64,000 nucleotides of DNA from Ylistrum balloti (Eukaryota): assembly GCF_031769215.1 (NCBI RefSeq), contig NW_026782592.1:496001-560000 (forward strand), in the 5' to 3' direction. The notes below the pieces were generated by a model, which was not told where the DNA came from, made no database searches, and saw nothing but the letters and a program-made list of their open reading frames with translations. A program made the position numbers and the translations under genes. This document shows, piece by piece, positions 1 to 64,000 of the stretch. The first letter of the stretch is position 1, and each line of letters starts with the position of its first letter.

Positions 1-739
1 TACTTCATAAATCTCTCAAGTCTTGTTAACCAGATTCAAAATTCAGTCCAATACAATGAAACAGTCTCCTCCTTCTCCTCCTCGTCCTCCTCCTCCTAGG
101 AGTATGACAATATATCAAAGACTTCCACTGGTAAAATCTAGTACGTGGTTACAGTGGACGATTAGGTGTGAAACGGGAAAAAATGCATCATACTGATGTC
201 TGTTCTTAGTCTGGTCTAATGATTCAGCGTAAATTGGTTACTGGATAATCGCCATCACGACGGATTTCCCAGAATTTGCCTCGTTCTTCAGGGTCAGTGA
301 TATAACTATAGTGTATAGCTATTGGGTTCCCAGCTCTCGACTATAGCCATCAGGTCCAAGGGAGGTAACTGATATGGTGACAGGCACCCCTTGTGTGCAA
401 AACTTGGAAATAAGTACTGTAAATTGATTTTTACAGTATTTGTTGTTTGTTTGTCAACTATATGTTATTTTTAACACTGACATGAAGTACAATTGCTGTG
501 CTGTTTACAAGTTACTTATAACTTGAATACTACTGAAACTAATTTAACATATTAAGTGACATTGTGAGGTGCTGTTTAACAAACGAAGTCCATTGAAAAC
601 ACGGAAATCTTAAACATTGCAATAAAAACTCTTATGAAATCACCGATAATATAATTTCAATAAATAAATATTGATTTGTTAGATGAAATGTCTCAATTCT
701 GAATGGTGAAAATGGAAGCGAAAACACAACTTATTCGAT

Positions 740-1110
740 AATGATCATTTTGTCCTTGAAAGTCTTTATTTAAGAATATTACAGGACCGTGGTCATGATC
801 AAAGTGAAAAACATCCGATTTCCATCATACAACAAGGAGGTTAATGTGTTGGATATTCATTAGTATATCTGGTGGTTCCGTTCTTGTGAACAAAGCTCCG
901 ATTTGAGAACGTGACATTACTTACTTGGATTGGCCAAAGTTTATATGGCGGGTATCGTCGATGAAGCAGAAGACGCTTACTCTTCCGGACATCTGATCTT
1001 TTTCTCCATATACTCTTTCAGGAGTATCCGTGTAGATCTTACTTTTGTTCATATTTTGCCCTAGTTTTACAGAGTTTGAGTTTGGATTATGATTATGTCG
1101 ACATATTTTC
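740..1110 (+). mobile_element. Penelope-like retroelement 3' relic
   Basis: The reverse complement shares cataatcataatccaaa..caaaatatgaacaaaag..tccggaagagtaagcgtcttctgcttcatcgacga with the copies at 22.4 kb and 57.1 kb. Confidence 0.6.
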
Positions 1111-3128
1111 ATGCTGTTTATTGTGTTAATCAGTTCTTGGAGTTTCAATAATATGATTTGTGTCGTACCAAACGGTTCGATCACCTAGGTATACCATAGA
1201 CCTAATACAGCCAGACAGTGGCTGGATACTTGCGTGTGTCAAGTAGGCAGAAATTCATTAACCACAGAATAGTCGGAAGAAACATACAGATTCTCACGCT
1301 GATATAACTAGACCGAATAGATAGACACGTAAACGCTGTCGGTTGTATCTAACAGTAACACAGACCTCGACGATAGGGCAAAAGTACTGGAGCCCCAATT
1401 TTTGCTGTGTCGTCACTAACAACACGTATAGTAGTCTAGTCTGCAACACAGAGATCTAGTAACGGAGGTGTGACGTGATCATGAATCAGCGTTGTTTCCC
1501 GTGATCTTCAGTGACAAGATCGCGTCAGTAACTGGTATATCTAGTGTTATCACTCACAGTAGACGGTTTTCAGCAAAGCACACCAAATATATGACAACAT
1601 CCCACATACCGTACCGCCGTCATAAATTACAGCACTGAATACCAGTGTACATAGTATAGAAAAGGAGGAGATATTCAGTGGTTTCCCATTTAATATGATA
1701 TATAATTCACAAGTATGACATAATAAAAATATCGATATATTCTCTCATAAGACAAATATCGTGACAAATATCTATATTCTATGGTAGTTGTGAAATACAT
1801 ATGATACTCAACGGATATACTTCAAAATTTTTAGATTAAATTTCAAAGCGGAAAAAATGAAAATGCTGATCGAAAAACATAAAAAAAAAATCATTGTCTG
1901 AAAAGAAGCAGAATTATAAGATTTTAACCATGTCTTAGGACGTCAAATATCTAGGATAATGATAAAAAAAGTGTTACCCAATACGTTACTGTTTTACACT
2001 GTTCTCTGTTAGGAACTGGAAAGATGAAGTCATGCAGCTATTTCTACAGGATGCCATGGGTTACATCCACTTAGCGTTTATCGAGTCGTAGGCACGAGAG
2101 TCCACAGGTAGAATGGGCCAGTCATGGATGAGTGATTTTATCAAATTACTATTGCAGACTAAGTAGGTACCATTTTACTCGGAGACCTGTACAGACAGGA
2201 TGATAAAGGTATCTGTTGTAGCCTCCATAGAAGTTACACACCATAACAATTGATTATTACTGTAGTAATTAAATTTGAAGATTAACAAGTGAAGACTCTT
2301 AATCAAGGATTCGGATTGGACGGGATCTACAACATCTATCGTTAACTATATCTTAAAGTAACTCATTACACTAAGGAAAAGAAGAACAATGCTTAGAAAT
2401 TGATTAACACAACATTTTTATAAAGACATTTTCTTCTAATGTGGCAATGCTTCAATTCCGATACAAATACGTTATACAGAGAAAATCTCGAATTAATTGA
2501 ACTCGTACATTTTATTTTTCATTAAGATTACGACTTACATTTATAAAAAAAAAAGTCAAAAAGTCAATTCATTTATGTAATACATTTGCTAGGTTACTGC
2601 AACATCAATCCATGTTCTTAATTTTCAAGCAACAAGTCCGTGGTTTTTTACAAGTCCAATGTAATGATATACAATGTACTAAATGCGATACTAGCCCGAC
2701 AATATTATTAAATCTTCTTTTAACCAAGTCTTGAAAGTCAACTGTGTCACCTAAATTCAGAAACGTATAATAGAGGGATTTGAGACTGTTTTTCTACTTT
2801 TCCTAGTTGTTTCAAATGCTAGAAAATGCATGTTTGTATCTATTTTGATATCTGATTATTATGAGTGGTTAGAAACGTGCTAATTATAACGTATAAATTG
2901 ATATTTTCTGTACGAATATTTTAAATTGAAATACTGTATCAATTGTAGTGAATCAGCATTGCAGTTTTTATATACCATTTCTTGCAAAAAAAATTGATAA
3001 TTATTTTTTTAAAACAAACAGTATAGTTGACCTCGCTATCTCTTGTGACAAATACTTCCTGTTTACTTTGAATTTTTTAAACAAATAGCGAGTTTGTGCT
3101 ATTTACAAATGAAATATCACCCGTAATG

Positions 3129-3262
3129 ATTTCTTATATCATCGCTGGAAAGATGAACATTTCTTATACCATCGCTGGAAAGATGAACATTTCTTATACC
3201 ATCGCTGGAAAGATGAACATTTCTTATACCATCACTGGAAAGATGAAGATTTTTTATATCGT
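3129..3262. repeat. 30-bp minisatellite, about 4.5 copies
   Basis: Unit atttcttataccatcgctggaaagatgaac. Confidence 0.95.
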
Positions 3263-6200
3263 CACCGCATTTTTGTTCTTACGTTTCACCGTCAGCAATA
3301 TAATAAAATCTGCCCATGACCGATTACTACCGACCTATGTGATAGGTTATAACAATCCCCCTACAGTTATATTGTACTGGGGATTTGAGCACAGAGATAA
3401 ACACTTCTTGAGAGTATGTCTTTCTCAAACCTACTTTTTTCTTATCTTTTCTTCATTATTTACATATTTTATTGACATTTTCATGTAAAGAGTTTAACAT
3501 AACTTGTAAGGTTCACGTACCCTCTATATGCGACGTCATCACCTTCACGTCTTCATCCATCCAAACATATATACATGTTTGTACGAGTTTCATAATAAGT
3601 CTTTGGTCATGTTATTGTGTGAAACCGCGTTACATATCGACTTCAGACAAATTACTACCTAATCGGTCATATCAAATCTACAATTAGTATTCTCAAAAAT
3701 CCCTGATGTCTGTCTCGCGATGAAGAGATACCGCTCGCCATGATTCCGTCTGGGAACTATTTCACGTAATAAGGTAGTCCCGATTCTGGTGATAGATCGA
3801 ACAGACACGCGGAAGCTGATTGATAACGGAAGTCAGTGAAAGGGTCACTCGCCCAATCCATCATCCACACGTTTTCAATGGAGTGCTGACTATCGTTGTG
3901 AATGAAGCGTAACCTGGGTACTATTACCAGGATTAAGAATAATGTATTGAATTCTGGTAATGACGTTAAGTGTAATTACAGTCGTAGTAGCGAGAGAATA
4001 TAAAGAATACTGTTTGTTGTGGGAAATGTTGGGAAATGTTCTCTTTCATACAATTCACAACGTTCAAATGTTCCCATAGATGTACCCAAAGGTGTACCGA
4101 ATGGTGTAGTGACTTATTCAAAATTCATTTATATTATGAAATTAGGTCACCATCCATATGTTGCAAAATGTCTGACATCTCATCAACCAGGTTGGATGTT
4201 AATCAAAAAGCATGTGGTGACATTTACAGTTAGATATAAATATACACTACTTAATTAGGGTTTCGTAAGTCTATTAATCAGCGCTCCTATCTGCGTGTTG
4301 CCATATGTGTCTTTCTAAACCAAAATGTTATGCAAAGCGTCACCAGCTGTGAGTTACAACACACGATGTAGTGACAACGACGGACTATGATTTAATCCGT
4401 AGGTCTCTATCTCCTTCATCGGGAGGTAAAATGAGCTTTATAGTCAAAAGCCAGAAAAAATTATGTTAAAAGATTTTGTTTTGGGTTCAGAAAAGTCATT
4501 TCACAGAAGAAAATTTTTGTGTAACTGCTGTATGTGGATGTTTCCATGACTTCACGAGATCTCGATGTGTCATAGGTTGAAGTTTGTATTACTCTCGTCA
4601 CAAAAACTACCTTTCAACGAAAACGTTAGATTTTATTGACAAAGAATACTACAATGCTACCATATTACGACTCGAAGATTATTTCTTATGACAAATAAAT
4701 CGCATTAAATGCAGCGAGTCGTTATCACTTTACATTGTCAATGTGAAGCCGAAAGACGACTTCCAAAATTGGTAAAAGTCTGTTATAAACTGGGGGTTTT
4801 TTCAACAGGATATCCAGCCAAAGTTGTTCCGTACCTTTTAAGAACTAATTCTGACTACTTTTCAAATTATTGCTAGTATCAAAAATATATCTGCTGTGGT
4901 CATTTTGACAAGTGAAATTGGTGGGAATACTTCCAGCCAAACTGTTTTAATATATCGCATCGGGAAATCCAGAACTGAAAGGTCACGGAATCATAGATTT
5001 CATGCAGGGTATTTGATAAATAAACAAATGTGTCTGCTGTTCACTAAAGCTTCTGCTGTTTTATTACTTCAGTAAGCTTATTTTCCGCTGATTTACAGTT
5101 TACACAAAAACATTTCAATCTGTTCGGCTTATAACAGCGCAAACCTGTTACGATGCAATCAGGGCCGCGCGAACGTATGTAAATTGATCTAGCTAGATCT
5201 ATAACGAATTTCCGTAACTTCAATACCACATGTTTATTTAAATGATGAATTGAGGCGTACGATTTCCATAAGACCATAATCATAGTTATGAAATAAAAAT
5301 CTGGTCATTGTGAGAAGGTAAAAATAAACAATAAAGTCACGTAAAATCTGTTACAAATCATCTGATTGAAGTGATATTTTTATGAATACTAGTTTGCTGT
5401 TTGTTTTCATTACCAAACGCTCTAAAAATAATCTATATTCTATTAATTATCATATTAATAACATGTTTTCAATATCGTTTTATCAATTAATTAATCCAGG
5501 TTATCAGATGTATTCAATATCATCGTTTCGATAATTAATCGTTCAGCGTTAATTAAAGACGGCTGTGCTCCCAACCTTTCTACACACTGGTAAATAAAAG
5601 TTCAATCATTGTGTCTGATATCGTACCTACTGCACACCATTAATGTACGGAACCTAACCTAGACAATTCGACAGGAAAGGAAACATCGAGTTGATACATC
5701 ATCGGACAAATTGGATGGTTTCCTTTATCTCGTTTTTATATGCGATAAAAAACAACGTGCATCTGTATTGACGGCTATAAAAGGCAAGACTGATCTCATA
5801 GTGCTGAGAACCAAATTAACTACCAGGTAATCTAGTGTGAATCCGATATATATAGGGGATATCGCAGCTGGCACACTCGCTCCGGATTCCCATTACCAGC
5901 TGAGGATCCGTTATTTAGTGGTCACAAAACTAAAGATATCTACTAATCTATCGCCCACTCTGCGTCCGAACTGACCTTTCTGTAACAACACATCAGCTAC
6001 TGTCACAGAGGGAGGATCAAGGTTCCAGTTTCTTTTTTTTATGAACTTACTCTAGATAAAGAATAATATTCACTATAGCGCACGTAGGAACTGCATGAAA
6101 AATTATTCAGTGAAAATATCCACGCACATTATTTAATCATTGATTTAACAGAAAAGCTTAATTCCATTTGTTCAAAACATTTCGTTCCTGTGTAAAATAA

Positions 6201-6872
6201 GGTATCTTGATATGTTGCTGTTTATGTAACCCTAAGGACGACATAGTATTATAAATTGATAGAAACAGCTGTATGGTTCAATCAAAGTGCAATATTTCTC
6301 GTTTATAGCTTGTTATTTCAACTGCGTATAGAGAGCTTCTATTTCATATACCTTAGAGATCGCCGAGTTGATTCGGATGACTGACTTTAATTTCTGGGAT
6401 TGGTTTTAACTCTGAATATTTCATTGAAGTTTCTATGAATTATGGCGCAGTTTCGAATACGCTAAAGTGCTTAACCTACTTTTTCAATGGCCAATATTAA
6501 AATTTACGAAAACCTTCTCATATATATAAATATAGATATTCCTTTTTAACAAATCTCAGGTCTGTAAAGTTATTGTTGGGTGCTAGTAGGAAAATGAACT
6601 TTACGATTCTATTTATTTATCAGCATAATCTGAATCAAATTCTTAATTTGTATCAAACAAGTGACAATTGTAGCTTCTATAATATAACTATAAACATTTA
6701 CTGACAACAGTGATATTAATAATAAACTACAAACAACAGTAGTGTTTTCTATTCAAGCTAGGAGAACAATGACAGTGTAAACAGTGGTGCTTGTACTAAA
6801 CACAGGATGAAGTGAAAATTACAAGAGTTTATAACAAAGGTTAAAGTACAGTAGTCCCAGTGAGTGATTTAT

Positions 6873-7795
6873 GTAACATCAGTGATAACAGCTCTCGAAC
6901 ACTAAGTAACATCAGTGATAACAGCTCTCGAACACTAAGTAACATCGGTGATAACAGCTCTCCAACACTAAGTAACACCAATGATAACAGCTCTAGAACA
7001 CTAAGTAACATCAGTGATAACAGCTCTCCAACACTAAGTAACGTCAGTGATAACAGCTCTCGAACACCGAGTAACATCAGTGATAACAACTCTCAAACAC
7101 TAAGTAACATCAGTGATAACAGCTCTCGAACACCAAGTAACATCAGTGATAACAGCTCTCCAACACTAAGTAACATCAGTGATAACAGATCTCCAACACC
7201 GAGTAACATCAGTGATAACAGCTCTCAAACACTAAGTAACATCAGTGATAACAGCTCTCCAACACTAAGTAACATCAGTGATAACAGCTCTCAAACACCG
7301 AGTAACATCAGTGATAACAACTCTCAAACACTAAGTAACACCAGTGATAACAGCTCTCGATCACTAAGTAACATCACTAAGTAACATCAGTGACAACAGC
7401 TCTCGAACACTAAGTACCATCAGTGATAACGGCTCTCCAACACTAAGTAACACCAGTGATAACAGCTCTCCAACACTAAGTAACATCCATGATAACAGAT
7501 CTCCAACACTAAGTAACACCAGTGATAACAGCTCACCAACACTAAGTAACATCAGTGATAACAGTTCTCCAACACTAAGTAACATCAGTGATAACAGCTC
7601 TCCAACACTAAGTAACATCAGTGATAACAGCTCTCCAACACTAAGTAACATCAGTGATAACAGATCTCCAACACTAAGTAACATCAGTGATAACAGCTCT
7701 CGAACACTAAGTAACATCAGTGATAACAGCTCTCCAACACTAAGTAACATCAGTGATAACAGCTCTCCAACACCAAATAACATCAGTGATAACGG
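6873..7795. repeat. 33-bp minisatellite, about 28 copies
   Basis: Unit aacatcagtgataacagctctccaacactaagt. One partial-unit insertion near 7370-7380 shifts the phase. Confidence 0.98.
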
Positions 7796-9519
7796 CTTTT
7801 GAAAACAAAATAATATAAGTAGAAAACAGCCGTCGAAGACCTGGCAATATCTGTGAAAACAGCTCCTAAAATCAAGTTACATCAGTGAATAACAGTGTTC
7901 AAAATAAAAAGATAATTCGATTTTCTGAAGATGTCGACAAAATAGTTCCTGACCAAAAACATCTTCAAACCCACATAGGCTATTAGTATGATAAAAGAAA
8001 ACATACACACATTGAATTATTTGCAGAAAAAAATTAAATGAGTTTTCCGTCTGATCCCTTCTAATAGTTCCTCGCCCACTGTCAAAAAATGAATAGACTA
8101 CTTGTTTTGACCTTTGCCCAGTCGTGTTTTTCGGGAACCATGTTTGTGTTCTTGCCATGTTCTTGCTTTAAGAGAACATGTTCTGAGTTGTTCTAAAACT
8201 AAAAGGACCGTGTTTGTCGTTCAAAGAAGCCACACGTGACCTGACTTCGACTTCACTACAGCACTGAAAAAAACGGCATAATTTCTGTGACAGCGCTAGT
8301 CACTAAGTTTCTTCCCCTCTGCGTTTCCATTCGGACAAACTACAATGATAAGTATAGTTCGCTCTAATACATATACGTGTCCCGCTATGAAGCTAACAAA
8401 TATTGAAAATCGTACACGATGTACAGAGAGTTACAACGTAGCTGAAACAAAAGTTTCTCTTATTATCTATTTGCTTTTTCACGTAGAAGAATAAATCAAA
8501 CGTGGTAAATAACATAAGTGTGTGCAGTCAAGAAAAACAAAAAATAGTGTAGACAGTAGGTATAAATCTCGCAATGCAATGCGTGCAATGTCACTTCGTT
8601 TAGTTCCGGTGTCTGACTCTCTTGGATGTTTGCACCAAGTCATGAATTCTTAGTTGTTACGGTGTCTAGCTCACAACAGTCGGGCTTCTGTAAGTTATTC
8701 AGGTAGAATAAACGGCAGATGTAAAGCATATCAAAAAATGTCATTGCTTTATACTTTATACTTGAAAGGATCATTTGAAATCTCTGATCAGGACGCATGC
8801 ATCGGAGTGCGTCCCATCCAGACTTGGACACCAGATACACGGAGGCCTTCCCTGTCATTCCTACCCCTCACAATACCACAGGAACAGAAAACGTGAACAG
8901 AAGACATCCTGCATCAGGCGGGTGATGTCGTGTCGCATTTGTAAACACGTGACCTTTCCGAATGAATATGACGCAGTGTCTCGTCTGGATCAAACTAGAA
9001 GTACATACGGGTTATTGATGGCGATCAGTAGCTATATATAGTACGTTGTTAATATTGTTGAAGCATACTTCATCTGTCACACCACAGGACTTCGAAAATA
9101 CATCATTATGATCGAAACAAGCTACCAACTGTAGGCGCTAGCACCATTTGCAGACATATTTGATATAACGGTATTTCAGGAACCTGTGGTCAACCGTGTC
9201 AACATGTTGTAGTTTTAAGTCTAAGGTTTCCATAAAAATCTCTCTTCGCGGAGTCCTATACATCAAATAGAGATTCCTTATACTTATTCCCGGATATGAT
9301 AACAGACGTTAGCCTTTTATATCACGTGACATTAGAACTGTACGATTCTCAAACTGTTAGGTAAGCTTTAGACTTCTTGGCATTCCCATAAAATATGTAT
9401 ATATGTTTCGTTTTCAAAATTACATAGATTACAGAATGACGAAATAGTTAAAAGTCACTTTAAAAAATAGCATGTTGTTAAAATTTGTGTTTGTATGTGT
9501 GAATTCTCTTTTCGTGTGC

Positions 9520-11830
9520 CAGGTTTAATTTACCCCAGGCTTTGAAAAAAATAATGTTTCATCAAATATTTTTAAGTAGCCATTGCCACTATTCCAAAGC
9601 AAATCTACATTCAGCTATTTGCCATTTGGAAGTGGACTGAAAAAAGAACCTTCTGACCGCTCGAAGGTTGAAGGAGTCTATATATATTTATCATTTGTAA
9701 CCAATCCTTATGTCGCTCTGATATACTACCTTTCTTTTAACTTAGTTGGATTTGCTTTTCCACAAAACTTCAAAAGAAAAAATGTAGTTCAGTTTTATGA
9801 AAAGAAGACCATTCAGATCTGACAGGGCGATAAACTGTGAGATGAAATCTGCCAATTTAGGCTTTTCTTTTCCTGGTTGTTATCAGTGACTTTGAGTTTG
9901 TTAATGTTTTGTCAGTATCCATTTTTGTGTGTCTCGAGCTGATTAACATGGAAATCTATTCCGAGAAGTGTGAATCAGTGCCTGCCAAATTGTAAGTTTA
10001 GTTTAGGAAGAAAACATTCATCATTCGTGACCAATCCACATTACGAAGTTTTGAAGTATTTAATTTCAAACAAGAATCTTTTTGCGTAAAAATCAATTAC
10101 TGGATTGTTATAGTCGCCACCTACGGTTTAGAATTAGGCCCTTAGCATCACTTACAAGTCCTTGTAGGACGAAATAACTGTATCATTGATTGGCTCTGCT
10201 GTACCTAACCCGACATTTGTGCCATCACGTATGTCTTGTACGACTTCACACCGATCGAACTCTGAAGAAGCACTGGATACTTATCATTTTCAATATCATG
10301 TATATCTTTATCATTTCTCAACCTAAAGAATAAAATTTCAGCACACAGGATGAAAAGATACGGTGCCGTAGATCCCGTGAAAACTGCATAATTTCTTATA
10401 AAAAAGACGAGAATGTCCTCCTTGACTGATTGTGGCACATTTCGTTTGGTTTTTTTTTCTCTTAATGTCTTAATTTTTTTTATGAATTTATTTATTTATC
10501 TATTTATCAAATATTTTGACCTTATTTATAATAAATATTGAACTACCAACAAAAAATATATAAATGTTTTACAATAAATCGCAAGGAAACCAAATGGAAA
10601 TTTTTTTCGAAGTCTTTCATCTTTCCAGGACTATCATCATCCTCAGATTATTGTCCGAGATCATGATTATCGTGTTATTTTCTCCTGAATGGTATACCTG
10701 TTCTAAACCTGTTTGGTCATTAGCTATAAATTTATCTAAAACATTCTTTGTTCTGCAAGCTAAATAAACCACAAAAATTTTATTAACAACACTGAGCTAA
10801 AAAAAATGGTCTCCATCTTTAATGAAATGTTCAGGTTTGTCTCCTTTTGGTATACAAGTAAAGATTGTATTAATAGACTCTGTCTATAAAACCATTTCCA
10901 AAAGCATTTTTACAACTCAGATGTAAAACCACTAATCCGGATTTTGGTATTTTTGAAGATATTTTTCCACCTTCATCATGTGTTATTAAGCCCTTTAATT
11001 TTCTTGCTTCACTTTAATCTATTTTTCTAATATTGTGTTTTTATCGTCAATAATTTTTCATCAAAATTTCATTCAATTATTATGCCTGGTTTGTAATTAC
11101 TTAAGCACTATCCACTTTCACTTTAAGTATCATTTTTGACACTCAAAAATATGTTTACCCAGTTAAAAATAACACTAGTGGGCTTCTTCAACACATTTGG
11201 CTCTTGATCTGGATAAGCTGTCTTCCCTGGCTTTAAGAATGGTAATCTCCTTATAAATTTCATGTCAGTCATAATTTGGATAACTAATCGCAAATTTTAA
11301 CAAATCTGTTACCAGAATCTTGTTTAGTTTCGGAGACAACATTGTAAAATTCAATGTTATCATTATCGATGTTAATTAATAAGATTGTTACGGTGGCTGC
11401 GAACGGACACCTAAAAATATTGCATGAGAAAGAAATAGTATCCCTCGCAATAATATCGCGTTCCCAAGCATTATATATGTATTTGCGATGTCCGTTTTCG
11501 GCCACCTTAGATTTTTTAACCTTCATTTTCTATTTCTATAGCAATACCTCCTTTTCATTCTATCAATATGTAAATGCAAATTTGTTTTCCAGAAGAATGG
11601 TGACACTCCTCGTACATGAGATCTAAAAGAGTTGAAATGATAATAGAATCCCGACTCGTTTCTGTTTCTTTTTTCAGTATCGGGGTATCCTTAAGACCTG
11701 TCATGTTACTATTTATAGAACCAAAATAAGAAATATCTTTCCGTTTTGATTTTTCCTCTTAAGTGAGACATTCGTTCTTTTTGCATCAAGCCTTTGGATA
11801 AAAACTGTGACGATTTTAACTATTGGACAG
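9520..11830 (-). mobile_element. Degenerate L1/Tx1-clade LINE ORF2 relic (copy A): APE endonuclease N-terminus, linker, RT and thumb
   Basis: Broken minus-strand translations, in the expected order: KIVTVFIQRL..KR and HVRGVTILLENKF (APE); RDTISFS and RSRAKCVEE (linker); GFTSEL*KCFWK, CIPKGDKPEHF, LDKFIANDQTG, APYLFILCAEIL..RNDKDI, LKLNTSK..MWIG, FTLLGIDF, LQMINI (RT and thumb). Many stops and frameshifts. Ends approximate. Confidence 0.85.
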
Positions 11831-11934
11831 CCATGACAATGATCCCTAAAATGTCAATAACAGGGGAAATATGTAAGATGACACTCTCACACAAACCAAA
11901 TATTGTTTCCTTGATTTCTTCTATTGAATACATA

Positions 11935-12111
11935 CAGTCGAACCTCGCTTTCTCGAACTCGTTTAACACGAAGATCCAGTTTAATTCGAAACATTTCATC
12001 GGCCCATGTCCTACTTTAAACGAGGCATTCGAACGCATTTCAATAAAATACTCGGTTATCTCGAAGTTTTCCCCACGATTCCACCGAGTTCGAGATAACG
12101 AGGTTTGATTG
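11935..12111. mobile_element. MITE with Tc1/mariner (pogo)-type ends, TA target duplication
   Basis: TA|CAGTCGAACCTCGCTTTCTCGAACTC ... GAGTTCGAGATAACGAGGTTTGATTG|TA. Imperfect TIRs of about 26 bp, no ORF. Confidence 0.85.
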
Positions 12112-13042
12112 TATTTCATGACAGAGGTCTCGAAATATTTTTCTAATATTGTGTTTTTATCGTCAATAATTTTTCATCAAAATTTCATTCAATTATTATG
12201 CCTGGTTTGTAATTACTTAAGCACTATCCACTTTCACTTTAAGTATCATTTTTGACACACAAAAATATGTTTACCCAGTTAAAAATAACACTAGTGGGCT
12301 TCTTCAACACATTTGGCTCTTGATCTGGATAAGCTGTCTTCCCTGGCTTTAAGAATGGTAATCTCCTTATAAATTTCATGACAGTCATAATTTGGATCAC
12401 TAATCGCAAGGTATCACAAATCTGTTACCAGAATCTTGTTTAGTTTCGGAGACAACATTGTAAAATTCAATGTTATCATTATCGATGTTAATTAATAAGA
12501 TTGTTACGGTGGCTGCGAACGGACACCTAAAAATATTGCATGAGAAAGAAATAGTATCCCTCGCAATAATATCGCGTTCCCAAGCATTATATATGTATTT
12601 GCGATGTCCGTTTTCGGCCACCTTAGATTTTTTAACCTTCATTTTCTATTTCTATAGCAATACCTCCTTTTCATTCTATCAATATGTAAATGCAAATTTG
12701 TTTTCCAGAAGAATGGTGACACTCCTCGTACATGAGATCTAAAAGAGTTGAAATGATAATAGAAGTAGTTTACTTGTTTCTGTTCTACTTTTTAAATGTA
12801 TCGGGGTATCCTTAAGAACTGTCATGTTACTATTTATAGAACCAAAATAAGAAATATCTTTCCGTTTTGATTTTTCCTCTTAAGTGAGACATTCGTTCTT
12901 TTTGCATCAAGCCTTTGGATAAAAACTGTGACGATTTTAACTATTGGACAGACAATGATCCCTAAAATGTCAATAACAGGGGAAATATGTAAGATGACAC
13001 TCTCACACAAACCAAATATTGTTTCCTTGAAATGAATACATA

Positions 13043-13213
13043 CAGTCGAACCTCGCTTTCTCGAACTATTAACACGAAGATCCAGTTTGATTCGAAACAT
13101 TTTGCCCATGTCCTACTTTAAACGAGGCATTCGAACGCATTTCAATAAAATACTCGGTTATCTCGAAGTTTTCCCCACGATTCCACCGAGTTCGAGATAA
13201 CGAGGTTTGATTG
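13043..13213. mobile_element. Second copy of the same MITE, inside the duplicated unit
   Basis: Same TIRs and TA flanks, with small internal deletions. Confidence 0.85.
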
Positions 13214-14063
13214 TATTTCATGACAGAGGTCTCGAAATTTACGAACGTATGATTTGATATGAAAACGTGTCCCTAGTGAGACTTATCTAGAATAGATTGA
13301 TTCTGAAACCATTCACTTCGTCTGCAGAAATTTCAAAAACTTTCGAAACGAAAATTGATGATAGGATGGTATTTTTACAATTGAGATTGTTGATCAGCGT
13401 TTGTCTCGGTAGCCGTGGTGGTATGCACTGATTGCCCATACAAGCTTGAGATCACTCTCATCTAGAGATGAAAATGGTGTCTGTTGGTTTCCCCTGTGGG
13501 ATTTATTCAAACATCCCAAACATTATCAGCATCACTACTTCCGTTCTACAGAGCCATGATTGAACTTGCAAACGATGTAGAATAATGGTTCACTTATTGG
13601 AGTTTAAGTAGTTTACTTGCATTAAAAGTACTCTTCTACTGCTGTAAATGTATCGGCGTCCGATTACGATTAATTCTATTTATAATTTATTGCCTAATTA
13701 ATTAATTGTATCATGTAATTGATTAATCAAATGTCTTTTTCGATAATTCAATTTATAAAATGGTTTCTTTAAGTATGATATTACGATTCTCTGGAAAGAT
13801 TTCACATGAACAGATATTAAATGGCATTCACCTCGCATCAACTATTGCGTGTGAGAAGCTTTGTCTTGATTTGTAGGCGCCGAATGATAGCCTCGTAGGT
13901 TTAAAAGCGTTCTCAGATAACACACACAGTTTAAATGATGGATGCACAAGTGAAAGAATTAGACTTAAAATACTTCATCTATCAATTTGACATCCATTGT
14001 TACCTCGTAATACAATTTTCAATTCGAACTTCAATCTAATTAGGAAGGATTGCCTTCAAAAGG

Positions 14064-14483
14064 ACAGTAAGTAACTGTAGACACAATACGGTACCGACTG
14101 TAGTGTCTCACTACTGATACAGTCAGTTACCGTAGACACAATACGGTACCATCTGTAGTGTCTCGCACTGATACAGTCAGTTACCGTAGACACAATACGG
14201 TACCATCTGTAGTGTCTCACTACTGATACAGTCAGTTACCGTAGACACAATACGGTACCGTCTGTAGTGTCTCACTACTGATACAGTCAGTTACCGTAGA
14301 CACAATACGGTACCATCTGTAGTGTCTCACACTGATACAGTCAGTTACCGTAGACACAATACGGTACCATCTGTAGTGTCTCGCTACTGATAAAGTCAGT
14401 TACTGTAGACACAATACGGTACCGTCTGTAGTGTCTCACTACTGACACAGTCAGTTACCGTAGACACAATACGGTACCGTCTG
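14064..14483. repeat. 54/55-bp minisatellite, about 7.5 copies, each with an internal stem-loop
   Basis: gtagacacaatacggtacc recurs at 14077, 14132, 14186, 14241, 14296, 14350, 14405 and 14460. Confidence 0.97.
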
Positions 14484-17066
14484 ATTAGTTTTCACGTCTT
14501 TTACCACAGCAAATGGCTGCCTTCCTCTTGATTGAGAACTAATGTGGTGAAAATGTTCTACCATGTCACTAATTGTCAATATTTTATTTCATTCCCTAAT
14601 CAATGTTTCCATGCCCAGTGGTTTCGCTGCAACGTGACAAGGATAAGATGTCATATCGCCTGTGACGTTATACAGTCCAGGCATATTATGGTCACTTTAC
14701 ACGATATTCACAAATAAATACGAGACGTTAGATGTAGCTTGAACTGCTGTAAAATCGTTAGTCAGCAGAAAAACATCGATATACATCTACACATGAATAC
14801 AAATTGTTAAGCAGAAGACATTGTACCAAAGCTGACAGTGTTGTGTTATATCTATATATACGGATGTCCCCATATAGGAACTAACCACGTTTTATAAATC
14901 TTTCCCTTTAATACGAGTTACTTCCCTTCTTCTTGTATCATGTCTTGTTTTTTTCGTTAAAAACCTTGTATTTTATATGGAATATGTACATTGTAAAGTT
15001 TATGATTATAATCTGAATCTTGAGCTTTATTTTGAAATGTATTTTTTTTTTTTTTAAGTCCGATTTTATTTACAGTAAAGCACGTCTACTTCAATCAATA
15101 ATCAATGGAGTATTCGAACGTCTCTGTTCGTCCTTACCATTGGTCGTAGATGTGTCATAACTTTGGAACAAGGACACTAAAGGCACCAATAAAAGTAACG
15201 ATTAACACATGTGGCACGCGCCGGGTGTTCCGTCATCACAGTCGTCCTGTTCAAGTTATCAAACCAAACGAAACACCTGGGATTTATAGCAGGTGGTAAT
15301 CTGAATTTGATATGTGTTTTAATAAGTTGATAGATTCAAGGTTATTAAAGAATTTGAACTTGTGTGCTAGCATTCCACCATTAATAACCGATGTTTGAGA
15401 ACACTGCGTCCCCGCCTGGACGGGTTTCTACGAAGAAATCCTCTGTTCGTGTTAAACGACACGCGTGCTTACACAGTCCGATTTAGAAAGAGAAACTTGA
15501 TTTATTGGTCAAGTAAGAGGTACAATAAACATGAAAATGAAATTTTACTTACCTGGTTGATCACTGGAACTCAAAGCTGCAATTTCACACCTGTCGAGAT
15601 CACTTTGACCATCGGTCAGATTTTGTCTTTAATACTATCGTTCCTAAGTGTTCACCTTGTCCAGTCCATGGTAGCTGAGAAGTAAAAAGCCATAACAGAA
15701 AGCAGAAACAGAGGTGTTCATATCGTGTCTACTATATGTACAACAGAGATATAACGGTTAACAGCCATCATACACCACGTGTTAACACCTTCATGTATAG
15801 TAAGATTGTAATTCCGGATCGGATTCCGGATTTATCCTGTCTACAAACTAACCCGTTCAGCATCCATGTTACTTACACATACTCCACGGTAAGATGAAGT
15901 ATAGAATTTAGGATTAAAAAAAAACTTCCGACAGATACCACATAGTTTAGTCTACTTTAGGAGGCGGGAAACAGAGGTTTACAAACAGTTGGTGTCTACA
16001 TTGCTTATAGTTATGATGAAGATCCCCCTCCCTGGGTACGGAGGCTGGAGAAAGATATATATATATGTTACCACTGAGAATTGATGCTCGTCTAAAATCG
16101 AATGCGTCGTATACATGCGTTGAGATGGAGAAGAGCCAGTATGAACTACATGGGATTTATCTATACTTACCTATAGGCAAATCAGGAGTCCTAGGTTGAT
16201 AATAGCAGTTTTCCATCCGATTGTCTTTCTCCTGGCTCGCAGTCTATCCTAATTACAGAGCATGTGTCTGACATCCCCAACTCTCTTGTCACTACACGAC
16301 ATATGTAGGTTAATTGCTTTTCACACCTACGATTGCCATTCTACATTGTAAAAACCTCAAATTTGAAGATTTGTATTTCAACTCACATGTGTAGAGTAAA
16401 ATCTACATAATACATCACACTTTTATAAAATACAACGAAATTAACGTTCTTTATAACAACTCCAATAGAAGACGTTTGCCCTTCCGGAACACCTTATCCC
16501 GATTGTTCAAAGGCTGGTTAGAGATAACCAGTGGTCAGTGACAATAATCAATCCTAAATTAAATAAAATTGGAAACATTCTTTATCATTTCACAGCTGTA
16601 GTTTATTTGACACAGGTCATTTTAATACATTTTGAGTGTTTAATTTGCATTTTATATTCTTAGTTCAGTAACAGCAATTTATTTTTTCCCTGACAGTAAA
16701 ATTGGATGGACATTACCTCATTCATAGTCCTTTTGGTATTTATCTTAATCAGTGTCCTGGAATGATTCCGAGTTTAGGTGCCTTGTTCGACAATCCCTAT
16801 CCGTGTCGGTTTGTGTTCCTCATGAAGATGAGAAACGACCAGTCTATACTCACTTAACTTAAACCGCTATTGCCGATATATGACAAACCTCTCTTATAAT
16901 GTTCAGTAAGGTTACCACCAGTTACTAAATGGAGATCCCGCCTCAGATTGACGCTGGTTGGTAACGAGTCGATAAACACAACAAAACAAAACAAATGATT
17001 CAGAGGTGATAAAATCCTGTCACTTAACGGATTTAAATATCACTTTCTTATACGCTTATTGTCAAT

Positions 17067-17400
17067 GGTGTCTGTCTACCGACTAGCTGTATCTGTCTTC
17101 TCAAGGAAGCGTAACGGGTGTCTGTCTACCGACTAGCTGTATCTGTCTTCTCAAGGAAGCGTAACGGGTGTCTGTCTACCGACTAGCTGTATCTGTCTTC
17201 TCAAGGAACCGATTAGCATTATCTGTCTTCTCAAGGTAAACGACTAGCTGTATCTGTCTTCCCCCCCCCTAGCTGTATCTGTCTTCCAAGGAAGCGTAAA
17301 AAAAAAAAAAAAATGTAGTTTCAAGGAAGGTCTTAGATTTATCTGTCTTCTCAAGGAAGCGTAACGGGTGTCTGTCTACCGACTAGCTGTATCTGTCTTC
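17067..17400. repeat. 50-bp minisatellite: about 2.5-3 clean copies, a scrambled stretch, then one more copy
   Basis: Unit ggtgtctgtctaccgactagctgtatctgtcttctcaaggaagcgtaacg starts at 17067, 17117 and 17167. Confidence 0.92.
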
Positions 17401-17407
17401 ATTCCCT

Positions 17408-19100
17408 CCCCCAATAAAAACTTATAGTTTCGGTCTCAGATTTACAGAAAGTACAGATTGGACTATCCACTGTGTTTGCCTTATACAGAATTGAGTTTGT
17501 AGTCAGAATGTTATGTAAAACTCTGTACTGAAACTATTGAATTTAACTTTATTTACGATTTTAAAAAGTAAAGAGAAAAAATGGCTCATGTGGATTTTTC
17601 AATATCAAACTGTTCAGCCCATTTCTTTCTTCCTGCAGAAATTTTAATGTTTAAAAAAAACATTTGTAAATATCATCAGTTCCAATATATACCAACACCG
17701 TATATATCTATAGTAGTTATGTATTAGATAATGTAATTATAATTTTAAACTTAAAAGAAATTATTATTTAGTTTAACCCGGCTCACAATCGTTGAAACTT
17801 ATCACTTTTCATAACATTATCAAAATCTTTTTTCAAAGTCTACACATTTACCGCCAGAGCTAGGAGAGAAAATTTGAAATGAATCCATAGTCTTATGACC
17901 TCCCATGCTTTAAAAACAGCACACCAAAACTTTTTTATCATTTTTCCAGACACTTTTTTATATAGTCACTCCCACTACTCATAGCAATATCAGTATTGAT
18001 CAATCTCATAAATATAATGTTCCACTTACATGTACATGAACATAAAAAAAAATCTCCTAATTCAACCTAGTTTCCGTGCATTGATAAAATCTGAAATATT
18101 TATCATCTTTAAACCACCCTCAAAATAGTTTTCAATTATAATTTTCCCTAGGAAACAGAATCAAAATCTTTTTTCAAAGTCTATCAGAAGAAGCAATCCA
18201 GGTAAATTGTTTTCTTCAGTAAAATTCATTACATCACAGATAAGTTTAGTGTTTTCCCCTAAGTAACGACCTGACAAAAAGCCAGTTTGATCATTGTCTA
18301 TAAGTTTACCTAAAACAGACTTTACCCTATTTGTTATAACCCCAGAAGCGATTTTGTAAACAATATCTAAAAGTGAAATGGTTCGCCAATTTTTCAAAAA
18401 GTGTCTGGGTTTATCTCCCTTTGGTTTACAAGTGATAATTCCTGGTCTTTGTGTAATAGGAAATTCATTTGCAAAATATCCGAAATTTTTAATTGCTTCC
18501 AAAAACATTTGAAAAATTATGCAGTGAAACCGTTCGCGACTGGGCTCTTGTTATTATTATTTTTTATATATTACTAATTGTTTCACCTGCTTCATCTAAT
18601 CTAATAATACCTTCCAGACTTTCTGATTCCACATCATCTATTTTTGGGACGATGAAACCATTCGCAAAATCTGCTAACTGAACATCAAAAACATATTACA
18701 GAAACACCATATAATTTCTCATGAAAATCTCGAACTTCATTTAAAGTTTCAAACTTATCTGTTATCAGCACATTATCTTTCTGTACTTTGAGGATATTTT
18801 TTATGTATAGGTTCTGTTTTCTAAGCCAAACAAGGATCTGGTATGCTTTTTCTCACTCTTCTGTCCATTTTCCCTGGACCTGCCAATACATGTACTACGT
18901 CGTATATCATGTAACCTTATTGTCTATAGTACCTTTTTTCATTAGCCAGCTCAACAACATCAGTAACACCTTATCCTCTAATTCCTGTATGCATTTCTTG
19001 AGACTATCTTCTCAAGTATTTTGTAGTTGCTTTAAGTGGCATGAATATGAGATTGTTTCCCCCCTAATTTCCATCAGTATAAAGTTAATAGAAGACATAT
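17408..19100 (-). mobile_element. Degenerate L1/Tx1-clade LINE ORF2 relic (copy B) with internal deletion of the RT core
   Basis: KSPVANGFTA..FW, then ORF 18161-18508 (PKGDKPRHFLKNWRTISLL..YKIASG..DQTGFLSGRYLGEN..LLLIDFEK). It then jumps straight to EGGLKMINI and ends with FQYRVLHNILTTNSILYK...DSPICTFCKSETETI (zf-RVT/CCHC region). Confidence 0.9.
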
Positions 19101-20301
19101 GTTAACAGAATGGAATTATACTTTAGACATTTATATCATATTATAAAATATCAATATTTTCAAAAACTCTTTATATGAATTCATGTAAGTAAAGCAATAT
19201 TTTTATGTAAGTAGCACATGTTTAAATGTCGACCGTGGAAATGCTGGACTAAATGAGTGTTTAAAGGGAGATAATAACTAGAAAACTATAGACAAATGCA
19301 ATCATACATAATGCATTGCTGCCTAAGGTTGACTAATTACAGGATGGCGATCAATTTCCTGCTACAGTGTTTTCCTAATTAGAAAACAAACGTTTGGGTT
19401 TTTTATGCGTTTAACATATTCAAGTTTATATTTGTATATTTCAGTTCTTACGATTTTTTTTAATAAAAAACTAGAATGAGATGAAAGGAGGAAAGAGTAC
19501 ACTATGAATGAACTAGAATACAGTCGCTGCTACATGTATGCAGCTCGCTTGTTCCAGTCTGTCCTATTTAGTACTTAGCAAATTCTAAAACACGCTGGAA
19601 AAAAAACAAACACAAAAAAAAATGTAACACCATCAATATGTTGCTGTCGTGTTTAAATAGAATTTTACTTGTTTGCTTAGAACACGATCATGATTAAATC
19701 CAAACTGAAGAAAGATCAACATACAAATCTCAGTTTTTGTGATTAATGTCAGTCTGACATCGTATTAGATACACTAGTTCCCTTAATCCTGCCTATACAC
19801 TATACCAAATGTAGACAGTCTGACGTTTTGTGGAGGACAAACCGATTTTCTGACATTTATCAATAGAATTGTTTCAAAGGAACATACTTTTGCCATTCAC
19901 TGAAAAGGGGAGTCTAGTATATAGCTAAATAAATGCAGATAAAAAAGACATTAGTGTGACTTATCTATAATTGTCTGGTAAACTATCACTTATAAAACAA
20001 CCAGTTCCGTTTTTCAACACGGAGAAATTTCGTAGTTCCTTCGGGCATGCTTTACTTACCACAAATACAAATTACATCTCTTTATACTAGAAAATGATGA
20101 AAACCTTACGTGATGCTCTTGTTCATCCTGTAAGTACCGACAACATCGGACGTTTCTATGATTTCTAGATATCATTCTCCTCTAATAGCGAGAAATTATG
20201 TTAAAACCAATCGAAGGAAAACAACACAGTTCCATATTGGTTCTACTGATAACAGAAATTTTCATGAGAATATGTGTAACAGTAGTCATTTCTTATTTAA
20301 A

Positions 20302-20400
20302 TGCCTCCCCTAGGATTCGAACGCGGAACCTCTGGCTTACTAGTCTGTCGCTAAACTGATCGAGCTGAAGAATTGTGGCTAGTATTTACACGGTTACACA
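20302..20400 (-). mobile_element. tRNA-like repeat (CTAGTAA loop, Thr-like); not a functional tRNA
   Basis: A-box-like agctcgatcagtttagc and B-box GTTCGAATCC, but the acceptor and T stems do not pair. Homologous to 46148-46261. Confidence 0.6.
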
Positions 20401-20551
20401 TAATGGATTAAAAAAACGTTAAAATTGTTAAGTTTTAGAAATCTTCTTCATTCAAAACCAAGAAAATGTTTGTCAACAAAGGGATAATATTTTAAATCTA
20501 GTGAAATAATCAGACGCATCGGTATCTGTGTTTCGAATATCTTTGAAATCT

Positions 20552-21558
20552 CTTCAGTTCTTGTCCTTAGAAGTTATAATACCACTTCAGTTCTTATCCT
20601 TAGAAGTTATAATACCACTTCAGTTCTTGTCCTTAGAAGTTATAATACCACTTCAGTTATTGTACTTAAAAGTTATACTACCCCTTCAGTTATTGTACTT
20701 AAAAGTTATGCTACCCCTTCAGTTATTGTACTTAAAAGTTATGCTACCCCTTCAGTTATTGTACTTAAAAGTTATGCTACCCCTTCAGTTATTGTACTTA
20801 AAAGTTATGCTACCCCTTCAGTTATTGTACTTAAAAGTTATACTATCCCTTCAGTTATTGTACTTAAAAGTTATGCTATCCCTTCAGTTATTGTACTTAA
20901 AAGTTATAATACCCCTTCAGTTTTTGTACTTAAAAGTTATACTATCCCTTCAGTTATTGTACTTAAAAGTTATGCTACCCCTTCAGTTATTGTACTTAAA
21001 AGTTATGCTACCCCTTCAGTTATTGTACTTAAAAGTTATGCTACCCCTTCAGTTATTGTACTTAAAAGTTATGCTATCCCTTCAGTTATTGTACTTAAAA
21101 GTTATAATACCCCTTCAGTTTTTGTACTTAAAAGTTATACTATCCCTTCAGTTATTGTACTTAAAAGTTATAATACCCCTTCAGTTATTGTACTTAAAAG
21201 TTATACTACCCCTTCAGTTATTGTACTTAAAAGTTATGCTACCCCTTCAGTTATTGTACTTAAAAGTTATGCTATCCCTTCAGTTATTGTACTTAAAAGT
21301 TATGCTACCCCTTCAGTTATTGTACTTAAAAGTTATGCTACCCCTTCAGTTATTGTACTTAAAAGTTATGCTATCCCTTCAGTTATTGTACTTAAAAGTT
21401 ATAATACCCCTTCAGTTTTTGTACTTAAAAGTTATAATATCCCTTCAGTTATTGTACTTAAAAGTTATAATACCCCTTCAGTTTTTGTACTTAAAAGTTA
21501 TAATATCCCTTCAGTTATTGTACTTAAAAGTTATAATACCCCTTCAGTTATTGTACTT
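20552..21558. repeat. 33-bp minisatellite, about 30 copies
   Basis: Unit cttcagttattgtacttaaaagttatgctaccc. The first three units are a diverged variant. Confidence 0.98.
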
Positions 21559-22369
21559 TGTTTTGTATCAGATTGTTTTCGTATCTCATCAGTCCCACTA
21601 CTTTAATAGTTCCCCATCGTGGCGGGGGGTCGTGGTGGAGACTACCTTTTTACGTAACGACCTTTAGTTGTACTAATTGTATTGTAACGTTAAGAATGAC
21701 TAGTATAGGTGACCCTGACAGGAATGTGGTTTGTACTCATTTCCAGTCAGGTAGATGTTGATAATCTTAATTAGACCGAGCTGTGTCATTGTGCATCCAG
21801 CCGAATGTGTCTGTCTCCCAAACAGAGAGATGTATTGGCTGGAATGTTCTGTCGCCATGACCCCATGACTCCGTGGTATTAATGCTTTAACCCGCAGTTA
21901 AGAACAGTTAATGTTTCAAATCGAGTATGGAGACAAAAGACAGTTACGTTGCGTTCTGGTTCACTTCATAAACTGACTGAAATGTTACGACTTTGTTGAA
22001 AAGTGCTGTTCATTTGCAGGGGTTTGTTTATATATCTATATATTTATTCATGTTAAAAAAAGAACTTAATATCGTGTGAAACTACACATTTTTCTATGTT
22101 GCTAAGATCTAAGCATACTTCTAACAGCATGCATTGTAATATTGTTCGCTTACCACGACCTCTAGAAGGTTCAGAACGGAATGGAACGCGTATATCGTAA
22201 TTACTCGTGCTAGTTTTGTGTTCAAAACTCCAGCTCCCCTCCTTTTATTCTTCTTTTTTATTCCTTCTGTTATGTTCGTTTCATCTGTGACGTTTGAATT
22301 CATATTTACTCTTGTACAGACGACACATCTAGGACATAACAAAAAAAACCTCAAGGAATAACCAACGTG

Positions 22370-22870
22370 TCAACATAATTATAATCCAAGCTTAAATTTC
22401 ATAAAACTAAAGCAAAATATGAACCAAAGAAAGATTCCTGAGATAGTACACGGGGAGTAAGACCACTGTTCCGTAAGAGTAAGCGTCATCTGCTTCAGCG
22501 CCAATACCTGCAATGTAAACCTTGGTCAATCCAAGTATATAATGCTACGTTCTCAAAAGAGAACAAGGTATACAACAACGGAACCAACAGGCAAACCAAC
22601 GGGCTTCCAATACGTCCAGCTTTATATCGTACAAAGAAATAGAATAATTATCAATATCACCTTGGCGACCATAAAACTTCCCTGCAATTTCCATCAACCT
22701 GCTTCTTTTGAAACCCTTGTGTTACGAGTTTGTCCGTCAGTTGATGATTTCTTGCACGAAAATCATGACAATAAGAACAGGTCCTTAACACCATTTGTTG
22801 GGGATGCAGGATTTGGCTATCCAGAAATGGTAAATTCACAGTAGGGAAATCAATATCATGAAGTTTACAT
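22370..22870 (-). mobile_element. Penelope-like retroelement relic (RT C-terminus plus 3' flank)
   Basis: Minus strand gives NLPFLDSQI..RTCSYCHDF..QLTDKLVTQGF and, in another frame, KFYGRQ. This matches the VNFPFL..YSRAC..DF..LLTxKLLxQG..KFYGRH motif of Penelope-type RTs. The flank is homologous to 935-1110 and 57050-57185. Confidence 0.75.
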
Positions 22871-23432
22871 TAACATTAACACTGCAAGATCTGTGTTTTA
22901 AACGTCTCTGATTTTTTTTTAATTTCTGGATTGAAGCATATTGAAAACTTTACCAACCCCTTCCATGTAGGGCGTGTTGAAAGTGCTGTGTTTCAAGACA
23001 TTCTAAGCGAGAAATATCTATTTCCTCTGGTAAAAAATGAGGAAGATGGGGAAAGACAAAGTAGTCTGCTCACAGTCTCTCTGAGCTAGGCCAAGTTAGC
23101 AAACTCAGCAAGACTTTTAGCCTTGCCTGAGTTCGTTCTGTCGGTATCGCCGATAGGAAGCTTAGGTTAATACCTACGGAGTGTACTGAAGGTGTCTGGC
23201 ACCTGTATGTGGATCTACCACCGTCTGTATTTATTCTACTCATTCAGTTGCGTGGTATGTATTTGAAACACCATTCAACTATTTATCTGTATGTAAATCG
23301 TTTACAAAGAGAGATTTTACGGTTCGATGCACTTGACCTACATTTTGTGAGAAGTTGTCGACCTTGTTTGCAGCGGAAGGAGAAAAATAATCACATGCCG
23401 AAGTTGACCTATCGTAACTGCGGAATGCTACA

Positions 23433-23448
23433 AATATGGCGGCCAATG
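23433..23448 (+). promoter_or_regulatory. YY1-type motif (AATATGGCGGC) overlapping CCAAT, just upstream of the ANKRD28-like start
   Basis: Matches the YY1 consensus AANATGGCGGC, typical of the 5' ends of housekeeping genes. Lies about 90 nt before ATG 23530. Confidence 0.5.
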
Positions 23449-23529
23449 GGTGAACCTGTTTCCTGTTGAGCTTAAAAAGTTTGACTGGCACATCGTCTGC
23501 CAATTTAATGCAGAAAATATAGAGTGCAA

Positions 23530-23571
23530 ATGAAGTTGGGAACTTTAGTACTACAACAGCTCGAAGATGAG
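23530..23571 (+). CDS. ANKRD28: ANKRD28-like coding exon 1 ([14 protein letters not shown])
   Basis: First ATG after an in-frame TAA at 23506. Phase-0 donor GAG|GTGAGA fits phase-0 exon 2. Resembles the MAFLKLRDQ N-terminus of ANKRD28. Confidence 0.75.
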
Positions 23572-26500
23572 GTGAGAAATTAGTCTGCTTAGTCACTATG
23601 GCAGTGGTACCTTCAATGTTGAAAGGTGTCCGTACAGGTATTTGCATTCAGTATAATGACCTGCTGGAGTTTGAAAAAGTTCGAAGCATTTTTCTGAAAT
23701 ATATGTACGGCCCTTTCTTCGCTTGAATAAATCTGTCATATGTAAAATGATAGCATTTATACGTGGAAAATCATTAGCACACCCTTTGCATAAATATGCA
23801 TGTGTTTATACCAGGAAATGATGTTGTTTATCCCTGTAAATATTCTACACACGTTTTAGAACGTGACACATTCATGGCAACCTATCAGCATTTCACATGA
23901 GAGATCACCAAAGTTTAGAACTCATATATAAACATGTTAAATAGGACCTCGTGACTAATGAGTGCCCAGGACAAATACGAAATGGTACTTGGTGTCTATT
24001 GAAGATCTACTCATTATACAGTATCATAAACACTGCATATCTCAACATCACCAAGACAATTTTTTATTGCTATATTACATGAAAATAGGCAAAATTAAAT
24101 TGCACCCTTACATTATGTCCATATGTGATCAGATTCATTCGTCAATGTTCATTGGTTAGATGAATAATTCTGTGAAATGACAATGACTTTTATAAAACTT
24201 ACACTAATGAAAATACTAAAAGGAGAGTCATCTAGTAAATATTGCTTTTCTTATGATGGGCAGGATAATTTGGTTTAGCTTAGCTTAGTTTAGCTTTGTA
24301 GTTACTGAACCCAGGCCTTATGCCTCTATGTTCAGATCCGAAACCTTGTCACAATCCATAGGTTTAATAGGTTTTGTGAAATGAATTTAATTAGTTTTCG
24401 TCTATCCCCATTCCATAACTGTTGTAGGAACATCTATGAATAAAACAATGAACATTAATGAATGATAAGAGTCTTAATTATCATTATTGTTATTTTCTTT
24501 TTTTTTTCATTTATTAAGTATAATTGGTTTGGACAAGTAATACACATATCTGAGATTTTAATTAAATATTACATTAATAGAAGCTTTGATTAAGGTTTGT
24601 CTGTAATAAATTACAGTATTTCTGCATACATTTTTCTATGATACATTACCATGTTTCAGCATACATTTTTTCTATAATAAATTTTGGTGTTTCTGCACAC
24701 AAAAACTCACCTGTTTACGTATATGTGCTACTAACAGAATCAGCAGAGTGTTCCTGATTTTTTATTTTTAAAAAAGGAAAGTAAGTTTAAAGCATTTACA
24801 GATTACCAGAAATGAGACAACATGCAGGGTTACCAGACATGCAGAATCCCTGAAATCAATTTTTTCCACATTTGATATATATTTTCTTCATATATTGCTT
24901 CAACACTTGTATTTATGCCTTTGTTACACATTTTGTATATGCAAGTGATTATTTAAAAATTGTGTCATTTTAAAGATTTGTCCGATCAACTTTTTTTGTA
25001 AATAGGGCTTTTAAGACTGGAATTTATGTAGTTATGGATTATTATTATCAACATATTTTTTTTATGAAAATGGTGCCAATTCATTGCTTTGATATTGTTT
25101 CCAGACAACTTTGCCAAATTAAATCTTCTGGCTGTATAATTACATAATGTCTTTTTTATTTATTTAGTCTCCTATGGTACAAGCCTGTTTCCATGGAGAC
25201 CCAGACGAGGTTCGAGCCCTTCTTTACAAAAAGGAAGATGTCAATTACCAGGTCAGTTTCCATACTTGTAACAAAAGGATATGAATTTATATAATATTAT
25301 AGGGTTCTACACAAATTGCATTACTCCTTTCCATCTGATAACAACACTAAAATAATGCTTTCTGTGTACTACATGCATATGAAATTAGGAATCGCTTAAA
25401 CATTATAGTCAGTCTTTAGAACAAATGACCTTTTTAACTTCAACCTGTAAATTTAAGATAATGGTTACTTAATATGTTTGGTATGAACCATATCAGCATT
25501 TACAAATTAAATATTTAGGCCATTGAAGCTTCTGTTATAATACAATTTCAAGATCAATATCTATGTAAGGATGGGAGAATCTTTTACAGGTGAAATAAAT
25601 GTCTAAGCTTTGATTTCCACCTGCAGGATACAGAGAAGCGGAGTCCGCTCCATGCTGCGGCCTACTGCGGAGAGGCAGAGATTGCAGACCTCCTTATTAT
25701 GAGTGGTGCTCGTGTGAATACAAAGGACAATAAATGGCTCACTCCTCTACACAGGGCATGCTCCTCAAAAAGTGATGTAAGTTAGAACTCTGGTAGAATG
25801 AGAGACATTTTATTATGTTCCAGACTTTCTGAAGTTTTCTTACCATTGCACTTCAAAGTGGCGTAAGCATTTTCTAAGTTTTTTATCCTCAAACAGTGAA
25901 TATTATATATTCTGTCCAAAGATTACTCTTTCAAATTTAAAAAAATTACTATCTAGCTACTGTTTGTTTGTGTGAAAGAAATAGGAATAGTGATTGAATT
26001 TTTATACAAGAACAGAAGATGAAATAATTGAATTTTGTCCAAGAACAGAACAATTCTTTTAAGAGTTACTCCCCTTGGTGATGTCAGTCTGGAGGCCCTC
26101 TGTTGAGTTACATTTTGACAGAAAACATCTGAAGATTTGCCAATCCCTAATAAGACTGCATTGTATTACAAAATTATTAGGATAAAAGAGTGCTACCTGC
26201 TTGTAGTTTTGGATTATTTGCATTAGTAGTAATTTTATATTAATGTAAAGTTTATTCCAGAAATAAGATATATCAGGGCGTAATAGAATAGCTTTTTTGT
26301 CTTCAGCATCACATGTGTTTTTCCCCAGTAAACCATCACTACATGTACTGTAAAACAAAATCCCCACTCTAAGCCACAGGGTTGTTTCTCTGCTGCTAAC
26401 TTATGTAAGAATTTTCAACATAACAAAAAGGTTTGTGACTATTAGATAAAAGAAAATAAAGTCATTCATTCCTTCTATTTTGTTAATGAATATGAATTCA

Positions 26501-29500
26501 TAGAGAGTTCCTGTTGTGAATTTATCTCAATCTTAAAATTAACAAAAGAAAATCGCATTATGATCAGAGTTGGTTGAGAGTACTTTAAAAAACATATTAT
26601 CATGATAATCTTATTTTAGCATTTTTATGGTGAAACATTGCACTAAAATATATTTGCTTTGATTGCAGTTTCTGAGTGTTACTCATATAAGAAATAACCA
26701 TTGTGGATGCTCAAGTTCATCATTGTGCTAATGTGCCAAAAAATGACATTGCACAAAAATTTGACTCTACTTATGTACATTTCCAGTATAGAAACGTATA
26801 TAAAAATGTATACCATTCAAAATAGCCCTTGTAAACAGTCATGCATCCTTGTTACCATCTATTTATTTATTTTGTTGTTTTTTGTTTTCCTTTTTTTGAT
26901 TGTCCATAGAAGTTTGATTATTTTAATAAGTATTCCTTTATACTTGTGGTTTTCAGGAGACTGTGGAGACTCTCCTTCGTCACTCAGCGGATGTAAATGC
27001 CCGAGATAAAAACTGGCAGACACCACTTCACATTGCTGCAGCCAACAATGCTGTAAGATGTGCCGAGTACCTTGCTCCACTACTGACCAATGTGAATGTG
27101 TCTGATCGGGCTGGAAGAACGAGTCTACATCATGCCTGCTTCAATGGCCACAAGGAGGTAAACTCAGAGTACAGAATTAGCCTAGCCTGATATCCTCATA
27201 CTAGGATGAAATAAATGTTGTTATAAAAGAGGTGGACAATTACAAGTCTTGTCCTGAAAATATGAAAAATTGGTAGAACAACATAATGCATAGCTAAATT
27301 GATACAGAGAGTATTCTGTATACAGTGCTAAAGCAGCATTCAGTGTACCAACATTGATGGATGTGGATACAACTTTGTTTTCTTTATTAAACAGTTATTG
27401 GAATGTGTTGAATTTGATGACGAGAGAAAGAATCACACAGAATTTTGAGGCTGATACATGTTAACTTTATGTTTTGTTTTCTTGACAAGATGACCAAACT
27501 TCTCCTTGAGAAAGGAGCGACCATCAATGCATTTGACAAGAAAGACCGTCGTGCAGTCCACTGGGCAGCCTACATGGGCCATACAGAGGTGGTCAGTTTG
27601 CTGGTAGAGAAAGGGGCAGAACTCAACTGTAGAGACAAACAGGTGTGCTGTGTTATGTAGTTAAAAAATATTTTTTAAAAATATTATTTGTTTAAAACAA
27701 TTGCAAAACAAGCTTTAAGCTTATATTAATCACTCCTGTTAGCCTGGATGGAAGTACGCAAGGGGTCTTTCTGTGGGAGTAAAGCAGAGTTCCTTTGGAA
27801 AACCCATGTGGTTAGGCAGGTGATCCCCATTCCTTTTCACATCCGTTCCCAGTATCGAACCCAAGATGCTTACGTGAAAGGCGAGTGTGTTACCACCGCC
27901 CTTCTGTGTATAGTTGATATAAGTAAGACCAGTTCTGACCAGCAGGTACGAGATAGGCAGCTTTGTAAGCTTCCTCATCAGAAAACCGTTCTCAACTATT
28001 TCATCCAAAAACCTTTTGGTTTCAGTGTACTTCTTATCATGATATGGCCTTTCATTGTATTTAAATCATTAGAAAACAAATTTTGATTGCTGTGAATTTG
28101 ATCAATGGAACTTCTTTGTGTTAACATGTATAGTCGTCCTGTCTTCGTGTGTGCCACATGACCTAACGTTTAAAGTCATTTGAAAACAAATGCTGTCAGA
28201 GAAACTGCTTGATGTCAATGTTTCCACTGTTATCCAACATCTTCTGGCCATTTGATTCACTTTAAAAGTTAAGTAGAAAGGAAACTGAACTTCTTTATCA
28301 GAGAAAATTCTTTGTGTCAATCAAATCTTCTTGCTATTTTCCACCGGTCATATTTCCAGAAATTCTATGAGTAAAAAAAATTGCTGATTACAGGACTCTG
28401 GGGATTCGTGTGTATATTTATCACTGTAATCATGTTCTGCTGGAAATTTCCAAACTCCGTAGGGCTATCCCCATTCACATAGATTTAAGCTATGAAAGAT
28501 TTGGTAACTGAAGGCATTTTTGTTCATAATCAAAATCTCAAGGCTATTTTACTCCTGATTTGTGATGCCAGTAGTATTAAAATCAGGCAAACTTTTGGGG
28601 TCACAATATTTATTTTCTTTAATGTCATTTTCATGATATGTAAGTATCATTGATTTCATTAGAAATCCTTCAGATAAGTTATGGAAATGAGAATTTGGTG
28701 GACTGTATATATGGTTACACTGTTGCAAATTAATGTCATTAACCAATCAAATGTCATGTTAAAATTCAAATGTGTTAGAATAAGTATTATATCTATGTCT
28801 GTTTTTAGATGTATACTCCACTACACGCATCATCAGCCAGTGGTCAAGTCAGTGTAGTTAAGCTTCTGTTGGAGCTTGGTGTGGAAGTGGACGCTGTCAA
28901 CATCCATGGTAATACAGCGCTACACATTGCCTGTCTCAATGGTCAAGATGTGGTGGTCAGTGAGCTGTTGAGTTATGGTGCATCCATTAATGCAGTCAAC
29001 AACAGGGGAATGGTAAGGTCTTACTCTTCAAATCAATAACATCATGTCGAGTCTGTTAACACCAATACATGCTCTACTCAGAATAACCCAGACTGTTTAC
29101 TGGGTGATAAATTCACCAAAATGACACAAAGATGCATTTTTATGATGATTTATACATCAATATTTGGTTTCACTTGTCATTTTCAAGCCAATACAATTAC
29201 AAAGTGAGTATAGATATCTGTATAGTAAATTCTGGCCCATTTTGTCTTGTTGCATCCTGTACTTAAATTCTCAGAGATTACAGTTTATACAAAGGTCAAA
29301 GGGAGGAAAATGAACAACATCATATTATGCTACTGTTGCAGACATGCTATGTAATATGTGCTAAAAATTAGGATTTATGAAAAAAATGTGAGACCATTAA
29401 CATCATGTTGTAGACACCACTCCATTATGCAGCCTCCTCAACTCATGGCGGAATTTGTCTGGAAATTCTGGTGACAGAAGGAGCCAGTACAAAGCTCCAG

Positions 29501-32500
29501 GTATGTGATGTCGCATTATTGTTTCACTGGCTTTATGCCATTTTCGGCAATGCTACAATTTTTTTGCGGAAAAGTATCACGATTTGTTTTTTAATACATC
29601 AGAAATAATATTGATATATTTTGTTATCCATCTATTTCAATGCTGTGGGATTTTATTCTGAAGATGCAACATTTCAAATTTTTCATCATGATACTTACAG
29701 TCAAAATACATAAATGCTTTTAAGGGATAACGGTTTTTAGTATTTGTGAATGTTACATATTATATCCCTTTGGACTCCAGGAAAGCTGTAGAGTAGACTG
29801 AACAATTATGTTATGAAACTGATTTGATTTTAGTTAAGCAGAAAATCACAGAAAAATTTGACATAATGTCATAATGAAAGTATTGATATCTGAACTTGTT
29901 AGAAGAATGATAATGATTTAGATGATAAATATCAGTGAAGTTCTGTTATTGCAGAAGAATAAGTCGTGATTGGGGGTTGTTTTATTGAAAAAAAAGTCTA
30001 CTGCTTCTTTGGCTTATGACTGGGTTATTTCTTATAAGGTTTTGTTTCAAGCCAATGTCTTCATTGGTCATTATTGATAATATTCATGGGTAGTACCCTT
30101 TCACAAAACCTAGATTCTTCCTGTGATGGACAATGCATTTTGAGTTTTGTTTGATTTATATAGAATTAAATCTATAATAATCAAAATTTTGTATACAGGT
30201 TTATAGTTAAAATGTTTATTGATACTCTCTTTTGAAATTTTATGTGCTTTTTTTTTTTTCTTTTTAAGTTTAAGACTCGAATACATATTTGATATTTTAT
30301 AAGATACAGGTTCCCACTGCTGAAACAACCAAACCTGGAGAAGGGGTCCTCACCAGGGAAACCAAATACCCCATCAGTATGTGTGCCCTGCACGGATTGG
30401 TCCCATTCCCCTAATGTTCCCTTTCTTTAAGACAAAGCATAAACACTGTCGAACTGCTGCTGTTTGTATGATTTGTATTATAACAAAACTTGCATACAAT
30501 GGACTTTTACTTAAATACCAAATATTTCTTTATCCTTTAATTTCTGACTACAATACTTTTCTGATATTCACATGTCCTTTGTAGCCAGGTTTTGATATAA
30601 TCTCACCGTTTATTCTGCTTGGTCTGCAAAATAGACATCTAATCCTAAATGTGTATAATCTAATACTATGTATGAGTTACTAAACATGCAATATTTGAAC
30701 TTGGACATAAACATCAGTATACACTGTATATAAGATATTGAATGTCTAGAGGTATCTGTGAATAAGATACATACTAGTACATTGCATTGACACCTGGGTG
30801 TAAGTCGACCAAGTATTCATTGTTGGAAATCATGCTACTATATGAAAGCAAATTCATCAGAATTGGGAAAGTTTTAGAGAATTTTCCAACAAAAAAACAC
30901 ATTTTAATTTAACTTTTTTTCAAGTTCCATTGGTGCCATTGAGCTAAAAAAAAAAATTGTGCAAATGTTGAAAACGGAAATGAGTTTTTTTCACCTTTGG
31001 GATAAAAATATTAAGAACTGTTTAAATAAATTGATGACTTTCTACTACTGGTGATATATATATATATAGGTCTTTATTGTCAGATGATCCCATGAATCTT
31101 TTGTTTTCTGCTCGTTCTTGGTGGCACTGTATATGAGAGTTCTAGGATAATCTGACATGATAATCCCTCACTTTAAGAACATCTAATCATTGTATCTTCA
31201 CTTTACTATCATAATGGATATACATGGCCCAGCACAGTGGGTATTTTATTGTCCTGAAATCTGTTATCTTACCCCTATTAGCATACTTTCTGGTGAAATT
31301 TTTTTCGTGCTTTCCAATATATGTCAGATTATCTCACAAATGTATGATGTTGAAATTCTTAACCTGTTTTGGTTAGTTGTCTGTCAGAGACCAGTTGTTT
31401 TATTGTATTGTGCAATATTTCTACCTGCCATATATGGTAAATTACAATAATTGTAAAGTCCACCAAAGTATATTTCACATGTTTGTCGATGCTTTGGAAC
31501 TATATCTGGATCAATACATTGTGATCAAATAGTCTGTTATGTTGTCAGTTATTTTTACCAGATTTAATAGAAATGTTTTCAAGATCCTTTCAAAAGGTCT
31601 TGAATTGATGGTGGAAGGTTATATTGTGGCAGATGATTCCTTATAAATTTGTAATTCATTGCCTTATTGTCCAAAATAGTAGAAATGTGAATCAAAATGA
31701 CCAAGTGGTTATTTTACTGTGTTGGCTTCCTTTTGTTTGAGTCAATCAAAAGACTTATATAATGTTGTCACAATGCATGGTAGAGTAACGGTATGATATA
31801 CATCTATAACAAAGTGACCTAGATAACAAGGTTCCACTATATTGTCTCTTGGCCTATCAAGCTGCAGTATTCTTCTTGCTGATTTCAAAGACTGGATAAG
31901 AAGCTGTCAATATAATAACACAAAAATATTGGACCTAAAGAAGCTTTGAAAATTAATAAATAGTAACAAACATTTTATAGTGTATAATTATATTGTTTTG
32001 TATGTATTGTGTCCCAATACAAACATGGATGCCTGCAGAACTCATTACCTGTAGATTTTTTTCAGTGAACTAACATTTTAGTATCCAGAAACATCACATA
32101 TAAGGAGGATTGCTGAACCTAACACCTGAAAACCCATGTATTGTTTGTGTCTGTTACTGACATGAAAACACAAATCACTTGTTACCATGACAAGTATTGC
32201 TGTCTGTCTGTGTGTCTTCTATCATGTGTTCCTGTTACCATGACATCAGCTCTCCATCTTTCTTGCAGTGTGTTGAAGGACGTACCCCACTCCATATGAC
32301 AGCTTTGCATGGTAGATTCACTCGAGCACAGACACTAATCGAGCATGGTGAGGCTTCCAGCCCCAGAAGATATTTCATAATAGCTCTTTGGGTACACCAA
32401 AAGAGACTTAAGAATTCTCAGAAAAATCCTATGTAAAACTACATGTGATCTGTTAGGATCTTACAAGCCATAACGATACTCCTAAAGAGCTAATTTGTAG

Positions 32501-35500
32501 GGGAGGGGGTGTGGGGAATTGAATTTATAGGATATTTCTTATGAGCTCTTCAAATACTCTAAGATGCCCTTCAGATACTGTTAATGACCATTCAAATACT
32601 CCAGTCATTCAGATACAATAAATCAGGCATTTGAATACTAAGTCAGTCATTAAAATACTTCTCATGAGTCTTTTAGGTACCGTAAATAAGATCTTAGGGT
32701 GTTTTGTATGATTATTATGATAATTGAAATCTTTATGATATTCAAGAAAGACCTTCAATTTTCACCAAAGGAAACCCATCTGATGCCTAAAAGGTTTGTT
32801 CCCATGAAATAAACTCCAAGAATTCTTTAAAAAGTTCGAGATGACTCCCTTAGTCCTTCAGTTCCAAACGAGCCTTTTGTTTATCTCTATGAAACATTTT
32901 GAAATATGTCATCTTGCCATTCATTTTCCTTGTTTTTATTTCTTTTTTGTCTCTTTTCTTTCAATAAATCAGCCAATATTAAGTGTTATATATGACATTC
33001 TTCAGATAGCTACACATGAAGCTTTCAGATTATGTTGTTATAACTAACAAATTCCTGTATGGTGTGACTTAGATTTCTTTGATTCCTTTCATCACACATA
33101 ACCATCAACCATTTGTGTGCGATACTTACAGAAGTGTTTCCACAACTAACTTATTTGATTTTTCTTCATTGTAATGATTTAAAGAGGAATTTGATTGGTC
33201 AAGATTTGTAGAATTGATGTAAATGGGTTTGATTGGCATGCTTATGTCAGGCTTTTAATTCATCAATTTTTATGATTTTTCTATTATTTAATTTTTTTTG
33301 ACTCCTCCATATCTTACATTTATAATTATTTAGCAGTCTAGTACTGGACTGGCTTACAAAAGAATTGTGCGCTTTTTGGCTTCATTGTTTTGTATGCAAA
33401 TACTTATCACTTCAAGTAGGTCAAATTAAAATCACCTATTTTGTTGCAATCATAATTTTGCAATGATTTAAGAGACAAAACACTGAAAAATATTATAGTT
33501 GATAATAGACATTGCCATTGAACAGCATATGACAGTTAATAAAAAGTGATGTGGAATTGTTCATTTGGTCAGTAGTCTGTTGGATTTTTTATTACATTTT
33601 TAATACAGATGTATATGTGTGAATACTTTAAACGTTCTATTGAAGGATATGTTTCCAACATCAGTACAAAAAATGTACGCCTAATTATATCATAACATTG
33701 TAGGATTAGACTGTCCAGGTAAGAAGTTTTTCTACCCCCAGTTAAAGAAATGATTAAAACCAGGGTCAATTAATAATGAGATGCCATTTTTTTTTAAATA
33801 AAAGTATCTGATTTCTAGATTTTATTTAAAAGTTGTGAACATGTCACAATCGGTTTAAGAAACAAAAATACTGCATGATCTTAAAAGCATGTCAATTAGA
33901 TTAAGATAATCAGTTTCATTTGGTTTGCTTGTATCAAAATTTTGCATAATTCAAATATTGCTTGATTTGTAAATTAAGTGCAAATAAACTTTGTGAAATT
34001 CCATTATTCAAAAGAAACTTATGAAATGATTACTAAGGTTTTCAAGCAAGCCTATTTTCAGAATTCCATTCAAATAATTTGTTCATGATTTTAATAAAAT
34101 AATGGAATATGCATGTTTCATTTTCTACCCTTGCATCCCAATTTGCTTAAATTTTTTCTGGGTATAGACAGAAAAAAAGGAAAAAAATTTTCAAGTATGC
34201 ATGTGAGAAAGGCCTAATTTGTAGACTTGAACTGTAGCAGTATGTGGTATATTGAACGGCAGTCTGCAGTGAAAAAAATTCTTGTTTTGTAACTCTTTAC
34301 TTTTAGTTACCAAAATCTACATGCAAACTTCTGACTTCTTGTTAATATTACTTGAATTGGTGACAAGTTCCTTTAATGTTTAGTCTTTATTTTTATATTC
34401 TAGAATAATGAAAGTAAAAAATAGTCTAAATTCTAAAATACTTCATTCTGAACACTGCATATGTAAATTATATGAAAGTATCTTCTTGTGCTTAATACTG
34501 GTAAAATTTTATAATATGACTTTCTCATCATTTTATCTGATATTCTCCCTACATCTCTGCTTGAAAGCTTGCTCTTACTTCATCATTATACAAGTCCTTT
34601 ATGAATGAATTAATGCATTATGTATAATGCCACAGAGATGTATACTGTTATGTTTTAGATGTTTGTATAGTCTTTATACCCAATCAAGCCCATCACATTC
34701 TATCATTTTGCTGACTGATAAAATGAAAGAATAGTTTTCAAAATCAAACATGAAATATTATTTTGTCATCAGTTTGGAAAAATCTAATTAACAATTTAGA
34801 GAAAAATTTTCCATTTTTTTTTTTATTAAATTTGTTTCAAATTTGGTAGAATTATATGATATGCTGAACTAGTAAATAAGCAGCTTTGATCAGGATTTTA
34901 TGTCTCATGACAAAATTGTAAAATAAAGGTTCAGGTTGTCATGAAAATAAGACAAATCCATATCAATCCTACTTGTGTGTAGACTTGGCATATTTTTGTG
35001 TTTCAGGAGCTGAAATTGATGTCTGTGATAAGATGGGAAACACGCCTTTACATATTGCGGCACGGTATGGACACGAGCTTCACATTAATACTTTATTAGA
35101 GAATGGAGCAGATCCACTCAGGTATAGTATATATACTCACAACAATAGCTGAATAGAGTGGAATACTAGATATGCAGCAGTGGGCCAGTACTTAATAGGG
35201 ACAATGGGGGCCACAGACTCTTGCACGTCTATGACCAAGTATTAAACAAAGCATAGCCAAAGTGACTACAGTACATTGTTACCATCTTGTGTATTGTTTT
35301 ATCTATAATCTCTCTACACTCTCATCACTCTATTTTTGACTTTAGTGTACATAGGATTATAGTACAGCCGAAAATGTTTGTTGATTCTTTACCATCTCAT
35401 GCACTCTGTACATCAGTGCTAGTATGCTCCACACTGTCTGATGAAGGTAACCATGTAGTCATTAAAATCACACTCAAATCTTCTAGTGGTTAAGTTTTAA

Positions 35501-38500
35501 AATCTTGACATTACCAATATGATGAAAATGTTTCGAAATGACTGAGTAGGGCTTTCAATTCAATCATGAGAAAGGGTTGTAGGTTTGTTTGTGATATAAA
35601 CCGGTTTTGCCTGAACATTGGGTTTCATAAAGATAATTTTATCATGAAATCTTTCCTTAAATTCTGGGTGCCTATGGGTTGTTATATATCACATCTGAAC
35701 AATTCTTATTACTTGACTATGTATTTATCTATTTTTTGATTGGCCAATTCTCAATATTCTCACCTTACTCAAACATTGTAATAACCCCAAACATCAGCAT
35801 TCCAGGTTGATAGGGCAATCCAAAAATACTAAGTTTGTGCCTAAATATAGTAACAAGAGGCTTCCCTATATCCTGTAATATCCTAACAGCGTTCAACATT
35901 AGTCTTTTTCCTAGGTGGATGTATAATTTCTAAGAATTGTGTTAAAGTAGTAATAGGTTCAAGCAGTCTTCTTCTGGTGGTTTTTAAAAGACTTGATCCT
36001 GTTTAAAAGATATAATAATATTGAATAAGGGGAAATTACTGTTTCATCGTCAGTAATGTTGTGATGTGTTTCCATTAAGAAAACTTCACAAAGAATGAAT
36101 TTGCCATTTTTACTACATCTGGGTCTGGGTGTAGCTTGACGAAGTTTGATTTTTCTTTCGTAATTGTGGACTGATTTCATCCTGTAGTAGGGACCCCTGG
36201 CACACTTCAGTCTGGGACAACAAGAATAATTTATAAACGAACCTTCCTGTGAGCTGATAGTATTTAATTCCTTGGTGTTTTTTTCAAAAGTCACAGCTTA
36301 TCTTATACCATTATTTGGTACAAAAAATGTTCTAAAAGAAAGTAGCTTCAAACATATAGTATTGTTTACAGACGAGGAACCAGTGGGATGCTTCCTGTAC
36401 ATGTAGCTGCAGCCAATGGCTATGTTGACTGTCTCAAGAAATTACTGTCAGCGATGGAGAATCTGGATATTGATATGACTGATGACTTTGGTCGAAGTTG
36501 TCTACATGGGGCAGCATGTAGTGGGTGAGTAGATGTTATGACTTGGTCGGGGGTTGGTAGGGTTTAGCATCCTGTATGAAAATTCATAGTACAATTTATT
36601 TAGTAAAAGCTGATAAAGATGATAAAATCAGTGAGTAGATCTCACAATGAGGGAAGAGTAATGAAGATTATGTCTTGGGTATGATATATATAATGGTAAT
36701 GTTATCACGTGAGAATTTGTTGTGTGAATTGTATGGAGATCAGAGAAAAACTGTCTCAATGTGATATAATATCATACTGATGTGCTTTCAAAACATTGCT
36801 TTTGTCTTATTTTGCAGACGAGTTGAGTGTGTTGATCTCTTACTAAAGATGGGAGGTAAACTTGGAATGTTAGACTCAGAGGGCAGGTATGTTGAGCAAA
36901 GTAACTCGTAGGATTCAAACCAGGTTTGTCTGGTTTAATAGTCTGACACGCAATTTATTGAACTAAAGAGAAGTTCTCTTTAGCCGAACAGTGTATTGTG
37001 ACTTTTCGTTACCAGGGTTACATATTTCCCCTCCAGGAAAGAACTTGTTCTATTATTTCCAGGGATAACAGCAATGTCTGTGGAACAATGCAAAGTATTA
37101 TTTCTGAGTCCCTATATGGACGCCAATATAACAAAAGTCATTGTTTATTAATTTCAATACTTCCACTAGGATTTAAATCTGAGACCTCTGGTGTAGTAGT
37201 CTGATGCTTAATGGATCAAGCTAAAGGGAAGGGCGACATATTGCTGCCTGTATTTATCGGGGTTACATAATTTTTCCATTTATCACATTGTGAAACTATA
37301 TGAATACTTTTAAAAGACATCAGTATAATTGGATGTTTTGATTGTAGGACTGCGCTGCACTATGCAGCAGCTCACTGTCACTATCACTGTGTTCATGCTC
37401 TTCTGGATGCTCGCAGTAATGTTAACATCACAGACAGGCAAGGTTGCACACCCCTTCACTATGCTGCAGCCTCTGACGCTGATGCAAAGTAGGTCATCTT
37501 CTTCAGATAAGTTTTCTGTCTTAATGTGTCTCCAACACAGCCCTTCAGGTTTATCAGTCAAATTTTCAATAGATGGTTTGTTTCTGAAAGAGTGATATTG
37601 TCATCACAGATATGTCTCAAATTTGAATTAAGTATGTGCAGAATGATCCTGACACTTGTGATACTTTCTTGTTAATTACTTGGATCTGCTTGGGGGAAAA
37701 AAAGAAAATTGATTAAATATGATTATGAAATATGGAAAAAAATGTATCTTGATTCTTTTGTAGAAACTGATTGTCGACTATCATAGTCCCCTATTTCATA
37801 TCACTATTTGATTCTATACTGCAAATCACATGAGGTGATGGTAAAGAAACTGGTGAATTAACAGCTTTTATATAAAAAATTGTTTTGGTTCGATTGGGCA
37901 GCTTGACTGTCTCTTACAGAGTCGTTGAGCTGTTGTTGAAGCATGACGCCCGTCCAGGTATCCGTGACAACAGTGGTTTCAATACAGTACATTATGCGGC
38001 TCTTAAAGGCCACAAGCTAGCATTGGAAATGGTGAGATGTTAAAATATTTTAATGAAAAACTAAGATGAGGGATAGGGTATCTGACAGAATTTAAGCTAT
38101 AATGAGGTGGTGGTCACACTTTTGTTTCTTATATGTTAAGAAAGACTTGTATGAGATTTGTAAATTAATAATAAAGTCTTAAAACTATATGTGTATGTTC
38201 TTTGTTATGAATGTCTGTAAGTTAAAAATATTAAGTATCCATTTTAAACGTCTATTCTTTGTCTGATCTCAATATTGTTTATAGTTATTTGCTAAAAACT
38301 AAGCCTTGAAGAATAATTATGAACACTTAAGCTAAGAAAATTTGCATTCTGAAAATGTGTAAGACTTTTGTATTTTAATAGTTTTGAAATAGAAATTGCT
38401 GTAAAACTGAAGAGAGATATTGAAATCTATAATGTATTTGTTATGTTATAGTTACTGGATGCTGCAGCAACAGACTTACTTAGGAGTGGAGCCATGTACT

Positions 38501-41500
38501 CTCCTGCCCATTTAGCGGTACGTGTAAAGCGCTAGCTTTCCCTTGAGGCCTCTTGAACATAAGTGTACAAAAATGTAATGTCTGGTCTGATCAGTTAGAA
38601 GTAAAGGACAATCAGTGATTGTCTGCTTTATTTGTCCAAACAAAATAAGCTTATGTCCTTTTTTTTCATAAAAAGACTGCTAGAAAAAAAACAAGTATTC
38701 ACATCATTTAAACTTGTAATTTTTCTCTCTATGATTACAATCTGATGGGATTCAAATATATAAAAATAATTAATCAGCAAATTTAATTGATATTTTTCTT
38801 TCTTTATAGGCTTACAATGGTCACAACGAAGCCCTCCATGTTTTACTTGGTTGTATTATGAACCTAGATATACGGGATCACAATGGTATGTTTATCATGT
38901 CAAAAGTCAATCTTTACACAAAGTTCATTGGGAATTGTTCTATAACCAGTATCGCACACGTACCTTCACTTGAAATCATAACAGATTTGGTGGTATCATT
39001 ATCATCCAGTGATACTCTGTGTACAGACTTGCTTTACATGAGTGACCATATAGAGGTTATTTAAAGAAATTGGTTGGTTTGACCTAAAATATCAGGAAAA
39101 TTATGTTAAAGCAGACTCATAAAACACAGCAGAAGCTAGATACATAGATGTAGGAATATTGGTTGTGTTCTACTTGTGCACTTTTCCCAGATCACTGGAA
39201 AAGAAGTGTGTTGACAGAAATATGGGTCTATTGACATCATACTGATTGCTTTAGTTGTGTGCTGTTTATAAGTATTGTATAGGATCAGAGAGACAGGACA
39301 TTCTTTTTTTTAACAAACAAACATTAAAAAGTATGTTATCATTCTCTTTGGGCGCTGTGGTCAGCTGGTTAAGGCATCTGACCGGTTTTATCACAACCCC
39401 TCCTCCTCTCCGGGCTGGAGACCTATGTAGGGCAGTCACCAAGTACTTGCCACTGGTCTGTGATTTTCTCCAGGAACTCTTTCCTCTACCACCAAATCCT
39501 GACAGGTCCTTAAATGACCTTGTTTGTTAATAGGATGTAAAACAAAACATTATTATTATTCTAATTAAGGCTACTTATTATTATTGTAAACATTGAAGAG
39601 ATATTGAAATTTATGGTCTGATTAAAAAATGGGAAAAGTTAGAAAATAAAAATTTAAAAAAAAAACAGGAAAAATAATTCCTATAATTTTGCACAGTCCA
39701 TACAGACAGCATGGGAGGAAGTCTCAACAAAATGTATATTAGACATTCTCATTGTACAACTTTTATGCTTTACAGGACGTACAATGCTGGACCTGGCTTG
39801 TTACCAGGGTCGTCATGAATGTGTGGAAACACTGTTATTACAAGGGGCTACTATACTGGTCCAGGACAACATCAACCGTCGCACGCCTCTCCATGCCGCA
39901 GGTATGTATAACTCTCATAAGACACACCCCTCCACACTGAAGGTAGGTTTTGTTTTCCTAGATCCTCTGCCAAAGACATAGAATTCTGGAATCATGATTT
40001 TATAGGATATCAATTCAAGAGGTACAATGTCTTGAGCAATGAACAGGAAGAAAATAAGATAGAACAGATATTATTCTGTAAGGTAAAACCTCATTATACC
40101 CTCATAATTTTACTGGCAGTGGAAACTGAAATGTATAATTAGGTAGTGTTATATATAAGGTGAAATTAATGATTAGGGATAGTGTAAAATGAAAACATCT
40201 GATGAAGGAAACAGCATTACAGTTGAGATTTTATTGAATAATCAAGGATGAAAAGTACATTTTAATTGTTGGAGTAGTTGTATATATAAATATATATATA
40301 TTTTTTTTTTTTTACCTTTGCAGCATGTAATGGCCACACAGAATGTCTACGACTGCTTATGGAAACGGCCGAAGACAACAATATAGTAGATTGTATAGAC
40401 TCAAATGAGAGGTATAGTCAACTTCAATATCAAATTGATTGTAATCTCTTTACTAATATCAAGGTCACTTTGCCCTTTATATAGGGCATTGGAATGGTTC
40501 CTGCTGCCCAGTTGCATGATCATAAAAGGAAACTGAATTTGGATTTTTCCTCTTCTTCTAAACAACACTTTCCCTAGTGTCTCCCTTGACACTTTTGGCC
40601 TTTAGTTTGGCCTTGTTACCTTTATGGAAGGCTCTGGTCCTGTCCTTTGGCCTTGATATACCAGGGTCTCAAAAGATAAGTGTTTGGATGATACTCAGCA
40701 TTTCAAGGGTAGGACAACTGATTCACCTGTTTTCAATATGATGTGAACAGATGAGGTTTTTTGCTGGTGGCCCTCAGCAGTATAATTCAGTGTGATAGCA
40801 CTATAAAATTGGCTTCAGTCCTGCACTGTCTCAAGAAGGCTTACATGAACATATCACAGTCTCACACTACATGTGTTGAGTAAGTGTGTTTCATACAATC
40901 AACATATGCAGTCACCTCACCTAGAGAGGTCATGCTTAAAAGACTCTGGCTGGTTGTAGGAATTTAAACAATTCACTTAAACAATATGAAACGAAATCAT
41001 TTAAGTCTATTCAGTGAATTTTTTTTATGTTATCAAAGCATGTACTTGACTTGTCGTGTCACTTATTCCAGTGCGATGAAAGGGATTTCTTAAGCTTTAT
41101 TTGTGTAAATACATTAATACAACAATGAAGTGTATTGATTTGTTGCTTGATCAATTAAAAAAAACAATCAACATGTAACAGAAGTGTAAATGTTTCACTT
41201 TTATACATGTGATATACCTACAATGTGTCTGACTTGTACCAGTATGTGATAAACCTACAATGTGTCTGACTTGTACCAGTATGTGATATACCTACAATGT
41301 GTCTGACTTGTACCAGTATGTGATATACCTACAATGTGTCTGACTTGTACCAGTATGTGATATACCTACAATGTACCTGACTTGTACCAGTATGTGATAT
41401 ACCTACAATGTACCTGACTTGTACCAGTATGTGATATACCTGTATCTGACTTGTACATGTACCAGTATGTGACAGTATGTGATATACCTACAATGTACCT

Positions 41501-44500
41501 GACTTGTACCAGTATGTGATATACCTACAATGTACCTGACTTGTACCAGTATGTGATATACCTACAATGTACTTGACTTGTACCAGTATGTGATATACCT
41601 ACAATGTACCTGACTTGTACCAGTATGTGATATACCTACAATGTACCTGACTTGTACCAGTATGTGATATACCTACAATGTACCTGACTGTGATATACCT
41701 ACCAGTATGTGATATACCTGTATCTTGACTTGTACAATGTACAGTAGTGTGTGATATACCTACAATGTACCTGACTTGTACCAGTATGTGATGACTTGTA
41801 CCAGTATGTGATATACCTACAATGTACCTGACTTGTACCAGTATGTGATATACCTGTATCTGACTTGTTTTCCTCACACAGAACTCCACTGATGATGGCT
41901 GTAGCCAATGGCCATGTGGATACAGTTTTATACCTCATAGCTAATGGTGCCTTTGTTAATAGTAAAGATAATCAGGGTCGCACAGCTCTACACAGAGGAG
42001 TAAGTACACATTTATTCTTAATGATTTTACTGACTTTGTAACAAAGCCATTGGACATAGATATCAAAAACTGTCGAACTGATGGAAATAAATGATCATCT
42101 GCCATATTTTCATAGCGGTTTCAGAGTTTTTATATTTTTTTCTTTCGTGATTGTCAAAATTTTTGTTACTAATACCATGGAGAGATTGATGGATGTAAAT
42201 TTGTGTTTTACAGGCTGCTAACGGCCATGGTGAATGTGTGGATGCGTTACTCCACAACGGAGCTGATATCTCCATACAAGACCAGTGTGGCAGAACGGCT
42301 TTACATCTTGCTGCCGCATGTGGCCAAGTGGGGCAGCTTGGGTCACTCATGTTGGTCAGTATACAGAGAGGAATATTTAACTATTATTGAAGGCCAGTTT
42401 TTCAAACTATTATTTACGTAAGCGTGGTTGAGAACCTGTAAGGCTGAAATGGGTACAACATTTACTGGCCAAATACAAGAATGTAAATGTGTTTGAAGGT
42501 CAGTACATCATAAAACTGATTCATAGACATTACCCTATATTGGATTTATGCTATTTCTGTTTATAACTTTAATATCAGAAGTAGTAAAAGCAATTGTAGA
42601 TATCTATATATTTATGTTTGTTAGATATTATATCTTCACAATATTATCTGGTAGGATGATACCTGGTAGAATGTTATGTTATGTACCAGTTACTGACAAC
42701 TAGTTGTCTCCCTTAGATGGGACCAGTAGACCAGTTAGAAGATGCCAAATCATTTACTCCTCTCCACTTGGCTTGTTATAATGGTAAGTATGTTGACCTA
42801 CTCTAAATTCTGTCCTTTTCATAGCACTCACACCAGAACAAAACATTCCATGGGTTGAGCATTGTTGTCAGTTTATTACACGCCATTTATCGTCATAGAT
42901 TATTGACTGAAATGTTTTGTTCAGGGAGGAAAAAAATTTAAAGTAGCATCAAGTGACAGAATACAGAGTATATCGTGTAAATCTCTCCTATCATCAATTA
43001 CTTTACTAGTGTACTGTTAGCTAGTAATAGATATTGTGTATTGCCATCTTCTCTCATATATTGTTCCTGTGTTTCAGGCCATGACAGCTGTGTGGAAGTA
43101 TTGTTAGAAGATGAAATTCATAAAAAAATTTCAGGGAATCCATTTTCCCCTTTACATTGTGCTGTGTAAGTCTACAGAGTTTCCTTCATTCCTGTGTATT
43201 CTTCTTTTGAAAAGAAATTGATGACACTGTTTGATATTGTACATGATTTGAGAAGCAATACTTTAAAATAGTTCTGTTTTTTTACGATTGTGCTGCACAC
43301 ACTAGTTCAATGTCATGATGATTAACTAAGTGGTAGTATCGTATCACAGGTATGAAATTCTTTGTATTTTTACTGAAATCCGTTTCTGTTTCTGTTTACA
43401 GGATAAATGGAAATGATACTTGTACTGAATTGTTAATTGATACCTTAGGAAACTCTATAGTAAATTTAGAAGATTCAAAGGGCAGGTAAGTTGTGGGCTT
43501 TATTCCTCAACTGTCAGGACTTAGTTGTGGGTTGGAGTCCTGTACCATTTGTTGTGACTTGGCTTTGGGTTTTAGCCCTGTACCATCTGTTGGGACTAAG
43601 TTTTGGGCTATAGTTCTGTATCATCTGCACTGATTTTGTACAGTATCTATCTGCAGTACCTTACAATGGGTGTAGGATGTCAACATATGATCCATCCAAG
43701 TAAGGGGATTGCACTTATTGCAAACAATGATTAGCATTTGTGAGCTTTGTGCTGCACTACATTGCACTGCAGTTACATTTCCATTAATTGAGTACCTAAT
43801 ACATTATGTGTAACTGAAAATTTGGAATCAATTGTTTAAAGTAGTCTGTTTAAATTTTCAGTTAAACTTGTTTTCAGTCCCATAAATCTCCATAATGTGT
43901 AGTACATTCCCCACCTGATTCTCTGTGTTGAAGTTATGAAACATGTGCAGAAACATTTTCCACAACTTTACATGGGATTGAAGTTGCTGTTAAACATGTC
44001 ATTACAGGACCCCACAACATGCAGCAGCATTCAGTGACCAGTGCGAGTCTATGCAACTCCTCCTCACCCATGGCGCCAACGTTAACCACTGTGATAGTAC
44101 GGGCAGGTGTCCAGTCATGCTTGCCGCCTACAATGGCCATATAGGAGCTGTAGGTAAGGTCAAGATTTCTGACAGGTGTAGGCAAGGTCAAGATCTCTGA
44201 CAGGTGTAGGCAAGGTCAAGATCTCTGACAGAAGTTGATAAGTGTGCTGTATTTTAGTGGTAGTGTTCTCCGAGACACATCTTGTTAAACATTTATCAGA
44301 ATTTTCAAGAATGGACCTAAGGGGACTTGTATCATACCGTAGTAAACCAGATGATTACATCAATGTCTCAGATGGTTAGGAACTTTGCTGGTAGTTCTTG
44401 ATATTGATGTAGTGATTGGTAGCTTTTATTTATTTTGTTTATAATGAACCCAGAATAATTCAAGGAATATTTCTGAATATTTCAGAATTTACCATTCTAG

Positions 44501-47500
44501 TGTTAAGTTCATCCCTCTCTATCAGGATGACAGATAGTCTTCCTCCTTCAACTATTATTACTTACCATTTGTAAACGTTTCTTGTTTATGATATCTCAAA
44601 TTCCAGAGACACATGTATATTATCATGTTCACTTTAACTCTATTTTGATTTATTTGCCTCGTTAAATTTTTCAGATTTATTGTTAGAAAATGGAGCAGAT
44701 CTAAATTATTGTGACAAAGACAAAAACACAGCTTTACACTTTGCTTGTATGAATGTAAGTATATTGCTTGTTTGACACTTTTAAATGTTATTTTTCTAGT
44801 TTGGTTCTTTGTCAAGAAGGCAAATTTAACAAGGGTTGCAAAAGTGATAGAGGTGTATTAACTTTTAAATGATCAGTGGGCAAATTACTGTGAAGTTATT
44901 GTTTTTACATAAATCTAATTTTTGTGATTTTTGAGATTGTATTTCAACCACGAAATATAGGTCCAGTGTATGTTTAGTACAATGCAGATAACTTTTTGTT
45001 GTATTAATGGATTTTAAGCTTCATCCACATATTTTCTGGGAGCCATCCAAGTGAAGTGAGGATATTAAAAATTTAACGGTTTTATTAAAAACTGTAAAAA
45101 TTTTCACTAAATAATGAAGGAATGAAGTTGTTGGACAAGAAGGAACCACACAGCTAGTTTTGTTGTAATACTAATGTATTTCTGCACATCAAAAGCATGC
45201 AAAATCAATGAAATTTTCAAATTTGCTTAAATCGCAAAAATTTAAGCCAATGAGAAAAACAGCTTGTGCAGTTAAATGATAAAAATTTAAAACTATCAAT
45301 ATGGTTTCAAGGATATCTGATTATGAAAAGCGTCTTCATATTACTGCTAGACTTGTCATGTGTCTGATGAAAATAGTATTTCAGTGATACAGAAATGTTA
45401 TGTTCAAAGAGAATAATACATTTAGGACATTCCTTTTTATGTTATAACAACTATTTTCTTCATAGAAGACATATCGTCTAATATATTTACTGGATAAAGT
45501 GCTCCATGTATTTACACACTGAGAATTTATTACATAATTCCAGCATTATCATAAACATTTTATAGTAAGTGAATAAACTCCTGTAATATGACCTTATATG
45601 GTATCATTCAGTAATTATAGAATTTCCTACACTTACAGATTATGTTATGTTGTTGAACTATAAACAGTTTTTAAAAAAACGCAATGCGTCTTCAGAAGTG
45701 ACATGAAGAAAATTCTCTCTGATCCAATGGTTTGGATTTCATACAAACACTTAAAAAGTATTTATATTACCTGAGATTTGCTTACTAAAAGAAAAAAATT
45801 TATAGACCAATGAATTGAAATTCATGATATATACTATTAATGTAAATGTAATAATTTATATACATATATATATATAACATGTAAATGTAAAGGTTGTGAA
45901 ATAGATTTTGTTTGTTCCAGGGTCATGAGAGTGTATCCTTACTACTACTGGATAAGATAACAGATTATACAACCATAAATATGGCCAATAATGAATTAAA
46001 AACGTAAGTGTTTTATTTACCTACAACATTAATTTGTATCGTTTATTATATTCCATTGACCACTGTTGTCCATAGGTCAAGAACAATTAGATCGACTTGT
46101 TTAATAATCCGTGACAAATCCTTATGAAACAGAGGTCATCATTTCAATCCCTCTGCTAGAATTCAAACCCAGGACCTCTTAGGCTTAGCCGATCAAGCCG
46201 AATAGGAGATCCATCTCTCTGTTAAGCAGTATGATGCAGCTAGTATTTTACCACAGTTACATTTAAGTAAAATTAGCTATGGTAATAATAGAAGAATATT
46301 TTTAAAAAATGAAATCATTCTGTTTTCCTACCATCATTCAACTTTATTTATTGGTTTGTAATATCGTTGGATGAAACTTTTATAGGAACTGTCTTTATAA
46401 AATGATAGTCAGTGATCAAAAGTTTTTGACAGCAGTTGAAGCGAGTGAATTACTAATTGTTGATAATGACTGATCATTAGTAACCTATTAAGATGTTATG
46501 TTTTAGCCCTCTACACATAGCAGCCAAGTACGGCCTTGTCCCTGTTGTGCACAGTCTCATAGAGAAGGGTGCAAGTGTTTTCTGCCTGGATGAAAACGGT
46601 AAGTTCACAGACTTCAATCTATCCTTTCTTCCTCCATCATAGATCTGTTGAAAACACCTGGATCATATGAGCAGGACTTTCTTTCTATGAATTACGTCAT
46701 CTACAAATGTCCATGGAGATAATTAATTGAGAATGTTGCTCTTTACTCTTTGAATGTTGAATGCTGCTTACTTTTGATTTATGTTTATAGTCATGATTAC
46801 AAAACAGAAAATGTTTTGCCTTTCTATATTAATATTGTGTCAACAGTATCATGTTTCATGTCTTCTGTTATGCTTTTAACAGTCTCTTGATTTTTTTTTG
46901 TATCATGTACAGCATGTCAGAGTAATCTCCCCTTTCATTTCTGATTCTTTGATCTTGTATTTATCACTAGACTAGAACTGGATAATTGTTTTACACAACT
47001 TGGTAAGATTTATGTACAATTATGACAGACAGGTGCCCTTCAGGATGTTTTTATTTATGTTGTTTTATTACGGTGACTTTCAAACAAGTATTTTAAAATA
47101 TTCTGTAATGGAAGGTAGCTTTGTGCTATGAAGACATTACATATTTATGTGAATAAAATATTTCTATTTGATATTCACAGTCCTGTCCTCTAAATACACA
47201 AACACAGAACACAGTTCTAAGCCTGCATGAGTGGTACAGAGAGGGAAACTTTGTTGGATGATAGTGATATTACTGTAAATATATCCTGGTGTCCTGTCTA
47301 TGTTACAACCTTGTATCTCCTTGGTTATGTATGGGCAGAAAACTCTGACATGCTGTAGTGACGTCTGTATTGCTATGTCTATCCTGCGTCTTCCTTACAG
47401 GCCACTCTCCTGCCCTGGCATGTGCCCCAAACAACAGGGTGGCTGACTGTCTAACTATCATCCTAGCACACATGATTCCTCAAACCCCAAACAGTACAAT

Positions 47501-49121
47501 ACAGCGTTCCAAGCTTGACACCACACCCTCAGGATTTGGTGAGTTGGGCAAGGGTCATCCATTAAAACAGCTCTTAGAACACAACTAATTACATAGAAAC
47601 AGACCACATCAAAAGAACATAATAAACCAACAACATTTTTAGGTCATCTGACTGAAGGGTCTGATGACATATTGCGATCGCCTTTTGTCCGGCGGCATCC
47701 GTCATACACATTTTCAGCTTCTTCTCAAGTTCTACATGTCTCATTGAGCTGAAACTTACCTGAAATTAACGTGACATGATCCTGACCAAAGTTAGGTAAT
47801 TTCGGGTTGGTTATGGCCACCATCTTGAAAACACATTTTCGACTTCTCAAGTTCAAAATTTGAAATCTTGTATTCTATGTCAGATAACCATTAAGGCGAA
47901 TGGGCCTCTTGTTGAACTTTAGGTCTGTTAAAAAAAAAAGTTATGCTGCACAGATGGGTTTCACCATTCTTTGATATAAGTAGTAATTAACATCTTAAAA
48001 GTTAATATAAACTTTATCTATTTTACAACAATTGCAAAACAAGTTATTTCAACTTATACTAATCACTCTTGTTGGCCTGGATGTAAGTGTATGTTGGGTC
48101 TTATTGTGAGAGGAAAGAGGAGTACCCAGGAAAACTCACTTGGTCAGGCAGATGACCGTTTACCTTTTCATGTCCGCTCTGGGAATCAAACCCCAGCCAA
48201 CTTGAGGAAAGGGCGAGTGTGTTACCAGCGTGCCACCCAACCATATATTGACATGGCATGGTAGAAGGATTTCCTCCACTGGAAAACCACTGAAACTCAA
48301 TTGTCCTTTACAAAGGATCATTTCAGAGGGCATGTAAATTATATGTTTTATGAAAGGGAGTGCACTCTGTAACCGAGGGTATTATTTTGGTAGAGATTAA
48401 GATAATAATGCCATTCTGACTGTACTTTGGTATTTTTATATGAATCAGTAGTTCTTTTTTCTAAAACAATTGATTATACCTAGCTATAACCGATTATGGA
48501 ATGGAGGATAATTCATTACAATAAGACACTTGTGATTTTAACTTTGGTGTCGGCCCAGGAGATCTAACTATGATAACATGGGAGTTTAATATACTCTTCT
48601 GAACAGAAAAACCAGTGGTCACATTATGGATGATACTGTGTATGTATCCATGGAAATCAGACTTTAAAATGAAAGTTCAATTCCGTATCACCAGGAACAT
48701 AACAGTGAAAATCATTTGTGGGTATAAGTATTCAGATTGATTGGTTTGTAGATTCACATCTGTTTCTTATTGTCATTTCATTAGTGCCTTTTTCTACTTG
48801 CTTCAGAATGATGTAATGTTTACAGTCAAAACTTTGATAGTTCTTGTCATGTCTCTAATTCTCCTATATCTCAAGTCTTGTATAGGAAAAACTTGAAATA
48901 CAATATGCATATATCAATTTGAAATTCTGTTATTTAAGAAATATAAGATTGGAGACATCCAAGATTTGACGAGGGCCTTTTATCAGGTGGTAACTTTTAC
49001 AGGTGCGACCCGTACTTTGGAGACCCCAGACAACACTGGAATAGGAAGTCCAGGAGGCAGCGTCCAGGATGTCAAAGAACACTCGGGCTCGTACCAAAGT
49101 TCCGATTCAGAATTTTATTGA
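23530..49121 (+). CDS. ANKRD28: Serine/threonine-protein phosphatase 6 regulatory ankyrin repeat subunit (ANKRD28/44/52 homologue), complete 28-exon gene, 1033 aa
   Basis: Hand-assembled join: 23530-23571, 25168-25251, 25627-25776, 26957-27157, 27490-27642, 28809-29012, 29414-29500, 32269-32347, 35007-35121, 36372-36524, 36818-36886, 37348-37488, 37920-38031, 38452-38517, 38810-38885, 39776-39901, 40324-40411, 41882-41999, 42214-42354, 42717-42783, 43078-43165, 43402-43485, 44008-44153, 44675-44754, 45921-46003, 46507-46598, 47401-47538, 49003-49121. Total 3102 nt, open frame, all GT-AG. The translation is colinear with human ANKRD28 as I recall it ([75 protein letters not shown]-terminal SDSEFY vs SDSETY). 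Which vertebrate paralogue name applies cannot be resolved here; it is probably the single pre-duplication orthologue. Confidence 0.95.
25168..25251 (+). CDS. ANKRD28: ANKRD28-like exon 2 ([28 protein letters not shown])
   Basis: tttag| ... |gtcagt, phase 0/0. Confidence 0.95.
25627..25776 (+). CDS. ANKRD28: ANKRD28-like exon 3 ([15 protein letters not shown]...[10 protein letters not shown])
   Basis: ctgcag| ... |gtaagt, phase 0/0. Confidence 0.95.
26957..27157 (+). CDS. ANKRD28: ANKRD28-like exon 4 ([25 protein letters not shown]...NGHKE)
   Basis: tttcag| ... |gtaaac, phase 0/0. Confidence 0.95.
27490..27642 (+). CDS. ANKRD28: ANKRD28-like exon 5 (MTKLLLEKG...NCRDKQ)
   Basis: gacaag| ... 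|gtgtgc, phase 0/0. Confidence 0.93.
27691..27900 (-). mobile_element. tRNA-derived SINE with V-domain-like core, intron 5
   Basis: The reverse complement has tggtaacacactcgcc, a B-box GGTTCGATAC and gggttttcc..actc..tactcccaca. Clearly homologous to 48021-48242. Confidence 0.75.
28809..29012 (+). CDS. ANKRD28: ANKRD28-like exon 6 ([12 protein letters not shown]...NNRGM)
   Basis: ttttag| ... |gtaagg, phase 0/0. Confidence 0.95.
29414..29500 (+). CDS. ANKRD28: ANKRD28-like exon 7 ([29 protein letters not shown])
   Basis: ttgtag| ... |gtatgt, phase 0/0. Confidence 0.94.
32269..32347 (+). CDS. ANKRD28: ANKRD28-like exon 8 ([26 protein letters not shown])
   Basis: ttgcag| ... |gtgagg, phase 0/1. 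Confidence 0.94.
35007..35121 (+). CDS. ANKRD28: ANKRD28-like exon 9 ([24 protein letters not shown]...)
   Basis: tttcag| ... |gtatag, phase 1/2. Confidence 0.94.
36372..36524 (+). CDS. ANKRD28: ANKRD28-like exon 10 ([16 protein letters not shown]...[15 protein letters not shown])
   Basis: ttacag| ... |gtgagt, phase 2/2. Confidence 0.94.
36818..36886 (+). CDS. ANKRD28: ANKRD28-like exon 11 ([23 protein letters not shown])
   Basis: ttgcag| ... |gtatgt, phase 2/2. Confidence 0.92.
37348..37488 (+). CDS. ANKRD28: ANKRD28-like exon 12 ([15 protein letters not shown]...[11 protein letters not shown])
   Basis: ttgtag| ... |gtaggt, phase 2/2. Confidence 0.94.
37920..38031 (+). CDS. ANKRD28: ANKRD28-like exon 13 ([16 protein letters not shown]...GHKLALEM)
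   Basis: ttacag| ... |gtgaga, phase 2/0. Confidence 0.94.
38452..38517 (+). CDS. ANKRD28: ANKRD28-like exon 14 ([22 protein letters not shown])
   Basis: ttatag| ... |gtacgt, phase 0/0. Confidence 0.88.
38810..38885 (+). CDS. ANKRD28: ANKRD28-like exon 15 ([25 protein letters not shown])
   Basis: ttatag| ... |gtatgt, phase 0/1. Confidence 0.93.
39350..39560 (+). mobile_element. tRNA-derived SINE, intron 15
   Basis: A-box-like head ggcgctgtggtcagctggttaagg, central gattttctccaggaactc..ttcctc block, and tail ccttaaatgacc..gttaataggatgtaaaacaaaaca. Resembles a SINE I recall from scallop genomes. Confidence 0.7.
39776..39901 (+). CDS. ANKRD28: ANKRD28-like exon 16 ([12 protein letters not shown]...RRTPLHAA)
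   Basis: ttacag| ... |gtatgt, phase 1/1. Confidence 0.94.
40324..40411 (+). CDS. ANKRD28: ANKRD28-like exon 17 ([30 protein letters not shown])
   Basis: ttgcag| ... |gtatag, phase 1/2. Confidence 0.94.
41207..41868. repeat. 37-bp minisatellite, about 17 copies with irregular units, at the 3' end of intron 17
   Basis: Unit atgtgatatacctacaatgtacctgacttgtaccagt. Confidence 0.97.
41882..41999 (+). CDS. ANKRD28: ANKRD28-like exon 18 ([15 protein letters not shown]...GRTALHRG)
   Basis: cacacag| ... |gtaagt, phase 2/0. Confidence 0.94.
42214..42354 (+). CDS. ANKRD28: ANKRD28-like exon 19 ([16 protein letters not shown]...LGSLML)
   Basis: ttacag| ... |gtcagt, phase 0/0. Confidence 0.94.
42717..42783 (+). 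CDS. ANKRD28: ANKRD28-like exon 20 ([22 protein letters not shown])
   Basis: ccttag| ... |gtaagt, phase 0/1. Confidence 0.92.
43078..43165 (+). CDS. ANKRD28: ANKRD28-like exon 21 ([12 protein letters not shown]...[11 protein letters not shown])
   Basis: tttcag| ... |gtaagt, phase 1/2. Confidence 0.94.
43402..43485 (+). CDS. ANKRD28: ANKRD28-like exon 22 ([28 protein letters not shown])
   Basis: ttacag| ... |gtaagt, phase 2/2. Confidence 0.94.
44008..44153 (+). CDS. ANKRD28: ANKRD28-like exon 23 ([19 protein letters not shown]...NGHIGAV)
   Basis: ttacag| ... |gtaagg, phase 2/1. Confidence 0.93.
44150..44231. repeat. 28-bp tandem repeat x3 spanning the exon 23 donor
   Basis: Units start at 44150, 44178 and 44206: gtagg(t/c)aaggtcaagat(t/c)tctgacaggt. 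Confidence 0.93.
44675..44754 (+). CDS. ANKRD28: ANKRD28-like exon 24 ([27 protein letters not shown])
   Basis: tttcag| ... |gtaagt, phase 1/0. Confidence 0.94.
44886..45272. mobile_element. Degenerate MITE of the same type, in intron 24
   Basis: Left end tactgtgaagttattgttttt..aatttttgtgattt vs reverse complement of right end aactgcacaagctgttttt..aaatttttgcgattt. Confidence 0.35.
45921..46003 (+). CDS. ANKRD28: ANKRD28-like exon 25 ([28 protein letters not shown])
   Basis: ttccag| ... |gtaagt, phase 0/2. Confidence 0.94.
46148..46261 (-). mobile_element. Second copy of the tRNA-like repeat, intron 25
   Basis: Shares tgtaac(c/t)gtg..aaatactagc and the degenerate B-box gggtttgaattc with 20302-20400. 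Confidence 0.5.
46507..46598 (+). CDS. ANKRD28: ANKRD28-like exon 26 ([14 protein letters not shown]...CLDEN)
   Basis: ttttag| ... |gtaagt, phase 2/1. Confidence 0.94.
47401..47538 (+). CDS. ANKRD28: ANKRD28-like exon 27 ([25 protein letters not shown]...)
   Basis: ttacag| ... |gtgagt, phase 1/1. Confidence 0.93.
47636..47913 (+). mobile_element. Non-autonomous Helentron/HINE-like element, intron 27
   Basis: TTTTTAGGTCA start with a GTCATCTGAC/GTCTGATGAC hairpin. Ends in an AGGC..GCCT hairpin plus CTTGTT. I recall this architecture from common bivalve repeats. Confidence 0.6.
48021..48242 (-). mobile_element. Second copy of the same SINE, intron 27
   Basis: The reverse complement has gctggtaacacactcgcc, ggtttgattccc and gagttttcctgggtactcctctttcctctcaca, plus the shared tail ttgttttgcaattgtt. 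Confidence 0.75.
49003..49121 (+). CDS. ANKRD28: ANKRD28-like terminal coding exon 28 (GATRTLETP...SSDSEFY*)
   Basis: tttacag| phase 1. Ends with TGA at 49119-49121. The acidic SDSEFY tail matches the SDSETY-type C-terminus of the family. Confidence 0.85.
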
Positions 49122-52100
49122 TCAAATTTGTTATCCTGCCAATATCCTTACTCTGTCGACACTCTGGCTAACTTCCACAACTCTCTAGTTCTGATCACAA
49201 AGATTTGTGTGAATTTGCCAAGACCTTAATGTCAAAGTAATGGACCTGCTGCCAGTGATATAATGCATCTCTCAGTATTAGTGGTAGAACTGTCGAGGTA
49301 TCCTTAATACCAATACACTGGTCATATTGTCATGTGTTAGTCAATAACTGATATTTTAGTCAGAAAATGTTAGACAGAAATTTGTTGATTTTTTATCATT
49401 GATACCACAGTAAGACAGTGTAAAGATAGAAACCATGACAGAGAATCAGGTAGCATGATTACAGGTTGGTGCCAAGTTGTAGGTCAGCAGAAAAGATGTT
49501 TCCTGCCCAGAGACGTATAGGTTTATATTGCCAGTAAATGAATTGAGTTCTTCCAAAATTTGCAGGGAACAATGGCTTTAATTTAAAGAGGACCAGATGT
49601 ACATGTGTGGGACAGAGATTTCTGGATACATTGTCCAGATAGTTGTTAATGTGCGTATATGTAGGATTTAAATTTGCGGACAAATTGTCAAGGTAGTTGT
49701 AACGTGCGAACATGTGGGACTAAGTTCCCGGATAGCTCATACAGATAGTTGTAAAGTGCGAATGGTCATTTTGTACAGATCACAATTTTTAACAGTGTTG
49801 AATTTGTGGATTTTTTTTTTTTTTTTATAAATTAGTTTTGAGTGATTTTTTGCGGTCATGACATATTGTTTTCCTCTGCTGTATAAGAATGGGGAAGGTT
49901 TTGAAAGTGTTTGTTTATAGATTAATTGGTTTGTCACTCACAGCTGAATTTCAAGATTATAACTTTTCTTTTTATAACTGACATTAAGAAAGTCTTAAAC
50001 CATAATATACAGTTAACAAGGTAACTTTGTATGATATCAGTATCTGTGTAATATACTAGTAACATTTCCTCATTTTTGTTCAAATGTTTTAATTTGTTTC
50101 CCCAGTAATACTTGTAGATAGTAATACATCATATGTATTACCAAAATTTATGAATAGTGATTGAATGCAAGAGATGTGAACTATCTTGCCTGTCAAATCA
50201 AGTATAAAAAGTTTTATGACTTTGATATTTCCTATTTATATTAAGCAGATCATTCTCAGGAATATATTAGCCTATTTACAAAATATACAGATACTAGTAC
50301 TTTTTATCCATGTTTGATACACAAACAATTTGTCCTATTTTCATCAAAAAAACAAAAAACAAAATCAAGTGAGCTTTATGAGTTGTGGATTAAGTTTTGT
50401 TCAGATGAAATATTCTTGTACAACAAGTGGACACATGAAGTATAAAATGCTTATGGAGAATTGTATTGAAAATAAATAGACTATTAGTTAAGTTTAAGAT
50501 GGGAATTTTGAACATCAAACAAGTTTTGTACAGGACAGGAGTCAGGCACGCGTTTGATATTAAATATGCTTGTTATCAATTGAACAGATGTCTAGGATAA
50601 ATATTCACTGTACTAAGTTATGTTTGTTTTATAGAATTTCTGAGATGTTTCAAATTCATTACTTATAAGTCATTATAATTCTTTAATCAAAAATATTTGT
50701 GTAGAGCTAGCTATGTTTAAGTTATACATTATACCTCCCAGTACATGTGTGTATCATCTGTTTGTAACTGTTGAGAAACTGTTGTGTTTGTTTTTTCAAT
50801 CAAATTTGATTTAACTTTAGGTGTGAGAATTTTATGACCAAGTAAGAATATTTGTTTTTGCTAACATCTACAGTCGTCTTCTTAACCAAGACGAGGACGT
50901 TAAACCTGGTTTAACTTATAACACATCAGGATAACTAACTGTCTGTCAATCAGGATTAGCTGTCTGTCTATTAGGATATGAAATGAATGTGTCCCTGACA
51001 TGTATGATATTGCCTTTGTCAGGGTTGAATGTGGTATGGGTTTTTTTCGAAGCAACAGAAGGGTTTCAATTGATGTGGGAAACTTGAACACATTTGAAAT
51101 TTGTCATGAATTCCTGAGGATTGAAAAACAACCTAGACCAATTGTATCTGTCATTACTCTGAAAACATAGAGAAATTATATTTGTCATTACTCTGCATTG
51201 TTAGCCATTGCCTTAAAATCACAGGCATAAATTGTGAACTTAATAGACGGCTATGATCAGCGATCTGTAATATTTATTAAAGGAGATATTATCAAGTTTC
51301 ATCGAAGAGTGTATTGCAATTTTAGCCATCAGTATTTACAGAACAGCTGAAAAAAACTTCATTTTTGCTTCTTACCATCATATATAACCAGCACGGCACA
51401 GGAACAAAGTGCTAAAAACTGATCACCTTAGGATTACAGTCCTGTCTGTAGTTTATTCAGTATTGATAATTCAAGCGATATTACCGACACCACTTGTGAC
51501 CAGAATGGTGAGGACAGACTGTAATAGGTATTATATATTCAGCTATACACGACAGGGATTATTGAATATTTGATTTTACTCTGTGTTATATAATAATGTT
51601 TTTTAATGATATAAAATCTAACATATGGGGCGTAGTATCTTAGTTTGTTTTCTTGAAACTATGATGACTAGTTTTCTAGGTGTATAGTTGCTCTACTTTC
51701 TGTATGTCTGTATTTTGATTGTTTCTGATATGAAATTCTTTGTTTTTCTTCTGTATCTTTTATAAAAATCTAGCATTCTTTCTGATTTGGTTGCTGGTGA
51801 TCTCACCAGTGAATGAAAAGTCCAAAGAAAATAGTTTTATTGGTACACCATTTTATGACAAGTAGGGTTGCATACAGTGTTAATTTTTGTCCCTCTTTGT
51901 TATTTCGATTATTTATTTCTAATTTGTTGTACAATGTTATATTATTACAATATTGAACTAACAGCTCTATGTACAGATGGGGGTGCCTGGTAACTTGTTG
52001 CTGATGCTAAATGTCCGATACATTTCTTATCTTTACCAAGTATTCATTAAAACACGTTGAATGGAAAGTCAAATATTTGATACACGATATGATGACACTC

Positions 52101-53536
52101 AGTGTTTTAATCTTGTTTTCAGTTAGATAGGGACTTTCGACACTTTTGAACTACCTCAAGTTTTAGTTCACGATAACACATTTCCAACATTTATTTGAAT
52201 GGCTTACATTTGACCAGTTGATGTTTGAAAATCTTTTTACTGAACTTAAAGGGTTTATGCTCAGATTATTCCGTCAGATATTATGGTGATGTTATAAACC
52301 ATAGCACATCTATCATCTTTGAATTTGAATATGAGTTTACAGTAGATCAACCTAGGAGACTTGCTGAATAATTTCAATGTGTCAAGTGGGCATTGTTTTG
52401 ATATGCTATAAAGAGGGGACTTCATGTTGTAAATGTTTTGAAGTTTGGTCTCCAGATGGTGGAGATGTCAGTATAAGTTTAAATTGGTATATTACATTAT
52501 CAAGTGAAGAAAATTTAAGGAGAAAATGATACATTAAAGGGGGCCTGGTATTACAACAGTCGTGGCAATTCATAGAGCAATACACCTGGCAACCAATTAA
52601 TGGCAATAAAAGTATTTACAGACTTCCTTCCTGTATCCACTTCTGTCTGTCTTTTTATGCATATATCAAATTCTACATGAAACAAAGCTAAAGAGTTAAT
52701 CGGATAGAATTATATCTTTTTTGCTTACAGTGTGGTAGTGTGTTTTGTCTTGCAGTGGGAGAGGGTATTTGTACTGGAATTGGGCTTCATATTATATATC
52801 AATGGATATAGAGAATGTATTTTAACTTTCAGTGACTGATGTGTATGTTTATAGTTTTTACAAATATTAGTTGTCCAACTAATAAAATATCAGCTAGAGA
52901 ATGGATTAAAAAGTCAGCATTCAATCAGGATGTAATACATCATGTGCATGTTACCAAGAGAGGTTAATCATTGATCAGAGGTAAGTGTTTAAGTTTCAAC
53001 ACTAATGAAATTGCTACTTTCACTTTCATTGTGAGGAACAAAGGTTGTTAAATTCAAAATTCCATTCAGATCCTCATTTTCATTCATTTGACCTCATTGA
53101 GTAAAAGAATCTCGCACCCTAGTTTTGATTTTGTGTTTGACTCGTCTTTTCACCATGATATATCAGTATTTGCAGTGAAAGATAAGACATCACGATGGTC
53201 CATGCAGCATATTTAGACAATGGAATTTATACAGGATTAAATTCAGGCAGCATTGAGATTAAAAGAGCTCACATTATGAATGTGTTGCGATTAGTTGTGT
53301 ATGGAATTATGGACCAATATGAAGCTTTAATTTGCAGGGACACCAGGACTCTTCAGGTTGTCATCCTTTTTTGATAACATGTCATAAATATTTATATTCT
53401 GTCCTAACACCTTTAATTAGAATCAACAATCTTTGATGTTGTTTTGTTTTGTTGTTTTAAGGTTTTTCTTTGTAGGTTTCTATGTACTTGAAGTTATGAA
53501 GTATTTTATTCATCTTCAACAATTTTTTCTCCATAA

Positions 53537-53753
53537 TACTGTAAAATTATTCAATTCAATGGAGGATTTATTTTCATGGATTTAGTGGATACTTTTAATC
53601 CATTAATTTATATGTCCAGAAAATGTTTAAATAAGTATTACTTAACTGAGCTATATTTATCCACAAGATCAGGTGTCTCCAAAATATAAGTAATTTTTTG
53701 GGGAAAAAAAACAACAAAAATTTAGCCTCACAGAAATACATGATTTTATAGTA
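53537..53753. mobile_element. Degenerate MITE with TACTGTAAA-type ends
   Basis: Left end tactgtaaaattattcaattcaatggagg vs reverse complement of right end tactataaaatcatgtatttctgtgagg. Confidence 0.5.
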
Positions 53754-55270
53754 AGCTATGATAATTCTGTTGATTGTATAAATGTTCCTGTATTATGAAA
53801 AAAATTATAAGCAACTTCTGTAATTTGATTATTGGAAATTCTTATATTTATTTTGAGTTCCTTCCATTTACAGTTTCATGAAAATTTCGTGCCTAAGTTG
53901 TAAATTTATTCTGAAAAATATACAATGTATTAAATGATTTATAACAGGTTGGTAAATATTAATTGATTGTATTTAGATGAAACAATAAGATATATAAACC
54001 CCTATAGGTAATTACTTAATGGTATATAGAATATGATTTTTATCGACATGTACCTGTAATCAGAAGTGCTCATATCCCTGTCTTGTAACCCACTACTCCT
54101 GTCTCAGTCTTAATATCCTTTATTGTACAGTCCTGGTGCCTTGGTTCTAACCAGGGTTTTTAAGTTTTCTAACTGAGTGTATGTTCAAGTCATACTAATG
54201 TAAACATTTTTAATTTGAAAGATATATATTCTTAGTCACAAATCCTTACAGACATAAAGCCATGCAGGTGTTCTGCAAAGTTATTGAGAAAAAGACAAAC
54301 AGAACAGCTTAGGAAAGGTCAAAACTGGTAAAAAAGGATGTTATCTCCGATCTTCATCTTACCTTGATTAATATCATTTGGATGTAATGCTTTATTTTTC
54401 ATATTTAGTTAGTACTTAGAGATTTTTTGTAAGGAAATCATATTTGTGAAAGGTTTAACAATTTTAGAGTTTGCTATCGCATGGCCTTCAAGCCTGAGCG
54501 AATCTGTCATGAAGCAGCAGTCGTCTTCTGTCGAATAATACAGAGGTATAGATCAAACTACACCCAACAGAAATGTGCCAACAATTCAAACCTAGTTTTG
54601 AAACATATAATTATTTTTCTAATATGGAAAATGTATCTAAAGAGCGAAATTGGTCCTACAGATTTGTGTTTCCTTAAAGGAGTTTAGTGATTATAACAAT
54701 ATTTCATATACACTTTCATTACTTTCAGTTTGTGGTCAACTTCAAGAGTTTAAGGAAGCAAGTAATATGAACAAGGGACCTGGACTTAAGGCTTGAGATT
54801 TAACACTCTGCTGCAGAATATTATTTCAGCACACCGTTTTAAAGCTTACTCAAATTCTGTTTAATTTGAATTTTTTCTAGGAATCTTACACATTGATCTT
54901 CTGTTTGACCTGCAAAGGAATTGTTTAACAGACGTATTGATAAATTATAAGCCGGTTCGGTGCCACAGCCAAGTGTTAAGTCTCAGATTGTAATATTGTT
55001 ATGTATAGTGTATAACAGTTTAATATCGTTATGGAGCGAGTTGTAAGTAGTGAGTATCCAGAGAATAATGGTTTTTTTTTTTTTTTTTTTTCATAAATAA
55101 TTCTAGAAATTGTATATTTCTATATCATGTGTTTTAGACCAGTAAAATGGTTGAAATGTAAAAATGTTTTGTTGTATTTCTATGACTGATATATCACCGT
55201 AGTCCAATCAGAGTGATCAATCACTTTAAACTTTACCTGGAATAGTGAAGTTGGATGATTACATGTTTTA

Positions 55271-56125
55271 TTTTTAGGTCTCATGGTAACCTATTGTAAT
55301 CGCCTTTTGCCTTACATTGTGCGTCGATAAACTTTTAACATTTTTGACTTCTTCTCAAAAACCACTGAATCAATTTTAAAAAAAAATTGCTGGAACTTTC
55401 CCTAGCCAAAGATGAACTAAACTTGTGAATTATATGGTCCCAAACAGTCAAATTGACTGGAATTTCACAAATTCATTCCTCAATATCAAAATATGGTAGA
55501 ATCAAATGCTCATCAGGATGGAAGGGACTTTACCAAAATGGTAAATTTCACTGCCCCAAGGTCTCGCATTTCCCTATGGGGTGGGGGTTTACAATAGTTT
55601 ATATAGGAAAAGTACATTTTTTAGCATAATTTATTTAATCTCCATTGAAAATATTTTAAACTTGGTTAGAATTATAAGGAAAGGATGACAACTTGATGGT
55701 ATGCAGATGTTTACCCTGGTTAACCCAGGTGGGGCAAAAAAGGGTCAAATAGATTAAAAATTCAAAAATCTTTTCAACACATATGGAAGAATCAAGTGCT
55801 CTGCGTGGTTGGAAGGGTTTTTACCAAAATTGTGAATTTTATGACTCCATGTTCTCAAATTTACCTCTGGGGAGGGAATAGAATCTACTACAGTTTTACA
55901 GCAAATATTATCCATTGGAAATAACTGCGTAAGAATTATTTGACTGTTTTGATGGTGTACATAATCATATTTACATTGCCTGATCCCCACGCGCCTAAAA
56001 CATTATATCGGTCTTACTATTGCCAATATCATTTTTTCATGACACTTAAAAACTGCTTACCCTTTAACCTTTACATTCAGTGTTGCTTACCTCAGGTAAT
56101 CGTCGAGAACGCCAGGCCTCTTATT
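55271..56125 (+). mobile_element. Larger Helentron/HINE-like element with degenerate internal repeats
   Basis: TTTTTAGGTC start, shared cgccttttg..cttcttctcaa block with the 47.6-kb copy, two ggaaggg..tttaccaaaat.gt.aattt repeats, and an AGGCCTCTTATT end. Confidence 0.55.
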
Positions 56126-57049
56126 GAACCTGAGGAGGCAAGCAGGGGAAAACATTTTTTGTCTTAAATGTCATCAGAGTCATAAGTGAGATGATTGATA
56201 ACGATACGGTCATTCTGTGTGTCAAAGCCACATATATATATTGTTAATCAAGAACATTCCTTGTTTGACAACATGATTGATATTACGATGTACGTAACTA
56301 GTTATTGATAGTGAAACTTGTGATATGATCAACCACGATTAGAAAAAAATGAAGTTGGAGAGGAGATGGCGTCCGGGGGGAAATTGGATTCTGAACAGAC
56401 CCAGAGTCCGCTTTATAGCATCCATATTTTGATGTACTGACATTACTACAGATACATACAGTAAACACGAGTTTACCGACATCACGGGGGCTTCAATGAA
56501 ATGTCCGATGTGACAGGGTGTTGGTAAAGACGTCCCTAAGCCTACTGACTGAAATCAGAGAAATATGTGCAGTACATGTGTATTTCTGTGTAAATAAACA
56601 AGTGCTTTTCAATGACAAATATTTATTTTTAATAAAGATGGGTACATATAAGTACAACAGAAGTAATTATTTCTTACTGGGGTAATCCAGCTAACACGTG
56701 ACGAATTTCGGCATCCACCATCACTATCCAATCCTTATTGTATGTGATATTTCTAATTCCAAAACTGAACTGGACTAAATTGGCCACTCGTCTAATGCTG
56801 ATGTCGTATTTTTTTTTTACATTAATTTTCAAAAATAAAATTACCGCTTCCTATTTTAAGTGTTGTAAAGACGAATTTCAAATGGTCAACATGTTTCATC
56901 ATGTACAGAATGGAGAGTAACGCTGTTGTGTGTAGCTCCAATGATGATGATCATCTGAAAAGTGAAAACGAGGCTTAAAGCTGCCACTCTTTGTAAACAA
57001 GCAAGGAATATTTAGATTAATTTTGGGAGACGAAAAAAAACATCAACAC

Positions 57050-57870
57050 GTCAGCATAATCATCATCCAAAGTCAAATTCAATAAAACTTGGACAAAATA
57101 TGAACAAAAGAAAGATTTGTACGGGGGCGTCTGTTCCGGAAGAGTAGGCGTTCTCTGCTTCATCGACGACAACCGCCATGTGAATTTCTTCTTTCTATCT
57201 GCAATACATATATATTTGAGAGTTCTGAGTTTTTATCACACTTTGGGTCTCGAGAATATCGTAATAATCGGAAACGATAAAAATAGATCGCGCTGCAAAA
57301 CAAGTTCCTCACGGACGAAAGATGACAATCTATAGTCAGTAGATATCTTATTCCAGTTTAAAACCACGGGTCAATACACTCATACTAATCTGAGAGCATG
57401 GACAAACCTGTGTTGAAATTTCCCACACGGATTTATATTTGAAGGAATATATGCAGCATCACTCTACTGAAGAAACATGATTCAATTGGTTGAACGTAGA
57501 TTTATTTAAACGAATTGCTCATACCATTCTCCTTAATGAATAATCGATTGGCCAGAATTCATCCAATGAAAATTTCAGGATCTCTAAAGTCGTGTTCTGG
57601 CGTTTGCCAGGGACGTAAAATACCGTGTTATAAAAGTTTTTATGTTTCCGCTATTCGCGGGAGAGATTTTGAACACTTTCCAAAGTGTTTTATTATTGAT
57701 ACATGTCCTTGTATTTGATTTTCAAATTTTATATCAAGGACCATGTGTAAAATATAGTTGTCTTCGAGTGTTCGTTTCCGGGAGCGTTGTCCCGGTTGGT
57801 TCCTTATGTAAATATCGACGAGTATCTGATAAGGCATATATACCATAAACGACTGATCAATGAATGCTCT
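57050..57870 (-). mobile_element. Penelope-like retroelement relic (two recognisable patches: 57050-57185 and about 57790-57870)
   Basis: Same 3' flank as 935-1110. The minus strand gives YGIY followed, after a frameshift, by LIRYSS (consensus YGVYISQLIRYSR). Confidence 0.55.
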
Positions 57871-57893
57871 ACCCGGATGTCTGTAGAACAGGA

Positions 57894-57998
57894 CACAGGA
57901 ACTTGACGAGAATTCCCGACCCAAGGACAATATATATGTATTACTATATAACACATATATCTGGTCCGTGGGTCGGGAACTCGTGCCAAGTCCCTGTG
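57894..57998. mobile_element. Fold-back (MITE-like) imperfect palindrome
   Basis: Arm 57894-57928 (cacaggaacttgacgagaattcccgacccaaggac) is the near reverse complement of 57964-57998. There is also an inner ATATATGT/ACATATAT stem. Confidence 0.7.
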
Positions 57999-58021
57999 AT
58001 ACAGGACGCGATCATACTGAC

Positions 58022-58056
58022 TATATAATATGCCACTCTTTGTGTGTGCTCACACA
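58022..58056 (+). promoter_or_regulatory. Candidate TATA box (TATATAA, 58022-58028) and initiator near 58052 for the yellow-like gene
   Basis: TATATAA lies 30 nt before a ctcAcac initiator-like motif, which lies 50 nt before the ATG. Motif inference only. Confidence 0.5.
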
Positions 58057-58101
58057 CATCGTTTTGCCGACGTAACTTATTACGCTTCCTGATATTCTGC
58101 C

Positions 58102-59322
58102 ATGACGGCTGTTTGCAGCATTCTCCTGTTCCTGCTGTCGTCGACTGTTTACACTCAAGGCGTATCTTCAGGACAATCACAGATTATCTACCGCTGGAAA
58201 TCACTGGATTACTCGTGGCCAAATGAAACCACGAAACAAAACAGCATAACAAGTAAGAGATTCATAGTCGAAAATAATATCATTTCTGGAATTAAAGTCT
58301 TGGATGAAAACGTTTTCGTGACTGTGCCCAGATGGAAACCAGGCGTTCCATCAACATTGAACAAGGTAGTTACCAACCCGGCGAATCTGGAAGAGAATAT
58401 CTTGGAACCATATCCTGATTGGGAAATGCAGACTTTGGGTGAGTGTGGTGCCTTCCAGTATGTCCAGAGCATGGAAATTGATCCTAATACTGGCTATATG
58501 TGGATAATAGATGTTGGGCGTGTGAATACTCTAACGAACAAGTCACAAAACCTTTGTCCACCGAAGCTGGTCATCTACGACATACGTAATGAAAGACTTG
58601 TTCACGTGCACGAGTTCCCCGATAGTGTTGCGTCATGGACGTCTAATTTTCTGAATGATATTGTTCTAGATTACGTTAACGGTGTCGCATCGTTTGCATA
58701 TATAACAGATTCTTCTGACTCCAAATTAATTGTGTACGATCATAAGAGGAACACGTCTTATTTCTTCACGCATCCGTCAATGGAGATAGAATCAGGCGCG
58801 GACACGATTGTAGTTGGCGACAATAATTTAACAACGAAAGTCCACATCAATGGGATAGCCATGAATTTCGACTTCCGCTTTGTCTACTACTGCGCTTTGA
58901 ATGCCTTCTCATTGTACAGAGTTCCCACCTATGTACTCAGGAATGAATCAGCAGTGTTCATTGTTGAAATGCTTGGCCGAAAAAATGACGTCACTGGTGG
59001 AATGGTGGCAACTGATAAGGCCCTGTATTACGGCGGACTGACTACGAATGCCGTGGATAAGTGGCCATTTACCGAAGCAGGTAATGAAGTAACGGTTATC
59101 TCCAATGAGTCTAGCCTCCGCTGGGTCGATTCCCTGGCCATGGACACGCAACAGTCTCTCTGGCTTGTTGCTAATAGTCTAGATTTATTTCTAGCAGGAA
59201 GAATGAATTTTACAAACACTAATATGTACATTTGGAAATTACCCATTGGAGAAAACGGATATTTGGCATCTGCAAAATCCCGAACAGACACTGCCCTGAA
59301 TGGAGATATGATGATTGGTTAG
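58102..59322 (+). CDS. Yellow/major royal jelly protein (MRJP) family secreted protein, single coding exon, 406 aa
   Basis: Uninterrupted ORF with an N-terminal hydrophobic signal-like segment (MTAVCSILLFLLSSTVYTQG). Family motifs occur in order: WKSLDYSWP, FVTVPRWKPGVPSTL, PYPDW, EIDPNTGYMWIIDVG, CPPKLVIYD, FAYITD, NGIA, WVDSL. Several N-x-S/T sequons. GCC-ATG start context. Confidence 0.95.
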   Translation: MTAVCSILLFLLSSTVYTQGVSSGQSQIIYRWKSLDYSWPNETTKQNSITSKRFIVENNIISGIKVLDENVFVTVPRWKPGVPSTLNKVVTNPANLEENILEPYPDWEMQTLGECGAFQYVQSMEIDPNTGYMWIIDVGRVNTLTNKSQNLCPPKLVIYDIRNERLVHVHEFPDSVASWTSNFLNDIVLDYVNGVASFAYITDSSDSKLIVYDHKRNTSYFFTHPSMEIESGADTIVVGDNNLTTKVHINGIAMNFDFRFVYYCALNAFSLYRVPTYVLRNESAVFIVEMLGRKNDVTGGMVATDKALYYGGLTTNAVDKWPFTEAGNEVTVISNESSLRWVDSLAMDTQQSLWLVANSLDLFLAGRMNFTNTNMYIWKLPIGENGYLASAKSRTDTALNGDMMIG

Positions 59323-59520
59323 GCTGGGATATATATAAGGCTATTTGCTGTTAGTTTATTTGGTGTCCATTTCAAAATGTTTTCATTACAAAGTGATTCA
59401 GATGTCTTTTAAATCAGTCTTTTTTTCACGTCTTAATTCATTCAAATAGTGGCACGGTTCAGAATACATCGTCAACTTGACGTTTTTTGTTCTGTGGTTT
59501 TTTGTTGTTTATTATATTGT

Positions 59521-59526
59521 AATAAA
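59521..59526 (+). terminator. Candidate polyadenylation signal (AATAAA) of the yellow-like gene
   Basis: First AATAAA about 200 nt after the stop codon, preceded by a U-rich tract. Confidence 0.5.
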
Positions 59527-60552
59527 ACATTATTCCACAGCACTGATAGCGTTCTAACACACCGTCTAGCCGGTTTGCTAATTAACAGGTATTGTGACAG
59601 TGAATCCTTGTAGTAATGTGCCAAGTGTGAATTGTATTCGCGTTATCACGAACGGGATCCAAACTGCTGCCAAATCGGTGTCATCAGCGATGTAATGCTT
59701 ACTATTTCTATAACAATGAACAGTATGTACTCAGAATGCAAAATTAAAAACTGCAAATTTATAATTGTGTGGAACAATAATGTTTTTATTCAACATTTTT
59801 TGCTAAATCATCTTTATTCGTAAAAAAAAACTTGTTCACAAGAATACACTATAAGAGAGGAAAATCAACATATGAAAGTATATTACAGTGGTGGGTTTGT
59901 GTGTGTGTGTGTTTTTTTTAAGCGGGGGTACTCTAATTTAATAACAATCTCCCTGCCCCTCTAACCGCATTGTGTTAGTGTTGAGGTACAGAGAAGTGGT
60001 ACGTACTAACGTAAAGCAGAATAATAGAAAGAATTATTGCAAACGGTACCTTGCGATATCTGAAGATAAATAAAAGATCTATAGACCACTATGTTTTTCT
60101 TAAATGAAGACATCATATCATTTAGAAATGAAGAGTCATCATACGTGTTAACAATACAAATTTATACACCACAATGGCTGAAAATACTCTCCGGTATCTG
60201 AATAACAGAATTACATCATTGTCTGAAAAAAGATAACAAAGGACACTCACCATGAAGGAAGGAATGATGAAGAATATATATGTCTTTTTTAGTGGGTGGG
60301 GCGGGGGGGTTACAAACGTAGGCTGTGATTAAAACTCGTATATCAGCATTTGAAAATGTATTTATATGAAATATATTTATATAGTAAATATTTAGTATAG
60401 AGTACCTGTTGATCGAAGACAAAAAAACAGCTAAACTTTTAATGATCGAACTCAACCATAACATAATGAATAAGAAATTAAACACTATCAAAGGTTTTTT
60501 TTAACAATGGAGAGAATGTGAATTAACAATAAATTAATACATACTGCAGATA

Positions 60553-60829
60553 CAGAGGAAGAAATCTCAAAAGGTCATTAAAAACCTCAAATCTAGACCA
60601 GAGGAAGAAATCTCAAAAGGTCATTAAAAACCTCAAATCTAGACCACAGGAAGAGATCTCAAAAGGTCATTAAAAACCTCAAATCTAGACCAGAGGAAGA
60701 AATCTCAAAAGGTCATTAAAAACCTTAAATCTAGACCACAGGAAGAGATCTCAAAAGGTCATTAAAAATCTAAAACCTAAACCAGAGGAAGAAATCTCAA
60801 AAGGCGTTGATAAATCTAAAACCTAAACC
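60553..60829. repeat. 46-bp minisatellite, about 6 copies
   Basis: Unit cagaggaagaaatctcaaaaggtcattaaaaacctcaaatctagac recurs at 60553, 60599, 60645, 60691, 60737 and 60783. Confidence 0.95.
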
Positions 60830-60854
60830 AAGTTATAGAAAAACTATACCACCG

Positions 60855-60905
60855 AGTGCCCCGACCAGGAATCGATCTTGGGTCTCCGGAATGATAACCC
60901 ATTTT
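60855..60905 (-). mobile_element. tRNA-derived fragment (3' half with B-box-like GATCGATTCC)
   Basis: Reverse complement ccggagacccaagatcgattcctggtcggggca. The 5' half is not recognisable. Confidence 0.4.
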
Positions 60906-62029
60906 GTTTTTCCTATCTTTTATTGATATCAATAAAGCAAAAATACATAAACACATAAGTCAAGCACATACATCTTACCAAAACATTTATGAAATATAAA
61001 ACAAAAGATACTTGTTTTTAAATGTCCAGCTCAATGCAGAAAAAAATGGATAAAGACGAAACATATATTTCATTTTACTTTTGATTCTAATCAATGGGTT
61101 CTCAATAAAGAAATATTTCACAAAGTTTTCGCCTATCTTAAGATGTTTTGATTGTTTATCAAAGTTAATATATTGATCTGAAGTCTAAATTATTTTTTCT
61201 TTGTTATGAAAAATGGTAGCATGTAGTCTTCCGCTTTACATTCTGAATCGACCCATCTCATCAAAACGTCAAAGGATTCAAGCATTAACTGTATATCAGG
61301 GATACCTAAACTTTTCTTTTATCAGTAACTGTGCCGTAATTAATCAGATGAACATTATTCCATTAAAAAATTCCAATACATATATCTTTTTATTTCATTT
61401 TATAGTATACTTTGACAATAACAATATCCTAATGGCAGTTGCTCTGCCTTGTATTGTTAACATTTTTTGGCAACCGCAAATTCAAAATAGATTACATTGG
61501 TTTCAACTTTGCATCCCAACCTAGTGTAATGCAAAGTTTTACACTCTCTCGACAAAAATTCCAAGAACACATGTAACTTCTTTTCTAATTCCAACACCTA
61601 ATTTGTCTTTTTTCAGAATGCCGTTGTAGCAGCATAACAAATGACTTATCCCGTTTTATTATTAATTAATTAATTACCTATCAATTATAGCTCCAAAATC
61701 CTTATACTTCTAACAATTCAGAAACCTTTCCAGAATATTTACCTGAAAATGTAAGATTAGTATTATCAGCGTGTTAAAATACAATAGTTTTAATGATAAA
61801 ATTACATGGGATTATAATGCAACCTGTTGCAGGGCGTGTATTGTATCCCATAACAGCAAACTTCTTCAGAACTGCTTTCATTTAGCATTCCTTGGCAAAT
61901 GAATGCCCACGGGATAAGTGCAAATTCAACATGAAACGCGTCATGCTAAATGAATGCAGTTAAATGTTTTATTTATACATAATTTTCAATGTTCGCCTTG
62001 TTATAAGGGGCGAAACCTCGATTTATTTT

Positions 62030-64000
62030 ACCTTACTTGTGATATTCCTACGCCAGTGGCAGTTTATGAGCTGGTAATACACAATATACTTCAAAGTTAC
62101 ACCTACAGATGATGTTCTGCTATCGGTGACATCCCTTGTGTGTAGCATGTCACTGGTGTCTTTCCGCCGTGAAGCCTCTGATTTCGTCATCAGGTGGTAT
62201 CCAGTTCTCGTCAAATGTTTCTATACTCTGCAGCCCACCTCCACTGGGAATATCTATACAGTCCATCCCCTCTCTCTGCACTTTGCCATTAGCTCGCCAT
62301 ACTTCGTTTTCTTCCTTTCATGGGCCTCCTCGCAACATTCTTCCCATGGCACTGTTAGCTCTATTGCGATGAGTTTATACTTCCTTTTCCCTCTTTAACC
62401 CTGTCTGACAAACCGAATAGCAGAATGTCCGTCTTTCCGTCTACAGGATATCAGACAGTACTCTCAGTATATTGCCATGCCTCCATCGGTATCTTCCTTG
62501 CTGAAGTGCCTTCTTGCATCCAGACAGAATGTGAGACATTGACTTTCTCTGGTTGCATAGCCTGCAGATCGGGTCATCCGTCATTCCCCACTGGTGCAGA
62601 TTGGCCTACGGTGGGAAAATGTTATGAACGTATCTTAGAGTAAATGGTTCCATCCTCCACCATTCCGCCCATGTAAGCTTTCTCTCCGGTAGTTTCCATG
62701 TGGCCCATGTATTCAGCTTACTCAGTTCAACAGATTCCTGATTTGGTCTCTCCTCTTCTGCTCTCCGTACCTCCGTATGAACCATCTGCCGTCGCTCCTG
62801 AGTGTTTGTCCTTTCCCACTGCTGGATGTGTGAACAGCCAACACCTTGCCTTCCAACACATGTATTACCAATTGTGATCCTCAGCTCCAGCATACTCTAT
62901 GCTTCCCCTATAGCAGTTGCTGCAGACCACTCCCGTCCTTGTCTGTATCCCTGCATCATTGATCTTTGGAGTCCCGCACTGTCATTACAAGCTTGCACTT
63001 TGACACTTTGTGCTCCTCGTCGACTCCCGTTAGCGGCAATTGTAGTTCAGTAGAGCGTGCATACAGACCGATATCTGTAAAGTTTGGCGGGACCCCTAGA
63101 TACCTGTTCGCCACATTCCCTGAAGACCCCACTCTCATCGTCGGGCTCTCATACAGCAACAGCAACCATGTCAGTCTCGGTAGCATGCCATGCTGGTACA
63201 TCCAAGCCTTATACTTTCCTCTCCATCCATTAGTGTACGTGGACCAGGGTGTCCTTTTGGTTCTGACCATCCTTGACCTTTAGTGTGAACTGTTGGCTGA
63301 ATCAAGTAACGAAATTTCCGAATTTTAAACTGCATCCTTGCCCATGAACCCACCTCCTCCAGCGCAGTCAGCACCCATCTGGCTTGTACATGCGTTTTGG
63401 TTGTGACGGTAAGGTCATCGATGAACCTTCGGTTGGCTGGATGGTAGACACCAGACTCTATTCTTGGTCCTCTGATTTCCTTCTCCGCAGCCTTTATAGC
63501 GAGGTTCATTCCCATGAAAATTAGTGTTATAGTGCATCCTCTCACTATCCCTTTCTCCAGATCTATCCACTTTGTAGGGCATTCCCTAAATGCGAATCTC
63601 ATCTGCATCCCTCCGAAGAAGTCCATTATTGTTTCCTACCGTCTTAGGACATGATAATGCTCTAAGGTCACCTCAATCAACTTGTGTCGGGCTGACCCAT
63701 AAGCGTTGGCAAGATCCAACCAGACTACCGTCTGGTTATCTCTGCTTTTCTTGGCTTCCCTGATCAGTTAACCAATTGCACTTGTATGCTCTATACATCC
63801 AGAGAGCCCAGGAAAACTTCCCTTCTGGACTGAGGTGTCGACGTAGCTGTTCTCCACCATGTAGGATGTCACCCGCCTAGCGAAGGTGGAAAAGAAAATC
63901 TTTCCCTCAACGCTCAGCAAAGAGATGGTCCTAAACTGGTTTTTCTCCATTGTGGTAAAGACTCCCTCCGCTATTTTCCAACATGGCGGTATAATCCCTT
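62030..64000 (-). mobile_element. RLE-type non-LTR retrotransposon (HERO-like, R2/NeSL-related group), degenerate, continues beyond the window
   Basis: WKIAEG..QFRTISLLSVEGKIFF, SVQKG..PGLSGCIEH, VVWLDLANAYGS, GIVRGCTI, RFIDDL (RT); CRLC..SHILSGC..LQQGRYRWRH (CCHC knuckle); IELTVPWEE..HERKKTKY..FPVEVGCR (restriction-like endonuclease). Stops and frameshifts present. Clade assignment is from remembered motifs. Confidence 0.88.

What the first reader, a model, noticed from the sequence alone, without database searches (positions are those of the whole stretch)
58022..59526. Intact, intronless Yellow/MRJP gene in an apparent bivalve genome
Seen: a 406-aa uninterrupted ORF with a signal-like N-terminus and all main Yellow/MRJP motifs. 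It includes the Cys after PYPxW and the CPPKL Cys seen in insect Yellow proteins, and the whole unit from TATA to polyA signal is about 1.5 kb with no intron. The neighbouring gene has 27 introns. Established: the family is expanded in insects, common in bacteria and patchy in other eukaryotes. Characterised members include dopachrome-conversion enzymes (Drosophila yellow-f/f2) and amine-binding sandfly salivary proteins. Inference: this could be an old horizontal acquisition or a retrocopy that was domesticated. It may supply a secreted melanin/DOPA-chemistry function for shell colour, periostracum, byssus or immunity, which I do not know to be characterised in molluscs.
Basis: partly seen in the sequence, partly recalled or inferred. 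Interest (0 to 1): 0.75.

Follow-up and report, generated by a model that had tools for sequence, protein, structure and literature searches.

The report
Ordinary scallop yellow/MRJP gene, already described
This is a real, intact, single-exon gene for a secreted Yellow/MRJP-type propeller protein in a scallop genome, but the same intronless gene family was described across molluscs in 2019, so it is an ordinary inherited family member and not a new horizontal acquisition.

Summary
Window 58102-59322 (+) is an uninterrupted 406-aa ORF. It matches Pfam MRJP (PF03022) at 143 bits, and its model (pLDDT 93.9) is closest to Aedes dopachrome-conversion enzyme, bee MRJP1 and sandfly LJM11.

The gene sits in host DNA: three DNA runs from two studies carry it intact at single-copy depth, and the locus is collinear with Mizuhopecten yessoensis. 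Its nearest relatives are scallop 'protein yellow-like' genes (60-74% identity; clade support 100/99). Relatives at 36-48% occur in other bivalves, gastropods, chitons and an annelid.

Every relative's coding sequence I checked is also a single exon (nine complete, two partial). The lack of introns is therefore a family trait and not a sign of a recent retrocopy or transfer. dN/dS is 0.14-0.23.

Rosani et al. [quoted passage not shown]

Function is still untested. Only one of five LJM11 amine-cage aromatics is kept. No RNA run was found, so expression remains open.

Verdict: already known, low interest.

The parts
58102..59322 (+). Single-exon coding sequence of a 406-aa Yellow/MRJP-family protein (stop codon included)
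   Evidence: ORF list and sequence; Pfam PF03022 at 143 bits; AF2 model pLDDT 93.9 with best fold match Aedes DCE 9w1k, TM 0.81-0.83; intact in three other DNA runs with 8 SNPs and no indels
58102..58161 (+). Probable signal peptide (residues 1-20, cleavage after T-Q-G inferred)
   Evidence: Hydrophobic core, mean Kyte-Doolittle 1.9 over residues 5-17; low-pLDDT N-terminal helix 2-18 ahead of the propeller. Heuristic only.
58022..58029 (+). TATA-like motif 73 nt upstream of the ATG (candidate core promoter, unverified)
   Evidence: Read directly from the sequence. No transcript data. The upstream region is not conserved with M. yessoensis at blastn level.
59521..59526 (+). AATAAA candidate polyadenylation signal 199 nt after the stop (unverified)
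   Evidence: Read directly from the sequence. No RNA run was found.

Best explanation
This is a vertically inherited member of the lophotrochozoan DCE/yellow (MRJP-domain) gene family in a scallop genome. It belongs to a scallop-specific group of duplicates and is the positional orthologue of a M. yessoensis 'protein yellow-like' gene. Its single-exon coding sequence is the normal state for this family in molluscs and annelids, and is no mark of a recent retrocopy or transfer. The product is most likely a secreted, N-glycosylated (seven sequons), soluble six-bladed beta-propeller of about 43.6 kDa with one conserved disulphide (C115-C152, inferred). It is kept under purifying selection. By analogy with insect Yellow-f/f2 and Aedes DCE, I infer that it acts outside the cell on small catechol, quinone or indole compounds held in the propeller's central pocket, such as dopachrome-type melanin intermediates. 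That step is inferred and not shown, because the pocket residues differ from those of insect DCE and of the amine-binding LJM11. I put about 0.35 on dopachrome-type chemistry specifically.
For: Family and fold: Pfam MRJP at 143 bits. PDB sequence hits are MRJP1 1.6e-25, Aedes DCE 1.2e-22, LJM11 2.8e-14 and Ava_4197 2.5e-8. The AF2 model has pLDDT 93.9 and pTM 0.90, and Foldseek ranks 9w1k, 5yyl/7asd, 3q6k and 2qe8 first, with TM 0.65-0.83.
Host gene, not contamination: a 2389-nt unitig spans 57082-59462 in three DNA runs from two studies. Its depth (19/33/10) matches the flanking contigs (14-17/28-30/8-10), and breaks occur only at high-copy repeats. Four same-order blastn blocks link the locus to the M. 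yessoensis locus.
Vertical inheritance: 298 homologues were found. The best are scallop proteins at 60-74% identity, then other bivalves, gastropods, a chiton and an annelid at 36-48%. The window protein nests in a Pectinidae-only clade with support 100/99; the inner 6-row set has 100/98.
Intronless across the family: the coding sequence is contiguous in M. yessoensis P0003, P. maximus P0002, P0005 and P0045, Sinanodonta P0015, Haliotis P0011, Liolophura P0038, Owenia P0069 and Mya P0019. Two partly visible tandem neighbours also show no intron.
Selection: pairwise dN/dS is 0.14-0.23 against the M. yessoensis and P. maximus relatives. The ORF is intact in other individuals, with 4 synonymous and 4 conservative changes.
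Against: Expression is not shown. No RNA run holding the gene was found, so promoter, transcript ends and tissue are unknown. dS is about 1, near saturation, so the dN/dS values are rough. Deep branching among mollusc clades is unresolved in the careful tree, so vertical descent is firmly shown only within scallops and is inferred from distribution above that level. For dopachrome-type chemistry, the residues aligned to the Tyr-Arg pair of Aedes DCE and Drosophila Yellow are Gln122-Ser123. Only one of the five LJM11 cage aromatics is kept, as W341. PMC6678240 likewise found low pocket conservation in octopus and lancelet proteins.
Confidence: 0.85

Rival explanations
1. The whole animal Yellow/MRJP family began with one ancient transfer from bacteria into an early animal (the Ferguson et al. 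proposal). The intronless coding sequence of this gene and its lophotrochozoan relatives would be a relic of that event. This concerns the family's origin and is compatible with the best explanation for this gene.
For: The coding sequence is single-exon in all 11 lophotrochozoan copies checked. The scallop protein shares the N185-D186, Y-I-T/S-D203 and W341-x-D343 motifs with cyanobacterial Ava_4197 (2qe8); bee MRJP1 lacks the first and third of these and Aedes DCE the first. PMC6678240 discusses the hypothesis and leaves it open.
Against: No close bacterial relative turned up. A scan of 185,579 bacterial and archaeal genomes with the clade's best-conserved motif gave one partial match, on a 2.5-kb MAG contig. 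The metagenome hits that JGI labels 'lactonase YvrE' sit alone on AT-rich 3.3-3.4-kb contigs with empty flanks over 1 kb on at least one side, which looks eukaryotic. The profile scores insect proteins far above the bacterial one (8e-59 and 2e-47 against 1e-16). PMC6678240 favours presence in the protostome-deuterostome ancestor followed by losses. I built no tree that includes bacteria.
Confidence: 0.3
2. It is a recent retrocopy of an intron-bearing parent gene that was later put to use.
For: The coding sequence has no intron, the unit is compact at about 1.5 kb, and it lies beside an intron-rich gene.
Against: No intron-bearing relative was found among the 11 copies checked. The same gene sits at the collinear position in M. 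yessoensis, with dS about 1, so it predates that split. There is no poly(A) tract after the AATAAA and no flanking direct repeats; the only direct repeats in 56.5-60.5 kb are two short chance-level pairs.
Confidence: 0.03
3. It is a recent horizontal transfer into this scallop, or contaminant or misassembled DNA.
For: GC is locally higher than the surroundings, 0.43 against about 0.35, as expected for any coding exon.
Against: Read depth matches the flanks in three runs from two studies, and contigs break only at host high-copy repeats. The locus is collinear with M. yessoensis. The nearest relatives are all scallop genes.
Confidence: 0.01
4. The protein is not a dopachrome-converting enzyme. 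It is either a ligand-binding or structural secreted protein, like MRJPs or sandfly salivary Yellow proteins, or an enzyme of another kind that uses the conserved polar and acidic pocket.
For: Positions aligned to the DCE and Drosophila Yellow Tyr-Arg pair are Gln-Ser. E125, N185, D186, D203 and D343 are invariant or nearly so across 79 lophotrochozoan, collembolan and foraminiferan relatives. Most insect Yellow proteins have no shown enzyme activity (established knowledge; PMC6678240).
Against: The LJM11-type amine cage is not kept (1 of 5 aromatics), so amine binding of the sandfly kind is unlikely. The best structural match is the Aedes DCE. The catalytic residues of DCE were not available to me in any readable paper, so the pocket comparison is incomplete and rests on sequence alignment alone.
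Confidence: 0.45

Closest known systems
Lophotrochozoan DCE/yellow genes (Rosani et al. 2019, Genes 10:495, PMC6678240); nearest members are M. yessoensis, P. maximus and A. irradians 'protein yellow-like'
   Same: Same family and same clade, at 60-74% identity. Shares the single MRJP domain with a signal peptide, the intronless coding sequence and the multi-copy status in scallops. The locus is collinear with M. yessoensis P0003.
   Different: Nothing of substance: it is the copy from another scallop species. This species has a single copy at a locus where P. maximus has three in tandem. I found every sampled paralogue intronless, whereas the paper reports 2-5 introns in the non-conserved copies.
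Aedes aegypti dopachrome conversion enzyme (PDB 9w1k) and Drosophila Yellow-f/f2
   Same: Same fold, and the best structural match: TM 0.81-0.83, sequence E=1.2e-22. Both are secreted.
   Different: About 22% identity. The C115 and C152 cysteines are absent in Aedes DCE. The DCE Tyr-Arg-Pro-Arg stretch is Gln-Ser-Met-Glu here. Activity is untested.
Apis mellifera MRJP1 (PDB 5yyl, 7asd)
   Same: Best sequence match among solved structures: 1.6e-25 for the single sequence, 8e-59 for the profile. It shares both conserved cysteines and the PYPDW motif.
   Different: MRJP1 is a bee-specific nutritional and oligomer-forming protein. It lacks the N-D and W-x-D motifs conserved in the mollusc clade.
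Lutzomyia longipalpis LJM11 (PDB 3q6k), an amine-binding salivary Yellow protein
   Same: Six-bladed propeller of the same family, TM 0.70-0.78.
   Different: The serotonin cage residues Tyr90, Phe178, Phe223, Phe325 and Phe344 align to Gln122, Ser204, Asn250, Trp341 and Leu360, so only one aromatic is kept. Gln91 aligns to Ser123.
Anabaena variabilis Ava_4197 (PDB 2qe8), a bacterial MRJP-like 'putative hydrolase'
   Same: Same fold (TM 0.65-0.77). It shares the P-K-L, N-D, Y-I-S/T-D and W-x-D motifs.
   Different: About 20% identity. It lacks the N-terminal extension of roughly 120 residues and the cysteine pair. Its function is unknown.

Membership tests
Yellow/MRJP family (Pfam PF03022) | Significant match to the MRJP profile over most of its length | tested here: met
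   143.1 bits against a cut-off of 19.8, E=1.5e-41, profile positions 7-278 of 288
Yellow/MRJP family (Pfam PF03022) | Six-bladed beta-propeller fold like MRJP1, LJM11 and DCE | tested here: met
   AF2 pLDDT 93.9, pTM 0.90. The top Foldseek hits are 9w1k, 7asd/5yyl, 3q6k and 2qe8, with TM 0.65-0.83.
Yellow/MRJP family (Pfam PF03022) | N-terminal secretion signal | tested here: met
   Hydrophobic residues 5-17 and a T-Q-G motif before residue 21; low-confidence helix 2-18 in the model. Heuristic only; no dedicated predictor was available.
Yellow/MRJP family (Pfam PF03022) | Conserved cysteine pair (after PYPxW, and in CxPKL) | tested here: met
   C115 and C152 are invariant in 79 relatives and aligned with MRJP1 cysteines. 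The disulphide itself is inferred.
Lophotrochozoan intronless DCE/yellow lineage (Rosani et al. 2019) | Single-exon coding sequence and grouping with mollusc DCE/yellow proteins | tested here: met
   Uninterrupted ORF. It nests in a scallop clade with 100/99 support, inside a lophotrochozoan clade with 99/97 support. Relatives' coding sequences are contiguous.
Dopachrome-converting enzymes (functional class; Yellow-f/f2, Aedes DCE) | Catalytic conversion of dopachrome to 5,6-dihydroxyindole, and the residues responsible | not testable with these tools
Aligned pocket positions differ (Tyr-Arg becomes Gln-Ser).
Amine-binding salivary Yellow proteins (LJM11 type) | Aromatic cage plus Gln and Asp lining the ligand pocket | tested here: not met
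   1 of 5 aromatics is kept (W341). Gln91 aligns to Ser123. Asp328 aligns to Ser344, with the invariant D343 one position away. This rests on sequence alignment only.
Processed retrocopy | Intron-bearing parent gene, poly(A) remnant, target-site duplications, lineage-specific insertion | tested here: not met
   All relatives checked are intronless. There is no A-tract after the AATAAA and no flanking direct repeats. The position is shared with M. yessoensis.
Recently transferred foreign gene | Nearest relatives outside the host's lineage; absent from sister taxa | tested here: not met
   The nearest relatives are scallop genes, followed by other molluscs. Host-level read depth and synteny agree.

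The most novel reading that the evidence does not exclude
Lophotrochozoan Yellow proteins, this one included, may not be dopachrome-converting enzymes at all. They keep an ancestral pocket that is polar and acidic (Q122, S123, E125, N185, D186, D203, W341, D343) and is partly shared with the cyanobacterial Ava_4197 protein. The characterised insect DCE, MRJP1 and LJM11 have each replaced part of this set. That would point to a different, still unknown chemistry. Within scallops, this copy's subclade would be a soluble derivative of an ancestor tethered by a hydrophobic C-terminal tail, which the sister subclade P0007-P0009 still carries.
Probability: 0.3. Interest if true: 0.45.

Novelty: already known. 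Interest (0 to 1): 0.12.

Why it matters
It matters little as a discovery. [quoted passage not shown] The useful results here are negative ones for the scan:
- The gene is not contamination, not a recent transfer and not a retrocopy.
- The single-exon coding sequence applies to every sampled copy from bivalves, a gastropod, a chiton and an annelid.

What stays open, and is worth a bench test, is the biochemical activity of any mollusc Yellow protein. The ligand-pocket residues known from insect members are mostly not conserved.

Tried and rejected
1. Hidden C-terminal exon or stop-codon read-through. Several distant relatives end, like this protein, in two hydrophobic residues plus Gly exactly where others continue into a hydrophobic tail. 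I checked for a donor site at the final Gly codon and for a conserved reading frame after the stop. Post-stop sequences are unrelated among three scallops, the stop codons differ, and Mya uses GGC-TGA, which has no GT donor. Rejected.

2. Close bacterial relatives. It returned only one partial hit on a 2.5-kb MAG contig, so it says little about distant bacterial homologues. Metagenome hits named 'lactonase YvrE' proved to lie on gene-poor, AT-rich contigs.

3. Expression. The one run search returned only DNA or unclassified runs. Run X6 has three short contigs confined to 58073-59721. That could hint at RNA, but the run was selected through this gene and its type is only a guess, so it is inconclusive.

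4. DCE catalytic residues. Two literature searches found no paper on the 9w1k structure.

5. Species name. A search for the assembly accession in papers gave nothing.

6. Other checks. Earlier scan notes held nothing near this place or under these words. Rfam found nothing in 49-64 kb. ORFs in the GC-richer 62-64 kb stretch had no Pfam hit.

7. Searches not run. I did not run the large representative-protein search or a second word search. The protein was not left open, and the family's deep origin is a published, unresolved question.

Full report
**Observation.**
The window holds an uninterrupted ORF at 58102-59322 on the + strand, ATG to TAG, 406 aa. Both are motifs only. The window has no N runs, and this is the only MRJP-like copy in it or in the next 10 kb.

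**Family and fold.**
- Pfam MRJP (PF03022) matches at 143 bits, E=1.5e-41, over profile positions 7-278 of 288. NCBIfam, which holds bacterial and archaeal naming models, gives nothing.
- Against solved structures, the sequence hits bee MRJP1 (1.6e-25), a dopachrome conversion enzyme (1.2e-22), sandfly LJM11 (2.8e-14) and cyanobacterial Ava_4197 (2.5e-8).
- An AlphaFold2 model built on 79 relatives is confident, with mean pLDDT 93.9 and pTM 0.90.
- Foldseek ranks Aedes aegypti DCE 9w1k first (TM 0.81-0.83), then MRJP1, LJM11 and Ava_4197. Unrelated propellers follow only after those.
- The N-terminus is hydrophobic, and there are seven N-x-S/T sequons. The mature protein would be about 43.6 kDa with pI 4.9.
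- C115 and C152 are invariant in 79 relatives. They align with MRJP1 cysteines but not with Aedes DCE.

**Is it host DNA?**
The window is NCBI assembly GCA_031769215.1, contig JAUZWB010001137.1 (819,536 bp), positions 496001-560000. I could not obtain the species name.

In three DNA runs from two studies, one 2389-nt unitig covers 57082-59462. That is 1 kb of upstream sequence, the whole ORF and 140 nt beyond it. Its depth is 19, 33 and 10, matching the flanking contigs at 14-17, 28-30 and 8-10. Contigs break only at two high-copy repeats, at 57056-57187 and 59427-59466, and they overlap there by unitig-length words.

The other individuals carry eight substitutions in the ORF and no indel. Four are synonymous and four are conservative: N146D, E164D, D234E and M368I. 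The locus is collinear with the M. yessoensis locus of P0003 through four same-order blocks, including one at the start of the downstream Tom7 gene. Upstream on the same strand lies a multi-exon ankyrin-repeat gene. Contamination and misjoin are therefore rejected.

**Relatives.**
The word search found 298 homologues.
- The best are 'protein yellow-like' entries of Pecten maximus, Mizuhopecten yessoensis, Argopecten irradians and Ylistrum balloti, at 60-74% identity.
- Next come Haliotis, unionids, Mya, Mactra, Mercenaria, Ruditapes, Mytilus, many gastropods and the chiton Liolophura, at 36-48%.
- The annelid Owenia, the foraminiferan Reticulomyxa and collembolans follow at 38-40%.

In a careful maximum-likelihood tree of 43 sequences, the window protein lies in a Pectinidae-only clade of ten (100/99). 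Inside that, it sits in a six-member set (100/98). All lophotrochozoan sequences are separated from Reticulomyxa and Collembola at 99/97. Relations among the mollusc clades themselves are unresolved. The quick 70-sequence tree agrees on the scallop clades. Scallops also hold several further paralogue clades.

**Intron status.**
Gene length equals three times (protein length + 1) for these eight:
- M. yessoensis P0003
- P. maximus P0002, P0005 and the distant paralogue P0045
- Sinanodonta P0015
- Haliotis P0011
- Liolophura P0038
- Owenia P0069

The Mya P0019 coding sequence is one contiguous tblastn block, although its gene model spans 48.5 kb. Two partly visible tandem neighbours also show no intron. 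The intronless coding sequence is therefore a family-wide state in Lophotrochozoa.

There is no poly(A) remnant or target-site duplication, and the position is shared with a species at dS of about 1. Together these reject a recent retrocopy. None was found, but the vertical pattern is there all the same. What falls is the idea that this gene is a separate acquisition.

**Selection.**
Pairwise dN/dS against the M. yessoensis and P. maximus relatives is 0.14-0.23 by two methods, with dS about 1.0-1.3, so the values are rough. Between the two P. maximus tandem copies it is 0.29-0.34.

**Prior knowledge.**
Rosani et al. 2019 (PMC6678240) traced DCE/yellow genes through Metazoa and reported the following:
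- clusters in M. yessoensis, Lingula and Haliotis, with 11 genes in M. yessoensis;
- three bivalve clades;
- active but often low expression;
- poor conservation of pocket residues in non-insect members.

They favour an origin before the protostome-deuterostome split followed by losses. They leave Ferguson's bacterial-transfer proposal unresolved. I found no paper testing the activity of a mollusc Yellow protein.

**Mechanism.**
Shown: family membership, fold, and an intact gene under constraint. Supported by heuristics only: secretion.

Inferred: action on small catechol, quinone or indole compounds in the propeller pocket. Using the profile alignment to LJM11 and the residue list in PMC6678240, the mapping is:

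| LJM11 residue | Window residue |
|---|---|
| Tyr90 | Gln122 |
| Phe178 | Ser204 |
| Phe223 | Asn250 |
| Phe325 | Trp341 |
| Phe344 | Leu360 |
| Gln91 | Ser123 |
| Asp328 | Ser344 (next to invariant Asp343) |

Sandfly-type amine binding is therefore unlikely. Aedes DCE has Tyr-Arg-Pro-Arg where the mollusc clade has Gln-Ser-Met-Glu. The clade's conserved N-D, Y-I-T-D and W-x-D motifs are all shared with Ava_4197, whereas MRJP1 lacks the first and third and Aedes DCE the first. This keeps open a chemistry different from insect DCE. I could not inspect the model's coordinates, so whether these residues cluster in the pocket is untested.

**Bacterial relatives.**
It returned only a partial 36% match on a 2.5-kb contig of a proteobacterial MAG. 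Two metagenome hits carry the gene alone on AT-rich 3.3-3.4-kb contigs with empty flanks over 1 kb on at least one side, which looks eukaryotic. This is weak evidence against a close bacterial donor. It says nothing about distant ones.

**Expression.**
The run search found no RNA run, so expression, transcript ends and any untranslated-region intron remain untested.

**Verdict.**
The interpretation as an unusual acquisition is not. The gene is an ordinary, already described kind of mollusc gene whose biochemical role is still unknown.

Noticed in passing
window 54962-55178: A block of about 215 nt, roughly 3 kb upstream of the yellow gene, is 84% identical overall to the collinear position in M. 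yessoensis (L002:5169-5369), with a long nearly identical core. Coding dS between the two species is about 1. It is single-copy in the window and has no Rfam hit. It may be a conserved non-coding element.
   Followed up: partly
window 57894-57998: A near-perfect palindrome (two 50-nt arms, 82% complementary, 5 nt apart) ends 24 nt before the TATA-like motif. Read depth in that bin is about ten times single-copy, so it looks like a MITE-like repeat inside the presumed promoter.
   Followed up: partly
window 57056-57187 and 59427-59466: Two short, very high-copy repeats flank the gene unit, at summed contig depth of about 8,000-39,000 and 850-2,600 against a single-copy depth of 10-33. They are where short-read contigs break. 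The first has partial copies at window 937-1097 and 22363-22519.
   Followed up: partly
L009:3001-4281 (Owenia fusiformis, P0069): An annelid carries an intact single-exon MRJP gene that is 39% identical to the scallop protein. Rosani et al. 2019 reported the family absent from Annelida.
   Followed up: partly
C-termini of P0001-P0006, P0010 versus P0007-P0009 (and P0015, P0038, P0045, P0069, P0027): The family has two C-terminal types. Many members end in a hydrophobic tail of 20-25 residues, possibly a GPI signal or membrane anchor. This gene, most of its scallop subclade, Mya, Lymnaea and Biomphalaria stop after two hydrophobic residues plus Gly, at the point where that tail begins. No hidden exon or read-through was found.
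   Followed up: yes
L004:3001-51570 (Mya arenaria, P0019): The deposited gene model spans 48.5 kb and overlaps a neighbouring IIGP-type GTPase gene. The whole 416-aa coding sequence, however, is contiguous at L004:6583-7830, so the model probably has a spurious or UTR-only extension.
   Followed up: partly
L010:1501-1983 (MAG 'Proteobacteria bacterium' CoA8_C15.2, 2.5-kb contig): This is the only hit in the bacterial and archaeal genome collection. It is a partial match (residues 30-142, 36% identity) stretched over 483 nt, with no single long ORF. It may be eukaryotic DNA binned into a MAG.
   Followed up: partly
window 62000-64000: GC rises to 0.47-0.48 with strong negative GC skew, and there are many overlapping ORFs of 60-150 aa on both strands. 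The three minus-strand ORFs tested had no Pfam hit. It may be a decayed mobile element.
   Followed up: partly
L003:1-11386 (Pecten maximus): P. maximus has three tandem intronless copies (P0006, P0005, P0002) where this species and M. yessoensis show one. This is a lineage-specific tandem expansion.
   Followed up: partly
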